A stretch of DNA of 64,000 nucleotides from Rhodospirillales bacterium. Lineage in GTDB: Bacteria > Pseudomonadota > Alphaproteobacteria > Rhodospirillales > UBA2165. The notes under the pieces are model-generated. The model did not search any database, was not told the origin of the DNA, and saw only the letters and a list, made by a program, of their open reading frames with translations. Position 1 is the first letter of the stretch; every line of letters starts with the position of its first letter. Below are positions 1 to 64,000 of this stretch, piece by piece. The stretch lies in contig JAJECC010000071.1 of NCBI GenBank assembly GCA_022822205.1, positions 3,283 through 67,282 of the forward strand. Direction: 5' to 3'. The position numbers and the translations under genes are program-made.

Positions 1-960
1 GGGCGGGCCGGGTGGAACGTGGTGACCACCGCCAACCCGGACGCGTCGAGGAATTTCGGCCGCGAGGACCACATGGCGCACGCCGAGCGCTACAAGCGGG
101 CGCGGGAGTTCTACGACGTGGTTACCGGGCTGTGGGATTCGTGGGCCGACGATGCGTTCCTCCGCGACCAGGAAAGCGGCATCTTCTTCGATCCGGACAA
201 GCTCCATGTGCTCGACCACCGTGGGGATTACCTCTCGGTCCGGGGGCCCCTGAACATCGGCCGCCCGGTGCAGGGCTGGCCGGTGATCGTCCAGGCGGGC
301 TCCTCCGACGACGGGCGGCAGCTGGCGGCGGAGACCGCCGAGGCGGTGTTCACCTCCCACACGGACCTCGCGGCGGGGCAATCGTTCTACGCCGACATCA
401 AGGGGCGGATGGCCGGGGCCGGGCGCGACCCGGACGGCATCCGCATCCTGCCCGCCTGCCTGGTGATCCTCGGCGACGACCTGGAGGAGGCCAGGGCCAA
501 GCGGGCCAGGCTCGACAGCCTGGTCCACGCCGAGAGCGCCATCGCCTCGCTCTCCATCGCCATCGGCACCGACGCCTCCAGGTTCGATCCCGACGCGCCG
601 CTGCCCTCCGATATCCCCGAAAGCAACGCCAGCAAGTCGGGCCGCGAGCGGGCGCTGCGCATGACCGAGGCCGAAGGGCTCACGGTCCGCCAGCTGGCCC
701 AGCGCCTGGGCGGATTCTCCGGGCTCTGCCTGATGGGCTCGCCCGAAACGGTCGCCGACCAGATGGAGGAATGGCTGGAAACCGAAGGCAGCGACGGGTT
801 CACCATCATGTTCCCCTACGTGCCGGGGGGCGTCGATGAATTCGTCGACCGGCTGGTCCCCGTTCTCCAGGACCGGGGACTGTTCCGGACCGAGTACGAG
901 GGTTCCACCTTGCGGGAAAATCTCGGCCTCCCCCGGCCCGAGAACAGATTTTTTGCCTAG
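1..960 (+). CDS. LLM-class flavin-dependent monooxygenase, NtaA/SnaA/DszA family (5' truncated by window)
   Basis: Frame open from base 1 (GRAGWNVVTT). Family motifs LWDSW, RGPLN, PVIVQAGSS and TLRENLGL. Confidence 0.9.
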   Translation, partial: GRAGWNVVTTANPDASRNFGREDHMAHAERYKRAREFYDVVTGLWDSWADDAFLRDQESGIFFDPDKLHVLDHRGDYLSVRGPLNIGRPVQGWPVIVQAGSSDDGRQLAAETAEAVFTSHTDLAAGQSFYADIKGRMAGAGRDPDGIRILPACLVILGDDLEEARAKRARLDSLVHAESAIASLSIAIGTDASRFDPDAPLPSDIPESNASKSGRERALRMTEAEGLTVRQLAQRLGGFSGLCLMGSPETVADQMEEWLETEGSDGFTIMFPYVPGGVDEFVDRLVPVLQDRGLFRTEYEGSTLRENLGLPRPENRFFA

Positions 961-990
961 ATCGCCGGAGGAAAGATCAACGTTTTCCGA

Positions 991-1008
991 TTGTCAAAAT
1001 ACCGTCAC
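991..1008 (+). promoter_or_regulatory. Candidate Pho box
   Basis: TTGTCAA-AATA-CCGTCAC: two 5/7 matches to CTGTCAT at 11-bp period, about 90 bp upstream of phoX. Confidence 0.6.
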
Positions 1009-1095
1009 CGGCATGAAACATTTCCGGGCTAGGAGTCGCTCCATCGAAACCGATGCAGCGCCGCCGGCACCCTATCGGCGGGATGGGAGTTAAAG

Positions 1096-3012
1096 ATGCC
1101 TGACCACACGATAATTGAATCTGACAAAAGAGAGTTCGACCCGGCCGAGGACGATTTCGACGAGTTCTATTTCCCGCGCCCCGAAGAGACCGACTTCGGC
1201 GCCATCGCTGAGCAGGCGGTTTCCAGGAGGGGTTTCATGCAGGGCACGGCCGCCGCCGGCGCCGCAGCCTTCGTCATGGCGACCACGGCGATGACGCCGC
1301 TGAGCGCGCTCGCCAACGAAAATCGCTTCGGCTTCAAGCCGATACCCGCCAACACACTGGATACGGTGACGGTTCCCAACGGCTATAACTGGCATGTGGT
1401 TGCCGCGTGGGGTGACCCGCTGTGGTCAAAGGGCGCCGAGTTCGACGATGCGACCAAGGGAACCGGCGAGAGCCAGGAGACGGCTTTCGGCGACAACACC
1501 GACGGCATGGCGCTGTTCGTCGATGGCGGACGCTCCATCCTCGCGGTCAACAACGAGTATGTGAACAACAAGATCTTCTATGCTTCCGGCAAAAGCGCCG
1601 GGCCCGACGACGTCCGCAAGTCGAAGGCCGCACACGGCGTGACGGTCATGGAGATTACCGAGGCCGACGGCACGTGGAGCATCGTCAAGGACTCCAAATA
1701 CAACCGCAAGATCACCGCCGATACGCCGATGGAGATCACCGGTCCGGCCCGCGGGCACGAGCTGATGAAGACCAAGGCCGACCCGTCGGGCACCACGGCC
1801 AACGGCACCTGGAACAATTGCGGCAACGGCCGCACGCCGTGGGGCACCTACCTGACCTGCGAGGAGAACTTCAATGGCTACTTCTCCTCCAGCGATGCCA
1901 ACTACCAGCGCTCCGACGAACTCAAGCGCTACGGCGTCAACCTCGAGGACCGGGGCTATGACTGGGCCTCCGTCGATGAGCGGTTCGATATCTCCAAACA
2001 CCCGAACGAGCCCAACCGCTTCGGCTACATCGTCGAGATCGATCCCATGGACCCGACCTCGACGCCGAAGAAGCGGACGGCGCTCGGCCGCTTCAAGCAC
2101 GAGAACGCCGAAGTGGCGCTGGCCGCCAACGGCCGGGTGGTGGTTTATCTCGGCGACGACGAGCGGGGCGAGTATCTCTACAAATTCGTCTCCGAGGGCC
2201 GCTACGTCGAGGGCGGCGACAACGATGACCTCCTGGAGACCGGCAAGCTCTATGCGGCCAAATTCAACAATAGCGGCGCCGGCCAATGGCTCGAGCTGAA
2301 CCCCGAAACCACGGGGCTGAAGAGCCAAGCCGAGATCGCCATCCATACCCGCCAGGCGGCGTCCGCGGTCAAGGCGACGACCATGGACCGGCCGGAATGG
2401 GTGGCCGCCAACCCGCGCAAGGCCGAGGCCTATTGCTGCCTGACCAACAACAAGAACCGGGGCAGGAAGCCCAACGCCGGCGGCGACGCGACCCCGGTCG
2501 GCGGCCCCAATCCGCGGGCGGCCAACAATTACGGCCAGATCGTGCGCTGGGTGCCCGACGGCGGCGATCACCTGTCGGACACGTTCGCCTGGGACCTCTA
2601 CGTGGTCGCCGGCAACCCGGCGGTTCACTCGGACGCCAATGCGGGCTCGAAGAACGTCAACAAGGACAACATGTTCAACTCGCCCGACGGCTTGGCCTTC
2701 GACGCCAACGGCATGCTGTGGATCCAGACCGACGGCAACTACTCCAACGCCAAGGGCTTCGCCGGCATGGGCAACAATCAGATGCTCGTCGGCGATCCGG
2801 CCACCGGGGAAATCCATCGCTTCATGGTCGGCCCCAAGCAGTGCGAGATCACCGGCATCACCTGGAGCGGCGACCGCAAGACGCTGTTCGTCGGGGTTCA
2901 GCATCCCGGGGAGCGCGGACTGGGCAACAGCCACTTCCCCGGCGGCGGCGATACCACGCCCCGCTCGGCCATCGTCGCCGTCTCCAGGGACGACGGCGGC
3001 CTCATCGGGTAA
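1096..3012 (+). CDS. phoX: PhoX-family (DUF839) alkaline phosphatase, Tat-exported
   Basis: SRRGFMQG Tat motif; NCGNGRTPWGTYLTCEENF, GRFKHE, MDRPEW, FNSPDGL and QHPGE motifs. Confidence 0.92.
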   Translation: MPDHTIIESDKREFDPAEDDFDEFYFPRPEETDFGAIAEQAVSRRGFMQGTAAAGAAAFVMATTAMTPLSALANENRFGFKPIPANTLDTVTVPNGYNWHVVAAWGDPLWSKGAEFDDATKGTGESQETAFGDNTDGMALFVDGGRSILAVNNEYVNNKIFYASGKSAGPDDVRKSKAAHGVTVMEITEADGTWSIVKDSKYNRKITADTPMEITGPARGHELMKTKADPSGTTANGTWNNCGNGRTPWGTYLTCEENFNGYFSSSDANYQRSDELKRYGVNLEDRGYDWASVDERFDISKHPNEPNRFGYIVEIDPMDPTSTPKKRTALGRFKHENAEVALAANGRVVVYLGDDERGEYLYKFVSEGRYVEGGDNDDLLETGKLYAAKFNNSGAGQWLELNPETTGLKSQAEIAIHTRQAASAVKATTMDRPEWVAANPRKAEAYCCLTNNKNRGRKPNAGGDATPVGGPNPRAANNYGQIVRWVPDGGDHLSDTFAWDLYVVAGNPAVHSDANAGSKNVNKDNMFNSPDGLAFDANGMLWIQTDGNYSNAKGFAGMGNNQMLVGDPATGEIHRFMVGPKQCEITGITWSGDRKTLFVGVQHPGERGLGNSHFPGGGDTTPRSAIVAVSRDDGGLIG

Positions 3013-3046
3013 TCCCGATGGGAGGCGGGGACGGCGCGGCGCAAAA

Positions 3047-3073
3047 TCCCTCCCTCTCAGAGAGGGAGAGGGA
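3047..3073. terminator. CCCTC/GAGGG palindromic REP-like hairpin between convergent genes
   Basis: tccctct-cag-agaggga stem; related to the hairpin at 25415. Confidence 0.5.
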
Positions 3074-3091
3074 GGAGCGGCGTCTCGACGC

Positions 3092-3937
3092 TTAGCGGAA
3101 ATCGAACACGGGATAGGCGTCCCCCGACAGCACCGCGCCGGGGGTTTGCGGCGAGGGCCCTTCGCCGACCGCCTCGCGCAAAACCGGCTGGGTCTCGGGG
3201 CGGGGATCGAACGTCGCCTCGCCGCCGATCCACCGGATGGCGAGCCCGCGGCGGCGGATGTCGGCGGCGTTCTCCGGCGCGCCGTGCACCCCCATGACGT
3301 GGTGGGCGACCAGATCGCCCGGCTCCAGGTCCCAGCTCCGGATGTCGTAATCCTCCCGGTGGCCGTCGATGTCGGGCAGCTTCTCGATCCCGTCATGGCC
3401 CGAAAACCGGTCGTCGAAGTTGAACGATTCGGGCACGTAGTACTTGCCCCACCTGTGGGAGCCGGCGACGTATTCGACCGCGCCGGACCTGATGGTCACG
3501 GGATCGAGCGCGATCCACGTCGAGCAGATATTGTCGGCCCCGTCGCCGGCGAGCGGGTAGTAGAGCCGGTCCTGGTGCCAGGGCGTCTTGTTGGCGCCGC
3601 CCGGCTCCTTGGTCAGCAGGAAGTCGTAGAACAATTGCACCCGGCCCGTCCCCATGAGCCGGGCCGCCACCGCGGCGATTGGGGATTCGAAGATGAACTC
3701 CCTGAACTCGCCGCGCCGCCGCCACAAATACTGGCCGCCGTAAAACTCCCCGCCATCGGTGGTCAGGTCGGTGTCGTAGGGCCCCGGGTTCCGCTGCGCC
3801 CAGTCGGCGGCGGGCCGCAGTTTCTCAACCCAGTCCATGGAGATGGCGCCGCGCACGCAGGCGACGCCGGCTTCGTCATATTCGGCGACATCGGCATCCG
3901 AGATGGGCAGGTCGCCGGGTTTGAACGCGCCGTCCAA
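3092..3937 (-). CDS. Phytanoyl-CoA dioxygenase (PhyH)-family Fe(II)/2-oxoglutarate dioxygenase
   Basis: TPWHQD, WIALD, VAGSHRW and distal VHGA His. TTG start 2 bp after the stop of the upstream gene; the ORF-track extension to 4813 is a shadow. Confidence 0.85.
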   Translation of the reverse strand: MDGAFKPGDLPISDADVAEYDEAGVACVRGAISMDWVEKLRPAADWAQRNPGPYDTDLTTDGGEFYGGQYLWRRRGEFREFIFESPIAAVAARLMGTGRVQLFYDFLLTKEPGGANKTPWHQDRLYYPLAGDGADNICSTWIALDPVTIRSGAVEYVAGSHRWGKYYVPESFNFDDRFSGHDGIEKLPDIDGHREDYDIRSWDLEPGDLVAHHVMGVHGAPENAADIRRRGLAIRWIGGEATFDPRPETQPVLREAVGEGPSPQTPGAVLSGDAYPVFDFR

Positions 3938-3939
3938 GG

Positions 3940-6015
3940 TTAGGCCTTCTCCACCTGGCAGAGGGACGACTTGAAGCTCGGATAGCCCGAGACGGGATCG
4001 AGATTGTCGTCCGGATAGAGCGAGTTGATGTTGGCCTCGCGCCAGCCGTGGGGCGCGTGGACCACGCCGTCCAGGATGATGTCGGTCACCCAGGCCTTCA
4101 TCCCGATCGCGTTGACCGGCGACGAGATCACCACGTCGTCGCCGTCCGAGATGCCCCGCGCCGCCGCATCCTTGGGGTTCATCTGAATCCGCGGATGGGG
4201 CTCGCGCTTGCGCAGGGTCTCCAGGTTGCGGCCCTGGGAATGGGTGAAGTTGTTGCTTCGCCCGCCCGACGTCAGCACCAGGGGATAGTCCTTCGCCACC
4301 TCGGGCGCGCTCACCGGCGACCACTTGGGCTCGCGGTAGACGGGCAGGGCGTCCTGGCCGATCCCGGCGAGCTCGGTCGAGGAGAACTCCACCTTGCCGG
4401 TCGGGGTCTTGAAGCCGACGTCCTCGTATTCCCGCTCCCGGCGTTCGTCCAGCTGTTCGTTCATGCTCTTGCCGTTCTTGGGCAGGTCGTCGAAGCCCAT
4501 GGTGAGCGGCGTCATCCGTTCGGCGTAGCTGGCGTGAATGTCGCCGCCCCAGAACTGATCGCCGTGGCCCAGGGCGGCCGCGAGATCGAACAGCATCTCC
4601 GTATCGCCGTGGGCCGCGCCCCGCGGGCTGACCGCCGCCGGGCGGTACTGCACCCGGCCGCCCAGCGTGGTCACCAGGTCCTGGCGCTCCAGGTGGGTGG
4701 CCGTGGGCAGGAACACCGAGGCCGCGTCGACCGTCGGCGTATCGAAGAAGTCGGCGACCAGGAACACGTCCAGGGTCCTGAGCGCCTTCTCGAGCCGGTT
4801 GGAGTTGGGCCACATCATCAGGTTGGTGCCCATGGCGACCACGCCCTTGATCTTGCCCTGCTCGATGCTCTCGGCCAGCAGCATCGCCTGGCCTTCGTTG
4901 TAGTGATCGACGAAGAGCGGGAACCGCTCATGGCCCATCCGCTTGCCGGGCGCGTTCTCGACGCCGCCGCCGGCGGCGACGCCTTTCTGCTTCAGGCGTT
5001 CCGGCCACGGCCGGTTGCCGCCCTTGACGTCGAGGTTGCCGGTGAGCGCCGACAGCAGCATCACCGCCCGGTGGGTCTGCAGGCCGTTGGTGTGCTGGAC
5101 CAGCGCCTCCTGGGAAATGGTGATCTGCGCCGGCTTGGACGTCGCGTAGAGCCTGGCCGCGGCGGCGATCTTCTCCGCCGGGACCCGGGTGATTTCCTCG
5201 ACCCGCTCGGGCGTGAAGTCCTTTACGTATTCCCGGTACTCGTCGAAGCCGTGGGCGTGCCGGTCGAGGAAGTCCCGGTCCTCCAATCCCTCGTTCAGGA
5301 TCACGTGCGCCCAGCCGAGGGCCAGCGCGCCGTCCGTGCCGGGGCGCGGCTGGAGATGAATCTCGGCCGCCTCGGCGATGGAGGTGCGGCGGGGATCGAC
5401 GACGATCACCGGCACCTTGCCGGCCTCGGCGAGCAGGTAATGCCGGCTGTAGGGGATCAGGCTGTCCTTGGGGTTGTTGGACCACACCACCCGGCACCTG
5501 GCCTCTTCGTGGCGCATGCGGCCGGCCTGGAAGAAGTGGTTGTAGTCCTCGCCGAAGGTGAGTTCGGAGGCGACGAACGTGGCCCCGAAGCAGCAGCTGC
5601 TCTCGGTGATGTAGTGGGGGGAGCCGAAGGCGTTGGCGATGCGCCGCATGTAGGGCCGGGATTCCTTGGTGTAGCCGACCACGAAGGCGACCTTGTCGGC
5701 GCCGTCGTTCCTGCGGATGGCGTCGAGCCGCCCGGCCGCGTCGGCGATGGCGTCGTCCCAGTTGACCATCCGCCAGTCGTCCTCGGCGCGGTCCCGGATC
5801 ATGGCGTGGACCAGCCGCTTATCGCTTTCCCGCTGCTCCAGCATGGCGGTCGCCCGGACGCATTCGGGGTGCGAGATATCGAGGATCTCGTCCCCCTGGC
5901 TCACCACCGTGATCGGACAGTTGGTGGTGCACATGTAGCAGGTGGAGTAGGTGGTCTTGGTCTCGTTCAGACCCTCGGCCGCGGGCCGTGCGACGACATC
6001 ATCCATGGTCTTCAA
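3940..6015 (-). CDS. Molybdopterin (Mo/W-bisPGD) oxidoreductase catalytic subunit, acetylene-hydratase-like, no signal peptide
   Basis: CYMCTTNC...C Fe-S motif, VIVVDPRRT, PRPGTDGAL, TPTGKVE, C-terminal dinucleotide-binding domain. Confidence 0.88.
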   Translation of the reverse strand: MKTMDDVVARPAAEGLNETKTTYSTCYMCTTNCPITVVSQGDEILDISHPECVRATAMLEQRESDKRLVHAMIRDRAEDDWRMVNWDDAIADAAGRLDAIRRNDGADKVAFVVGYTKESRPYMRRIANAFGSPHYITESSCCFGATFVASELTFGEDYNHFFQAGRMRHEEARCRVVWSNNPKDSLIPYSRHYLLAEAGKVPVIVVDPRRTSIAEAAEIHLQPRPGTDGALALGWAHVILNEGLEDRDFLDRHAHGFDEYREYVKDFTPERVEEITRVPAEKIAAAARLYATSKPAQITISQEALVQHTNGLQTHRAVMLLSALTGNLDVKGGNRPWPERLKQKGVAAGGGVENAPGKRMGHERFPLFVDHYNEGQAMLLAESIEQGKIKGVVAMGTNLMMWPNSNRLEKALRTLDVFLVADFFDTPTVDAASVFLPTATHLERQDLVTTLGGRVQYRPAAVSPRGAAHGDTEMLFDLAAALGHGDQFWGGDIHASYAERMTPLTMGFDDLPKNGKSMNEQLDERREREYEDVGFKTPTGKVEFSSTELAGIGQDALPVYREPKWSPVSAPEVAKDYPLVLTSGGRSNNFTHSQGRNLETLRKREPHPRIQMNPKDAAARGISDGDDVVISSPVNAIGMKAWVTDIILDGVVHAPHGWREANINSLYPDDNLDPVSGYPSFKSSLCQVEKA

Positions 6016-6231
6016 TCCCCCCGGAAACCCGGTCGCTCGAATGTGGAGTCAACAGTGCCGAATTACGGCGTCTGACTGTGAAGCCCGAGTTGACCATATC
6101 GTTGCAAATGCATCAAGTTCGGCGCGTTTGTCGGAATAGATATTTCTCTCGCCTCTCTCTGGCCTCGAAACGCCGAACAGGCGCTCAGGGCGCCCGTTCA
6201 ACAGAAAAAATTTTATTGCGCAAACGATGGG

Positions 6232-6271
6232 CGGTCCCCGCCTACATTGCGCTGAACACCCGCGGCGTCGC
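6232..6271 (-). repeat. Copy 3 of the dienelactone hydrolase 3'-end repeat
   Basis: cggtccccgcctacattgcgctgaacacccgcggcgtcgc; reads ATPRVFSAM* on the minus strand versus ATLRVFSGM* in the gene. Confidence 0.8.
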
Positions 6272-6390
6272 ATCGTGCGGGCTCGCGCGTAAGGGGAATC
6301 ATGCTCCGCGCGTGACCGCGCGGGTGTTGGCAGGAATGTCGAAGTGCCGAAATCCCAATATCTCCTTCCTTCGGCAAAATCCTCTTCCGG

Positions 6391-6806
6391 CTAAACTGCC
6401 GAAGCCGTACCGGCCTCGGAGGATTGCGCCGCGGCGGCGAGGGCCCGGTCCAGCGTCGCCAACGGCAGGCGCAGGCGCAGGGCGAGTTCAAGATAGACGG
6501 CATCGTAGACGGACAGGCCGTACTCATCGGCGAGAGCGAGCGCGTCCCCCCAAACGCGGGATGTCGATACCGGGTCGATCTCAATGGGCAACGCTTCCAG
6601 ACTGGCGCAGATGCCGGGCCATTCGTCCGCGCGCAGCCGGCCCCGTTTGGTGGCGGCCAACAATACGCTGCCGACCTCGACCGGCCAGAGGGAGGGCACG
6701 AACGCGCGCCCGCCGACGAGGGAATCCCGCAAGCGATCCGTCTCCTCGGAAGCCTCGTCGGGAAACACCCATGCCATGGTTACCGAGCAATCGAGGACGA
6801 AGGCCA

Positions 6807-6807
<1 letters not shown>
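6391..6807 (-). CDS. vapC: VapC (PIN domain) toxin
   Basis: FVLDCS, E(VGS), YDAVY and LATLD acidic PIN residues; overlaps the antitoxin stop. Confidence 0.9.
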
Positions 6808-7061
<254 letters not shown>

Positions 7062-7076
7062 TCAGGTTAATCCCTC

Positions 7077-7218
7077 AAATTAAACCAGTCTTAGACTGGT
7101 CTAAACATCATGCGGTGTCAAGCGGAAGAGAATTCGGCGGAAGCGCGCCGCCACCGGGAAGCGCGGTCGAAATCCGGTCCCCCTACATCCCGCTGAACAC
7201 CCCGAGCGTCGCGGCCCG
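7077..7218 (-). repeat. Copy 2 of the hydrolase 3' end plus downstream promoter block
   Basis: 7077-7125 matches 9131-9179 at 40/49 ungapped; 7168-7218 matches 9181-9235; reads RAATLGVFSGM*. Confidence 0.85.
7084..7104. promoter_or_regulatory. Candidate TA operator (overlapping palindromes)
   Basis: ACCAGTCT-T-AGACTGGT and TTAGAC-TG-GTCTAA, about 35-55 bp upstream of the antitoxin. Confidence 0.6.
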
Positions 7219-7314
7219 CTGCGCGCATGTGGTCGGACGGCAGGCGGGGCGACGTGACATGGAGGCGATCCGGGCTCCGCCCGACGCCGGAGCCAACCGG
7301 ATCGATGCCGGGCC

Positions 7315-9162
7315 TTATCGGCTGGCCCTCGCCTTGTCCGGGTCTTCCCACCAGGTTTCGACCAGAATCCCGTAGAGGGGCGTGACGCCGGGCCGGCCGA
7401 ACCTGTCCCAATAGGCGACCCTGTCGCCCTCCAGATGATAGAGGGGAATGAAGTAGTGTCCCCATAGCAGCACCCTGTCCATGGCGCGGACGATGTCGAC
7501 GAATTCATCTCGGTCGCGCGCCTCGGTCATGAGGCCGATCAGCCTGTCGACGGCCGGGTTCCGTATCCCGGGATAGTTGCGCGTCCCCTCCTGCCCGGCC
7601 GCCTGGGCGCCCCAGTAGAACGCCTGCTCGTTCCCCGGGGACAGGGACATGCCCCAGCGGTAGACGATCATGTCGAAGTCGTAGTCGGTCAGCCTGTATT
7701 GATACTGCGACGTGTCGACGGTGCGGACCCGCGCCTCGACGCCCAGGCGCTTGAGGCCGCGGGCGAAGGTGAGGGCGATCTTCTCGTGCGCCGGATTCAC
7801 CAGCAGGATCTCGAACGCCATGGGCAATCCGTCCTTGGCCCGGCGCAGCGATCCGTCCCGCACTTCCCAACCCGCCTCGGCCAGCAAACGCTTTGCCGCC
7901 CGGAGGTTCGCCCGGGCGCCGCCGCCGGCCCCCGGCGGCCGGTACGGCGCTTCGAACACCTCGCGGGGCAGTTCCCGCCGGAAAGGCTCCAGAAGGCCGC
8001 GTTCACGGGCCTGGGGCACGCCGCCGGAGCCGAGTTCCGAGTTGTCGAAGATGCTGCCCGTGCGTTTGTAGGCGCCGTGCAGCAGCGTCTTGTTGATCCA
8101 GGCGAAGTCGAACGCATGCGCGAGCGCGTACCGGACCCGGCGGTCGGCGAACATCTCCCGCCGCGTGTTGAAAACCAGGGCGGACAGGCCCGAGGGCCGG
8201 CCGTGCGGCAGCCGTTCCAGCTTCACCCGGCCGTCCGCGACCGCCGGAAAGTCGTACGCGGTCGCCCAACGCTTGCCGGAAATCTCCAGCCGAAGGTCGT
8301 ACTCGCCGGCTTTGAAGGCCTCCATCATCACGTTGCCGTCGCGGTAGTAGTCGTAGCGGACGCGGTCGAAGTTGTGCTGCCCCCGGTTGATGGGCAGGTT
8401 CCGCCCCCAATAGTCGGGGTCGCGGCGATAGGTGATGCCGCGGCCCGGGTCCACGCTTTCGACGCGATAGGGGCCGGAGCCGACCGGCGGAACGAGGGTC
8501 GTCCGCTCGAACTCCACCGATTCGTAGTAGGACTTGGACAGGATCGGCATCAATCCCATGATCAGGGGCAGTTCGCGGTCCGGCGACGCGGCGTCGAAGA
8601 CGAACCGGATCGAGCGCGCGCCGGGCCGCTCGATGCGCCGGACCTGCCGGTAATACAGCCGGTGATTGGGCCGGCCGCGGTCCTTGAGGGTCTCCCAGGA
8701 GAAGACGACATCGTCCACGGTGACCGGCCGGCCGTCATGAAAGCGCGCTTCCGGCCTCAACACGAACGTGACGGACGAACGGTCGTCCGGCACCTCGATG
8801 GACTCGGCGATCAGGCCGTAGAGCGAGAACGGCTCGTCCCACGTCCGCTTCAGAAGGCTCTCGAAGACCAGGTGGCGTCCGCGCGCCGGCACGCCCTTGA
8901 TGATGAAGGGGTTGAGGCTGTCGAAGGTCCCGGTCACCGCGCGCCGAAGCTCGCCGCCCTTCGGCGCGTCGGGATTCACGTAGTCGAGATGGCGGAACCC
9001 GGATTCGTATTTGGGTTTCCCATGCATGGCGATGCCGTGGCTCTCAGCCGCCGCGGGATGCGCGCCGCCCGCGGCCAGAACCGCGACGAGCCAGACGAGC
9101 GCCGGCGCCGGCCGCCTCGGCGGACAATCAAAATTAAGCCAATTGCTGACTGGTCTAAACAA
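7315..9162 (-). CDS. YejA-like extracellular solute-binding protein (family 5), no permease adjacent
   Basis: HGIAMHGKPKY, YVNPDAPKGG, GTFDSLNP and RDGNV motifs. The only start that retains the signal peptide is TTG 9162. Confidence 0.85.
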   Translation of the reverse strand: MFRPVSNWLNFDCPPRRPAPALVWLVAVLAAGGAHPAAAESHGIAMHGKPKYESGFRHLDYVNPDAPKGGELRRAVTGTFDSLNPFIIKGVPARGRHLVFESLLKRTWDEPFSLYGLIAESIEVPDDRSSVTFVLRPEARFHDGRPVTVDDVVFSWETLKDRGRPNHRLYYRQVRRIERPGARSIRFVFDAASPDRELPLIMGLMPILSKSYYESVEFERTTLVPPVGSGPYRVESVDPGRGITYRRDPDYWGRNLPINRGQHNFDRVRYDYYRDGNVMMEAFKAGEYDLRLEISGKRWATAYDFPAVADGRVKLERLPHGRPSGLSALVFNTRREMFADRRVRYALAHAFDFAWINKTLLHGAYKRTGSIFDNSELGSGGVPQARERGLLEPFRRELPREVFEAPYRPPGAGGGARANLRAAKRLLAEAGWEVRDGSLRRAKDGLPMAFEILLVNPAHEKIALTFARGLKRLGVEARVRTVDTSQYQYRLTDYDFDMIVYRWGMSLSPGNEQAFYWGAQAAGQEGTRNYPGIRNPAVDRLIGLMTEARDRDEFVDIVRAMDRVLLWGHYFIPLYHLEGDRVAYWDRFGRPGVTPLYGILVETWWEDPDKARASR

Positions 9163-9235
9163 CGTGCGGTGCCAAGCGGCCGAAATCCGATCCAGCCCCC
9201 TACATGCCGCTGAACACCCGGAGCGTCGCCGCCCG
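9131..9235 (-). repeat. Copy 1: in-gene hydrolase 3' end plus downstream block
   Basis: Aligns with 7077-7218 and 6232-6271. Confidence 0.85.
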
Positions 9236-9880
9236 CGAAGCCTTGTGGGCGGCCTCCTGGTAGCCCGGTTTCGTGGGCATGGCGAAGTTGTGCTCGGCCC
9301 CCGGATGGACGACGATCTCGGCGTTGTCGTGGGAGGCGTAGGAGGCGATGATTTTTTCCACGCTCTCCATCGACGTCGCCGGGTCCTGGTCGCCGAAGTG
9401 GAAGGTCACCGGACATTTGACGTTGGGGGTTTCGTCCAGGTGCTCCTCGATCTTGGTGCCGTGATAGGACGCGGCGGCGTCGACGCCGAGGCGGGCCGCC
9501 GACAGGTGCGCATAGCGCCCGCCGAAGCAGTAGCCGATGACGCCGACCTTGCCGTTGCACTCGGCCCGGCCCTTGAGGTCGCCGATGTAGTCCTCGATAT
9601 CGAGCATGCCCTGCACCGGATCGAACTTCTCGTAGCGGCCGAAGGCCACCTCCATTTCCGCCGTCGGTCCCGGCAGGACCCGCCAGAAGACGTCGGGGAC
9701 CAGGACGACGAACCCGTCGTCGGCCCAGCCGTCGGCGATGTCCATCATCTCCCGGTCCGTGCCGAAGATGGCGGTGATGAGCAGAATGCCCGGAAACGGG
9801 CCGTCCCCCTCGGGCCGCGACAGATAGGCGTCGAGTTCCTCGCCGCCGCGGGTCTTCAGTTTGAATTCGCTGCTGGGCAT
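9200..9880 (-). CDS. Dienelactone hydrolase family protein
   Basis: GYCFGG nucleophile, HFGDQD, HNF His. Has TAIFG where the family usually has (Q/E)IFG. Confidence 0.88.
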   Translation of the reverse strand: MPSSEFKLKTRGGEELDAYLSRPEGDGPFPGILLITAIFGTDREMMDIADGWADDGFVVLVPDVFWRVLPGPTAEMEVAFGRYEKFDPVQGMLDIEDYIGDLKGRAECNGKVGVIGYCFGGRYAHLSAARLGVDAAASYHGTKIEEHLDETPNVKCPVTFHFGDQDPATSMESVEKIIASYASHDNAEIVVHPGAEHNFAMPTKPGYQEAAHKASRAATLRVFSGM

Positions 9881-10124
9881 GGTGTCTCCCCTGATCCCTT
9901 GGTTTCGCGTTGGGCGGTATTGTGCGCAAGCGGCGGGGAAGCGCAAGGGGAAGAGCGGTCCGGTTTGTCGGGCCTTGCCATGACGGGCGCCCGCCGACAT
10001 CATGGAGCGCTCAAGTTCCGGAAATACCAAAGAGGCCGTGAAGGTCCCGGGAACGCACACCAGGAACGCACATCATGATGGAACCATGTGCATAGGCACA
10101 CAGAATACATGGAGGAAGACCACA

Positions 10125-11159
10125 ATGCCGTTTATCAGTCGCAGGCAATTCAAAATCCTCGCCGCATCCGCGGCGATTGCGTTGGCCGGCCTTACCGGCT
10201 TCGCCGAGCAGGCGGCGGCCGCGGACAAGATCAAGGTCGGTGCGCTGCGCTTCACTTCTCATTCGGCAAGTTTCGTCGCTTTCGAGCGCGGCTACTTCAA
10301 GGAGCAGGGTTTGGACGTCGAGTTCGTCTTCTTTCAGGCGGCCCAGCCGATGGCCGTCGCGATAGCGTCCAATGACGTCGACTTCGGTGTGACGGCTATC
10401 TCCGGCGGCCTGATAAACCTGGCCGAGAAGGGGGCCGTCAAGGTAATCGGCGGCGCGCTGCATGAAGAGAAAGGCATCGACGGTCAGAAGATTCTGGTTT
10501 CAAAGGCGGCATTCGACGCCGGCGTGACTCATCCCTCGAAGCTCAAGGGCCGCTCGTACGGCATCACCCAGCCGGGCTCGTCGTTCCACTATATGGGCCA
10601 CAAAATCGCCCAAAAGGAAGGCTTCGCGGGCGCCGATATCAAGTTCAAGCCGCTGCACAAGGTCGGCGCCATTATCGGCGCGCTGAAGTCGGGCCAGATC
10701 GACGCCTGGTCGATCGTCCCGCACATCGCGAAGGCGTTGGTCAAGAGTCCGGCCATTCACGCCATCGGCGACGTTGCCGATTACATTCCCGACTATCAGG
10801 TGACGACCGTATTCACGTCCGCCAAGAATGCCGCGGGCAACCGCGATCTGGTTAAACGCTTCCTGGCCGCGTTTTCCAAAGGCGCCGCCGATTTCAATGC
10901 CGCCCTGGTGGATAAGTCCGCCGGCGCCAAGGCGGACGAAGATATGGTCAGGCTGGTCCACAAATATGTCTACACCAACCGTCCATTCGAGAAGGCCGCA
11001 CCCTCGATCAGAAATGGCTCCATGCGCATCAACCAGGGCGCCAAGCTGAATCTGAAGAGCGTTCAGGATCAGTTGGACTGGTTCAAATCCGAGAAGCTGG
11101 TTTCGCAAGCGGTGACCATAGACATGCTTGTCGACAAGAGCTACGTCCAGATCTACTAA
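10125..11159 (+). CDS. NitT/TauT-family ABC substrate-binding protein
   Basis: SRRQF Tat-like leader; GYFKEQGLDVE and LKSGQIDA. Confidence 0.85.
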   Translation: MPFISRRQFKILAASAAIALAGLTGFAEQAAAADKIKVGALRFTSHSASFVAFERGYFKEQGLDVEFVFFQAAQPMAVAIASNDVDFGVTAISGGLINLAEKGAVKVIGGALHEEKGIDGQKILVSKAAFDAGVTHPSKLKGRSYGITQPGSSFHYMGHKIAQKEGFAGADIKFKPLHKVGAIIGALKSGQIDAWSIVPHIAKALVKSPAIHAIGDVADYIPDYQVTTVFTSAKNAAGNRDLVKRFLAAFSKGAADFNAALVDKSAGAKADEDMVRLVHKYVYTNRPFEKAAPSIRNGSMRINQGAKLNLKSVQDQLDWFKSEKLVSQAVTIDMLVDKSYVQIY

Positions 11160-11183
11160 CGGACAGACCTTCCGTGGCCGGCG

Positions 11184-11211
11184 GGCGCCGCTCCCTTCGG
11201 GGAGCGGCGCC
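11184..11211 (+). terminator. Intercistronic hairpin with C(UUCG)G tetraloop
   Basis: ggcgccgctccc-ttcg-gggagcggcgcc, perfect 12-bp stem after the binding-protein gene. Confidence 0.7.
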
Positions 11212-11276
11212 TGTCGAACATTGTATAGTAGTAACCGCCGGTCCGAATTTCGGGCAGCGCGACGGGGGTTGTATTC

Positions 11277-12050
11277 GTGGAGATCAGACTCAAGGGCATT
11301 TCCCACAGCTACCGGGACGGCGGGCTGAAGGTCCTTTCCGACATAAATCTGTCGATCCGGGAGGGGGAAATCGTCTGCCTCATCGGCCCGTCGGGATGCG
11401 GCAAATCGACACTGTTGCGGATCATCGGCGGGCTCGAGCTGCCCAGTGCCGGGGCCGTCCTGCAGGTCGGTGATCCGCCCCCCACATCACTTAATCCGCT
11501 GACCTATATTTTTCAGGATTTCGCCCTGCTGCCGTGGAGAACCGTCGAGGGCAACATCAGCCTCGCGCTGGAGGACCACCCGATCGGCCGCAAGATGCGC
11601 ACCGAAATTATCGATGGCGTTCTCGCCCGGACCAACCTGACGGAGTTCCGAAAGGCATACCCCCGCCAGCTCTCGGGCGGCATGAAGCAGCGTGTCGCCA
11701 TTGCCCGCGCCCTCAGCGTGAATCCCGCCGTCATGCTGATGGATGAACCCTTGTCCGCGCTCGATAGCCAGATCCGGGAAATTCTGATGGCCGACCTGGT
11801 CGAGCTGTGGTGCCGCGAGAATTTCACCGCCTTCTACGTGACCCACAATTTGGCCGAGGCGGTACGCCTCGGGCACCGGGTCGCCGTACTTTCCCGGCGG
11901 CCCGGAAAGATAAGAGAGATCATCGAAATCGCGACGCCGTTGAATCAACGGTCGGCCGACAGCCCCGAGCTGGGCCGACATCAACAACATCTATGGGAAC
12001 TGCTTCGCGACGAAGCTCGCGCGGCCGATCTGGAGCTAGCCAATGTCTGA
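11277..12050 (+). CDS. NitT/TauT-family ABC ATP-binding protein
   Basis: GPSGCGKST, LSGGMKQR, LLMDEP-like MLMDEP. Confidence 0.93.
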   Translation: MEIRLKGISHSYRDGGLKVLSDINLSIREGEIVCLIGPSGCGKSTLLRIIGGLELPSAGAVLQVGDPPPTSLNPLTYIFQDFALLPWRTVEGNISLALEDHPIGRKMRTEIIDGVLARTNLTEFRKAYPRQLSGGMKQRVAIARALSVNPAVMLMDEPLSALDSQIREILMADLVELWCRENFTAFYVTHNLAEAVRLGHRVAVLSRRPGKIREIIEIATPLNQRSADSPELGRHQQHLWELLRDEARAADLELANV

Positions 12051-12861
12051 TGCAACTATCGCGCTGACCGCGCCGGCCGAGAAACCGGTCCGATTCCGGG
12101 GGGGCGGATTCAGAACCCGGCCGCTGGGCATCATTTCGCCGATCGTCTTCATCGTCGTCATCGGCTTCTGGGAGCTTGGATCCCAGTCGGGGCTGATTGG
12201 CAAACTGATCCTGCCCGCACCTTCGGAAGCGCTGCAAGCGCTGTTGGAGCTGATCGAGACCGGCAACCTCTGGAAACACCTGGGTGCGTCGCTGCAGCGG
12301 CTCATCGTCGGCTGGACCGCCGGCACGATTCTCGGGATCGGCGTGGGATTGGCCATCGCGTTGTTTTCATATGTCCGGGCCGGCGCCCAACCGCTGGTAT
12401 CGGCGATTTTCCCCATTCCCAAAATCGCGCTCCTCCCCTTGTTCATCATCTGGTTCGGCATCGGCGAAGGCTCGAAGATCGCGACGATCCTTTTCGGAAC
12501 CTTCTTTCCGACCGTCATCGCGACCTACGGCGGCGTGGACAACGTCGACCGGACTCTCATCCGGATGGCTCAATCCTTCGGGGTGTCCTGGTGGTCCATC
12601 GTCCGGAAAATCATCATTCCCGGCGCCATGCCGGCCATACTTTCGGGCTTCCGCATATCCATCGCCATCGCAATCGTGCTCCTGGTCGCCGCTGAAATGA
12701 TCGGGGCGGAATTCGGGGTAGGCGCGTATATCCTTCTGGCGGGCAGTCTGGTTGCGACCGATCAGCTCATCGCCGGGGTGGCGATTCTATCCGTCTTCGG
12801 GCTGACGGTTGCCTGGCTCATCGGCAAAGCGGAATCCTATCTGCTGCGCTGGCGGACATGA
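12043..12861 (+). CDS. NitT/TauT-family ABC permease
   Basis: PIPKIALLPLFIIWFGIGE and EAA-like loop; multiple TM helices. Confidence 0.92.
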   Translation: MSDATIALTAPAEKPVRFRGGGFRTRPLGIISPIVFIVVIGFWELGSQSGLIGKLILPAPSEALQALLELIETGNLWKHLGASLQRLIVGWTAGTILGIGVGLAIALFSYVRAGAQPLVSAIFPIPKIALLPLFIIWFGIGEGSKIATILFGTFFPTVIATYGGVDNVDRTLIRMAQSFGVSWWSIVRKIIIPGAMPAILSGFRISIAIAIVLLVAAEMIGAEFGVGAYILLAGSLVATDQLIAGVAILSVFGLTVAWLIGKAESYLLRWRT

Positions 12862-12980
12862 TCGATCCCCGGCCCGCCGGGTACGATGCCGTTCCCGCCG
12901 CCCGTCTGCCGCTTTCGGGTATGGCGCGGACGCTATAGGATTTGCGTCCCTCAACCATTTCACAGCAGGCAGGTAGCGAT

Positions 12981-13370
12981 ATGCCCGTACGATTCTTTGA
13001 CCCCGAAACCATTGCGTCCCCGATGAATCCCTACAGCCACGGCGCCGAAGTCGAAGCCGGATCCAAGCTGCTCTACATGGCCGGACAGGTCGGCCGACGC
13101 GGCCCCAACCGGGAAATTCTGCCGGACTTCGAGGATCAGGTTCGCCAGACCTACGCGAACATCCAGGAGATCCTCAAGGAATCGGGCATGGACCTCACCA
13201 ATCTCGTCAAGATGACGACCTATTTGACGGACCGGAAGAACCTCGAGCAGATGCGCGAAATCAGGAAGGAAATTCTCGGCGGCCACAAACCGGCCCATAC
13301 GCTGATCATCGCGGCCGGGCTGGCCTACGAGGAATACATGATCGAGGTCGACTGCATCGCCGCGGCTTAG
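12981..13370 (+). CDS. RidA/YjgF family protein
   Basis: PYSHG, LYMAGQVG, KPAHT and IEVDCIAA. Confidence 0.85.
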   Translation: MPVRFFDPETIASPMNPYSHGAEVEAGSKLLYMAGQVGRRGPNREILPDFEDQVRQTYANIQEILKESGMDLTNLVKMTTYLTDRKNLEQMREIRKEILGGHKPAHTLIIAAGLAYEEYMIEVDCIAAA

Positions 13371-15772
13371 GTCTTCTCGCCCTCGCCGGCGGGCACCTTG
13401 CCGAGGGCCCGTAAAATCCGTTCCGGGGTGAAGGGCATCCGGTTGACCCGCGCGCCCAACGGGCGGAGCGCATCGTTGATGGCGTTCATCACCGCCGCGG
13501 GAGCGCCGCCGGTCCCCGCTTCGCCGGCGCCCTTGGCGCCGAGGTCGGTTTCCGATGTCCGGGAGACCACGTGGCCGACCCGGATATCCGGCATTTCGGC
13601 CGCCATGGGCACCAGATAGTCGGCCATATTGCCGTTGAGCAACTGGCCCTGCGAATCGTAGATGCACTCCTCGAACAGCACCCCGCCCAGGCCCTGGACC
13701 ACGCCGCCCCGGATCTGTTCGTCCACCAGCAGGGGATTGATCACCGTGCCGCAATCCTCGACCACCCAGTAGCCGAGGATGTTCACCAGCCCCGTGTCCA
13801 CATCCACTTCCAGGTGGGCCGCATGGATGCCGTTGGTGAAGGCGAAGGGAAATTCCTTCGGCACGTAGTGGCGGGTGGCGACCAGTTCCGGCTGGTAGCC
13901 GTCCGGCAGCGTGTCCTGCCGGTAGTGGGCGATCCGGCCAAGCTCCGAAAGGGTGATCCGTTCCCTGCCGTCCGACTTGCCGACCACGGCGTTCCGGCGG
14001 ATATCCAGCGAGCCGGGCGGCGATTGCAGCATGGCGCCCGCGAGATCGAGAATGTTATGCCGGAGAGCCTTGCCCGCCCGGTTGACCGCCTCGCCGGCAA
14101 TGCCGGTGCCCCGCGATCCCCAGGTGCCGCCGCCATAGGGCGTCACCGAGGTGTCGCCGGTGATCACCTTGACCCTGTCCGGGGTCACGCCGACCGCCGT
14201 CGCCGCCACCTGGGAAACCACGGCCTCCGCGCCCTGGCCCTGCTCGGTGACGCCGGTGGAGCAGACCACGGCCCCGTCCGGCGTGAGGCGGAGCGTGCAG
14301 CCGTCCTGGGCGGAGATGGGGGCGCCGCCGGCGCCATAGAATAGCGGCGACGGATTGCTGACCTCGACCAGGGCGCCGAAGCCGATGCCGCGATAGAGAC
14401 CGTCCGCGCGCGCGGCCTCCCGGTCCCGCCGCAGCCCGGCATAGCCGATCATGTCCTCCAGCCGGGCGAGGGCCGCCTGGTGGGACAGGTTCTCGAACGG
14501 CATGCCGTTCACCGAGGCGCGCGGATAGGAATCGTCCGGCGCCATGTTGCGCCGTCTCAACTCCAGCGGGTCCATGCCCAGCTCGGCGGCGGCCAGTTCA
14601 ACCAGCCCCTCGGTGATCGCGGTGGCGATCGGGTGGCCGACGGCGCGGTAGCCGCTGATCATCGCCTTGTTCTGAAAGGCGATGCGGCCCCGGGCCCGGT
14701 AATTGTCGATCATGTAGCAGCCGCCCGAGAGGTTGACGATCTGGTTGGTCTCGATGGTGCTGGAGCGGGGAAACATGGAGAACGGACCGGCGCCGGTGAG
14801 GCCGTCGAGTTCCAGGGCGGTGATCCTGCCCTCCGCCGTGAGGGCCATCCTGGCCCTGGCCCGGTAACCCCGGGCGTGGAGGTCTCCGGTGAACGACTCC
14901 AGCCGGTCGGGCGTGAACTTCACCGGCCGCTTGAGCAGGATCGCCAGCCCGGCGACCGCGCACTCATCGCCGTAGACGTGCGCCTTCATCCCGAAAGCGC
15001 CGCCCACATCCCCGCAGATCACCCGGACCTTGTGCTCGTCGATCCCGAAATGGGTGGAGAAATGGGACTGCATCTGGTGCGGGGTCTGGGTCGATTGATG
15101 GACGGTGAGCGTCCCTTCGCTGGGATCGAAATCGGCGACGATGGTCCGGGTTTCCATGGTGACGCCGGTGTGGCGGCCGAACACGTAGCTCTCTTCGACC
15201 ACCACCGCCGCCTCGGCGAAAGCCTTGTCCACGTCTCCTTCGTCGATCAGCCGTTCCCAGAGGAGATTGTCGCCAAGCTCGGGGTGGATCGGCTCGGCGC
15301 CAGGTTCCAGCGCCGCCGCCTCGTCGGTGAGGGCGGGCAGTTCCCTGAATTCGATCTCGATCAGTTCGAGCGCATCTTCGGCCAGCGCCCGGCTCTCCGC
15401 GGCCACGGCCGCCACCGGCTCGCCCTGCCAGCGCGTCCGGCCGACGGCGAGCGGGTACTGGGGCACGGACTTCATCCCCGGCAGATGGCTGAGAATGCCG
15501 GTCCAGGGCCGGCAGATCCGGGCGATTTGTTCGCCGTCCACCACCGCCGCCACGCCGGCGGCCCGCTCGGCGGCGGACTTGTCGATCCGCACGATGTCGG
15601 CGTGGGCGTAGGGCGAGCGCAGATAGGCCACATGAACCATGCGCGGCAGTTTGACGTCGTCGGTAAAGACGCCCCTGCCTTCGATCAGCCGTTGAACATT
15701 GGGCCGGGGCAGGCTCTTGCCGAGATAGCTCTCGGCGCGTTCGCGAATACTCTCGTCGTCGTCATCGCTCAT
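13367..15772 (-). CDS. Xanthine dehydrogenase/CoxL-family molybdopterin-binding large subunit (not form I CO dehydrogenase)
   Basis: STQTPH, GGAFG, GYRAVG loop, EDCGTVINP and KGAGE catalytic Glu. Lacks the AYxCSFR Cys. Confidence 0.9.
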   Translation of the reverse strand: MSDDDDESIRERAESYLGKSLPRPNVQRLIEGRGVFTDDVKLPRMVHVAYLRSPYAHADIVRIDKSAAERAAGVAAVVDGEQIARICRPWTGILSHLPGMKSVPQYPLAVGRTRWQGEPVAAVAAESRALAEDALELIEIEFRELPALTDEAAALEPGAEPIHPELGDNLLWERLIDEGDVDKAFAEAAVVVEESYVFGRHTGVTMETRTIVADFDPSEGTLTVHQSTQTPHQMQSHFSTHFGIDEHKVRVICGDVGGAFGMKAHVYGDECAVAGLAILLKRPVKFTPDRLESFTGDLHARGYRARARMALTAEGRITALELDGLTGAGPFSMFPRSSTIETNQIVNLSGGCYMIDNYRARGRIAFQNKAMISGYRAVGHPIATAITEGLVELAAAELGMDPLELRRRNMAPDDSYPRASVNGMPFENLSHQAALARLEDMIGYAGLRRDREAARADGLYRGIGFGALVEVSNPSPLFYGAGGAPISAQDGCTLRLTPDGAVVCSTGVTEQGQGAEAVVSQVAATAVGVTPDRVKVITGDTSVTPYGGGTWGSRGTGIAGEAVNRAGKALRHNILDLAGAMLQSPPGSLDIRRNAVVGKSDGRERITLSELGRIAHYRQDTLPDGYQPELVATRHYVPKEFPFAFTNGIHAAHLEVDVDTGLVNILGYWVVEDCGTVINPLLVDEQIRGGVVQGLGGVLFEECIYDSQGQLLNGNMADYLVPMAAEMPDIRVGHVVSRTSETDLGAKGAGEAGTGGAPAAVMNAINDALRPLGARVNRMPFTPERILRALGKVPAGEGEKT

Positions 15773-15950
15773 AGGGGCGTCCCGTGAATGGTGTGAGCAC
15801 CGTCCGGGACATTCCGGTGCCCTTGCTTCCCGGCTTGGTGACTTGCGGGGTATTTTGCCGAAGCCGTGCGCCGGCGCAAGGGGCGCGGGCTTTAATGGTG
15901 AAATATCGGTGACTTTTCACACAAATATCGGCTAGAGTACCGGGGTAGCC

Positions 15951-15970
15951 AAAATTCAGGGTAGAATTTT
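15951..15970. promoter_or_regulatory. Candidate MarR operator
   Basis: AAAATTC-AGGGTA-GAATTTT perfect inverted repeat abutting the marR start; AAATATCGG direct repeats at 15901 and 15923. Confidence 0.5.
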
Positions 15971-15971
15971 G

Positions 15972-16472
15972 ATGGACGCCCAAGCAGACACGCTCGCCAA
16001 AATCCGCGATGAGGATGAGTTCGGCGCCTACCACGGCATGCACTGGCCGACATTCTTCATCGCCAACGTCGCCAACCGCCACACCCGCAACATGACCAAC
16101 AACCTCCGCCAATTCGGGCTGATTCCGCCCATGTGGCGGGTGCTGTCGTTCCTGTGGGATCACGAAGAGCTGAGCATCGGCCATCTCGCCGACGTGTGCG
16201 GCATCGAGCGCACCAATCTTTCCAAGGTGGTCGACCGGATGACCGGCGACGGGCTTGTCGCGCGGGTTTCCGATCCCCGGGACGGCCGGACCACCATCGT
16301 CCGGATGACCGGCGAGGGCGAGGCGCTGTTCCGCCGCGTCGCGCCGACCGTCATCGACTATCTCGGCGGGAGCGTCGCCGGCTTCTCCGAGAGCGAGGTC
16401 GCCGAGTTCATCGGCTATCTCAAACGCATCCAGGCAAATCTCAACAACGTCGCGGGGACCGCCAGCCGGTAA
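15972..16472 (+). CDS. MarR-family transcriptional regulator
   Basis: WRVL...SIGHLA...SKVVDRM...GLV.R...DGR winged helix. Confidence 0.9.
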   Translation: MDAQADTLAKIRDEDEFGAYHGMHWPTFFIANVANRHTRNMTNNLRQFGLIPPMWRVLSFLWDHEELSIGHLADVCGIERTNLSKVVDRMTGDGLVARVSDPRDGRTTIVRMTGEGEALFRRVAPTVIDYLGGSVAGFSESEVAEFIGYLKRIQANLNNVAGTASR

Positions 16473-16519
16473 CCGCCAAAGATCGCATACGGTTCGAATA
16501 AACCAGGGAGGACACGCAA

Positions 16520-18106
16520 ATGACCAGACGACTGACCAGGAGCTACCTGTTTGCGGGAGCGGCGCTGTTTGCCGGCGCCGCACTGTTGACCAGCGGCGCG
16601 CAAGCCGCGGATACGCCGAAGCGGGGCGGCAAGCTGACCGTCGCGGTTCAGCAGGACGTCGCCGGCTTCGACAACTTCCGGGTGCTGAGTTTCGCCCACT
16701 TCCGGCAATACATCCTGCAGGCCATCTACGAACGCATGTTCGAGGTGGACGGCGACACCCGCGAAATCAAGCCCGTTCATGCGCTCGACGCGACCCCCAG
16801 CGACGATTTCAAAAGCTGGCGGGTGACCCTGCGCAAGGGGGTCAAGTTCTCGAATGGCGAAGATCTGGACGCGGATGCCTATGTCACTCACTTCACCCGG
16901 CTGCTGACCGGCAAGAAGGGCCGGTTCGCCGGCCGCTACCGGCGGCTGATGGGCCCGTATCTCGAAGGCGTGGAGAAAGTCGACAGTCACACGGTCGATT
17001 TCAAATTCCGCGTCGCCAACCCCGGGTTCAAGGATATGGCGGCCCAGCCCAACATGTCCTGGTGGGTGACCGCGCCCAAGTACCTGGCCGAAAACAAGGA
17101 CAAGCCCGAGTTCAACGAAAAGCCCGTCGGCGCCGGCCCGTACATGCTCAAGGAATGGCGCGACGGCGCGTTCGTCCGGCTGGTCCGGAACCCCAATTAC
17201 TGGAACAAGGACGGCCAGTATCTCGACGAGCTGACCTTCCTGTTCATCCCGCCCGAGGTCAACCGGGTCAACGCGCTGAAGGCCGGCAACGCGGATATCA
17301 TCTACGTCAGCCGGGGCTTCATCCCGGAGCTCAAGAAGGATCCCAACATCACGGTGGTTTCCGGCCCCCGGCTCTCGGTCGGCCAGGCCATCGGCTTCAA
17401 CCATTCGAAGCCGCCGTACAACGATATCCGGGTGCGCAAGGCGCTGATCCACGCCCTCGACCGGCAGAAGGTGACCTGCGCCCATACCGGCATTTGCCGG
17501 GACCGGGCGGAGAACGACATGTACGGCGAGGGACATCCCTGGCACTGCCCGGCGGTGAAGTGGCCCGAGCACGACCCGGCCAAGGCCAAGGCGCTGATCG
17601 ACGAGTATGTGAAGGAAACCGGCAAGCCGATTACCTTCAACGTCGATCACTTCCCGAACGCCCAGGCCGAAAAGACGGTGACGGCGATGATCGACATGTG
17701 GCGCAAGGTTGGGATCAGCGCGACCCAGAAAGCGGGTCCGCGGGGTCCCGGATTCATCCGGCCCCTGCTGAGCGGCAAGTTCGACATCTTCACCTTCGTC
17801 GAGAACTTCTCCAATGCGGACCCGAGCCTGGTGGCGACCCGCTTCCACTCCAAGCACCCGTCGAGCCGGCAGTTCCACCTCAAGAATCCGCGCATCGACG
17901 CGGCGGTGGAGAAGGTCAATTCGGCGACCGGCGCCGCGGAACGCAAGAAGGCGAGCTGCGCGTATCAGCAGGTGCTGGCGGACGAGGCGGCGCTGATCGT
18001 CTACGACCATCCGCGGATGCACATTGCCCACCGCAGCCATGTCAAAGGCGTGAAGAAGCCCTTTGGCTACACATTTGACGCCCACCGCCTGTGGGTCGAT
18101 AAATAA
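16520..18106 (+). CDS. Peptide/nickel-type (family 5) ABC substrate-binding protein
   Basis: Signal peptide; LRKGVKFSNG, PVGAGPY, RNPNYW. Confidence 0.88.
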   Translation: MTRRLTRSYLFAGAALFAGAALLTSGAQAADTPKRGGKLTVAVQQDVAGFDNFRVLSFAHFRQYILQAIYERMFEVDGDTREIKPVHALDATPSDDFKSWRVTLRKGVKFSNGEDLDADAYVTHFTRLLTGKKGRFAGRYRRLMGPYLEGVEKVDSHTVDFKFRVANPGFKDMAAQPNMSWWVTAPKYLAENKDKPEFNEKPVGAGPYMLKEWRDGAFVRLVRNPNYWNKDGQYLDELTFLFIPPEVNRVNALKAGNADIIYVSRGFIPELKKDPNITVVSGPRLSVGQAIGFNHSKPPYNDIRVRKALIHALDRQKVTCAHTGICRDRAENDMYGEGHPWHCPAVKWPEHDPAKAKALIDEYVKETGKPITFNVDHFPNAQAEKTVTAMIDMWRKVGISATQKAGPRGPGFIRPLLSGKFDIFTFVENFSNADPSLVATRFHSKHPSSRQFHLKNPRIDAAVEKVNSATGAAERKKASCAYQQVLADEAALIVYDHPRMHIAHRSHVKGVKKPFGYTFDAHRLWVDK

Positions 18107-18119
18107 GGATCGGGGGATA

Positions 18120-18148
18120 GCCGGGGCCGCGATCGGCGCGGTCCCGGC
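18120..18148 (+). terminator. Intercistronic hairpin after the binding-protein gene
   Basis: gccggggccgcg-atcgg-cgcggtcccggc, 12-bp stem with one G-U pair. Confidence 0.55.
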
Positions 18149-18178
18149 CCGCCGCGGGCTTCAAGCGGGAGAAGTGGC

Positions 18179-19756
18179 GTGCTGCACGAACTCATCCTGA
18201 AAAACGGGAAAATCCATACCATGGACGATGCGGGGACGGTGGTGTCCTCGGTCGCCATCGAGAGCGGGCGCTTCGCGGCGCTCGGTGACGACATTCAGCC
18301 CAGGGGGCCGGATGCCCAGGTCATCGACCTGAAGGGCAGGACGGTCATCCCGGGACTGATCGACAACCACATTCATTTCCTGCGGACCGCGCTGTTGCCC
18401 GGCTACGACATGCGGCTGATGGAGACCGCGTTTTCCATCGAGGACGCGTTGAAGGTGATCCGGGCCCAGGCGGCGGCCGCGCCCGACGGCGAGATGCTCA
18501 GCGCCATCGGCGGCATTCACCCGGATCAGTTCGCCGAGAACCGCTATCCGACGCTCGCGGAGCTCGACGCGGCGGCGCCCAACCATCCGGTTTATCTGTC
18601 GATTTCCAATTGGGGGCCCGGCGCGACCAACTCGCTGGCCAAGGCCCGGCTCCGGGAGGCCGGCGCTCCGGTGGGCGACGACGGCATCGTCGGCAAGGGC
18701 AAGGATACCATCGCGGCGTGGGAGGCGCTGAGCGCGCTGCACTCCTACGACGACACCCTGCGCCAGACGGCGAGCCAAATGGACTTCGCGCTCTCCATGG
18801 GGCTGACCAACGTATTCGACATGGGCGGCACCATTCCCGCCGGCGGCTGGCTCGACCCGGCGACCGGCTACAACCCGATTCTCGAATTGATGCGCGACGA
18901 CAAGGTACCCATGCGGGTGCGGATTTTCCTGCCGGTGCTCGACACCGACGCCGAACTTCCCGACCTCATGGCGCGCCTCGACTATACGTTCAACGAGTTC
19001 GGCAACGATGTGGTCCGCATCGTCGGGATCGGCGAGTGGCTGATCCCCAACAAACTGCAGCGCCAGCAGCCGCTGCCCGATTTCTACACCGACTCGGTGC
19101 GCGCCGTTGCCGAGCGGGGCTGGGTCTACAAGCAGCACCTGATCAGCCTCGCCGAGCAGAAGGAGCATCTGCGGGTCTGGGAGGAGGTCAACAAATCCAC
19201 GCGCATCGCCGATCTCCATTGGTCCATGGATCACTGCTACGGGATCGACCAGGAGACCATCGACCGGGCGATCGACCTCGGTGTCGGCCTCAGTTCCCAC
19301 AGTTCCAACTACCTCGAGGGCAAGCTCCAGCCGCCGGGCAACCCGCCGTTCCGGATGATCATGGACAGCGGAATCGTCATGGGCGGCGGCTCGGACGGGG
19401 CGAGGGTCTCGCCGATGAATCCCTGGGTGATGCTCTATTACGCCGTCACCGGCAAGAACCACGCCGGCGAAATGATCAACCCCGGCCAGTGCCTGACCCG
19501 CGAGGAAATTCTCCGCATCTGGACAACGCCGCAGGGGTGGTTCTGCAAGGAAGAGAAGAACATGGGCGGCATCGCCGTCGGGCGTTATGGCGACCTGGTG
19601 GTATTGAGCGACGACTATTTCGATGAGCAGGCGGTGTCGGACGACGACATCCGGCACATCACCTCGCTGTTGACGGTGGTCGGCGGCCGGGTGGTCCACA
19701 ATACCGGTACGCTGGGTGAGGCCGTTCCCGCGATCGAGACGATCCCGGCACAATAG
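18179..19756 (+). CDS. Amidohydrolase family 3 (YtcJ-like) metallohydrolase
   Basis: IPGLIDNHIH, GGSD, GRYGDLVVLS and TVVGGRVV. Confidence 0.85.
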   Translation: MLHELILKNGKIHTMDDAGTVVSSVAIESGRFAALGDDIQPRGPDAQVIDLKGRTVIPGLIDNHIHFLRTALLPGYDMRLMETAFSIEDALKVIRAQAAAAPDGEMLSAIGGIHPDQFAENRYPTLAELDAAAPNHPVYLSISNWGPGATNSLAKARLREAGAPVGDDGIVGKGKDTIAAWEALSALHSYDDTLRQTASQMDFALSMGLTNVFDMGGTIPAGGWLDPATGYNPILELMRDDKVPMRVRIFLPVLDTDAELPDLMARLDYTFNEFGNDVVRIVGIGEWLIPNKLQRQQPLPDFYTDSVRAVAERGWVYKQHLISLAEQKEHLRVWEEVNKSTRIADLHWSMDHCYGIDQETIDRAIDLGVGLSSHSSNYLEGKLQPPGNPPFRMIMDSGIVMGGGSDGARVSPMNPWVMLYYAVTGKNHAGEMINPGQCLTREEILRIWTTPQGWFCKEEKNMGGIAVGRYGDLVVLSDDYFDEQAVSDDDIRHITSLLTVVGGRVVHNTGTLGEAVPAIETIPAQ

Positions 19757-19790
19757 CGCCGGAGAACCGCACTTTCATTCGAGGTCTCAA

Positions 19791-20759
19791 ATGGCCTATC
19801 TGCGAAAGCGTCTCTTCCACCTCGTCCCGGTCTTCTTTCTGGTGACGTTCGCCAGCTTCATGCTGGTGAACCTGCTGCCGGGCGACGTGGTCGACGCCAT
19901 CCTCGCCGATGACGACGCGGCGGTGATCAACGATCCGGAAATCCGCCGTCAGATCGAGCTCGAACTCGGCCTCGATAAGCCGCTGGTGGTGCGCTACGTG
20001 GTGTGGCTCGGCGATCTCATGCAGGGAGACCTCGGCCGCTCGTATATCACCCGCAAGAAGATCAGCGATCTCCTGGCGCAACGCATTCCGGTCACCTTCC
20101 AGCTGATGGTCATGTCCTTGGGCTTTGCCCTGGTGATCGCCGTTCCCCTGGGCGTGCTCAGCGCCTTTCGAAGCAACACGGCGCTCGACCGATGGATATC
20201 CGCGGCCGCCTTCGGGATCGTGGCGACGCCGCCCTTCGTGACGGCGATCCTGTTCATCTGGTTCTTCGCGGTGGTCCTGAAGATCCTCCCGGCGGCGGGC
20301 CACGCGCCCCTGTTCCTGGGCGTCTGGGAAAACCTGAAATACTTCATGCTGCCCATGCTGGCCATCGGATTGAGCGAGGTGCCCATCTTTCTCCGGGTGC
20401 TGCGGGTCGACATGATCACCACCCTGCAGGAGGACTACATCGCGCTCGCCAAGGCCAAGGGCATGTCGGCGCGCTACATCCTGTTCCGGCACGCCTTCCG
20501 TCCGTCGTCGTTTACGCTGGTGACGGTTCTCGGCCTTCAGGTCGGCCGGCTGATCAGCGGCCTTGTGATTGCCGAGAACATTTTCGCGCTGCCCGGTATC
20601 GGCAAATTGCTGATCGACAGTATCGACGCCCGGGACGTGCTGGTGGTGCAGGCGGTGGTGACCTTCGCGGCCATTGCCTATGTGGGGATCAACCTCACCG
20701 TGGACATCATCTACGCCATTCTGGACCCGCGGGTGAACCGCCGGGCGGCGGAGGCCTGA
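19791..20759 (+). CDS. DppB/OppB-type ABC permease
   Basis: LGLDKPL, GDLGRS, ALAKAKG and EN(I)FALPGIG. Confidence 0.92.
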   Translation: MAYLRKRLFHLVPVFFLVTFASFMLVNLLPGDVVDAILADDDAAVINDPEIRRQIELELGLDKPLVVRYVVWLGDLMQGDLGRSYITRKKISDLLAQRIPVTFQLMVMSLGFALVIAVPLGVLSAFRSNTALDRWISAAAFGIVATPPFVTAILFIWFFAVVLKILPAAGHAPLFLGVWENLKYFMLPMLAIGLSEVPIFLRVLRVDMITTLQEDYIALAKAKGMSARYILFRHAFRPSSFTLVTVLGLQVGRLISGLVIAENIFALPGIGKLLIDSIDARDVLVVQAVVTFAAIAYVGINLTVDIIYAILDPRVNRRAAEA

Positions 20760-20761
20760 GC

Positions 20762-21661
20762 ATGGTCGCGCTGGTCCGAAATCTCCTCCGCCTCCCGCCG
20801 GCCGCCGACGCCGGCAGTCAGCAGGACATGGTGCGCCCATGGTGGGCCCGGGTCGGCATTCTGTTCTGGCTCTGCGTCGGCTGGCTGCTGCTGATCGGGC
20901 TGAGCGCCATCTTCGCCGACGTGCTTCCCATCCGGGATCCGCTCACCACCAATTTGGACGGACAATTCCTGATGCCCTTCACCGACGGCTACGTCCTCGG
21001 CACCGACGGTGTGGGCCGCGACATGCTGTCCCGGATCGTCCACGGCGCCCGCATCTCCATGCTGCTCGCCTTTACGGCGCCGTTCCTGAGCCTCCTCGCC
21101 GGGCTGGCGCTCGGCATGTCGGCGGGCTATTTCCGCGGCCGGGTGGATGCGGCGGTGGGCATTTTCACCGATTCCATTCTGGCGTTTCCCAATATCGTCG
21201 GCGTGATGGTGGTGCTGTTCTTCCTCGGCGCGACGCTGCCGGTGATGATCCTGGCGCTGGCGTTCTTCGGCATCCCCGCCGAGGTGCGCGTCGCGCGCGC
21301 CAATACCATCCTGTTCGCCGAGCGGGAATTCGTCCTGGCGGCGCGGGCCCAGGGCGCATCCCATTTGCGGATCATGGTCCGCGAACTGCTGCCCAACGTC
21401 ATCGTGCCCATGCTGTCGCTGGTCCTGTTCGGCATGTCCATCGTGATCATCATCGAGGGCGGCCTGGCGTTTCTCGGTGTCGGCTTCCCGCCGCCGACGC
21501 CGAGCTGGGGCAAGATGATCGCCGACGGATTCGAGGAGATCGCCCGGGCGCCGCAGGTCACCTTCGTTCCGGCGGGCGTGATGTTCCTCACCATCCTGTC
21601 GCTGAACATGATCGGCGACCGCCTGCGGGCGCTCACCGATGTGAAGGCGAGTGCCGTCTGA
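20762..21661 (+). CDS. DppC/OppC-type ABC permease
   Basis: LGTDGVGRDMLSR, FVLAARAQG and PPTPSWG. Confidence 0.92.
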   Translation: MVALVRNLLRLPPAADAGSQQDMVRPWWARVGILFWLCVGWLLLIGLSAIFADVLPIRDPLTTNLDGQFLMPFTDGYVLGTDGVGRDMLSRIVHGARISMLLAFTAPFLSLLAGLALGMSAGYFRGRVDAAVGIFTDSILAFPNIVGVMVVLFFLGATLPVMILALAFFGIPAEVRVARANTILFAEREFVLAARAQGASHLRIMVRELLPNVIVPMLSLVLFGMSIVIIIEGGLAFLGVGFPPPTPSWGKMIADGFEEIARAPQVTFVPAGVMFLTILSLNMIGDRLRALTDVKASAV

Positions 21662-21711
21662 GTCTTCCCGTGCTATGCTTGCCGGGAACCGAACAGCCGC
21701 CGGAACGCGCC

Positions 21712-22548
21712 ATGCCCGACGCCGCCGAATGGACCGACCGCCTCGACTACGTCGAGGCCGAGCTGAACTACATCGTCGATACGGGCGTGCCGCCGTGCAT
21801 GTACGTCGATTGGCCGGAGGAAGAGCATAAGGCCAACCGGCCGCAATATGAGGCGCATACCTGCCGCATTTACGACGCGCGGCCGATTGCCGACCGGTTC
21901 GATCTTGCGGCGAACGGCATCGAGATGAAGCGAATTCCGTCGAAGGTCGTGGATTTCTACGACCGGGATGAAGTGGAGCGGGTCTACAACGCCGAGGTGG
22001 CCGAGATCATCAGGAACGCCATGGGCGCATCCAGGGTGGTGGTGTTCGATCATACGTTCCGCACCTACAACGATGCGGTCCGGGAGGCCAACAATACCCG
22101 CGCGCCGGTGAAGGCGGTCCACAATGACTATACGGACAGATCGGCGCGCCAGCGGTTGAAGGACATCATGGGTGACGAAGAGGCCGGGGAGCTGCTCAAG
22201 AAGCGCTTCGCCATCGTCCAGACCTGGCGGCCCATCAACCATCCGGTGATGACCGAGCCCTTCGCCCTCGCCGACGGCCAGACGGTTCCGAACTCGAGCT
22301 TCGTGGAACTGGAGCGGCGATACCGGTACCGGACCGCGGTCACCTATCACTGCGCCTATGACCCGGGCCACAGGTTCTACTACCTCAAGGAAATGACGCC
22401 GGAAGAGACCTACATCTTCAAGGTCTTCGATACCGACAAATCCGCCGGCGTGCAATTCACCTGCCATACGGCCTTCGACGATCCCGCGTCGCCGCCCGAC
22501 GCGCGTCCCCGGGAAAGCGTCGAAACCCGCGCGCTGGTCTTCTTCTGA
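21712..22548 (+). CDS. CmcJ/NvfI-family oxidoreductase (putative Fe/2-oxoglutarate)
   Basis: VVVFDHT, VHNDYT (HxD), QTWRP, HTAF and RESVETRAL. Confidence 0.8.
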   Translation: MPDAAEWTDRLDYVEAELNYIVDTGVPPCMYVDWPEEEHKANRPQYEAHTCRIYDARPIADRFDLAANGIEMKRIPSKVVDFYDRDEVERVYNAEVAEIIRNAMGASRVVVFDHTFRTYNDAVREANNTRAPVKAVHNDYTDRSARQRLKDIMGDEEAGELLKKRFAIVQTWRPINHPVMTEPFALADGQTVPNSSFVELERRYRYRTAVTYHCAYDPGHRFYYLKEMTPEETYIFKVFDTDKSAGVQFTCHTAFDDPASPPDARPRESVETRALVFF

Positions 22549-22596
22549 GCCGGCGCTCCCCGCTCACCCGCAAGCCGTCGTCACTATGTCAAATAA

Positions 22597-23052
22597 GGTC
22601 AATTCGGACGAATTGACCGACCCGTCATGCCCCGCCTCCGTGCGGGGCATCCAGAAAATTCACCACAGAGACACAGAGGCACGGAGGTCGGGAGGAGAGA
22701 TTTCGATCCCGGCGCACCCCACTGTCTCACTGTTTCTGTGGTTCAAGAATTGAAAATCTGGATACCCCGGACTTGCGCCGGGGTATGACGAGTGGATATA
22801 TGACACAAACTAGGTCGTCATGCCCGGACTTGATCCGGGCATCCACGCCTTGGGGCGCAACGGCACCCGTGGATGGCCGGGTCCCGGCCCGGCCATGACG
22901 CAATTGTCTTATGTCGTCATCATCCAGGATATTCACCACAGAGACACGGAGACACGGAAGTCGGGAGGAGAGATTTCGATCCCGGTGCACCCCACTGTCT
23001 CACTGTCTCACTGTCTCTGTGGTTCAAGAATTGAAAATCTGGATACCCCGGA
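22597..23052. repeat. Composite REP/BIME mosaic with a duplicated ACCACAGAGACA hairpin element
   Basis: CGTCATG..CATCCA REPs at 22623-22654, 22758-22790, 22816-22847 and 22868-22900 in inverted pairs; unit 22659-22771 repeated at 22932-23052. Confidence 0.9.
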
Positions 23053-23079
23053 TTACCGGCGGGCCACGGCGCAATCATT

Positions 23080-24333
23080 TTATGCCTCATCGTGCCTATG
23101 CCGATGGTGCGGCGCGTTTTCGTAGTGCAGCCGCAGCAGGTCGAGGCCGTAATCGTTGCCGTTGGGGGTCCTGACCAGCGTGTGGACGTGGAAATTCGCC
23201 GGCTCGGTGTTGGTCAGATAGACCCCGGCATGATGGTCGAACTCGATCATGATCACCGGGCTCTGGATGCGGTAATAGAACGGATGGTCCTCGTCGGCGG
23301 CGCCGATCCAGCAGAAGCGGGTCTCGGCCAAATGCCGCTCGACTTCCTCCATCCGCGCCCCAAAGGGCCCGTCGGGCAGGGTGCCGACATAGGCCGCGGT
23401 GAGGTCCAGGAGCGCTTGTTGCTGCCCCGCCTCGAGCTCGCTTCCCTTGATCCCCTCATAGGGAATGATCCGGTTGTCCTGATAGGCGCCGCCGTAATGG
23501 AGCTGATCTGCGAACTGACGGCGCTCCGGCGGCATGTCTCCGCCCATCATGTTCTGATGGAGTTGGGCTTGCCCGGCCTGCCGTTCGTCCAGGGACCGGC
23601 GCAGCGCCAGCCCCAGCCGCTCCTCGTCCTCGAACAGGGAAATTCCGGCGAATTGTCCCGCATCCGCGTATGACGGCTCCGCCCCCATGAAGGTCGGCGT
23701 GATGGTCATCTGATCGCCGACGATCACGCAATTCAGGGTCAGGTGATGGCCGAACAGCTGCCAGCCCCAAGGCTCGTCCCGGGAGGGCGTGCCGAACAGG
23801 CAGAAGGTATAGCTGAACTCTCCCATCACCAGCGGCGCGTCGACCAGTTCGCCGAGGAAACCGTTGAGTTTCATCGCTTTCCGGGTGCGCTCGTAGCCCG
23901 CGTCGCTGAGGCTTGCCCGCATGACGTCGAGGCAGGCGCCGCGTACCGTCTCCGGCACTTCGTCCAGCCGGAGCCCGTGGTGCTCCACGTACAGCTCGGT
24001 GTTTTGCCAATTCCGCCATTGGTCCGAGGTCATGGGAAAACAACTCGACGCCCGCTGCTCCGGCGTGAGGGTTTCCATCAGTCCGCGCGCGGCCTCGGCC
24101 ATGGTTCGGGCCGGCGCCTTCTCCGGCCGGAGGGCGAAAAGACCGGGGATGATCCCGCCGTCCGCGGTGATGCCCCGAAACGGTTCGGCCCTGAGCGCCT
24201 GCCAGTGGTCGAACAAATCCTTCACATCCGCCCGCCCGTTGATGAGACCGTCGGCATGGGAACGGGCATCCCTGCCGGAGATCGGAGATTCGCCGGGGGC
24301 CGGGATGTGGTCGCGGAAATTGGCCTTGGACAT
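23080..24333 (-). CDS. DUF3500 domain protein
   Basis: WGWQLFGHHLTLN, PTFMGAEP, FYYRIQSP, IEFDH and HVHT motifs. Confidence 0.8.
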   Translation of the reverse strand: MSKANFRDHIPAPGESPISGRDARSHADGLINGRADVKDLFDHWQALRAEPFRGITADGGIIPGLFALRPEKAPARTMAEAARGLMETLTPEQRASSCFPMTSDQWRNWQNTELYVEHHGLRLDEVPETVRGACLDVMRASLSDAGYERTRKAMKLNGFLGELVDAPLVMGEFSYTFCLFGTPSRDEPWGWQLFGHHLTLNCVIVGDQMTITPTFMGAEPSYADAGQFAGISLFEDEERLGLALRRSLDERQAGQAQLHQNMMGGDMPPERRQFADQLHYGGAYQDNRIIPYEGIKGSELEAGQQQALLDLTAAYVGTLPDGPFGARMEEVERHLAETRFCWIGAADEDHPFYYRIQSPVIMIEFDHHAGVYLTNTEPANFHVHTLVRTPNGNDYGLDLLRLHYENAPHHRHRHDEA

Positions 24334-24483
24334 GGGGCGGAGTCTATTCGCTGATCCCGGGAACACAAACACGGGCGTGCGTTTCGCATCGTGTTGCGAA
24401 CCGGCGGAAGCCTGATATGAATTGGGAAGGGGGTCACGTATATAAGACTTCGACCACCGGACGAGCGCTAGCGGAGAGGACAA

Positions 24484-25389
24484 ATGAGCAACCTGAAAGT
24501 CGGCGTCATCGGCCTGGGCCCGATGGGCGGCAACATCGCCAAAAACCTATTGAAAAGGCAGTTTCATGTGACCGGGTTCGACATCCGGCCCGATGTGACG
24601 GCGGCCCTGGAGAATGAGGGCCTGACCCCGGCGGCAAGCCCGCGGGAGGTCTCCGAGAACTCGGACGTGGTGATCACCTCGCTGCCCAGCGCCGGCGCGC
24701 TGGATGCGGTGATCAACGGAGACGACGGCGTGCTCGAGAGCTCCAAACCGGGGCAGGTGCTGATCGAATGCTCGACCCTGACCGTGCAGCAGAAGATCGA
24801 TGCGGCGGAGGCCATGAGGGGCGGCGGAAAGGTGCTCCTGGACAGCCCGATTTCGGCGACACCGGCCATGCTCGCCAAGGGCATGGCCTCGATCCATGTC
24901 TCGGGCGAAGAGGATGCCTACGAATCGGTGCTGCCGGTCCTCGAAGGGTTCACCGCCTCCAACTTCTATGTGGGCGAGGTGGGCAACGGCAGCCGGATGA
25001 AAATCCTCGCCAACTACCTGGTTCACGTCCACATCGGCGCGGCCGCCGAGTGCATGACCCTGGGCCAGAAGGCGGGTCTCGATCCGCAGCTGATCCACGA
25101 GGTGATCAGCCAGTCCGCGGGTTCAAGTAAAATGTTCGAAATTCGTGGCAAGTTTATGGCGGACAGTGATTATCGCGAAGGCGGCGGGACCATGTTCGCG
25201 GTCTACGAGAAGGACGCGTCGATCATCACCGAGTTCGCGGCCGAGGTAAAGGCGCCTATCGATCTCTACGTCGTCACGCGGCAGAAAATGAACTCGGCGA
25301 TGGCGCAGGGCCTGGGCCATCTCGACACCTCGGCGGTCAACAAGGCCAACGAAACGGCTGCCGGCATCGACCGCAAATTGGTGGAGTAG
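24484..25389 (+). CDS. 3-hydroxyisobutyrate/6-phosphogluconate dehydrogenase-family NAD(P) oxidoreductase
   Basis: GLGPMG Rossmann motif, LDSPIS, catalytic K in MKILANY. Confidence 0.85.
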   Translation: MSNLKVGVIGLGPMGGNIAKNLLKRQFHVTGFDIRPDVTAALENEGLTPAASPREVSENSDVVITSLPSAGALDAVINGDDGVLESSKPGQVLIECSTLTVQQKIDAAEAMRGGGKVLLDSPISATPAMLAKGMASIHVSGEEDAYESVLPVLEGFTASNFYVGEVGNGSRMKILANYLVHVHIGAAAECMTLGQKAGLDPQLIHEVISQSAGSSKMFEIRGKFMADSDYREGGGTMFAVYEKDASIITEFAAEVKAPIDLYVVTRQKMNSAMAQGLGHLDTSAVNKANETAAGIDRKLVE

Positions 25390-25414
25390 GGGGGGCGAGG
25401 AAATCGACCGAGAC

Positions 25415-25439
25415 TCCCTCTCCCTCGGGGGGAGAGGGA
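25415..25439. terminator. CCCTCTCCC/GGGAGAGGG REP-like hairpin between convergent genes
   Basis: tccctctccc-tcggg-gggagaggga, 10-bp stem. Confidence 0.6.
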
Positions 25440-25448
25440 AAATAATCC

Positions 25449-26570
25449 CTAAACCAGCAATTCGCCGATGATCTTGTGGAAATCGTCGGCGGTCGGTTTG
25501 ACCGGGCTGGTCAGATTGAACCAGTGGGGCGTCGAGAACGCGACCATCTCGTCGATGTCGTTCTTTTCATAGCCGAGACCGCGGAAATTGTTGGGAATGC
25601 CGATCCGGTCGTTGAGTTTCTCGACCGCGCCCGCCACTTCCGAGCCCTTGGGAACGCTCACCACTTCGGCCAGCCGGTCGAGCTTGTCGCCCACCTTGCC
25701 GTCCAGAAACCTGAGCACGGCGGGCATGGCCACCGTCACCACCGCGCCGTGGTGGACCGGCGTATCCGAGAGGGTCATGGAGAGGGTATGGGCGATACCG
25801 AGGCCCTTGGAGATCGCCATGCCGCCCTGGGTGGCGGCCAGCATCATGTGCCAGCGCGCTTCCTTGTCGGAACCGTCGGCGACGGCGCGCTCGATATAGG
25901 TGACCACCCGGCGGATTCCGTCCAGGGCGATGGCGTCGACCACCGGATTGACGTTGGGCGACAGGAATCCCTCCATGCAGTGAACCAGCGCATCCATGCC
26001 GGTGCCCGCGGTCAGCTTGGGCGGCAGGGTGTAGGTGAGCTCGGGATCGCAGATCGCCACCTTGGGCAGCACGAAGTCGCCGCCGACGCCGGTCTCCCGC
26101 TGGCCCACCTCGGGATGAATGCCGGCGCCCCGCGAAACTTCGGAGCCGGTGCCCGCCGTGGTCGGAATGGCGACGATGGGCGCCGTCGGGCCGGTGACCG
26201 GCTTGTTGTTGGGCCGGTCGTAATCGCCGATGGAGCCGGGATTGCCTGTCATGATCGAGGCGCCCTTGCAGGTGTCGATCATCGAGCCGCCGCCCATGGG
26301 CACCAGGACATCGCAATCGTTGTCCTTGTAGGCCCGGGTCACGGCCTCGACGCCCGCAAAGACCGGGTGGTTGGGACATTCGCCGAACGGGATGCCGGTT
26401 TGACCGTCTTCCAGGGCGTCCATCGCCTTGTCGATCACACCGTGTTCGGCGAGCCCCCTGTCGGTGACCAACAGGGGCCGCTTGTAGCCGAGGGCCGCCA
26501 GTTCGGCGCCAAGCTGCCGGATGGCGCCGAATTCGATGATGACTTTGCCGAAGCTGCTGATGATGGCCAT
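25449..26570 (-). CDS. Iron-containing alcohol dehydrogenase
   Basis: GGGSMID, IPTTAGTGSE, DALVHCME, HTLS and HHG iron ligands. Confidence 0.9.
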   Translation of the reverse strand: MAIISSFGKVIIEFGAIRQLGAELAALGYKRPLLVTDRGLAEHGVIDKAMDALEDGQTGIPFGECPNHPVFAGVEAVTRAYKDNDCDVLVPMGGGSMIDTCKGASIMTGNPGSIGDYDRPNNKPVTGPTAPIVAIPTTAGTGSEVSRGAGIHPEVGQRETGVGGDFVLPKVAICDPELTYTLPPKLTAGTGMDALVHCMEGFLSPNVNPVVDAIALDGIRRVVTYIERAVADGSDKEARWHMMLAATQGGMAISKGLGIAHTLSMTLSDTPVHHGAVVTVAMPAVLRFLDGKVGDKLDRLAEVVSVPKGSEVAGAVEKLNDRIGIPNNFRGLGYEKNDIDEMVAFSTPHWFNLTSPVKPTADDFHKIIGELLV

Positions 26571-26742
26571 GTGGCGGGTCCCTTAAATTTCCTATTCTGA
26601 CCAACGAGTATAAGGGCGCCGGGCGGCAACGGCGAGACAGAGAAGAGGCCTGTCCAGACGACGAACCGCCGGCTAAAGGCACATCTCCTGGGAAGATCAG
26701 GCGGCGCGGGGAGCGCCGCTCCGCGAAGGGCCGGTGACGGCC

Positions 26743-26952
26743 TTAGTCGAGGAGAACGAGGTTGTCGGCGGACGAACGGCCGTCGCGGCCCTCCGCCAAC
26801 TCATACTCGCATTTCTGTCCTTCTTTCAGTTCCGCGAGTCCCGCCCGTTGAACTGCCGAAATATGCACGAAAGCGTCTTTTCCGCCGTCATCGGGGCTTA
26901 TGAACCCGTATCCCTTGACGACGTTGAACCATTTTACGGTTCCGGTGGCCAT
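26743..26952 (-). CDS. cspA: Cold-shock protein
   Basis: GTVKWFN, KGYGFI (RNP1), AFVHIS (RNP2). Confidence 0.95.
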   Translation of the reverse strand: MATGTVKWFNVVKGYGFISPDDGGKDAFVHISAVQRAGLAELKEGQKCEYELAEGRDGRSSADNLVLLD

Positions 26953-27311
26953 GGTAGCTCCTTAGGTCGCTGTCGGTCTCGGGCGGTCGAACAACCGCCA
27001 ATCAATAAACGGCCAAGGCCTCGAATCCTGTCGCGGCCGCGATCTCGCCCGGGCCTGATCCGTCCTGGTTTCCACTAATCTAGCGATGCAGGATTTTCAT
27101 TTCATCCACGAAAAAGTTGGGGGAATTCCGGGCCGCTTGGCCGCAAAACGGCAAAAATATGTTGGCTAATTTGCCTTTGAGCGCGGAAGGTGCCCGCTGT
27201 CCGCGAGACCCTTGAAGATCACATCTACGTGTGGATGAACGATCGGGCTGCCTTCCGAAACCGTGATCATGGTTCAAATCCGGCGCGAAATCTGTCAACC
27301 ATGGCAGCCGA

Positions 27312-28316
27312 ATGACTGATACTGCCGATAACATGCCCGGACCGCCGACGGTATGGGTGCTGAAGGACCCGCGCGCGGGCACCGCCGCGCAAGCCCTGGG
27401 GGTCGCCGACGCGCTTGGGTATCCCTTTGAAATCAAGGAATTGAATTACAATCCGTTGTCCCGGTTGCCGAATGTGCTGATCGGCGCCGGCACGGCGGGA
27501 CTTACCGGAGAGAGCGCCCGCGGTTTGGCCGGGCCGTGGCCTGACCTTGTCATTGCCGCCGGACGGCGGTCCGCGCCCGTTGCCCGGTGGATCAAACGCC
27601 GGAGCGGCGGGCGAAGCCGGTGCGTTCAAATCATGTACCCCGGCGTCGGCGGCCTTGCCGAGTTCGACCTGGTCGCGGTCCCCAATCACGATGCCGTTCC
27701 GGCGGCCGCCAACCTGGTTCGCATCACCGGCGCTCCCCATCGGCTCACCGCCGGGAAGCTGGCGGCCGCCCGCCGGGAATGGAACGGCGAACTCGGCGGG
27801 CTGCCGCGGCCTCTTGTCGCGCTGTTGGTCGGCGGCGCCACCCGGCGGCGGGCGTTTACCGCCGGGCAGGCCGCGGCGTTGGGGCGGCAGGCGGCGGGAT
27901 TGGTGAGCGGCGGCGGGACGATTTTGGCCACCACCAGCCGCCGGACCGGGCCCGAGGCGGCCGCGGCGCTGGAGCGGGCCCTGAACGAGGCGGTCCCGGA
28001 CCAATTCCGTTTGTACCGGTTCGGAGATCCACCGCCCAATCCCTATCTCGGATATCTGGCGTCCTCGGATGCAATCGTGGTTACCGGCGAATCCATATCC
28101 ATGGCCTGCGAAGCGTGTGCCGGCGGAAAACAGGTCTATATCTTCGCACCCGAGGGACATCTCTCCGAGCGCCATGGCCGGTTTGTCGCCGAGTTGACCG
28201 AGGCGGGATTTGTCCGGCTGCTGGGAGGCCGGCTCGAGGACTGGGCGCCGCCCGGGCCCCTCGATACCGCCGGGGTCATCGCGGGGGCGATCAAGGAGCG
28301 GCTGGCGATTCGCTGA
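27312..28316 (+). CDS. ELM1 (mitochondrial fission ELM1)-family GT-B-like protein
   Basis: PDLVIAAGRR, FDLVAVPNHD, TTSRRT, NPYLGYL and VTGESISM. Confidence 0.85.
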   Translation: MTDTADNMPGPPTVWVLKDPRAGTAAQALGVADALGYPFEIKELNYNPLSRLPNVLIGAGTAGLTGESARGLAGPWPDLVIAAGRRSAPVARWIKRRSGGRSRCVQIMYPGVGGLAEFDLVAVPNHDAVPAAANLVRITGAPHRLTAGKLAAARREWNGELGGLPRPLVALLVGGATRRRAFTAGQAAALGRQAAGLVSGGGTILATTSRRTGPEAAAALERALNEAVPDQFRLYRFGDPPPNPYLGYLASSDAIVVTGESISMACEACAGGKQVYIFAPEGHLSERHGRFVAELTEAGFVRLLGGRLEDWAPPGPLDTAGVIAGAIKERLAIR

Positions 28317-28471
28317 ATTGCCGGCGAACCCGGCCTTCCCGGATCGCAATGCCGTTTGGCGCGTTTATGACCGGCGGGCGATTCAACCCCTGTCCATATA
28401 TGCATCGGGAATTCGACGGATTTCGTGGTATATGGGCGTTTAGGGGCTGCACGGCAAAAGTATACAGGGCA

Positions 28472-30397
28472 ATGGCCGAGGACGATTTCGAACGCAAGCT
28501 GACCGCGATCTTTTATGCCGATGTCGCGGGCTACAGCCGGTTAACCGGTCAGGACGAGGCCGGCACCCATAAGGCGTTGGGCGAGTCCCTCGACGTCATC
28601 ACGACCTCTATCGAAGAACATGGCGGCCGGGTCGTCCATTTTGCCGGCGACGCCATCCTTGCCGAATTCACCAGCGTGCGGGCGTCGGTAAATGCCGCGG
28701 TCGCGGCGCAGCGCGAACTGAGAGAGAAAAACCGCGGCCGCGCCGACGACGAAAAGCTGCAGTTCCGTATCGGCATCAATCTCGGTGAGGTGATTGTCGA
28801 CCGGGACGATATCTTCGGCGACGGGGTAAATATCGCCGCCCGATTGGAAAGCCTCGCCGATCCCGGCGGCATCTGCATTTCCGGCAATGTCCGCGACCAG
28901 ATAATCGGCCGGCTGCCCCTCGATCTCCACGATATGGGCGAGCAGAGCGTCAAGAACATCGCCCAGCCGGTTCGGGCCTATAAGGTGCTGATCGACGACG
29001 AGGCGCGCGAAGCGGCGCGGGCGTCCGGCCAGGCGCGGAAGGCCAAGCCTTCAATTTTCCGTTCGCCCAAGGCGTTGGCGGCGGCGGCGATGGTGGTGAT
29101 CGCGGTGGGGGCGGGCGCTCTGTTCGGCGGCGGGCTGCTGAACATTTCCGTCGACGTGGAGGGCGCGGCGGAGGCGGCCGCCGATGAGCCTGCGTTCAGT
29201 GAAAAACCGGCGATCGCCGTCCTGCCGTTCACCAACTTGTCGGGGTCCGACCAGGAAGACTACCTGAGCGACGGCATCACCGAGGACGTAATCACCAACC
29301 TCGCGCGGTCGCCGGCATTGTTCGTCATTTCCCGGAACTCAACCTTCGCCTACAAGGGCAAGACACCGACGGTTGCGGAGGTGAGCAAGGCGCTCGGCGC
29401 CCGTTACGTGGTCGATGGCAGCTTCCGGAAGGCCGGAGACCAGCTGCGCGTCTCGGCGCAGCTGGTGGATGCGACGAATAACCTGGTTCTGTGGACGAAC
29501 CGGTTCGACCGCAGCGTCGACCGGATTTTCGAAGTGCAGGATGAGATCGCATCGCGCATTTCCTCGGCGCTGGCCAGGGAAGTGAAAGGCGCGGAGGCGC
29601 TTCGGTCACGGGCAAGAACGACGGACAACGTGGAGGCCTATGACCTCGTCCTTCGGGCACGGCGAATTCTCTCGCGGCCCGGCCGGAGGGAAGTCGGCAT
29701 TGAGGCGGGCCGGCTCCTGGAACGCGCCATCAGCCTGGATCCCGATTACGCGCAGGCCCACGCGTCACTTGCCTGGGCGCTGCTGCGCCAGTCGCGCGGG
29801 GTTACGCGTGAACGATATATGCAGTTGGTCGAGGCTGCGTTCAAGCACGCGGAAGAGGCGCTGAGGCTCGATCCGAACGACTTCTATTCTCATTGGACGC
29901 TGGGCACCGTACTGGCGCGGAAACGGCAGCCGGAAGAAAGTCTCAAGTCCATTCGAACGGCGCTGGAGTTGAATCCCAATGCCGCCGAACTGCACCTGCA
30001 CATGGTTCAGCCGCTGGTTCGTCTGGGCAGGAACCGCGAGGCGAACCATGCCGCGAAAACCGCCATCCGGCTCAATCCATACCATCATGGCCCCTACAAC
30101 GTGGCGCTGGCCATGTCACAGATGGCCCTCGGAGAGTATGAGGCGGCCGCGGATACGTTGGCGAAATCGGTTGCCCAGATGAAAACAGCCCTTCGCCCGC
30201 GATTGCTGCTGGCGACCGCGTATTCCATGACCGGCCGGGATGACAAGGCGCGGGAACTGGTTTCCGAAGCAATTGAAATTAAGCCGGATCTGAATGAGCG
30301 TTCGGCCCGGCGGATGCTGAATTTTTTCGGCCCGGATGCCGTCGGTCCCATGCTTGCCGCGTTGACACGGGTTGGTTTGCCCGCCTTCGTGAATTAG
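28472..30397 (+). CDS. Class III nucleotide cyclase with TM helix, TolB-like domain and TPRs
   Basis: YADVAGYS, FAGD, RIGINLG, GDGVNIAARLE; AVLPFTN domain followed by TPR-like repeats. Confidence 0.88.
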   Translation: MAEDDFERKLTAIFYADVAGYSRLTGQDEAGTHKALGESLDVITTSIEEHGGRVVHFAGDAILAEFTSVRASVNAAVAAQRELREKNRGRADDEKLQFRIGINLGEVIVDRDDIFGDGVNIAARLESLADPGGICISGNVRDQIIGRLPLDLHDMGEQSVKNIAQPVRAYKVLIDDEAREAARASGQARKAKPSIFRSPKALAAAAMVVIAVGAGALFGGGLLNISVDVEGAAEAAADEPAFSEKPAIAVLPFTNLSGSDQEDYLSDGITEDVITNLARSPALFVISRNSTFAYKGKTPTVAEVSKALGARYVVDGSFRKAGDQLRVSAQLVDATNNLVLWTNRFDRSVDRIFEVQDEIASRISSALAREVKGAEALRSRARTTDNVEAYDLVLRARRILSRPGRREVGIEAGRLLERAISLDPDYAQAHASLAWALLRQSRGVTRERYMQLVEAAFKHAEEALRLDPNDFYSHWTLGTVLARKRQPEESLKSIRTALELNPNAAELHLHMVQPLVRLGRNREANHAAKTAIRLNPYHHGPYNVALAMSQMALGEYEAAADTLAKSVAQMKTALRPRLLLATAYSMTGRDDKARELVSEAIEIKPDLNERSARRMLNFFGPDAVGPMLAALTRVGLPAFVN

Positions 30398-30409
30398 GGA
30401 ACGCGGCCG

Positions 30410-32287
30410 ATGGCGCCCGATGGCACGACCATCGTCACAGGTTCAATACCGAAACACGACCGAATTCCGCTTGCCTGGCTGTTGAGCGGCGTGTTCGGCG
30501 GGCTGACCGCCATCTCGGTCCTGGTCGTCCTGTGGATGGGCCTGGCCGGCATGCGCATTACCAGCGCGGACCTGCTGGGTGCCCGCACGGCGGCAATCGT
30601 CGACAATGCGACGGAACAGGTTGATCGTCTCCTGCGGCCCATCGAGGTCCAGGGCCGTTGGCTGGCGGCGCAAGTCGCGTCCGGCGAATTGAATCCCGAC
30701 GATTCCGCGCAGTGGGCGTCGACGGTGGAAGCCGTCGTCTCCGCGACGCCCCAGGTGTTTGCCGTGGTCACCGTCGATCCCGGCGGAACCGGCTACATCC
30801 ACTCCGATCTGTCCGACGATCTGATCGTGCGGGATTGGTCCCGGCAGTCCGAAATGGGGGAATTCATGGCCCGGATCAAGGCGATGGCGCCGGGCTCGAT
30901 CGCATGGGGCCGGCCGCTTCTGTCGCGGGAACTGGACCCGCCCCAGCCCATGCTTATTTTGAGGCTGCCGCTCTACCGGAACGGAGATTATTGGGGCCCG
31001 TTGATGCTGACGGTCTCTCTCTCCGAATTGTCGCGGACATTGGTCGAGGAAGCCGCGGACGGCACGCTCGTTCCGTTCATCCTGTATGACCGAAAGTGGG
31101 TGCTCGCCCATCCGTCCCTGGTTCGTTCGGGGGAAATCCGGCTGCGGCCGGCCCCGGCGGACAATATATCTGTGCTCGGCGGCGAGGCGCTGACCCCCAT
31201 CGAGGAACTGGGCGACAATTTCCTGTCCGGACTCGGCTCGGCCGCGGCGGTCAATCAACGGATCGTCGCGCCGGTTCCCAATGCCTCCATTCTCTTCAAG
31301 GAGGTCGATGAAACCGAGACCGGCTATGTGATCCGCGAGATCAATCGCTATGGGCCCCGGCCATGGGTCATCGGGACGTACTTCGATACCAGCATCGGGG
31401 ACGACGTCATCGAGCGGCTGTTCGGGATGGGAATTGCCGGCGGCGCGGTCTTCCTCGTCTCACTGGTGATTGCAATATTGCTGGGCCGCCGGGCGGCCAA
31501 GCCGGCGCAAAGATTGGCCGTCGCCGCCAACGGCGTGCAGGAGGGGGACCTGGGCGAGACGGTCCGTCTGTCGAGGACCCGGATCTACGAACTCGACCTC
31601 GCCGGGCAGTCGTTCAACAACATGGTCGACGGCCTCAAGGAGCGGGAGCGGATCCGCGATCAATTCGGGCGTTTCGTCCCCGAAGCGGTTGCCGCCGCCA
31701 TTCTGGCGGAGGACGGCGATCTTACGCCGACCACCACCGAGGCCACCGTTCTGTTTACCGACATCGAGAAATTCACCACTGTTGCGGAAGGCCTGCGGCC
31801 CGAGGAAGTGGTCGGGCTGCTCAATGAGTACTTCTCCGCCGCGGTCGAAATACTGGAGCGGCATAAGGGGGTCATCACCCAGTTTCAGGGCGATGCCATT
31901 CTCGCGACCTTCAACGTCCCGGCCCGCGACCCGCAACATGCGGCGAATGCGGTGTCCGCCGCCGTCGAGCTCCAGCGATTGATGGCCGGCCGGACCTTCG
32001 CGGGGCTTCGGCTCGGCATCCGCATCGGGGTCAATACCGGGCTCCTGGTCGCCGGGAACGTCGGCGCGGCGGGGCGCCTGAACTACACGGTCCATGGGGA
32101 TGCGGTGAATCTCGCGGCGCGGCTCGAGCAGGTGAACAAGGAACACGGGACCCGGATCATCGTCGCCGACAGCACCGTGCATCAGGCGCCCGGTTTTCCC
32201 TACCGGGAACTGGGTTCGGTGACGGTGCGCGGCAAGGAAAACCCGGTCGTCATTTCGACCGTGGAACCGAGCGCCTGGGGCGCCTGA
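30410..32287 (+). CDS. Membrane-bound class III nucleotide cyclase (periplasmic sensor, HAMP)
   Basis: Two TM segments; FTDIEKFT, FQGD, RIGVNTG, YTVHGDAVNLAARLE. Confidence 0.88.
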   Translation: MAPDGTTIVTGSIPKHDRIPLAWLLSGVFGGLTAISVLVVLWMGLAGMRITSADLLGARTAAIVDNATEQVDRLLRPIEVQGRWLAAQVASGELNPDDSAQWASTVEAVVSATPQVFAVVTVDPGGTGYIHSDLSDDLIVRDWSRQSEMGEFMARIKAMAPGSIAWGRPLLSRELDPPQPMLILRLPLYRNGDYWGPLMLTVSLSELSRTLVEEAADGTLVPFILYDRKWVLAHPSLVRSGEIRLRPAPADNISVLGGEALTPIEELGDNFLSGLGSAAAVNQRIVAPVPNASILFKEVDETETGYVIREINRYGPRPWVIGTYFDTSIGDDVIERLFGMGIAGGAVFLVSLVIAILLGRRAAKPAQRLAVAANGVQEGDLGETVRLSRTRIYELDLAGQSFNNMVDGLKERERIRDQFGRFVPEAVAAAILAEDGDLTPTTTEATVLFTDIEKFTTVAEGLRPEEVVGLLNEYFSAAVEILERHKGVITQFQGDAILATFNVPARDPQHAANAVSAAVELQRLMAGRTFAGLRLGIRIGVNTGLLVAGNVGAAGRLNYTVHGDAVNLAARLEQVNKEHGTRIIVADSTVHQAPGFPYRELGSVTVRGKENPVVISTVEPSAWGA

Positions 32288-32338
32288 ACGAATGAATTTC
32301 TGAAATTCGATTGGTTATCAGTTGGGCGAGGGGGGCGT

Positions 32339-34231
32339 CTACCCGCGCGCCCTTGCGTCGCCGGCGCCGATCTCGATCACCCGGCCGGACGGCGGATCGG
32401 CGAACAACTCCTCGACCAGGTCCGCCCTGCGCGCCAGCACCGCGCGCTGGTTGATGTAGCCCTTGTCGGTGATCTCGTTGGCATCGATCCGGGCCGGCTC
32501 CTCAACCAGCATCAGGCGTCTTACCACCCGGCTGGAACCGCCCGCGGCGGCATTGAACGCGGCCAATTTATCGGCGAGAGCGGCCCGAATATCCGCGTTC
32601 TTCAAAATCTCCGGGATGCCTGATTCCCCGTCGAGGCCGGCAAGCTCCCGGCATCCGGGAAGCGCGGGCCAGGCCAGGACGGCGATGAACGCCCCGTCGT
32701 GACCGCAGATCACCATATCCTGGATCAACGGCGCCGCGGCGGCGATCAAATCAACCCGCAGCTGACCGACGGTCACCCAGGTTCCGGTGGCGAGCTTGAA
32801 GTTCTCCGAAATTCGTCCGTCGAAGACCAGCCCGCGCCCGGGGTGGTCCGGATCGACGAACCGCATGGCGTCGCCGAATTTGTAGTAACCTTCCTCGTCG
32901 TGGCTGGCGGCCGTCAGGTCCGGTTCCTTGTGGTAGCCGGGGGTCATCAGCGGGCCCTTGGCGCGCACTTCGAGCTTGTCCCCCACCGGGGCCAGCTTGA
33001 TCTCGGCGCCGGGCAGCGGCAGGCCGATGTGCCCGAGTTGGCTTCCCGGCCAATGGGCGAAGGTCAGGGACGGGGACGATTCGGTGGTGCCGTAGCCCGA
33101 CGTCATAACGATCCGGTTCCCCGTCGCCTCATAAGCCACCCGTTCGAAGCGGTCCCATAAATCCTGGGTCAGCGCCGCGCCGGCATACCACGCGAACTCC
33201 AGGTCCTTGAAGAAATGGTCCCGGAACGCCGCGTCCCCTTCGAGGTGCGGGAGGAGGGATGCGAACCCCGCCGGCACATTGAAGTAGGCGGTCGGAGAGA
33301 CCTCCCGCAGGTTGCGGAGCGTTTCCTCGAATTTCCCCGGCACCGGGCGGCCGCCGTCGATGTAGTACGACCCGCCGTGAAACATGACCATGTTGAAGAT
33401 CTGGTTGCCGGCCGCCGTGTGGTTCCACGGCAGCCACTCCACCATGACCGGCGGACGGTCGGCGAGGAATTGCAGCGTCTGGACGGTCATTTGCTGGTTC
33501 GAGCACAGCATCCGGTGCGTATTGATCACCGCCTTCGGCGTGCCGGTGGAGCCCGAGGTAAACAGGAACTTGGCGGTGTCGTCGGGGCTTACGGCCTCGA
33601 ATGCCTCGTCGACGGCGGGTCCCGCGACTGTCGTCAAGAGATCGTCATACGGCGTTGCCGCGATGCCATCCGGCGGGTTGCGGGTGACCACCACTTCGGC
33701 GTCCTTGAACGCGACGGCCTTCAGCGCTTTTTCGAAGACCTTGCCGTCTTCGGCATAGATGATGCCCGGCTCCAGCAATTCGACGATGGGCTTGAGCCGG
33801 CTATGGTCCGTGCTCATCAGCGAGTAGGCCGGCGAGACGGGCGAAACCGGGATGCCCACCTGCATGGCCGCCAGGCCGAGGAGGGCGAAGTTGACCGAAT
33901 TGTCGGACAGGATCACCAGCGGTTTCCGCCGGTTCAGGCCCCGGTCCATCAGCGCCTGCGACAGGCGGTCGCAGATCTCGCGGGCTCCGGCGTAACTAAC
34001 TTTTCGCCATTCGCCATCCAGGTTCCGTTCGGCGAGAAACACCCGGTCCGGAGACCGTTCCGCCCACAGGCGCAGGGGAATTCCCATCTGCCGGTGATAG
34101 CCGCCGAGCGGCTGGGCCGGCCTGAGGATGATGTTGCCGCCGGCGCGCCGCTCCATGTCCACCGACGGCTCGGCCAGCGCCACCGCGCGGTACGGCGCTT
34201 CCAGGAATTCGTCTTTGTTCTCTGCGGTCAT
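32339..34231 (-). CDS. fcs: Feruloyl-CoA synthase-like acyl-CoA ligase
   Basis: LFTSGSTGTPKAV, LPWNHT, GYGTTE and ENFKLATGTWV, typical of the Fcs subfamily. Confidence 0.85.
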   Translation of the reverse strand: MTAENKDEFLEAPYRAVALAEPSVDMERRAGGNIILRPAQPLGGYHRQMGIPLRLWAERSPDRVFLAERNLDGEWRKVSYAGAREICDRLSQALMDRGLNRRKPLVILSDNSVNFALLGLAAMQVGIPVSPVSPAYSLMSTDHSRLKPIVELLEPGIIYAEDGKVFEKALKAVAFKDAEVVVTRNPPDGIAATPYDDLLTTVAGPAVDEAFEAVSPDDTAKFLFTSGSTGTPKAVINTHRMLCSNQQMTVQTLQFLADRPPVMVEWLPWNHTAAGNQIFNMVMFHGGSYYIDGGRPVPGKFEETLRNLREVSPTAYFNVPAGFASLLPHLEGDAAFRDHFFKDLEFAWYAGAALTQDLWDRFERVAYEATGNRIVMTSGYGTTESSPSLTFAHWPGSQLGHIGLPLPGAEIKLAPVGDKLEVRAKGPLMTPGYHKEPDLTAASHDEEGYYKFGDAMRFVDPDHPGRGLVFDGRISENFKLATGTWVTVGQLRVDLIAAAAPLIQDMVICGHDGAFIAVLAWPALPGCRELAGLDGESGIPEILKNADIRAALADKLAAFNAAAGGSSRVVRRLMLVEEPARIDANEITDKGYINQRAVLARRADLVEELFADPPSGRVIEIGAGDARARG

Positions 34232-34272
34232 ATCACCCCGAAACGCCGCCGACATTTTTGTCCGTTCCAGCA

Positions 34273-34307
34273 ACAATATTGTCAGGAGGAACTAGGATTT
34301 TTGTCAA
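34273..34307 (-). promoter_or_regulatory. Candidate sigma70 promoter and palindrome for fcs
   Basis: Minus strand TTGACA-18 nt-GACAAT overlapping the perfect palindrome ACAATATTGT (34273-34282). Confidence 0.45.
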
Positions 34308-34339
34308 CCTGACCGTTTTCAATTCAAAAAATTATGAAT

Positions 34340-34630
34340 TTACAACAGGCTATGCGGATGGAAGCGTGCTGCGTGGATGATGTCGAGCACGATCACGGCG
34401 CCGGTCCCGACCTGATAGACTACGATGTAGTTTCGATGCACGACAAGCTCGCGAGTACCGGCCACGCGTCCCGGTCGGCCGGTATACGGATGGTGCGTAA
34501 GCTGCGCCTCGACGGCGGAGAGGATTTGATCGCCGAGTTTCAGGGCCGCATCGAGATTGTCGATGGCAATGTAGTCTATGATTTCGTCAAGAGCAGTCTC
34601 TGCCGATGGCAGCCATTGCAGAGGCGTCAT
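34340..34630 (-). CDS. RelE/ParE-family toxin
   Basis: LDEIIDYIA, GRPGRVAGTRELVV, YIVVY and IIHAAR. Confidence 0.9.
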   Translation of the reverse strand: MTPLQWLPSAETALDEIIDYIAIDNLDAALKLGDQILSAVEAQLTHHPYTGRPGRVAGTRELVVHRNYIVVYQVGTGAVIVLDIIHAARFHPHSLL

Positions 34631-34890
34631 GATCCGCCGGCGCCGAACCTAGTCTTCATGTTGGCGGCGAACCGCCGGCGCAGGTCATCCGTGCCGATGA
34701 AATTGCCGTCGTCGGCCTCGGCAATGCGCGCTTCGATCCGGGCGACGAATTCCTCTTCCGCCGCGAGGTAGCGTTCAATCGCCTCGTTGGCCAGGAAGGA
34801 CTTCGACCGGCGGGTTGCAGCCGCAAGCCGATCCAGCCGGTCGCGAACCTCCGGTCTGGTGCTGACGGACAAGACGCAACGCTCGGCCAT
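34627..34890 (-). CDS. CopG/ribbon-helix-helix antitoxin
   Basis: RLDRLAAATRRSKSFLANEAIERYL; 4-bp overlap with the toxin. Confidence 0.88.
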   Translation of the reverse strand: MAERCVLSVSTRPEVRDRLDRLAAATRRSKSFLANEAIERYLAAEEEFVARIEARIAEADDGNFIGTDDLRRRFAANMKTRFGAGGS

Positions 34891-35148
34891 GGTCGATCCT
34901 CGTTAGGAATTGCTCTGGATCATACCATTTACTACAATGTATGAAATCAAGCAACTCATGGAACGGGGGTCGTGTCTCCGCTTGAAATCCCGGCCACCGA
35001 TAATGGCCAATGAGCCGGACATGTGCCATGGGAATTGGCCCATGCGGCGGGCCGGAATGGACAGCCTCCGGTTGCCACGTCCCGGTCGCGCCCTAGAATA
35101 AAGATGCGGCGAAACGAGGTGAGGCCGACGGCTCGGCCAAGGGAGGCG

Positions 35149-36279
35149 ATGTTGAACAACGAACTGTTGCTGGTCGGCAGCATACCGCTTGATACGCCCG
35201 AAGAGGTATTTCGCGCGTTCGGGCCCGGGTTGGGGGAGTGGCTGGCTTACCTGCCGGACGGCGAGATCGGCGACCGGCGCTACTGGATCGACGGCATCGC
35301 CCACCGGGTACTCAACGGCCACCGGGAAATGGAGACCCTCCGCTACCCGGATCCCGATGAAAACGGGGTCGAAACCTGGCGGCCCCAGGGTCTCCACGAT
35401 CAATACCGGTTCCGGGTGAAGCCGGGAATCGACAGGGTGCGGTTCGGCGATCCCGGTTGGCGGCTCGGCTATACGCGGGATGCGGTAAATTCCTACTACG
35501 TCTTCCGCAATCTCAAGCAGGAAGGCCTGATCCCGGTTCATGTGCGGTTTCAGGTGTGTATTCCGCTGACCTATTCCTGCCTGGCCAACTACATCCCGGA
35601 TCCGGACGATCTGGAAAAGGTGGTGCCGGGCTTCACCGAAGCGCTGGTCGCGGAAGTGACCGAAATGCTGCGTCACATTCCGGCCTCGGAACTGGCCCTT
35701 CAGTGGGACATGGCCATCGAAAACCGGCTCCTCGAAATTCCGTTGAAGGACGGCGACAAGGATGGCGCCAAGGCGGAAGCCGCACGGATTGCCCGGCCGG
35801 CGGCGGAGATTTGCGCCGCCATCCCCGACGACGTGGCGCTCGGCTACCATTCCTGCTACGGCACCCTCGACGGCTGGCCGAGCCGGCAGCCGCCGGACGC
35901 GACCGGTACGGTGCTTCTCCTGAACGCGGTCATCGAGGCCAGCGGCCGGCGCGTGGATTTCGTTCACTTCCCGACTCTCGAGGCGGCGGACGAGGCCTTT
36001 TTCCAGCCGCTCGAAGAGATGGACCTGCGAGGCGCCCGCGCCTATGTCGGCGCGATACACAAGCTGCATGGTCCGGAGGGACTGAAAGGGCAGCTCGACT
36101 GCATCAAACGCTATATTCCCGACTTCGGGCTTGCCGCGCCGTGCGGTTTCGGCCGCGCGCCCGAGCGGCCCGGAAAGCTGCTCACCGCGGCGCCGGGTGA
36201 TAATCCGGATTACATCGAGGAAATTCTCAATGACCACGCCGCCGCGGTAGACGTTCTCAGGGAGGTGGCCGGCAACTGA
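35149..36279 (+). CDS. UROD/MetE-superfamily (cobalamin-independent methionine synthase-like) protein of unknown function
   Basis: LVGSIP, PDGE.G.R, HxC (YHSCYG) and distal PCGFGR Zn-ligand-like motifs. Confidence 0.65.
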   Translation: MLNNELLLVGSIPLDTPEEVFRAFGPGLGEWLAYLPDGEIGDRRYWIDGIAHRVLNGHREMETLRYPDPDENGVETWRPQGLHDQYRFRVKPGIDRVRFGDPGWRLGYTRDAVNSYYVFRNLKQEGLIPVHVRFQVCIPLTYSCLANYIPDPDDLEKVVPGFTEALVAEVTEMLRHIPASELALQWDMAIENRLLEIPLKDGDKDGAKAEAARIARPAAEICAAIPDDVALGYHSCYGTLDGWPSRQPPDATGTVLLLNAVIEASGRRVDFVHFPTLEAADEAFFQPLEEMDLRGARAYVGAIHKLHGPEGLKGQLDCIKRYIPDFGLAAPCGFGRAPERPGKLLTAAPGDNPDYIEEILNDHAAAVDVLREVAGN

Positions 36280-36430
36280 CCGCGCCCGACCGAGTTGTTC
36301 GGGGCCGTGGAGCGTGTGCCCGGGCGTGTGAACCGGGATCGTATTTGCGGTCGCCGTTCACCGCATCCTATACTGTTGCAGATGCAGCGGGCCTGGGTTC
36401 AGGCTCCGTAAAGTTGCCTGCGGGGTGGCG

Positions 36431-37756
36431 ATGACGACCAAATCCGAAAGCGAAATCCTGACCCGGGTGGGTCCCGGCACGCCCATGGGCGAGTTGTTCC
36501 GCCAATATTGGATTCCGGCGGCCAAATCGAGCGAACTCGCGGCCGGCGGCGATCCCGTCCGCCTCATGCTGCTCGGCGAGCGGCTGATCGGATTTCGCTC
36601 GCCCGGCGGCCGGGTGGGGATCATGGATCACCGGTGTCCGCACCGGTGCGCCTCATTGTTCTTCGGCCGCAATGAAAAGGCGGGCCTTCGGTGCGTATAT
36701 CACGGCTGGCAGTATGATCCGGACGGCGCCTGCGTCGACATGCCCAATGTGCCGCCGGAGCAGGATTTCAAGCACAAGGTCAGCGCCAAGGCCTACAAGA
36801 CCTTCGAACGCAACGGCCTCGTCTGGGTGTTCATGGGCGATCAGGAGAACATCCCGCCGGAGCCTCTTCTGGAATGCACATTGCTGGGCGAAGACGAGCA
36901 CCGGCTGATGTTCGCCCAGCGGGAATGCAATTACCTGCAAGCTCTCGAAGGGGACATCGACACATCCCACTTCGGCTTCCTCCATGCGGGCGCCATTACG
37001 CTCGACCAGATCGACGAGGATCATCCAAGCCGCTTCACCATCGCCGACCGGCAACCGGGCTATCACGTGTCCGACACCGGCTGGGGAACCATGTATGCGG
37101 CCTTCCGCGACGGCGATCCGGGCCGGACCTACTGGCGGACGGCGCAGTTCCTCTTTCCCTTCTGGACCATGCCGCCGGACGGCTTGTTCGACGATCACAT
37201 CATTGCCCGGGCGTGGGTGCCCATGGACGACACCCACACCATGTTCATCCACATTTCGTGGACCGGGAACACGCAGGGGCTGAGGACCGGCCGTGACGGC
37301 AAACCGCTGCCCGGGCTCGCCGTCGGCATGGAGCACCTCCCCAACACCACCGACTGGTTCGGCCGTTGGCGCCTGGCGGCCCATGCCGGCAACGACTACC
37401 GGATCGACCGGGAAGCGCAGCGAACCGACTCGTACACGGGCATCACCGGCATTCACTTGCAGGATCAGGCGGTGACCGAGAGCATGGGCGGCGTTGCCGA
37501 CCACCATCTCGAACATCTTGCGCCGTCGGACAGGATGATCACTCAAACGCGCCGGCGGCTGATCAATGCAGCCAAGGCGTGGCGCGACACCGGTGAAATA
37601 CCGCCCGCGTGCCGGGAGCCCGAGGTGGTGCTCGGGGCGCGTTCGGGTGACTTCCAGGGGCCGGCGGGGCAAGGCTGGCGGGAAGCCTACGACGACCGGA
37701 TGGCGGCCTCGGTCAACCCCACCGGGCGGCTGATCCAGCGGGCCGCCGCGGAGTAG
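36431..37756 (+). CDS. Rieske aromatic oxygenase alpha subunit, phthalate 4,5-dioxygenase-like
   Basis: CPH...CVYH Rieske motif; DTSHFGFLH and QD mononuclear Fe site; VGPGTPMG N-terminus. Confidence 0.9.
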   Translation: MTTKSESEILTRVGPGTPMGELFRQYWIPAAKSSELAAGGDPVRLMLLGERLIGFRSPGGRVGIMDHRCPHRCASLFFGRNEKAGLRCVYHGWQYDPDGACVDMPNVPPEQDFKHKVSAKAYKTFERNGLVWVFMGDQENIPPEPLLECTLLGEDEHRLMFAQRECNYLQALEGDIDTSHFGFLHAGAITLDQIDEDHPSRFTIADRQPGYHVSDTGWGTMYAAFRDGDPGRTYWRTAQFLFPFWTMPPDGLFDDHIIARAWVPMDDTHTMFIHISWTGNTQGLRTGRDGKPLPGLAVGMEHLPNTTDWFGRWRLAAHAGNDYRIDREAQRTDSYTGITGIHLQDQAVTESMGGVADHHLEHLAPSDRMITQTRRRLINAAKAWRDTGEIPPACREPEVVLGARSGDFQGPAGQGWREAYDDRMAASVNPTGRLIQRAAAE

Positions 37757-37783
37757 GCGGCACCGGTCCCGGCCGGAAACTGC

Positions 37784-39382
37784 CTAGTATCCGATAGCCA
37801 GGCCGTCCTTGCGGGGTTCGGACGCGCCTTTGAGGATCTCCCGCTCCCAATCGATCCAGATTGCCTGGGCGCCGCCTATGGGGCTCGATGCCAGGTAGGT
37901 CTCATGGCCCATGTCGTCGAGCTGCCGGCGGACACCGTCCGGCAACCCGCTCTCGATCTGAACCCGGCCGTCCGGATCGGCGACATCCGGGAACACCCGG
38001 GTGAAATCGATGGCCTCTTGAAGGTCCATCCCCCACTCGAAGAGGTTGGTCAGAAAATGCGCGTGGCCACAGGCCTGATAGTGCCCGCCCATCACGCCGA
38101 AGGGCATGACGGTCCGCCCGTCCTTGGTGACCATGCCGGGGATGATGGTGTGCATGGGCCGCTTGCCGGGCGCGATGCAGTTGGGATGGCCGGGATCGAG
38201 AACGAAGCCCTGGCCCCGATTGTGCAGCAGCACGCCGGACCTGGGCGCGGTGAGGGCAGAGCCGAAGGACATGAAGAGCGTGTTGATGAAGCTGACGGCG
38301 TTGCGGTCCTTGTCGACCACGCAGAGATAAACCGTGTCCTGATGGCCGGCGAGGGGCGAGGGGGGCAGCGCGGGCATCCGCCGGGTGCGGTCGATGAGCG
38401 CCCGCTGCTCGTCGGCGTATTCCCGGGACAGCCATTTCCCGACGGGCACGTCCGATTGAGCCGGGTCGGCGAGCACCGCTTCCCGGTCGCAGTAGGCGAG
38501 GCGGGCGGCTTCGATTTCGATGTGCAGCCGCTCGGCGGACAGCGGGTCCAGCTTGTCCAGTTCCATGCCGCCTAGAATGTTGAGCATCTCCAGGGCGACG
38601 ATGCCCTGGCCGTTGGGCGGGCATTCCCACACCTCATGGCCCTTGTAGGCGGTCTTGATGGGCTCGACATATTCGCCGACGGCGGCATCGAAGTCCGCCC
38701 GGGTGTGATGCCCGCCGAGAGAGGACAGGAAGCCCACCATATCCTCGGCGACCCAGCCCTCGTAGAATCCGGCCCGGCCCTTGGCGGCGATCTCTTCCAG
38801 GGTCTTGGCCAGCAGCGGCAGCCGGACCTTGTCGCCTAGTTCGTAGGCTTTGCCGTCCTTGAGGTAATGCTCGGCGGAGGCCGGGTCCCCGGCGAGGATT
38901 TCCTCGTTCCTTGCCCAGTCGAAGGAAACCCGGTGATTGACCGCGAAGCCGTCGCGGGCATAGCGGATGGCCGGCTCCAGCACATCGCCCAAGGGCATGG
39001 TGCCGTGATCGGCCGAGAGTTGCGCCCAGGCGTCCACCGCACCCGGCACCGTCACCGAGTGGGGACTTTGGCGGGGCAGTTCGCCGATGCCATTTTCCGC
39101 ATACCATTCCGCCGCGGCGCCGGCCGGCGCCCGGCCCGAACCGTTGAACGCGATTACGCCCTCGCTGTTCGGGGAATACAGGCAGAAACAGTCGCCGCCG
39201 ATACCGGTGGATTGCGGCTCCACGACGCACTGGACCGCCACCGCGGCGATGGCCGCGTCCATGGCGTTGCCGCCGGTCTGCAGAATTTGAATGGCCGCCA
39301 TGGTCGAGAGCGGCTGTGACGTGGCCGCCATACCGACAGGCGCGTGAACCGTGGAGCGGCCGGGAACGTCGAGGAGTCGCAT
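37784..39382 (-). CDS. ggt: Gamma-glutamyltransferase family protein
   Basis: TGIGGD, VTVPG, catalytic Thr in DTVYL, KRPMHTIIP and GVMGG. Confidence 0.92.
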   Translation of the reverse strand: MRLLDVPGRSTVHAPVGMAATSQPLSTMAAIQILQTGGNAMDAAIAAVAVQCVVEPQSTGIGGDCFCLYSPNSEGVIAFNGSGRAPAGAAAEWYAENGIGELPRQSPHSVTVPGAVDAWAQLSADHGTMPLGDVLEPAIRYARDGFAVNHRVSFDWARNEEILAGDPASAEHYLKDGKAYELGDKVRLPLLAKTLEEIAAKGRAGFYEGWVAEDMVGFLSSLGGHHTRADFDAAVGEYVEPIKTAYKGHEVWECPPNGQGIVALEMLNILGGMELDKLDPLSAERLHIEIEAARLAYCDREAVLADPAQSDVPVGKWLSREYADEQRALIDRTRRMPALPPSPLAGHQDTVYLCVVDKDRNAVSFINTLFMSFGSALTAPRSGVLLHNRGQGFVLDPGHPNCIAPGKRPMHTIIPGMVTKDGRTVMPFGVMGGHYQACGHAHFLTNLFEWGMDLQEAIDFTRVFPDVADPDGRVQIESGLPDGVRRQLDDMGHETYLASSPIGGAQAIWIDWEREILKGASEPRKDGLAIGY

Positions 39383-39640
39383 CGGAAACCTTTCATCGGG
39401 CCCAGGGGAGGAGGCCACAATTGAACGAGGTGATTATCCCGTCCGGCCCCTTCGGATCAAGCCCGCGATTGGGCGTCCGGCGATCACAAGTCATTTACGG
39501 GCGAGGAAATTTTCGCGCGCGCCGGCCGCGGCCGGACATCGGTTGGCCGCGCAACGGACCAACGATGGCTAGCGCGTGACCGGGAAAAGGGCCTAGCCTA
39601 TGATCCGCGCCAAATTCCATCACCTGGCAGGAGAAGGCAG

Positions 39641-41107
39641 TTGAGCAACGTCAAGGAAGTGCGGCACTTCATCAATGGCGCCTATGTGTCGGGCGGACAG
39701 GGTGAATTCGAGAACATCAACCCGGCGACGGGCAGGTTCGAATCCAAGGTTCACGAAGCGGACCGGAACCTGGTCGACCAGGCGGTGGCCGCGGCGCGAA
39801 GCGCGCTGAACGGCGAGTGGGGCAGGCTCACGGTCGAAGCGCGCTCGAAGATGCTGTGCGCGGTCGCCGACGGGATCAATGCCCGGTTCGACGAATTCCT
39901 CGAAGCCGAGATTGCCGATACGGGCAAGCCGGTGAACCTGGCCTCCCATATCGATATTCCCCGCGGCGCCGCCAATTTCACGGTCTTCGCCGAACTCCTG
40001 AAGGCCTTCCCGACCGAGGCGTTCCAGCAGGATACGCCCACCGGTTACGGCGCGCTCAACTACTCGGTCCGCAAGCCGCGCGGCGTTCTTGGGGTGATCT
40101 GCCCGTGGAACCTGCCGCTTCTGCTGATGACGTGGAAGGTCGGCCCGGCGCTTGCCTGCGGCAACACGGTGGTGGTCAAGCCCTCCGAGGAGACCCCGAC
40201 CACCGCCGCTATGCTGGGCGAGGTGATGAACGACGTGGGCGTGCCCCACGGCGTCTACAATGTCGTCCAGGGTTTGGGGCCGGATAGCGCCGGTCAGTAC
40301 CTGACCGAGCATCCGGATGTCGACGGCATTACCTTCACCGGCGAGACCGTTACCGGCGAAGCCATCATGAAACAGGCGGCCCGCGGCATTCGCCCGGTCT
40401 CGATGGAACTCGGCGGCAAGAATGCCGGCGTGGTGTTCGCCGACGCCGATCTCGACAAGGCGGTGGCCGGTTCCATGCGGTCGGTGTTCGCCAATTGCGG
40501 TCAGGTGTGCCTCAACACCGAACGCCTCTATGTGGAGCGTCCGATTTTCGAGGAGTTCGTCGAGCGCCTCTCGAAGGGCGCTGGCGAAACCGTCTTCGGC
40601 GATCCCATGAGCACCGAAACCGCTTCGGGCCCGCTGATCTCCGAGCAGCATCGCGAGAAGGTGCTGGGCTATTACGAGAAGGCGAAGGCGGACGGCGCCG
40701 AGGTGCATACCGGCGGCGGCGTGCCCGGTGTCGGCGGGGACTATGACGGCGGCTGGTGGATTCAGCCGACGGTCTGGACCGGCCTCGAGGAAACCGATGC
40801 GGCGGTCAAGGAAGAGATCTTCGGCCCGTGCGTCCATGTGCAGCCGTTCGACGAACAGGACGAAGCCGTCGCCATGGCCAACGATACGGACTATGGACTG
40901 GCGACGTCGATCTGGACCGAGAACCTGACCAAGGCTCACCAGGTTGCCGATCAGATCGATGTCGGCATTACATGGGTGAACTGCTGGTTCCTGCGCGACC
41001 TGCGGACGCCGTTCGGCGGCAGTAAGGCGTCGGGCATCGGCCGCGAGGGCGGCCAGCACGCCTTCGAGTTCTACACCGAGCACCGGAACATCTGCATCCA
41101 GCTGTAG
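39641..41107 (+). CDS. 2-hydroxymuconic semialdehyde dehydrogenase (DmpC/XylG-like)
   Basis: HIDIPRGAANF, PWNLPLLL, ELGGKN, GQVCL and WFLRDLRTPFGG. Confidence 0.88.
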   Translation: MSNVKEVRHFINGAYVSGGQGEFENINPATGRFESKVHEADRNLVDQAVAAARSALNGEWGRLTVEARSKMLCAVADGINARFDEFLEAEIADTGKPVNLASHIDIPRGAANFTVFAELLKAFPTEAFQQDTPTGYGALNYSVRKPRGVLGVICPWNLPLLLMTWKVGPALACGNTVVVKPSEETPTTAAMLGEVMNDVGVPHGVYNVVQGLGPDSAGQYLTEHPDVDGITFTGETVTGEAIMKQAARGIRPVSMELGGKNAGVVFADADLDKAVAGSMRSVFANCGQVCLNTERLYVERPIFEEFVERLSKGAGETVFGDPMSTETASGPLISEQHREKVLGYYEKAKADGAEVHTGGGVPGVGGDYDGGWWIQPTVWTGLEETDAAVKEEIFGPCVHVQPFDEQDEAVAMANDTDYGLATSIWTENLTKAHQVADQIDVGITWVNCWFLRDLRTPFGGSKASGIGREGGQHAFEFYTEHRNICIQL

Positions 41108-41119
41108 CGCCCGGCGTGT

Positions 41120-42415
41120 TTACCCGGATCGTGTATTCGTCGCTGGTGAAGTAGCGCCTGGGTCCGCCGGCGAGGCGCTCTGCTCGAGTGCCTGCGCGAC
41201 CGCCCGCTGACGGGTGAGGGCCCAGAGCCATATCACCGCGGTCAGCGCCGCGGCGCCGATCAACGCGTTCTGAAAGCCGGCCCCGAGATCGGCAATGGCG
41301 CCGAGGGCGGCAGCGCCAACCGAGGGCAGACCGAAGCCCGCCGAAATATAGACGGCCATCACCCGGGCCCGGAGCTGTTGATCGACGGCATTTTGAACGA
41401 GCGTCGATGAGCCGACGCCGCCCATCAATAATGCGACCCCGAGGAGCATTATCGCCGCCGTCCCCACCCAAAGGTTATCGGTCGCGGCGAACAGCGTCTG
41501 CATGACCGCCGTGCCGATAAACCCGAGTACGACAATCCGGGTCAGGCCCTGGGTCCGGCCGCGCCTCGCAACGTACAGTGCGGAGAGCATGGCGCCGAAC
41601 CCGGTCGCGCCCAGCAATAGTCCCAGCGTCTCCGGGCCGCCGCCGAAGACCGTGCCGACAAATCCCTGTGCCAGTTCGATATAGGGCCGGATCAAAAGAG
41701 CGGTCGCGCTCAGGAGCAGGAATACGAACCGGATGCTGGGCTCGCCGGCGATATACCGAAGGGGCTCGATAAACTCGGTCACGAACCCCCGACGGGTCCC
41801 GCCCGACGGCGGCGAGACGGACATGGGGATGCGCAGCAACAGCAGCAGAAACACCAGGAAGGCGGCCGCGTTGAACGCCAGCGCCGTCGCCACGTCGGCG
41901 ATGCCGATAATCGCGGCGCCAAGTGCGGGACCGATAATTCGGGTCAGGTTGAACGAAGCGGTATTCAGGCCGAGTGCGGACGACAAATCGGCGCGCGGGA
42001 CCACCTGGCTGGCCATGGAAATTCGGGCCGGACCGGCTGCCGCGTCACTTATGCCCAATAGCGCCGTGAGAATCATGATCAGCTCGATGGTAATCGCATC
42101 CAGGGCGACCAAACCCGCGAACACGGTCCCGACCACGAACGAAATAACCGACATGGCCCGGATAATCTGCAGGTACCCCAGCCGGTCGGTGAACACCCCC
42201 GCTATGAGGGGGACGATCACCAATGGGAACAGATCCGCGAAGGCGACGATACCCAGCCAGGTTCCGGACTCGGTCAATTCCCAAACCAGCCACATGATCG
42301 CGGTGCGCTGGACCCACCGGCCGGTATGGCTGACGGTGCTGCCCAGCCATAGGTACTGATAGTTCCGGTGCGAGAGCGCGCGGCCGATACCGCCCAGGAG
42401 AAATCCCCAATTCAT
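41120..42415 (-). CDS. MFS transporter
   Basis: About 12 hydrophobic segments; GVFTDRLG motif A; NLTRIIGPALG. Confidence 0.85.
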   Translation of the reverse strand: MNWGFLLGGIGRALSHRNYQYLWLGSTVSHTGRWVQRTAIMWLVWELTESGTWLGIVAFADLFPLVIVPLIAGVFTDRLGYLQIIRAMSVISFVVGTVFAGLVALDAITIELIMILTALLGISDAAAGPARISMASQVVPRADLSSALGLNTASFNLTRIIGPALGAAIIGIADVATALAFNAAAFLVFLLLLLRIPMSVSPPSGGTRRGFVTEFIEPLRYIAGEPSIRFVFLLLSATALLIRPYIELAQGFVGTVFGGGPETLGLLLGATGFGAMLSALYVARRGRTQGLTRIVVLGFIGTAVMQTLFAATDNLWVGTAAIMLLGVALLMGGVGSSTLVQNAVDQQLRARVMAVYISAGFGLPSVGAAALGAIADLGAGFQNALIGAAALTAVIWLWALTRQRAVAQALEQSASPADPGATSPATNTRSG

Positions 42416-42496
42416 GCCCGGGAGCTTACGCCTTCGCCTCGGAACGTCGAGACCCAATCAGGGGCGGTCGGTTGAGCGGACAGGCCTGGCAGCCTG

Positions 42497-43366
42497 CTAT
42501 CGGAAGACGACGGTGCGTGAGCCGTTGGGGAGCACCCGATGCTCGGTCAAATAACCGAGGGCGCGGGACAGCACCTGGCTCTCGGTTTCGCGTCCGACCG
42601 CCGCAAGGTCCTCCGGCGTATAGGTGTGGTCGACCCGCTGGACCTGCTGCTCGATGATCGGCCCCTCGTCCAGATCCTGGGTGACGAAGTGGGCGGTTGC
42701 CCCGATCAGCTTGACCCCTCGGGCGTGGGCTTGGTGGTACGGCTTGGCGCCCTTGAATCCGGGCAGGAAGGAGTGATGAATGTTGATCGCCCGGCCGGAA
42801 AGCTTGTCGCACATTTCGGTGGACAGCACCTGCATGTAGCGCGCGAGGACCAGATAGTCCGCGCCGCTGTTCCGGAAGAGTTCGAGGACCCGGGCTTCCT
42901 GTTCGGCTTTGGTCTCCCTGGTCACCGGCAGGTGGTGAAACGGAATGTCGTGCCAGTCGGCGAGCGGCTTGAGGTCCGGGTGATTGGAGACGATCGCCGG
43001 AATGTCCGCGTTCAACGTGCCCGAGCGGTAGCGATAGAGAATATCGTTCAGGCAATGCTCCGCCCTGGTGACCATGATCAGGAGTTTGGTCTTGGCGTTT
43101 TGCTCATGGAGCCGCCAGTTCATTTGAAATTTCTTGGCGATGGCCCCGAAGCCCGCCCGCACGCCGTCGATATCCATATTGGGATCGGTGATGTGGAAGA
43201 CCTGCCGGCCAAAGAAGGTCACGGTCTCGGGGTCGGCGAAATAGGAGGCCTCGGTCATGAAACAACCGAGGTCGCTGAGGCAGCCGCTGGCGGCGGCGAC
43301 GATGCCCGTCCGGTCCGGACAGGTCATGGTCAGCACGTACGATACGGGCTCCGTCTCCTCGTTCAT
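42497..43366 (-). CDS. purU: Formyltetrahydrofolate deformylase
   Basis: N-terminal ACT domain (CPDRTGIV), VLARYMQVLS, INIHHSFLP and GVKLIGATAH. Confidence 0.95.
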   Translation of the reverse strand: MNEETEPVSYVLTMTCPDRTGIVAAASGCLSDLGCFMTEASYFADPETVTFFGRQVFHITDPNMDIDGVRAGFGAIAKKFQMNWRLHEQNAKTKLLIMVTRAEHCLNDILYRYRSGTLNADIPAIVSNHPDLKPLADWHDIPFHHLPVTRETKAEQEARVLELFRNSGADYLVLARYMQVLSTEMCDKLSGRAINIHHSFLPGFKGAKPYHQAHARGVKLIGATAHFVTQDLDEGPIIEQQVQRVDHTYTPEDLAAVGRETESQVLSRALGYLTEHRVLPNGSRTVVFR

Positions 43367-43388
43367 CGATGGGGCTTTCTTTGCGGTC

Positions 43389-44348
43389 TTAGTGGGCGGC
43401 GGCGGGCGCCGGTTCGTCCCGGTGGGTCGGTCCGATACCGGCCTCTGCGAGGATTACCGGGATCGTCTCTTCCTGGCGGATGGCCATGATATGGACCCCG
43501 GCGATGCCGTCAATCTCTCTGAATTGCTGGATCAGCTCGACGCAGACGCGCCGCCCTTCAGCCCGTTCGTCGTCCGCCCGGTCGAGCCGGTCGACGATCT
43601 CGTCGGGGATAATCACCCCCCAGAGATTTTCGCGCATCCAGCGGGCCGATTTCGCCGAGCGGATGGGACCGATCCCCATGAGCACGAACAGCTGGTCGGT
43701 GGCCCCGTGGTCCCGCAGCCGTTCGATGTAGCGCTCGACGATTCCGGCATCGAAACAGAACTGGGTCTGCACGAACTGCGCCCCTGCTGCCGCCTTGGCG
43801 AGCAACCGCTCCGGCGTCCAGCCGGGCTCCGGATCGATGGGCGTATCGGCGGCGCCGATGAACAGGTCCGGCGGCGAGGCGATCTCGCGGCCCGACAGGA
43901 TCGTGCCGTCGTCCCGCATCTGCCGGGCCATGTCGATGAAGGCGCCGGTATCCAGATCGAATACCGGCTTGGCATCGGGCTGGTCGCCCTGTTTGGGGTC
44001 GTCGCCGCCCAGGATCATCACGTTGCGCACGCCGAAGGCGCCGGCGCCGAGCAAGTCGCTCTGCAGGGCAATCCGGTTGCGGTCCCGGCAGGTGAACTGA
44101 AGCACTGGTTCGATGCCGTGCTGCATCATCAACCCGGCCGCGGCCACGTTGGAGAGGTGGGCGCGGGCACCGGCGCCGTCGGTGACGTTGACCGCATCGA
44201 CGATGCCCCTGAACGGCAGGGCCTTGTCCAGAAGGTCATCGGAACTCGCCGAGAGCGGCGGCGTCAGTTCGGCCGTTACGGCGAATTCGCCGTTGAGCAG
44301 CGTGCGGACGAGGCCGGCTTCGACGGGAAGAGAGGTGTCCGGCGGCAT
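43389..44348 (-). CDS. metF: Methylenetetrahydrofolate reductase family protein
   Basis: AELTPP, NVTD, TCRDRNRIALQ, LGGDD and FVQTQ. Confidence 0.88.
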   Translation of the reverse strand: MPPDTSLPVEAGLVRTLLNGEFAVTAELTPPLSASSDDLLDKALPFRGIVDAVNVTDGAGARAHLSNVAAAGLMMQHGIEPVLQFTCRDRNRIALQSDLLGAGAFGVRNVMILGGDDPKQGDQPDAKPVFDLDTGAFIDMARQMRDDGTILSGREIASPPDLFIGAADTPIDPEPGWTPERLLAKAAAGAQFVQTQFCFDAGIVERYIERLRDHGATDQLFVLMGIGPIRSAKSARWMRENLWGVIIPDEIVDRLDRADDERAEGRRVCVELIQQFREIDGIAGVHIMAIRQEETIPVILAEAGIGPTHRDEPAPAAAH

Positions 44349-44351
44349 TGG

Positions 44352-45809
44352 CTAGCTCCGTTTCCGCGAGACCACGAAAGATTCATTGAGAAACCAGAGG
44401 CCGCCGTGCTGTTTCAGCGCTTCCTCGGTCGCCGTCAGGTAGTGGCCGTCGGCGATCGCGTCGGCGATCAGGTGATCCTCGATCTGATAGACGTAGATGG
44501 CGGCGTTCCAGGCGGCGAACAGGGTCGACGTGCCGATGCTCTCGGTCCCGATTTCACTCGGCAGGGTGTGCATGTCGTAGCGGAACAAGGACCGGTTGTC
44601 GGCGTAGGTGTTGAACCGGAGATCCCGCTCGGACTTGCCGAGGGTTTGCTTCAGCACCTTCATCAATTCGTGCCGGCTCGACTGGTTGAGCTCCCGGCCG
44701 GGCCAAATGCCCTGAATGATGTCGAGGCCCGGGTCACGGCCATAGGAATGGATGCCCAGCATCCGTCCCCCCGGCGCCAGGGATTTGGCCAGCGGGGCAA
44801 GGACCTTCTCGACCTTGAAATCCGGGCTCATGCTGGCGCGGTAGGGCTGGGAGGCCAGGATCATGTCGTACTGGCCCTGGAACCGGCCGGGGCGCGGGAT
44901 GATGGGATCGACCACGAAGCGCTGATCCTCGCGATAGATCACCATGACCGACGGCCGCTCATAGAGCGGGTTGCCGGTCTTCTTCGATGCCTTGACCTTC
45001 CAGCCTTCGGACAGGATGGGTTTCAGCGATTTGATCTGCTCGTCGAATTCGTGGGACGTGGTGCCGGTGAGCGGCACCTCGTGCCAATTGAGGGCGGCCG
45101 CCGACGTGACGCTGCCCGGCATCAGCTGCGGCGCCTCGCTGTAATAGAGGTTGGTGACCACCAAAACCGTCGCCGGGTGTTCGAAGAACCGGTCGGACAT
45201 CTTTTCGAGACTGAGGCGTACGTCCTCGAGGCTGATTTCCTTGCCGACGATAACGAATGGGACCGTGGAATGGCGGCGGTGCATGTCGCGCATCACCCGG
45301 GTGAGCACGGTGCCGTCGCCCATGCCCGCATCGAACAGCCTGAGCGCTGGCGGTTTGGGGTGAACCTGGGCGAGCTCCATGCCGACGCGCTCGGCGACCA
45401 CCCACTTCTCCGAGCAGGTGTTGACGAACATCAGGTATTTCTGGCGGTTGTCGTAGAACCGGAACGCCTTGGGTTCGCCGCTTTCGTCGAGGGGCGTCAC
45501 CCGCGAATAGACCTTGGCTTTTTTCTTTCCACCGGCGCCATTGTCTTTCGGCGCCGCCTCGCGCTTCAGGGGCAGGTTGTCGGGCAAGGCCGATGATTCC
45601 GAGCCGTTGCCCTTGGCCGCCGCAGGCTCGTCCTTGGTCATGTATTTGCGCACCCGGTCGACGGTGCGCATGGTAACCCCGCGCCCGGCGCGCAGGCGGC
45701 TGACGAACTTGCCGTCGTTGACGGTGAGTCGGCCGAAGGTCGACTCGGCGATGGCGTTATCGCGGCAATAATCCTCGATCTCGCCGATGAACGTCTGAAT
45801 GTCTTCCAT
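44352..45809 (-). CDS. Hypothetical: N-terminal Cro-like HTH fused to a class I SAM-methyltransferase-like domain
   Basis: STFGR...DGKFVSRLRAGRGVT N-domain; low-complexity linker; FDAGMGDG motif I, GKEIS acidic residue, DMILASQPY motif-IV-like. Confidence 0.7.
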   Translation of the reverse strand: MEDIQTFIGEIEDYCRDNAIAESTFGRLTVNDGKFVSRLRAGRGVTMRTVDRVRKYMTKDEPAAAKGNGSESSALPDNLPLKREAAPKDNGAGGKKKAKVYSRVTPLDESGEPKAFRFYDNRQKYLMFVNTCSEKWVVAERVGMELAQVHPKPPALRLFDAGMGDGTVLTRVMRDMHRRHSTVPFVIVGKEISLEDVRLSLEKMSDRFFEHPATVLVVTNLYYSEAPQLMPGSVTSAAALNWHEVPLTGTTSHEFDEQIKSLKPILSEGWKVKASKKTGNPLYERPSVMVIYREDQRFVVDPIIPRPGRFQGQYDMILASQPYRASMSPDFKVEKVLAPLAKSLAPGGRMLGIHSYGRDPGLDIIQGIWPGRELNQSSRHELMKVLKQTLGKSERDLRFNTYADNRSLFRYDMHTLPSEIGTESIGTSTLFAAWNAAIYVYQIEDHLIADAIADGHYLTATEEALKQHGGLWFLNESFVVSRKRS

Positions 45810-45850
45810 TGCCCAAGTCTCCGACTTGGCGAACAAGAGAGTCAACGAAA

Positions 45851-45915
45851 ATCCCATTAATTTAGTGGGATAAGTTAGTGGGATTTATCCTACATACGAT
45901 AAGGGGGAGTGGGAT
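45851..45915. promoter_or_regulatory. Operator-like palindrome and half-site array in a divergent promoter
   Basis: ATCCCATTAA-T-TTAGTGGGAT (9/10 arms), a third TTAGTGGGAT at 45875-45884, and AGTGGGAT at 45908-45915. Confidence 0.75.
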
Positions 45916-45987
45916 TGACGTGGGCTGTTTCGGTCACTCGAAAATTCCGTATATTGAGACTTCCGAATACCGTGGTAGGTTGTCTGC

Positions 45988-48303
45988 ATGGACGCAATCA
46001 CCCCGAAACCCCTGATCAATCCGGCCTTTGACGACGGCAGCACCGCGCTGCCCGATGGCCGGTACAAATCGGCCTGCCGAATGTGTCATGGGGGCTGCGG
46101 CACCATCATGCACGTCGAAAACGGCAAGCTGGTCCACATCGACGGCGATCCCGACAACCCGATGAACCGGGGCAAGCTGTGTCCCTTGGGAGCGGCCAGC
46201 CTGGAGCAGGTCTACAACCCGTCCCGGCTCAAATATCCCATGCGCCGGGCCGGCGGACGGGGCGAGGGGAAGTGGGAGCGCATCTCCTGGGACGAGGCCT
46301 ACGACGAGATGTGCGCCAAGATTCGCGAGGCCACCGAGCGCGACGGCGCCGAGAGCATCTGGGTGGGCACCGGGACCGGACGCCACCACTTCGGCTATGT
46401 CTCCCGCTTCGCCAACGCCATCGGCACCCCCAACTGGTGCGAGCCGGGCACCGCTCAATGCTTCCGGCCCAGGGTTCACGGATCGATCATCACCATGGGC
46501 CAGCTGCCCATCTGCACCTATACCAACGAGGCGCAGCCGGACCTGATCCTGTTCTGGGGCCACAACCCCATCTATTCCGGGCCCGATGGCGAATTGGGAT
46601 TCGGGGTAAAGGATGCCCTGGCCCGCAAGCCCAAGATCATCGTCGTCGACCCGCGCGAGACCATGCTCGCCAAGCGCGCCGACTACTTTCTCCAGCTTCG
46701 CCCCGGCACCGACGATGCGCTGGGGCTCGCCATGCTCAACGTGATCATCGGCGAGGAGCTCTACGACAAGGAGTTCGTCGAGAAGTGGACCCACGGCTTC
46801 GGCCGGCTCGCCGAACGGGTCGAGCGGTATACGCCCGAGTGGGCCGAACCCATTACATGGGTGAAGGCGGACGACATCCGGGGCGCGGCGCGGCTCTATG
46901 CCGAGACCAAGCCCTCCATGCTGGAGTGGGGATGCGCCATCGAACACACGCCGGCCTGTTTCCAGACCGTCCGGGCGCTGCTCTGCCTGCCGTCGATCAC
47001 CGGCAATATCGACCAGCCGGGGGGCTGGGCGTTCGGCATGATGGGCATCGCGCCGCTGCCGCAGCTGTTCGACAAGATGCCCATGGAGCAGCAGCAGAAG
47101 CGCCTGGGCTACGACGATTACAAGGTGCTGTCGGGCGAGTTGGCGCAGCTGCCGTCGGCCCACATCCCGAGCATCTTCGACGCCATCCGGACCGGGAAAC
47201 CCTATCCGGTCACCACCGGACTGATCTTCGGCAACAATGCGCTCTCCACCTACGGCGAGGTGGACGTGGTCTACGAGACCCTGATGGCGCTCGATTACCT
47301 GATGGTCGCCGAGCTCTACATGACGCCGACCGCCGAGCTTGCCGACCTGGTGCTGCCGGTGTCCACCTGGGCCGAGGTGGACGCGCTGCCCGCCGTGCCG
47401 TTTTACGGCCAGAACGTGCTGCTCGCCCAGCAGAAGGTGGTGCAGGTGGGCGAGTGCGTGCAGGACGAAGTGATCATGACCGAAATCTGCCGCCGCCTCG
47501 GCACCGAGTTCGGCCGGGAAAGCCTGGAAGAGGTCTACGATTCCATGCTGGCGCCCAAGATGGGCATGAGCTTCGCCGAGCTGCGGGAGAGGGGATTCGT
47601 CCAGCCCGAGTTCAAGTACCGCAAGTACGAGGAGAACGGCTTCAACACGCCGACCGGCAAGATCGAGCTTTACTCCACCCGGATGGAGGAGTGGGGGGAC
47701 GACCCGCTGCCCTATTTCGAGGAGCCGCCGGAAAGTCCCTACGCGACGCCGGAGTTGGCCGAGGAGTATCCCTACATCCTGATCACCGGCGCGCGGCTGC
47801 CCACATATTTCCAGTCCGAGTACCGGCAGATGCCGACGCTGCGGCGCGGGCGGCCGGAGCCCGAATGCGAACTTCACCCGGAGACGGCGGCCGAACTTGG
47901 ACTGGAGCAGGGGGACTGGGTGTCCATCGAAACCAAGCGGGGCAAATGCCGCCAGAAGGTGCGCATCTTCGAGGGAATCGATCCCCGGGTCATCCATGCC
48001 CAGCACGGCTGGTGGTTCCCGGAGGAGGACGGGAGCCCGGACCACGGCATCTGGCGATCAAACGCCAACACGCTCACTTCCATGCAGCCGCCCTACTGCA
48101 AGTCCATGGGCACCTATCAGCTCCGCGCGCTCTTGTGCAAAGTGGTCAAGGCCGGCGAGGCGGAAGAACCCTGGCGACCGCCCCACATCGCCGCCATGGA
48201 CGGCAGGTGGCGCTCCAACGTCGCGGAGGTACAGGACTGGGACGAGGCCGAGATCAAGGCCTGGCGCGAGATGCGCGGCGGCATGAAACAGCGCCGGGTT
48301 TAG
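45988..48303 (+). CDS. Acetylene-hydratase-like Mo/W-bisPGD enzyme, stand-alone and cytoplasmic
   Basis: CRMCHGGC-x27-C, WERISWDEA, Cys ligand candidate in TAQCF, LRPGTDDAL, TPTGKIELYS and HAQHGWW. Confidence 0.88.
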   Translation: MDAITPKPLINPAFDDGSTALPDGRYKSACRMCHGGCGTIMHVENGKLVHIDGDPDNPMNRGKLCPLGAASLEQVYNPSRLKYPMRRAGGRGEGKWERISWDEAYDEMCAKIREATERDGAESIWVGTGTGRHHFGYVSRFANAIGTPNWCEPGTAQCFRPRVHGSIITMGQLPICTYTNEAQPDLILFWGHNPIYSGPDGELGFGVKDALARKPKIIVVDPRETMLAKRADYFLQLRPGTDDALGLAMLNVIIGEELYDKEFVEKWTHGFGRLAERVERYTPEWAEPITWVKADDIRGAARLYAETKPSMLEWGCAIEHTPACFQTVRALLCLPSITGNIDQPGGWAFGMMGIAPLPQLFDKMPMEQQQKRLGYDDYKVLSGELAQLPSAHIPSIFDAIRTGKPYPVTTGLIFGNNALSTYGEVDVVYETLMALDYLMVAELYMTPTAELADLVLPVSTWAEVDALPAVPFYGQNVLLAQQKVVQVGECVQDEVIMTEICRRLGTEFGRESLEEVYDSMLAPKMGMSFAELRERGFVQPEFKYRKYEENGFNTPTGKIELYSTRMEEWGDDPLPYFEEPPESPYATPELAEEYPYILITGARLPTYFQSEYRQMPTLRRGRPEPECELHPETAAELGLEQGDWVSIETKRGKCRQKVRIFEGIDPRVIHAQHGWWFPEEDGSPDHGIWRSNANTLTSMQPPYCKSMGTYQLRALLCKVVKAGEAEEPWRPPHIAAMDGRWRSNVAEVQDWDEAEIKAWREMRGGMKQRRV

Positions 48304-48377
48304 TTACTTCTTTATACCCAGGCGACGCTTTACCGCTGCATCGCCATTCCATCATCGTCCGTGCGGGATAGCGGCCG

Positions 48378-48956
48378 TTAAGCGTTCTGCGGCGGATCGA
48401 AGTGGAAGAAATCGCGGAAGCCGTCGGCGATCTTCTTGCCGAAATCCGTCTCCACCCCTTGGACGATGGAATCCGGGATCGATACGTCGTCGCGGCCTTC
48501 CTCGACGCCGGTGATCACCGTCAGCTGCACCGCGTCCGTATCGCCGATGTTCTTGAACCCGCGATAGACCCGGGGCGGGCACGAGAAGGTATCCCACTTG
48601 TTGAGCACCAGCGTGTGCTCGATGGGATCGCCGATGTAGTACTCGATGGCGCCTTCGAGGCACATGAAGGTCTCGAAGGTGGAATTGTGGCTGTGCAGGC
48701 ACGGGCCCTGGCCCGGCGGCATGATGGAAATGAACATGGTCGAGCCGGCCGCGCCGACGATGGGCGAGTCGTTGCCGAACGGGCTCTTGGTGTCGTCCAG
48801 AATGATCGGCATCAGCTTGCGGGCGTAAAACACGTCCATGGCGTCCTGGCCGACCCATTCGAGATCGTCGGCGGACGACATCTGCCGGAGGTCGCTGAAC
48901 CGCCCGATCCGGCTTTCGATTTCCTCGGCGGTAGGTGTGTAAATCTCGTTGCTCAT
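48378..48956 (-). CDS. Cupin domain protein
   Basis: GPCLHSH..FETF..LEG motif 1; PPRVYRGF motif 2. Confidence 0.75.
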   Translation of the reverse strand: MSNEIYTPTAEEIESRIGRFSDLRQMSSADDLEWVGQDAMDVFYARKLMPIILDDTKSPFGNDSPIVGAAGSTMFISIMPPGQGPCLHSHNSTFETFMCLEGAIEYYIGDPIEHTLVLNKWDTFSCPPRVYRGFKNIGDTDAVQLTVITGVEEGRDDVSIPDSIVQGVETDFGKKIADGFRDFFHFDPPQNA

Positions 48957-49038
48957 TGTTTTCCTCCCATCACTGGTGGATCAGTTCTGCTCATGAAAAT
49001 AGGTTAGCACGAATCCCGGTGGGGGAGGCCAGCCCCGC

Positions 49039-49788
49039 TTACCTGACGCTGATCTTGTCGAGCACCCAGAGCGCCCCGAACAGGATCGGCTGGTGGATCA
49101 AATAGATCAGCAGCGTCTTCCGGCCCATCCAGCGGAGCAGGTCGGGAATCCGGCCCTCGGGCTTCCACCCTTCCAACTGCCCCATGATCCCGGGCGAGCC
49201 GAGCAGCAACTGCATGAAGGCGAAGCCCAGCAGCGTGGCGCCGAACCACGGAAAGATGGGCACGTAATCGACGGAGAAGGGCGGATTGGCGGCGAACCCG
49301 ATCCAGGCGAACTGGCGGATGTCGAAGAACGAGAGGTTCACGTCCAGCCCAAGAAAGATGACCGCCGCGCCGCTGAGGGCGACCGCCCAATAGGGAAGGC
49401 CCGCGAAGAGGACGATCAACAGGCTGGCGATGGCGAGGTTGTGGAGGATGCCGAAGAACACGAAGCCCTCCTCGAACACCGTCGCCGTGGCGATGGTGAC
49501 GGCGATGGCCGCGGCGAGGATGCGCGAAAACCGGTTGAGGAATTTCTGAGGATCGACGGCCGTGCGCCGCGCAAGCGCATGGCTGATCCCGGAGGAAACC
49601 AGGAAGATGCCGACGATGATCGTCCGGGCGGCGAGCCAGAAGGGGTCGTTGAACAGGTCCACCTCGGCATAGCCGAAGAACGACAGGTCCCATGACAGGT
49701 GGTAGAGGATCATCAGGGCGATCCCGACCCCGCGGAGCAGGTCGAGGGCGTCGATGCGGGCCGGCGCCGCTGATGCCGGCCGCGCCAT
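49039..49788 (-). CDS. DUF1624 / heparan-alpha-glucosaminide N-acetyltransferase-domain membrane protein
   Basis: RIDALDLLRGVGI.LMILYH, FGILH, DYVPIFPW and GRKTL.IYL.HQP. Confidence 0.85.
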   Translation of the reverse strand: MARPASAAPARIDALDLLRGVGIALMILYHLSWDLSFFGYAEVDLFNDPFWLAARTIIVGIFLVSSGISHALARRTAVDPQKFLNRFSRILAAAIAVTIATATVFEEGFVFFGILHNLAIASLLIVLFAGLPYWAVALSGAAVIFLGLDVNLSFFDIRQFAWIGFAANPPFSVDYVPIFPWFGATLLGFAFMQLLLGSPGIMGQLEGWKPEGRIPDLLRWMGRKTLLIYLIHQPILFGALWVLDKISVR

Positions 49789-50465
49789 TACGGCGCCCGG
49801 GCGCCCGCGATCAGCGGCAGGCCGCGGAGGGCGTCGCGGATCGTCTCCCCCGTCAGCACCCTGAAGTCCCCGGACGCCAGCGCCAGCGAGCCCTGCCGCT
49901 CGCCTTCGCGACCGCCGTGACCCGAGCGCACATGCATGGCGCCTTCGCAGCCGGCATTCCGGGCGGCGCCCACGTCGATGGCGCGGTCGCCGATCAGCCA
50001 TGACCGCGGGAGGTCGATGGACAGCGCCCGGGCCGCCTTGATCAGCATGCCGGCATTGGGCTTGCGGCACGGATGGTCGTCGTGCCGGTAGGGCGGGTGC
50101 GCATCGGCATGAAACGGGCAGGCGAAGACTGCCGACAAACGGACCCCGGCAAGATCGAGTTTCCGCCTGATGGCGTCCTGCACCTCGGCGAATTGGGGCC
50201 AGTCATAATAGCGCAGGCCGATTCCCGCCTGATTGGTGACGATGACGACCGGAACGTCCGCCCGGTTGGCCTCGGCGATGATGTCCGCCGCGCCTGGAAT
50301 CAGGCTCACGTCGCCGGCGCGATGCAGATAGCCGGCCTCTTCGATCACGACGCCGTCGCGATCGAGGAACAATGCCGGCCGTTCCCCGCGGGCGGCGGGC
50401 GGCGTCACGATCTCGGCCCAGATGCCGTCGGAATCGATAAACCCGAATTCAGGATAACCGGCCAT
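49788..50465 (-). CDS. HAD IIIA phosphatase, GmhB/histidinol-phosphatase-like
   Basis: FLDRDGV, VTNQAG, CPFH...CRKPNAGM and IGDRAID. Confidence 0.88.
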   Translation of the reverse strand: MAGYPEFGFIDSDGIWAEIVTPPAARGERPALFLDRDGVVIEEAGYLHRAGDVSLIPGAADIIAEANRADVPVVIVTNQAGIGLRYYDWPQFAEVQDAIRRKLDLAGVRLSAVFACPFHADAHPPYRHDDHPCRKPNAGMLIKAARALSIDLPRSWLIGDRAIDVGAARNAGCEGAMHVRSGHGGREGERQGSLALASGDFRVLTGETIRDALRGLPLIAGARAP

Positions 50466-50534
50466 GCTGTATTGTATCGCGTTCGCCCGCTGATATTCTC
50501 GAAATCCTCGTAAGCCGGAATGATTAAGGATTCG

Positions 50535-52238
50535 ATGACGGAAGGCAAAAAGCTCCGGTCCCGCATCACGACCGACGGTCTCGACCGGACCCCGCACCGG
50601 GTGTTCATGCGCGCCATGGGAATGGACGACGCGGCCATCGCCCGGCCGATCATCGGCGTCGCCTCGACCGCCGGCGAGGTGACGCCCTGCACCATGACGC
50701 TGGCCGTTCAGTCCAAGGCGGCGCAGAAGGGCGTCGTCGAGGCCGGCGGGACGCCGCGCGAGTTCACCACCATCTCGGTCTCCGACGGCGTTTCCATGAA
50801 CCATGCGGGCATGAAGATGTCCCTGGTGTCGCGCGAGGTCATCGCCGACTCCGTGGAGCTGGTCGTCCAGGCCCATGCCTATGACGGCCTTGTCGCCTTC
50901 GGCGGCTGCGACAAGAACCTGCCGGGCATGATGATGGCCATGGTGCGGTGCAACGTGCCGGCGGTGTTCATGTACGGGGGCAGCGCGCTGCCCGGCAGGT
51001 GGCGGGGCCGGGATGTGAGCGCCATCGAGGCCTATGAAGGCGTCGGCGCCGTGATGACCGGTTCGATGACCGAGGCCGAACTCGCCGAGCTGGAGCGGGT
51101 CTGCCTGCCCACCATCGGATCCTGCGCCGGCCAGTTCACCGCCAACACCATGGCGATGGTGTCGGAGACATTGGGCCTCGCCCCGCTGGGCTCCGCGATG
51201 ATCCCGGCGGTCTATGAGCAACGGCTGGCGGCGGCGGAGCACGCGGGCCGGCTGGTCATGGACATCCTCGAAAATGGCGGGCCGCTGCCGCGCGACCTGG
51301 TGACCCGGGCGTCGATCGAAAATGCCTGCGCGGTGGTCGCGGCGACCGGCGGTTCGACCAATGCCGGCCTGCATATTCCGGCGATCGCCCACGAGGCCGG
51401 TATCGCTTTTTCGCTGGAGGACGCCGCCCGGGTGTTCGAACGGACGCCGCTGATCGCCGACCTCAAGCCGGGCGGCGCCTATCACGCCAAGGACGTTTAC
51501 GAAATCGGCGGCACGCCGGTCATCCTGAAGGCGCTGCTGGAAGCGGGACACCTGGACGGGTCATGCCTCACCATCGACGGACAACCGTTGGACGAGGCGC
51601 TCTCCGATGTCCCGGCGCCCGACGGCAGCGTGGTGCGGCCGGTCTCCGACGCCATTTCCGGCACCGGCGGCGTCGTGGTCCTCAAGGGCAATTTGTGTCC
51701 GGACGGCGCGCTGATCAAGGTCGCCGGTCTCGGCAAGCTGGTCCACGAAGGCCCCGCCCTGGTCTTCGACGGCGAGGAAGCCTGCACCGCGATGATCGAA
51801 AAAGGCGAATATGCGGAGGGCTCGGTCATCATCGTCCGCAATGAGGGTCCCAAGGGCGGGCCCGGCATGCGCGAAATGCTGGGCACGACGGCCATCATCT
51901 ACGGGCAGGGGATGGGGGAGAAGGTCGCGCTGATCACCGACGGCCGGTTTTCCGGCGCCACCCGCGGCATGTGCATCGGATACGCCTCGCCGGAGGCGGC
52001 GGTGGGCGGCCCGCTGGCGCTGATCGAAAACGGCGACATCATCCGGATCGATTGCGAGGCCCGGACCATCGAGCACATGGTGCCGGCGGACGAGTTCGAG
52101 AGGCGGCGGGCCGATTGGTCGCCGCCGGTTCGCGACGGCCTCGCCGGCGCCCTCGAAAAATACGCCGCGACGGTCGGCCCGGCCAATCTGGGCGCCGTCA
52201 CCCATTCGGGGAACGCCCGGTGGGAAGGGGATGCCTGA
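50535..52238 (+). CDS. ilvD: Dihydroxy-acid dehydratase family (IlvD/Edd)
   Basis: [37 protein letters not shown] and TDGRFSGA. Confidence 0.9.
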
Positions 52239-53180
52239 GTGACCGGACCTATGAATGCGCCTCTCATAAAGGTCGCGACGCGGAGTTTCTCCCGCCATCC
52301 GGTGCTGCGCGCGGAACTCCTGTCCGAGTTTCCCGGCGCCGTCTTCAATGAACGGGGGAGCCGGTTCGGCGGCGAGGCCCTCGTCCAATATCTCGACGGC
52401 GCCGACGGCGCGGTGGTCGGGCTCGAGCCGATTACGGACGAGGTGCTCGCCGCCCTGCCGAAACTCCGGATCGTCGCCAAGTACGGCGTCGGGCTGGACA
52501 ACGTCGACGAGGATGCCTGCCGCGCCCGCGGCGTCGCCGTCGGCTGGACGGGCGGGGTAAACGCCCTCGGCGTCGCCGAAATGACGGTGTGCTTCCTGGG
52601 CGGGCTGTCGCGCAACGTGCTCCGGTCGGGGACCCGGCTATCGGCGGGCGAGTGGGACGGATCGGGCGGACGCCAGCTTTCCGGCCGCACCGTCGGCGTC
52701 ATCGGCGTCGGCCACGTGGGCAAGGAGGTGATCCGGCTGTTGGCCCCCTACGGTTGCCGGATCATGGCCAACGATATCGTCGAGCAGACCGATTATTTCA
52801 GCGAAAACGGCCTGATCGGCGCGTCCAAGGAGGAAATCCGCGCCGAGGCCGACTTCATCACCATCCACACGCCGCTGACCGAAGAAACCAGGGCGATGGT
52901 CGACGCGGCGTTTCTCGCCGCCATGAAGCCGACGGCGTACCTGATCAATACGGCCCGGGGCGGCATCGTCGATCAGCCGGCGCTCAAGCGGGCGCTGACG
53001 GACGGCGCCATCGCCGGCGCCGCATTGGACGTCTTCGAGGAGGAACCGTGCGGGGATTTGGAGTTCCTGAGCCTGCCCAACCTGTTTTCGACGCCGCATA
53101 TCGGGGGCTCGGCCGAGGAGTCGATCCTCGCGATGGGACGCAGCGCCATCAACCATTTATCCAGCTTTTTCAACAGGTAA
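52239..53180 (+). CDS. D-isomer-specific 2-hydroxyacid dehydrogenase (SerA-like, no ACT domain)
   Basis: KYGVGLDNVD, GVGHVG, INTARG, LDVFEEEP and TPHIGG. Confidence 0.88.
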   Translation: MTGPMNAPLIKVATRSFSRHPVLRAELLSEFPGAVFNERGSRFGGEALVQYLDGADGAVVGLEPITDEVLAALPKLRIVAKYGVGLDNVDEDACRARGVAVGWTGGVNALGVAEMTVCFLGGLSRNVLRSGTRLSAGEWDGSGGRQLSGRTVGVIGVGHVGKEVIRLLAPYGCRIMANDIVEQTDYFSENGLIGASKEEIRAEADFITIHTPLTEETRAMVDAAFLAAMKPTAYLINTARGGIVDQPALKRALTDGAIAGAALDVFEEEPCGDLEFLSLPNLFSTPHIGGSAEESILAMGRSAINHLSSFFNR

Positions 53181-53242
53181 CCGGGGCCTGTTCGGCTGGG
53201 GACGCAGGCGCCCGCGCTAGGCCCATCGACAATTCCCGATCC

Positions 53243-53261
53243 GATAATGATAATGATTTGC
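53243..53261 (+). promoter_or_regulatory. Fur-box-like site
   Basis: GATAATGATAATGATTTGC, 16/19 to GATAATGATAATCATTATC, upstream of Fe3+ ABC genes. Confidence 0.75.
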
Positions 53262-53338
53262 ATTGTCGTTTCTGGTCTGATAGGTGTTGATAACGGTTCT
53301 CAAAATTGAACCGGACGATACCTTGGGACACGACCAAA

Positions 53339-54367
53339 ATGAAAAAGACCATCTCTCTCATCGCCGCCGCCGCTGCCATGCTGCCGGTGCTCGGCCCGGG
53401 AACCGCCGGCGCGGAGGAAGTCAATCTGTATTCCTATCGCCAGCCGTTCCTGATCCAGCCGTTCCTCGATGAATTCACCAGGCAAACCGGCATCAAGGTG
53501 AACGTCGTCTACGCCCAGAAGGGGATGCTCCAGCGCCTCAAGGCGGAAGGCCGGAACACGCCGGCGGACGCGGTATTGACCGTCGATATCTCGCGCCTCG
53601 ATGCGCTGACCAACGCCGAGCTGCTGCAACCGGTCTCATCGCCGGTCCTGGACAGGAACATTCCGGCGCAGTACCGGCACCCCCAGGGTCATTGGTACGG
53701 CCTGACCACCCGCGCCCGGATCATCTACGTCAGCAAGGACCGGGTGAAGCCCGGTGAGGTCGCGTCCTACGAGGACCTTGCGAAGCCGCACATGAAGGGG
53801 CGGGTCTGCACCCGGTCCGGCAAGCACGTCTATACGGTCTCCCTGATCGCCTCGATCATCGAAGCCAATGGCGAGAAGGCGACCGAGCAGTGGCTGCGGG
53901 GCGTCAAGGCGAACCTCGCCCGCAAGCCGCAGGGCAACGACCGGGCGCAGGTCAAGGCCATCAAGGACGGCGTGTGCGACGTGTCCCTCGGCAACACCTA
54001 CTACATGGGCAAAATGGCCACCAACGACAAGAAGCCGGAGCAGAGGCAATGGGCCGCTTCGGTCAATATCCTGTTTCCCAACCAGGCCGGCCGCGGAACC
54101 CACGTCAATATCAGCGGCGCGGCCGTCACCGAGCATGCCAAGAACAAGGCCAACGCGGTCAAGCTTCTCGAGTTTCTGAGCGAGAACTTCGCCCAGAAAA
54201 TGTATGCCGACCAAAACTTCGAGTATCCGGTCAAGGCCGGTGTCGAATTGCATCCGATGGTCGCGGGATGGGGCAAGTTCAAGTCCGATGCCGTGAACCT
54301 GGACAACGTCGCCAAGCATCGCGCGGCGGCGACGAAATTGGTGGACCGGGTCAATTTCGACGGCTAG
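53339..54367 (+). CDS. fbpA: Fe3+ ABC substrate-binding protein (FutA/FbpA)
   Basis: VNLYSYRQ, PQGNDRAQ, NTYY iron tyrosines and HVNISG. Confidence 0.9.
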   Translation: MKKTISLIAAAAAMLPVLGPGTAGAEEVNLYSYRQPFLIQPFLDEFTRQTGIKVNVVYAQKGMLQRLKAEGRNTPADAVLTVDISRLDALTNAELLQPVSSPVLDRNIPAQYRHPQGHWYGLTTRARIIYVSKDRVKPGEVASYEDLAKPHMKGRVCTRSGKHVYTVSLIASIIEANGEKATEQWLRGVKANLARKPQGNDRAQVKAIKDGVCDVSLGNTYYMGKMATNDKKPEQRQWAASVNILFPNQAGRGTHVNISGAAVTEHAKNKANAVKLLEFLSENFAQKMYADQNFEYPVKAGVELHPMVAGWGKFKSDAVNLDNVAKHRAAATKLVDRVNFDG

Positions 54368-54389
54368 GTTTCACACCGCTTTAATTCGG

Positions 54390-54415
54390 GAGAGCCGCGG
54401 CAACGCGGCTCTCCG
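54390..54415 (+). terminator. Intercistronic hairpin with GNRA tetraloop
   Basis: ggagagccgcg-gcaa-cgcggctctcc, perfect 11-bp stem. Confidence 0.7.
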
Positions 54416-54469
54416 TGATTCCGGGAACCCGTTCGCCGCGCCGCTTCGGATGCCGCGGCAAAATCGCCG

Positions 54470-56176
54470 ATGACTGCCGCCGCCGCCCTGACCCGACACC
54501 GAACCCGCCGCGGATTCGCCGCCGCCGGTCTCGACGGCTGGACGCTCGGCGCGCTGTTGGTGGCCGGATGCGTCGCCATTCCCATCGGCGCGGTGCTGAT
54601 CCTGGCGACCGGAACCGGCAGCGGTATCTGGGGGCACCTGATCGACACGGTGCTCGCGCGCTATGTCGGGACGACCCTCGGTCTCATGGCCGGCGTCGGG
54701 GCGGGGACGCTGATCATCGGCGTCGGAACCGCTTGGCTGGTCACCAATTTCCGGTTTCCGGGGCGGGGCATGTTCGAATGGTCGCTCCTTCTGCCGCTGG
54801 CCATTCCGTCCTACGTCATTGCATTCGTGTTCACCGATTTCCTCGAATTCGCCGGGCCGGTGCAGGGCCTGTTGCGGGAACTCGGCGGCTGGACATCGCC
54901 CAGGGACTACTGGTTCCCCGAGATACGCTCCCTCGGCGGCGCGGTCGTCGTCATGTCCCTGGTTCTCTACCCCTATGTCTATCTGCTGTCCCGCGCCGCC
55001 TTTCTCGAGCAGTCGGTCGGGATGATGGAAGTCAGCCGCTCTCTCGGCCGGGGGCCGTGGCGCAGTTTTCTGACCGTTGCGGTGCCGCTGGCCCGTCCGT
55101 CCATCGCCGTCGGCGTGTCGCTGGTGCTGATGGAAACGCTGAACGATTTCGGCACGGTGGATTTCTTCGCCGTCCAGACCCTGACCCTGGGAATCTTCGA
55201 CGTCTGGTTCAACCTCAACAGCGTCGCCGGGGCCGCCCAGATCGCCGGCGTCATACTGCTGTTCGTCATGGTCCTGCTGGCCGCCGAGCGTTTCAGCCGG
55301 CGCCGCCAGCGCTACCACGGACAGGGGGGGGCGCTCCGCCGCGCCGTTCCCCGCCGGTTGACGGGTTTCGCCGCGCTCCTGTCCACACTGGCGTGCGCGC
55401 TTCCCCTGGCGCTCGGATTTCTGCTGCCCGTCGGCCTGCTGTCGGCGGACGTCGTGGCCAATCTCGAACTGGTCGGCGGCAGGGCGTTTCTGACCAGCGC
55501 CGGCAACAGCCTGCTTCTCGCGGCCCTGGCCGCCCTTGTCGCGGTGCTGATCGGACTGCAGCTCGCCTACGGCGTCCGCCTGAGCGGCAACCGGGCCCTC
55601 AGGAGCCTTACCCGGTTCGCCAGCCTCGGTTACGCAATTCCCGGCGCCGTCCTGGCGGTGGGAGTCATGATCCCCTTCGGGCTGTTCGACAACTGGATCG
55701 ACGCCCAGTCGAGCCGCCTCTTCGGGATTTCCACCGGGCTGATATTGAGCGGTACCGGCGCCGCCCTGGTGTTCGCCTATGTCGTCCGGTTTCTGGCCCT
55801 TTCGCAGGGAGCCGTCGAGAGCGGTCTCGAACGGGTAACGCCCAACATCGACGGCGCGGCCCGCACCTTGGGCTGCCGTCCGGCCGGGGTCCTGTGGCGG
55901 GTTCACGTCCCGCTTTTGCGCGGCAGCATGCTGACGGCCGCCATCCTGGTGTTCGTCGACACCATGAAGGAACTTCCGATGACGGTGATCATGCGGCCGT
56001 TCAACTTCGAGACCCTGGCGACCCAGGTGCATCAGTTCGCCGCCTCCGAGCAATTCGCCGAAGCTTCGCCGGCGGCCCTGGCAATCGTCCTTGCAGGTAT
56101 CCTCCCGGTGATTATTCTCAGCCGCGCCATGAGAAACACCGTTCACGTCGACACCAGGGCCGAGGCACGGACATGA
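54470..56176 (+). CDS. fbpB: Fe3+ ABC permease
   Basis: Duplicated permease halves; YPYVYL, METLNDFG and KELPMT. Confidence 0.9.
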   Translation: MTAAAALTRHRTRRGFAAAGLDGWTLGALLVAGCVAIPIGAVLILATGTGSGIWGHLIDTVLARYVGTTLGLMAGVGAGTLIIGVGTAWLVTNFRFPGRGMFEWSLLLPLAIPSYVIAFVFTDFLEFAGPVQGLLRELGGWTSPRDYWFPEIRSLGGAVVVMSLVLYPYVYLLSRAAFLEQSVGMMEVSRSLGRGPWRSFLTVAVPLARPSIAVGVSLVLMETLNDFGTVDFFAVQTLTLGIFDVWFNLNSVAGAAQIAGVILLFVMVLLAAERFSRRRQRYHGQGGALRRAVPRRLTGFAALLSTLACALPLALGFLLPVGLLSADVVANLELVGGRAFLTSAGNSLLLAALAALVAVLIGLQLAYGVRLSGNRALRSLTRFASLGYAIPGAVLAVGVMIPFGLFDNWIDAQSSRLFGISTGLILSGTGAALVFAYVVRFLALSQGAVESGLERVTPNIDGAARTLGCRPAGVLWRVHVPLLRGSMLTAAILVFVDTMKELPMTVIMRPFNFETLATQVHQFAASEQFAEASPAALAIVLAGILPVIILSRAMRNTVHVDTRAEART

Positions 56177-57288
56177 CATCGGCCCTGGAAATTTCCGGCC
56201 TTTCGCACGCCTTCGGCAGGACCCGTGTCCTGGATGACGTGTCCTGCACCGTGGAGCCGAGGGAAATCGTCTGTCTGCTCGGGCCCTCGGGATGCGGCAA
56301 GACGACGCTGCTCCGGCTGGCGGCCGGGCTGGAACGCGTCCAAACCGGCGCCATCAAACTTCACGGGCAAACCGTCGGCGAGCCCGGCTGGCATGTGCCG
56401 CCGGAATCCCGCCGCATCGGACTGATGTTTCAGGACTATGCCCTGTTTCCACATCTGACGATCGCCGAGAACGTGGCTTTTGGAATATCCGGCCTTCCGG
56501 CCGGCCGGCGCCGGCCGCGCGTCCACGAGGTGCTTTTCCAGGTCAACATGCAGGCTTACGCGGATTCCTATCCGCACATGCTTTCCGGCGGCCAGCAGCA
56601 GCGGGTGGCGCTGGCGCGGGTGCTGGCGCCCAAGCCCGAAGTCGTTTTGCTGGACGAGCCGTTTTCCGGCCTGGACGAGACGCTGCGCATTCAGGTCCGC
56701 GAGGAGACGCTGCGGGTGCTCAATCAGGCGGGTACCGCGGTCCTGATGGTGACGCACCATCCGGAAGAAGCGATGTTCATGTCGGACCGCATGATGGTCA
56801 TGGGCCCGGGCGGCATCATCCATCAGGTGGGTGCGCCGGCCGAGGTCTATGCCAACCCGGCGAACCGGTTTGTCGCGACCTTCTTCGGCCGCACCAATTT
56901 GATAACGGGCGTCGTGCGCAACGGCGTGGTCGACACGCCGCTCGGTACGGTGGCGGCCGGCGGCCGGGGCGAGGGGTGCGCGGTCGACGTCGTTTTCCGG
57001 TCGAACGGCGTTACGCTGTCGACGGCCGACGAGCAAGCCTGTCCCGTCGAGATCGTCTCCGCGCGCCCCATGGGCCGGGACACCAGGGTCACGTTCAGGC
57101 TTGCCGGCGATGAGGCGGGCGCCACATATCTTTGCCGGGTTCCCGGCATTTTCATGGCCGGCGGTTCAGCCAGGGTGACGGCGAGGCTGGATTCCGCCGG
57201 GGCGTTCGTCTTTCACCGCGGCGGCCCGGAAACCGAGCGGACCTCGGACTCCGGGCCGGTTCATGGCCCGTCCGCCGACGGCGCATAA
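56173..57288 (+). CDS. fbpC: Fe3+ ABC ATP-binding protein
   Basis: GPSGCGKTT, FQDYALFPH, LSGGQQQR and LLDEPFS. Confidence 0.9.
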   Translation: MTSALEISGLSHAFGRTRVLDDVSCTVEPREIVCLLGPSGCGKTTLLRLAAGLERVQTGAIKLHGQTVGEPGWHVPPESRRIGLMFQDYALFPHLTIAENVAFGISGLPAGRRRPRVHEVLFQVNMQAYADSYPHMLSGGQQQRVALARVLAPKPEVVLLDEPFSGLDETLRIQVREETLRVLNQAGTAVLMVTHHPEEAMFMSDRMMVMGPGGIIHQVGAPAEVYANPANRFVATFFGRTNLITGVVRNGVVDTPLGTVAAGGRGEGCAVDVVFRSNGVTLSTADEQACPVEIVSARPMGRDTRVTFRLAGDEAGATYLCRVPGIFMAGGSARVTARLDSAGAFVFHRGGPETERTSDSGPVHGPSADGA

Positions 57289-57386
57289 CTCTCTGTTTCG
57301 TAAGGAGTTTGTCATTTGCAGGTGCAATTCGGCGTGGCATAGTACCCGCACCGAAACTGCGGCCACCGGAAAGGTCTCGACCAGGG

Positions 57387-58607
57387 ATGAAGAGCGGACG
57401 CGACCACGCGCGCGTACTAATCTACAGCCATGACAGCTTTGGACTGGGGCACCTTCGCCGGTGCCGGGCGATCGCCCATGCCCTGGTCGGCTCATCCGGC
57501 GGACTATCGGTTCTGATATTGTCCGGCTCGCCGATCATCGGCAGTTTCGATTTCCGTGCGCGTGTCGACTTCGTGCGCGTGCCCGGGGTCATCAAGCTGC
57601 GCAACGGCGAGTACACCCCGCTCAATCTGCATCTGGATATCGAGCAAACTATGGATCTGCGCGGCTCAATCATTCGCCATACGGCGGAGGCCTTCGATCC
57701 GGATCTGTTTATCGTCGACAAGGAGCCCCTCGGGCTTCGCGGCGAGGTGAGCGAGACGCTCCATGTGCTCAAGGGCCGGGGGACGGCGCTGGCGCTTGGC
57801 CTGCGGGACGTGATGGATGAGCCGGCGCTCCTCGGACCCGAATGGGAACGCAAGAACGTCATGCCGGCGCTCACGGATCTTTATGACCAGATTTGGGTTT
57901 ATGGCCTGCCCCAGATCTACGACCCGTTGTCCGGGCTGGACATTCCCGATCAGGTTCGCCGCAAGACGGTCTTCACCGGATACCTGCGCTACGGCGTACC
58001 GAATGCGGCTTCGGTCTCACAGACACTCGATATTCAGGAACCCTATATTTTGGTGACGGCCGGGGGCGGCGGTGACGGCGACGCGCTGGTCGATTGGGTG
58101 ATCCGCGCCTATGAGGCGGACCCCGGTATCCCGCACCCGTCGCTGATCGTTTTCGGACCGTTCATGCAGCCGGAAATTCAGGAGGCGTTTCTCGACCGCA
58201 TCGCGAGGTTGGACACGGTCGAGGCCATCACTTTCGATGCCCGGCTCGAACACTTCGTCAAGGCGGCGGTCGGCGTCGTGGGCATGGGAGGATACAATAC
58301 CTTCTGTGAAATCCTCTCGTTCGATAAGCCGGCCCTGATCGTGCCCAGAACGCGGCCCAGGATGGAGCAGTACATCCGGGCGGCGCGGGCGCAGGAAACC
58401 GGCCTGCTCTCCATGTTGGAGGATGACGGTATCCGGGACGCGAAATCCATGGCGACGGCGCTCAGGCAACTGACCCAGCAGAAGCGGCCGTCCGAAGTGA
58501 TTGTTCCCGGATTGCTCGACGGTCTTGAGAATATTTGCCGCCTGACCGATGCATGGCTCGACGAGGATCGGCGTCCGGACATCAAGGTCGTCGAAGAAAG
58601 GGCCTGA
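57387..58607 (+). CDS. Predicted glycosyltransferase (COG4671-type, GT-B)
   Basis: YSHDSFGLGHLRR, GLRDVMD, TAGGGGDG and MGGYNT. Confidence 0.75.
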   Translation: MKSGRDHARVLIYSHDSFGLGHLRRCRAIAHALVGSSGGLSVLILSGSPIIGSFDFRARVDFVRVPGVIKLRNGEYTPLNLHLDIEQTMDLRGSIIRHTAEAFDPDLFIVDKEPLGLRGEVSETLHVLKGRGTALALGLRDVMDEPALLGPEWERKNVMPALTDLYDQIWVYGLPQIYDPLSGLDIPDQVRRKTVFTGYLRYGVPNAASVSQTLDIQEPYILVTAGGGGDGDALVDWVIRAYEADPGIPHPSLIVFGPFMQPEIQEAFLDRIARLDTVEAITFDARLEHFVKAAVGVVGMGGYNTFCEILSFDKPALIVPRTRPRMEQYIRAARAQETGLLSMLEDDGIRDAKSMATALRQLTQQKRPSEVIVPGLLDGLENICRLTDAWLDEDRRPDIKVVEERA

Positions 58608-59854
58608 TGACCACGGCCATCGTCCTGAAGGGCTACCCGAGGCTTTCCGAGACATTCATTGCGCAGGAAATTCTGGCGCTGCAACAGGCGGGCCTCGACC
58701 TCGGCATCGTCTCGCTGCGTCACCCGACGGACAGTGCCGCCCATCCAGTTCACGGCCAGATCGAGGCTCCGGTCAATTACCTGCCCGAGTATCTGTGGCG
58801 CGAGCCGATCCGCGTACTGAGGTCCTGGCGGCGCGTCCGCAAACTCGGGACCTATGCCGAAGCGCGCCGGGCCTGGCGCCGTGACTTGGCGCGCGATCCT
58901 ACGGCGAACCGGATTCGGCGCTGGGGGCAGGCGCTGGTGCTGGCCGCCGAATTGGGGCCCGAGGTCGACCGCCTGTACGCCCACTTCCTTCACACGCCGT
59001 CATCCGTGGCGCGGTACGCCTCGATCCTCCGAAACATTCCATGGTCCGCTTCGGCTCACGCCGTCGACATCTGGACCACCCCCGAATGGGAATTACGGGA
59101 AAAGCTCGCCAGCGCCGACTGGGTGCTGACCTGTACCAAGACAAATCAGGAATACCTGTCGCCGCTCGCCCCGGATCCGGATCGGGTGTCGCTGGCCTAT
59201 CATGGCGTCGATCTCGACCGGTTTCCGGCCGTAGCGGGGAAGGAATATTCTCGTCATGCACGAAAATCGGAATTACCCATCCGTATTTTGTCCGTCGGCC
59301 GGCTGGTCCCCAAGAAGGGGTACGCGGATCTCATCACGGCCTTGGCGAAGTTGCCGAGGGAACCGGCTTGGCGGTTCGAGCATATTGGCGGCGGCCCCGA
59401 AAGGAAGCGGCTTCAACGGCTGGCCGCGGGGCTGGGGATCGGGGATCGAATCGACTGGCGCGGCGCCCAGCCGCAGGACGTGGTCGCCGAGGCTTATCGG
59501 ACTTCGGATATCTTCGCGCTTACCTGCGTGGTCGCGCCCAACGGGGACCGGGACGGATTGCCGAACGTCTTGATGGAGGCGCAGAGCCAAGGCCTGCCTG
59601 TCGTCGCAACCAATGTGTCCGCGATACCCGAACTGATCCTCGATGGCGAAACGGGTCTGCTTGCCGAGCCGGGAGACACGGCGGGCATTGCGGCACACTT
59701 GGAGTTGCTGATTCGGGACGCTGACCGCCGGGATATGATCGGCGCCGCGGGATCGGCGCGGGTCCGGCGCAACTTTGCCTTCTCAGATTGCGTTGGTTCG
59801 GTCGTCGAGAAATTTGGCCTTCAGGCGCGCCCTTCGGTTTCGCGGGTAGCATGA
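58607..59854 (+). CDS. GT4 glycosyltransferase
   Basis: LKGYPRLSETFI, HFLH, GRLVPKKG, RDGLPNVLMEA. Confidence 0.88.
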   Translation: MTTAIVLKGYPRLSETFIAQEILALQQAGLDLGIVSLRHPTDSAAHPVHGQIEAPVNYLPEYLWREPIRVLRSWRRVRKLGTYAEARRAWRRDLARDPTANRIRRWGQALVLAAELGPEVDRLYAHFLHTPSSVARYASILRNIPWSASAHAVDIWTTPEWELREKLASADWVLTCTKTNQEYLSPLAPDPDRVSLAYHGVDLDRFPAVAGKEYSRHARKSELPIRILSVGRLVPKKGYADLITALAKLPREPAWRFEHIGGGPERKRLQRLAAGLGIGDRIDWRGAQPQDVVAEAYRTSDIFALTCVVAPNGDRDGLPNVLMEAQSQGLPVVATNVSAIPELILDGETGLLAEPGDTAGIAAHLELLIRDADRRDMIGAAGSARVRRNFAFSDCVGSVVEKFGLQARPSVSRVA

Positions 59855-60978
59855 AGATCGCCTTCTATGCGCCGATGAAATCTCCCGATCACCCGATACC
59901 GTCGGGGGATCAAATTGTCGGCAGGGCGTTGATTACGGCGCTGGAGAGCGCCGGCCACGACGTCGATATAGGTTGCCGGATACGAACCTGGCAGAAGTTC
60001 CCCGATGCCCGCCGGCAGGAACGCCTCGCGGGATTGAGCAGGCGGGCGGCGGAGCTGCTGGTCCGCCGGTATGAGCGCCGGCCCGGGCAACGGCCGGACC
60101 TCTGGTTTACCTACCACCTCTATCACAAGGCGCCCGACTGGCTCGGTCCCGAGGTGAGCGAAAGAATGGGAATTCCCTATGTGGTGGCCGAGGCGTCCTT
60201 CGCGCCGAAACGGGCGAAGGGTCCCTGGGACGTGGGGCACAAGGCCGCCGAGGCTGCAATTCGCCGGGCGAAGGTCATCTTCGGCATGAATTCCCTCGAC
60301 GCCGACTGCGTGGCGCCGTTGGTTTCCGATGGCGCCGGGATGGTCCGGCTCAAACCCTTTCTCGCTCGGGAAGCCGGTCCCGGCCGCGCCGGCCGCGGGC
60401 AGGCACGGTGGGCATTGTCGGCCCGCTACGGTTTGGACCCGGAGGTTCCATGGTTGTTGACCGTGGCGATGATGCGCGACGACGCCAAACTGCGCTCCTA
60501 TGAAACCCTTGCCGCGGCCCTCGATCAGGTCTCGGGCGCGTCCTGGCAATTGGTTGTTGCCGGCGACGGCGAAGTGCGATCAAAGGTCGAAAAACTTTTT
60601 CCGTTGGATCGGACCGTGTTTACCGGCCGGCTCGGCGCCGACGGGCTCGCGGTGCTGTATTCGGCGGCCGATCTATATGTCTGGCCGGCCATCAACGAAG
60701 CCTACGGAATGGCTCTTCTGGAGGCCCAAGCGGCCGGGCTGCCGGTCGTCGCCGGCGATACGGGCGGGGTAGGTGATATCGTCCGTCACGGCGAGACGGG
60801 ACTCCTGGTGCCGGTGGGAGATGCGGCCTCGTTTGCCGAGGCCGTTATGTCGATGCTCGGGGATGAAGACCGCCTCGGGGATATGAGCCGGCAGGCGGCC
60901 GAGGTGGCCGAACGGGAACATAGTCTCGAGGCTGCCTCGGCCACCATGGGGCCTATTCTGGAGGCGCTTGTCCAATGA
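59851..60978 (+). CDS. GT4 glycosyltransferase
   Basis: FYAPMKSPDHP.PSGD, YHLYHKAPD and NEAYGMALLEA. Confidence 0.88.
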   Translation: MKIAFYAPMKSPDHPIPSGDQIVGRALITALESAGHDVDIGCRIRTWQKFPDARRQERLAGLSRRAAELLVRRYERRPGQRPDLWFTYHLYHKAPDWLGPEVSERMGIPYVVAEASFAPKRAKGPWDVGHKAAEAAIRRAKVIFGMNSLDADCVAPLVSDGAGMVRLKPFLAREAGPGRAGRGQARWALSARYGLDPEVPWLLTVAMMRDDAKLRSYETLAAALDQVSGASWQLVVAGDGEVRSKVEKLFPLDRTVFTGRLGADGLAVLYSAADLYVWPAINEAYGMALLEAQAAGLPVVAGDTGGVGDIVRHGETGLLVPVGDAASFAEAVMSMLGDEDRLGDMSRQAAEVAEREHSLEAASATMGPILEALVQ

Positions 60979-61562
60979 CCATCCTCGCCATGATCCGGCA
61001 CGGCAGTACGGACTGGAACAGGCAGGGGCTTATCCAGGGCCACAGTGACATCGGACTGGGCCCGGAGGGAAAGCGGGAAGTCGCCGGCTGGCGGGTTCCG
61101 GAGAACCTCAACGGTCATGACTGGATCGCCAGCCCGCTCAGCCGGGCCCTGGAGACCGCCCGAATTCTCATCGGAAGGCCGCCGGCGATCGATCCGCGTC
61201 TTTCGGAGATGAGCTGGGGGGAATGGGAAGGACGTACGCTTGGGGATTTGCGGGCCGAACTGAGCGACCTGATGGTGGCCTGGGAGGCAAAGGGTTTGGA
61301 TTTCCGCGGGCCCGGCGGTGAAAGTCCGAGAGAGGTCCAGGACCGGGTGAAACCATTCTTGGCCGAGCGCTCGGAGGCCGGCCGGCCAACGGTCGCGGTT
61401 TGCCACCGCGGCGTCGTGCGCGCCGTTTACGCCTTGGCGACCGGCTGGGACATGGTGGACAAACCCGAAACCAGGCTCCTGGACAACTGTGTTCACTATT
61501 TTCGGCTCGAGGCCGGCGGCCACCCGGTGATCGACCGTCTCAACGTCAGCCTGGAGCCTTGA
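60975..61562 (+). CDS. Histidine phosphatase (phosphoglycerate mutase) family
   Basis: IRHG.TDWN, SPL.RA.ET, EMSWGEWEG and CHRG. Confidence 0.88.
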   Translation: MTILAMIRHGSTDWNRQGLIQGHSDIGLGPEGKREVAGWRVPENLNGHDWIASPLSRALETARILIGRPPAIDPRLSEMSWGEWEGRTLGDLRAELSDLMVAWEAKGLDFRGPGGESPREVQDRVKPFLAERSEAGRPTVAVCHRGVVRAVYALATGWDMVDKPETRLLDNCVHYFRLEAGGHPVIDRLNVSLEP

Positions 61563-61567
61563 GGAGC

Positions 61568-62749
61568 GTGCCCTCGGTCCTTTTCCACGTCCAGCATCTT
61601 CTGGGCATCGGCCATGTGAAACGGGCGGCTACCCTGGCGCGTGCGATGTCCGCCCGAGGGATCGAGGTGACGCTCGTCTCCGGGGGTGAGCATGTCCCGG
61701 TCCTGGACGACAGCGGCATGCGGTTCGTTCAGTTGCCGCCGGTGAAAGCGTCGGACCGGACTTTCGGTTCCATCGTCGATGCGGACGGCCGGGAAATCGG
61801 CAACGAAATCCGGACCGAACGCCGGGATATGCTGATCGACCTGCTTAATGAAATCCGGCCCGATGTCCTGATGTTGGAGCTTTACCCCTTCGGCAGGCGC
61901 CAATTGCGCTCCGAACTGACGCCGCTGATCGAGGCGGCGCGGGAGATGTCGCCGCGGCCCAGGATCGTCTCTTCCGTCCGCGACATTCTGGTCGAGAAGA
62001 ACCGGCCCGAGCGGGACCGGGAGATGGTCGATACGGCGAAACGGTTGTTCGACGCGATCCTCGTCCATGGCGACCCGGCACTGATCCCATTCGATCGAAC
62101 GTTTCCGCTGGCCGGTGAGATTGCGGATCTCCTGCGCTACACCGGCTACGTGGTCGAGCACCGGAAGATCGAAAATGCAAAGGGCGAACAGGGGAACGGA
62201 GAGGTCATCGTCTCGTCGGGCAGCGGCGCCGTCGGCGAGCTGCTTTTGAGGACCGCCGTCGAAGCGCGGCCGCATACATCCTATTCGGACATTCCCTGGA
62301 GATTGCTGGCCGGGTACAGCCTGCCCGAGGACATCTTCGATGATATTGTCGGGACGGCGCCCGATGGTGTGGTGGTCGAGCGCGCCCGTGAGGATTTCGT
62401 CACGCTGCTGAAGAATTGCCGGTTGTCGATCAGCCAGGGCGGCTACAACACCATCATGGAAGTGTTGGCCTGCGGCGCGCGGGGAATCGCCGTGCCTTAC
62501 GCCGGCGGTCACGAGACCGAGCAGACCCTGCGGGCGCGCCTCCTGGAGGAGCGGGGGTTGATCCAGCAGATGCCGGAGGGAGAACTCACCGTCAAAAAAC
62601 TGGTCGCCGCCATCGAGCGGGCGGAGAGTTTGGACCTGCCGGGTCCGGATAGCATCGATACCGGTGGCGCGGAGGAAACCGCGCGGCTGGTCGAGCATTT
62701 GATTCCGGCCGCCGGGGCCGGCAGTCACGATGACGATATCGGCGCCTAA
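61568..62749 (+). CDS. Predicted glycosyltransferase (COG4671-type, GT-B)
   Basis: HVQHLLGIGH, ELYPFGRR, SSVRDILV and SQGGYNT; GTG start. Confidence 0.75.
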   Translation: MPSVLFHVQHLLGIGHVKRAATLARAMSARGIEVTLVSGGEHVPVLDDSGMRFVQLPPVKASDRTFGSIVDADGREIGNEIRTERRDMLIDLLNEIRPDVLMLELYPFGRRQLRSELTPLIEAAREMSPRPRIVSSVRDILVEKNRPERDREMVDTAKRLFDAILVHGDPALIPFDRTFPLAGEIADLLRYTGYVVEHRKIENAKGEQGNGEVIVSSGSGAVGELLLRTAVEARPHTSYSDIPWRLLAGYSLPEDIFDDIVGTAPDGVVVERAREDFVTLLKNCRLSISQGGYNTIMEVLACGARGIAVPYAGGHETEQTLRARLLEERGLIQQMPEGELTVKKLVAAIERAESLDLPGPDSIDTGGAEETARLVEHLIPAAGAGSHDDDIGA

Positions 62750-62850
62750 GTCATTGGAACGCGGCGGGGTATTCGCTACGCTGGCGCCCAATCGGGAAAT
62801 GCGGCCGCGGTGAGCCGGGCAATGGGACGGGCCGAGGAGAGGTAGACCAG

Positions 62851-64000
62851 TTGGAGAAGGGGCTCTTTTCCTACATCTGGCGTCACAGCAGGATGCAGCA
62901 GCTGTTCCTGCTCGTATTGAGCTTGGCGGCGATGCCGTTCTATTTCTACTCACTCGATATTCCCAAGCAGATCATCAACGAAGCCATCGGCGGCGAAGAT
63001 TTCCCGCGAGACATCCTTGGGTTCGAGTTCGATCAGATTGCGTTTCTGCTGTTCCTGTCGGGGGTGTTTCTGCTCCTGGTCCTGGTCAATGGCGGTTTCA
63101 AATACGTCAACAATGTCTACCGCGGCATTGTCGGCGAGCGGATGCTTCGCCGCCTTCGCTTCGAACTGATTTCACGGGTCATGCGCTTCCCGCTTCCCCA
63201 GTTCAGGAAGACCTCGCAAGGCGAAGTGGTCTCCATCGTCTCCCAGGAGACCGAGCCTTTGGGCGGCTTCTTTGCCGATGCATTTGCGCTGGTCATTTAT
63301 CAGGGCGGGTTGCTGGCGACCCTGATGGCGTTCATGTTCGTGCAGGACTGGAAGCTGGGTCTCGCGGCGATCATCCTGTATCCGCCGCAGGCATATCTGA
63401 TCCCCATACTCCAGCGAAAGGTCAACGCCCTCGGAAAACAGCGGGTGCAGGCGGTTCGGGAACTCTCGGAGCGGATCGGCGAAGCGGTCGGCGGGGCGTC
63501 GGAAATTCACGCCAACGATACCTCGCAGTTCGAACTGGCCGACTTTTCCCGCCGTCTCGGAATCATCTATCGGGTCCGGTTCCGTATTTACGTCCTCAAA
63601 TTCCTGATCAAGTTCATCAACAACACCCTCGCGCTGTTGACGCCGTTCTTCTTCTATTCGATCGGCGGCTGGCTGGTGATCCAGGGCGATCTCACACTGG
63701 GGGCGCTGGTCGCCGTGCTCAGCGCCTATAAGGATGTGTCGGCGCCGTGGAAAATGCTGCTGACCTACTACCAGCGCATGGAAGACGCCCGGATCAAGTT
63801 CACGCAGATCGCGGACAAGTTTCAGCCGGCGGGAATGCTCGACGAGGAGACCCAGACGGAAGAACCCGAAAGCCTGCCCGAATTTTCCGGCAAGCTGGTC
63901 GCCTCGAACGTCAGCCTTTCCGAGGATGACGGTCTGCGGGTTATCGACGGCGCCTCCCTGTCGATCGATCTTCCCCGGCATGTGGCGCTGGTCGGGCCCG
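62851..64000 (+). CDS. ABC exporter, fused permease and ATPase (3' truncated by window; absent from the ORF track)
   Basis: Read manually from TTG 62851: LFSYIWRHS...LDIPKQIIN...GERMLRRLRF...GALVAVL..Y; entering the NBD at the window end. Confidence 0.85.
   Translation, partial: MEKGLFSYIWRHSRMQQLFLLVLSLAAMPFYFYSLDIPKQIINEAIGGEDFPRDILGFEFDQIAFLLFLSGVFLLLVLVNGGFKYVNNVYRGIVGERMLRRLRFELISRVMRFPLPQFRKTSQGEVVSIVSQETEPLGGFFADAFALVIYQGGLLATLMAFMFVQDWKLGLAAIILYPPQAYLIPILQRKVNALGKQRVQAVRELSERIGEAVGGASEIHANDTSQFELADFSRRLGIIYRVRFRIYVLKFLIKFINNTLALLTPFFFYSIGGWLVIQGDLTLGALVAVLSAYKDVSAPWKMLLTYYQRMEDARIKFTQIADKFQPAGMLDEETQTEEPESLPEFSGKLVASNVSLSEDDGLRVIDGASLSIDLPRHVALVGP

Follow-up and report, generated by a model that had tools for sequence, protein, structure and literature searches.

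Organization of the locus

The window, by which we mean the whole stretch of 64,000 nucleotides analyzed here, carried on its minus strand a gene for a protein of 485 residues followed by an MTHFR-family gene, purU and an MFS transporter gene, in that order. On the plus strand the 485-residue gene was faced by a divergent gene, identified with Pfam and NCBIfam as a molybdopterin oxidoreductase (Mo gene), with its ATG at 45988. The two divergent genes are separated by a gap of 178 bp (45809 to 45988) with a GC content of 46%, falling to 33% in the core over the boxes, in comparison with 64.5% for the window, which agrees with the AT-rich character that had been attributed to the gap. Six half-sites of the form (A/G)TGGG(A/C)/TCCCA(C/T) were found within it (Table 1). 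Read on the plus strand from 45840 the arrangement is AGTCAAC GAAA ATCCCAT TAATTTA GTGGGAT AAGTTA GTGGGAT TT ATCCTAC ... GA GTGGGAT TGAC GTGGGCT.

Table 1. Features of the gap and of the adjoining genes (positions in the window; positions relative to the predicted transcription start are approximate).
Feature	Position	Strand	Description
MTHFR-family gene	43389..44348	-	3 bp downstream of the 485-residue gene; Pfam PF02219, E = 2.8e-37
485-residue gene	44352..45809	-	HTH head, linker of ~55 residues, body with class-I SAM-methyltransferase-like GxGxG motif
XRE/Cro-type HTH domain (predicted), four helices	45630..45809	-	Codons 1-60; presumed reader of the half-sites
Putative -10 element GAGACT	45816..45821	-	18-bp spacer; by alignment to other lineages
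-35 element TTGACT of the HTH-methyltransferase-like gene	45840..45845	-	AGTCAA on the plus strand, invariant in the genus
H4, promoter-proximal half-site	45851..45857		ATCCCAT on the plus strand, ATGGGAT in gene orientation; ~ -42 to -48
H3 half-site	45865..45871		GTGGGAT; ~ -56 to -62
H2 half-site	45878..45884		GTGGGAT; ~ -69 to -75
H1 half-site	45887..45893		ATCCTAC, one mismatch to ATCCCAC; ~ -78 to -84
H0 half-site, genus-specific	45909..45915		GTGGGAT; ~ -100 to -106 from the methyltransferase-like gene
H-1 half-site, genus-specific	45920..45926		GTGGGCT; 11 bp from H0
Invariant block AATTCCGTATATTGAGA with TATATT -10-like hexamer	45943..45959	+	17/17 positions identical in 7 species, flanks vary

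The half-site array

The four half-sites nearest to the 485-residue gene (H1 to H4) made up a core with the consensus (T/G)CCCA(C/T), in the order <- -> -> <- and lying at about -42 to -84, directly before the -35 element of what is predicted to be a promoter of the sigma-70 type. Centres of the core half-sites were spaced by 10-13 bp, approximately one helical turn, which places all four on roughly the same side of the helix. H3 and H4 together formed a proximal 21-bp palindrome which reads TCCCAC-N7-GTGGGA in gene orientation, and H1 and H2 formed a distal palindrome which reads GTAGGA-N4-TCCCAC in the same orientation. The two palindromes are opposite in half-site polarity (TCCCAC-N7-GTGGGA versus GTGGGA-N4-TCCCAC). 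H2 also repeats H3 in the same direction with a period of 13 bp, and it is an inverted partner of H4 at N22. Between H4 and the TTGACT -35 element there are 5 bp (45846-45850).

The original prediction had described a 21-bp palindrome with one mismatch, and this was found as ATCCCATTAA at 45851-45860, a central T and TTAGTGGGAT at 45862-45871. The third perfect half-site 13 bp further on was recovered as a second TTAGTGGGAT at 45875-45884, and the fourth, partial site as AGTGGGAT at 45908-45915. The palindrome described there corresponds to the widely conserved proximal pair H3/H4 and the third half-site to H2, while H1 (ATCCTAC), H-1 (GTGGGCT) and the adjoining TTGAC -35 had been missed.

Comparison of seven species of the genus revealed that the half-sites and AGTCAA were invariant while the spacers between them varied, a pattern of the kind expected for a classic phylogenetic footprint. 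H4 lay within the block AAAATCCCATT, which was identical in all seven species, and AGTGGGAT at H3 and CCTACA at H1 were likewise invariant within the genus. GTGGGA at H0 was invariant in the seven species and H-1, which adjoins the putative -35 region of the Mo gene promoter, was kept in six of the seven. The palindrome TTTCG-N6-CGAAA at 45928-45943 was examined as a possible further operator and dropped as its right arm varies within the genus.

Conservation and phasing of the boxes in orthologues

A set of 96 loci, 88 of them non-redundant, was assembled from 16 same-family orthologues and 80 loci from MAGs labelled as alpha-, beta- or gammaproteobacteria. Upstream of the gene, half-sites (CCCAY or RTGGG) had a density of 3.61 per 150 bp compared with 0.52 locus-wide, and three or more half-sites were observed upstream in 70 of the 88 loci compared with 3.5% of random windows. 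When dense clusters were defined as four or more half-sites in 60 bp and the 745 kb of loci were scanned, 45 of 46 clusters fell within 260 bp upstream of orthologues of the 485-residue gene. The spaced pair CCCAY-N7-RTGGG was found upstream in 47 of the 88 loci, against a locus-wide frequency of 0.011 per 150 bp, and the pairs CCCA-N21..23-TGGG and TGGGN-N4-NCCCA were found upstream in 71 and 43 of the 88 loci respectively.

In 77 of the 88 loci a TTGAC preceded the start codon by 30-110 nt, and the copy nearest to the start codon, picked without reference to the boxes, was used as the anchor for phasing. Among the 77 anchored loci RTGGG peaked at -16 (32 loci) and at -51 (19 loci) from TTGAC, and CCCAY peaked at -28 (34 loci) and at -40 (31 loci), with weaker CCCAY peaks at -60, -67 and -79 in other lineages. 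The window's genus had the same four sites 4 bp nearer to the -35 element (-12, -24, -37), so that H4 corresponds to the -16/-12 peak, H3 to -28/-24, H2 to -40/-37 and H1 to -51. The distance from the array to TTGAC was 5 bp in this genus and about 11 bp in the majority of loci. The majority consensus was TGGGATAT-TCCCAC-TAT..TG-CCCAC-N7-GTGGGC...ATTGTGGTTGACC, the 3' end of which reads ATTGTGG-TTGACC. Some relatives were without H3 and contained only CCCA-N22-TGGG and the distal palindrome. The motif, which it had been proposed to seek upstream of orthologous genes, was present there, and by sequence comparison the boxes keep a fixed place relative to the promoter of the orthologues in three classes of proteobacteria.

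Promoter and start of the 485-residue gene

Orthologues aligned from the methionine at 45809, which is taken as the true start codon; the longest ORF opens at the first ATG at 45857 and would include the first box. A scan of 45700-46100 with a strict sigma-70 consensus and for terminators called no promoter and no terminator. In the majority of loci the promoter reads TTGACC and, 17 bp further on, has TGTAAT-like hexamers, and at 17 bp after TTGAC other lineages contained GACACT, GATACT, TAGAAT or TGTAAT. The ATG of the 485-residue gene is found 6 nt after GAGACT. Transcription would on this alignment begin with the A of the ATG, near 45809, and the mRNA would be leaderless. A distance of 33-38 nt between TTGAC and the start codon was observed in 17 of the 77 loci, which belong to several lineages. 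On the other side of the gap, the divergent Mo gene probably has its core promoter in the invariant block at 45943..45959.

Occurrence of the array in genomes

The exact 10-mer TTAGTGGGAT occurred twice in the 3.76-Mb genome, both copies being in this gap, and ARTGGGAT boxes less than 150 bp apart were found in this gap only in the whole genome. GTGGGAT alone was present in 221 copies in the genome which were clustered nowhere else. The genome of the window and five others each contained a single copy of the composite array, always at the 485-residue gene. In the genome of the window, single palindromes of the type CCCAY-N7-RTGGG or TRGGA-N4-TCCYA did not exceed background and had no companions, while those found in addition to the array in the five other genomes were in coding sequence or stood alone. 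When 401 genomes of the class were scanned, 25 matches were obtained compared with about 14 for the reversed-pattern control, and four of the 25 were operator-like, of which two were directly upstream of an orthologue, one was in coding sequence and one was an unexplained intergenic cluster. A loose variable-gap pattern was also tried for defining a regulon and was abandoned as its background was too high. The genome scan that had been suggested for defining a regulon returned the full array at this locus only.

The HTH head and methyltransferase-like body

At least 8000 homologues of the 485-residue protein were found in databases, almost all of them unnamed, and the gene was present at 583 loci among species-representative genomes. 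The protein gave no match in Pfam, NCBIfam or a PDB sequence search, residues 1-65 matched no Pfam family even at E <= 10, and a profile made from 79 sequences found no PDB sequence relative. The body contains the GxGxG motif LFDAGMGDGTVL, and one homologue carries the label 'class I SAM-dependent methyltransferase' in one source; on these two observations the body may be a methyltransferase. A DNA-methylase family was not detected in the body with Pfam. The linker (about residues 60-115) differed in sequence between homologues and its model was of low confidence; a full-length AlphaFold2 model made with 13 sequences (pLDDT 46.5) was unusable outside residues 1-60.

AlphaFold2 modelling of residues 1-62 with 79 sequences gave a high-confidence model with a pLDDT of 91.8 and a pTM of 0.78, with helices at residues 4-17, 22-30, 35-40 and 47-58. 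Foldseek matches of this modelled head in the PDB included HipB, C.Esp1396I, C.AhdI, ClgR and SinR (ranks 1-5, 6, 9, 18 and 50), and most of the other top-50 matches were also HTH DNA-binding domains. The best matches reached a probability of up to 0.99 and a TM of ~0.7, with E-values of 0.26 or more which are not significant, as can be expected for a query of only 62 residues. The model thus points to an XRE/Cro-type HTH fold for the head, the fold match being good but not statistically decisive. Residues E22, T24, F25, G26, R27, N31, D32, G33, K34, R38 and R40 of the head were invariant or nearly so. The genus also contains a paralogue of 38% identity whose HTH contact residues are unchanged and which could share the sites.

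Gene neighborhood of the orthologues

An MTHFR-family gene was directly downstream of the 485-residue gene in 72 of the 96 loci, where two divergent types were distinguished (39 and 33 loci), and in the window it is presumably co-transcribed with the 485-residue gene. Downstream metK was found in six of the 96 loci and a MetE-like gene was found upstream in some. The Mo gene was the divergent neighbour in the window's own genus only (8 of the 96 loci). In the 96-locus set the upstream neighbours were otherwise unrelated to one another and no conserved regulator gene was found nearby, indicating that the site is not accompanied by any other regulator. As the boxes were present whatever the upstream neighbour, the array belongs to the 485-residue gene and not to the Mo enzyme. 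From these comparisons the promoter at the array most likely drives a conserved operon of the one-carbon/methyl cycle which consists of the regulator and the MTHFR-family gene. The sole features which favour co-regulation of the Mo gene are H0 and H-1, the latter adjoining a putative -35 placed 24-30 bp before the TATATT block, and the reciprocal control of the Mo gene suggested in the original prediction would be a slight possibility in this genus only.

The protein proposed to bind the array

Since there is one array per genome, no linked regulator, an HTH fold in the adjacent protein and a loss of boxes where the HTH changes, the adjacent protein is the most economical candidate for the binder. 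The last of these points comes from the only clade with altered HTH residues, consisting of five loci in which the HTH reads APTTFGRKAMGDGRF in place of AESTFGRxAVNDGKF (NDGK to GDGR). Loci of this clade contained 0-2 half-sites compared with a mean of 3.94 elsewhere, the loss of the boxes together with the change of HTH residues being a single evolutionary event. A covariation of residue 35 (F/L) with the T/G flank before CCCAC in the half-site was also considered; although 63 of 78 loci were concordant, there were five changes on the tree and the sign/independent-pairs test was not significant, so this line was rejected.

The array is probably the own operator of the adjacent HTH fusion and would control the operon of this gene and the MTHFR-family gene. 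The original prediction had taken the array as the site which the adjacent HTH fusion itself reads, with autoregulation as the outcome, and the comparison is in favour of it through the phased boxes of the orthologues, the HTH fold, the uniqueness of the array and the loss of boxes in the one clade. In the mechanism which we propose the 485-residue protein would bind the array through its N-terminal XRE/Cro-type HTH, which a long and presumably flexible linker would tie to the SAM-methyltransferase-like body. Palindromes of opposite polarity would be unreadable by one rigid symmetric dimer, which suggests tethered heads on an oligomeric body, and an oligomer, probably of two dimers joined by their body domains, may occupy the array cooperatively. 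Occupancy would set transcription of the 485-residue gene and of the downstream MTHFR-family gene, with purU and the MFS gene following here, and most likely the genes of the one-carbon and methyl cycle would in this way be under a feedback that depends on a ligand. Binder, oligomeric state, sign of regulation, ligand and leaderless start are all parts of the scheme which we infer.

Repression, activation and other explanations

The enzyme-fused DNA binders BirA, NadR, PutA, BzdR and M.SsoII repress their own promoters, and by analogy with such repressors we lean somewhat towards the protein acting as a repressor at the array. A somewhat unlikely alternative has the same protein at the same site as an activator, bound at about -45 to -85 and recruiting RNA polymerase, with the operon switched on by either the ligand-bound or the ligand-free form. 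RNA polymerase is recruited in this way by class I/II activators, by lambda CI at PRM and by controller proteins at their distal site. All four core half-sites are upstream of the -35 element with none over the core promoter, and a position wholly upstream of the -35 is commoner for activators than for repressors. Activation would also be in keeping with the weak -10 of the genus (GAGACT with an 18-bp spacer, with no consensus promoter called), and the structural neighbours of the head include the activators ClgR and the C proteins. However, the majority promoter is the near-consensus TTGACC-N17-TGTAAT, and near-consensus promoters require no activator. The invariant TTGTGG which adjoins TTGAC in phase with the array resembles a fifth, weak half-site at the -35, and one lineage (L011, L012, L036, L037) has the inverted repeat just before the ribosome-binding site; these three points suggest repression.

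It is improbable that the boxes are read by a regulator encoded elsewhere, such as a global methionine or one-carbon regulator, with the HTH fusion as merely its target. The adjacent protein was assigned as binder by sequence comparison, which leaves some room for this explanation, and MetJ, MetR, SahR and SamR are known to act unlinked on genes of the methionine/SAM cycle (PMC4239095). However, the motif is unlike the published MetR motif ATGAA-N5-TTCAT and the SahR/SamR motif ATC-N10-GAT (PMC4239095), such a regulator would have a single target which always includes an HTH protein, and the boxes vanish exactly where the HTH of the adjacent protein changes.

The repeats are very improbable as a chance AT-rich repeat or a 13-bp tandem-duplication remnant (the region is AT-rich and a 13-bp tandem duplication includes H2 and H3, but conservation and phasing across three classes exclude chance), as an RNA leader or riboswitch (excluded as nothing matched in Rfam and RNA folding was not significant, z = -1.78, and as boxes upstream of the -35 are outside the transcript), or as DNA-methylation targets (the protein bears a methyltransferase-like motif, but no DNA-methyltransferase domain was found and a modification target would be expected genome-wide, yet GTGGGAT is clustered nowhere else, which excludes it).

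Significance and comparison with known systems

In the literature searched we found no description of the protein family, the TCCCAC motif, the four-site same-face array or the link to MTHFR. The protein family is large yet unannotated and in most lineages precedes a gene which interconverts methylene- and methyl-tetrahydrofolate. A conserved and position-locked operator makes this hypothetical protein a directly testable regulatory system, and the motif together with the gene pair is a module which can be recognized in genome annotation. If the proposed mechanism is true, it would add a transcription factor route to the control of the proteobacterial methyl cycle beside MetJ, MetR, SahR and SamR, and a new example of a protein with an enzyme fold which regulates its own operon. 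More tentatively, the family might be an unrecognized and very widespread class of metabolite-sensing regulator or trigger enzyme of alpha-, beta- and gammaproteobacteria with an XRE head, a disordered linker and a SAM/SAH-binding methyltransferase fold, coupling methylation state to transcription of the MTHFR-family gene (of metK in some lineages). Binding would be of an unusual mode, in which four heads, each on its own tether, read half-sites that share one face of the DNA but differ in polarity. Such a class would take the role which MetJ, SahR or SAM/SAH riboswitches have elsewhere.

The operator of the M.SsoII type is a single 15-bp palindrome, whereas the array described here is phased and consists of 4-6 half-sites upstream of the -35. 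M.SsoII and M.Ecl18kI, which belong to restriction-modification systems, have a DNA-binding head of ~70 residues, a flexible linker and a body of methyltransferase fold (PMC3978073, PMC2760811). A head and a linker of variable sequence were likewise seen here, and the body with its GxGxG motif may correspond to theirs. Their operator is placed before the own gene and between divergent genes and they regulate both their own and the partner gene (PMC3978073, PMC2760811), and for M.SsoII tethering of the heads by the linker was shown (PMC3978073). They differ from the present protein in being cytosine-5 DNA methyltransferases with a restriction endonuclease as partner, neither of which is found here, where the partner is an MTHFR-family gene. 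A further difference is that the divergent Mo gene adjoins the present gene in a single genus.

Transcripts of the controller (C) proteins of restriction-modification systems are commonly leaderless, as is proposed for the transcript here. C.Esp1396I and C.AhdI (PDB 3clc, 3ufd, 1y7y) were among the best structural matches to the head. C proteins bind two dyad-symmetric sites beside their own -35 as two dimers, and two palindromes are likewise found here. However, C proteins are stand-alone proteins of ~80 residues whereas the HTH here is fused to a 370-residue body (485 residues in all), and the C-box sequences are unrelated to the TCCCAC half-site. The proximal site of C proteins overlaps the -35 while the array here stops 5-11 bp short of it, and unlike the C-protein OL/OR the palindromes here are unequal in spacing (N4, N7) and opposite in half-site polarity.

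MetJ sites consist of tandem metboxes. Inspection of 45840-45930 found no MetR, SahR/SamR or MetJ motif (MetR, SahR and SamR motifs from PMC4239095). MetJ, MetR, SahR and SamR have the same class of target, namely methyl-cycle genes of the metF and metK type (PMC4239095), and as with these regulators feedback by a methyl-cycle metabolite is probable. They belong to families (ribbon-helix-helix, LysR, ArsR) which are unrelated to the protein described here, and they control multi-operon regulons in comparison with an array found once per genome.

The proposal of a DNA-binding head on a metabolite-binding enzyme fold is shared with BzdR, BirA, NadR and PutA. BzdR combines an XRE HTH with a shikimate-kinase-like domain, and all four show multi-site binding at a pathway promoter which is tuned by a metabolite. 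The sensor or enzyme family and the operator sequence are other than those found here, where the pathway is the one-carbon/methyl cycle. An XRE autoregulator with promoter-adjacent operators is of a known kind, as is an HTH fused to a methyltransferase fold, and like own-promoter operators of the XRE/Cro-CI type the sites are dyad-symmetric, phased to the -35 in most of the 88 loci and conserved with the gene.

Conservation of the regulator-MTHFR gene pair

When the window's own MTHFR was used as query with an E value threshold of 1e-10, a second, divergent MTHFR-family type downstream of the regulator gene escaped detection, so the regulator-MTHFR pair is far more conserved than first appears. 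This second type was found at L075, one of the collected loci of regulator relatives, and at 32 further loci, and occurs in beta-like and other lineages. The gene pair was present in 72 of the 96 loci.

Features examined (L, collected loci; G:C:positions, genome, contig and positions; G000, own genome)
Feature	Position	Remark
Block AATTCCGTATATTGAGA	window 45943-45959	identical in 7/7 species of genus, flanks variable
Perfect 7-bp inverted repeat CCAAGTC-N3-GACTTGG	window 45813-45829	between -35 and regulator start codon
TTGAC-to-start-codon interval	window 45807-45846	
Second MTHFR-family type	L075:5434-6354	
Second half-site cluster	L110 ~1490-1540 (G104:C166:4090-4140)	
269-aa proteins	G000:C5:7602-7760; G000:C67:5078-5233	L028, L029
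Tandem in the gap beside the regulator paralogue	G000:C120:18988-19007	also L020, L021, L024
Second ATGGGCA-N4-6-ATGGGCA match	C154:9544	GC-rich spacer

Probable promoters of the divergent genes

The distance from the TTGAC (-35) element to the start codon was 33-38 nt in the window and in 17 of the 77 related loci with an anchored TTGAC, representing several unrelated lineages, and this clustering implies that regulator-family mRNAs would be leaderless in those lineages. Leaders of 45-110 nt with Shine-Dalgarno sequences were observed in other lineages. The inverted repeat overlaps the inferred -10 of the regulator gene, and its conservation within the genus is only partial. On the opposite side of the gap the invariant block contains a TATATT -10-like hexamer 33 nt upstream of the ATG of the Mo-enzyme gene and is probably the core promoter of that gene.

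Additional half-sites and head-like domains

A second four-half-site cluster, reading GCCCAC CTGGGA TCCCAC ... GTGGGA, was observed in one distant genome on a separate contig from the regulator gene, approximately 110 nt upstream of a putative start (MTLDPQSAWVLELVEKAG...) of a candidate gene; the ORF list shows this start as internal to a longer reading frame of 390 aa. No TTGAC adjoins this cluster, which could be a rare additional target.

In two near-identical 269-aa proteins of the own genome, a domain with distant resemblance to the regulator head (FGxxxxxxxxFVxxLRxGxSPxLxTV) occurs twice in tandem, and visual inspection suggests an AlpA/excisionase-like HTH at the C-terminus. Both proteins probably belong to a repeated mobile element.

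A regulator paralogue in the genus

Outside the window, the own genome encodes a paralogue with 38% identity to the 485-aa regulator, and the HTH contact residues AESTFGRLAVNDGKLV are common to both proteins. The gap between the paralogue and its divergent gene contains the tandem TAATGGGCA-GA-TAATGGGCA with a period of 11 bp, in which the half-site is ATGGGC, also found in operators of distant regulator orthologues. A genome-wide search for ATGGGCA-N4-6-ATGGGCA returned two matches, this tandem and one on another contig. In 4 of the 6 genomes of the genus the paralogue is divergent from a gene whose product has an N-terminus that we take to resemble the THF-dependent aryl O-demethylase (LigM/DesA).
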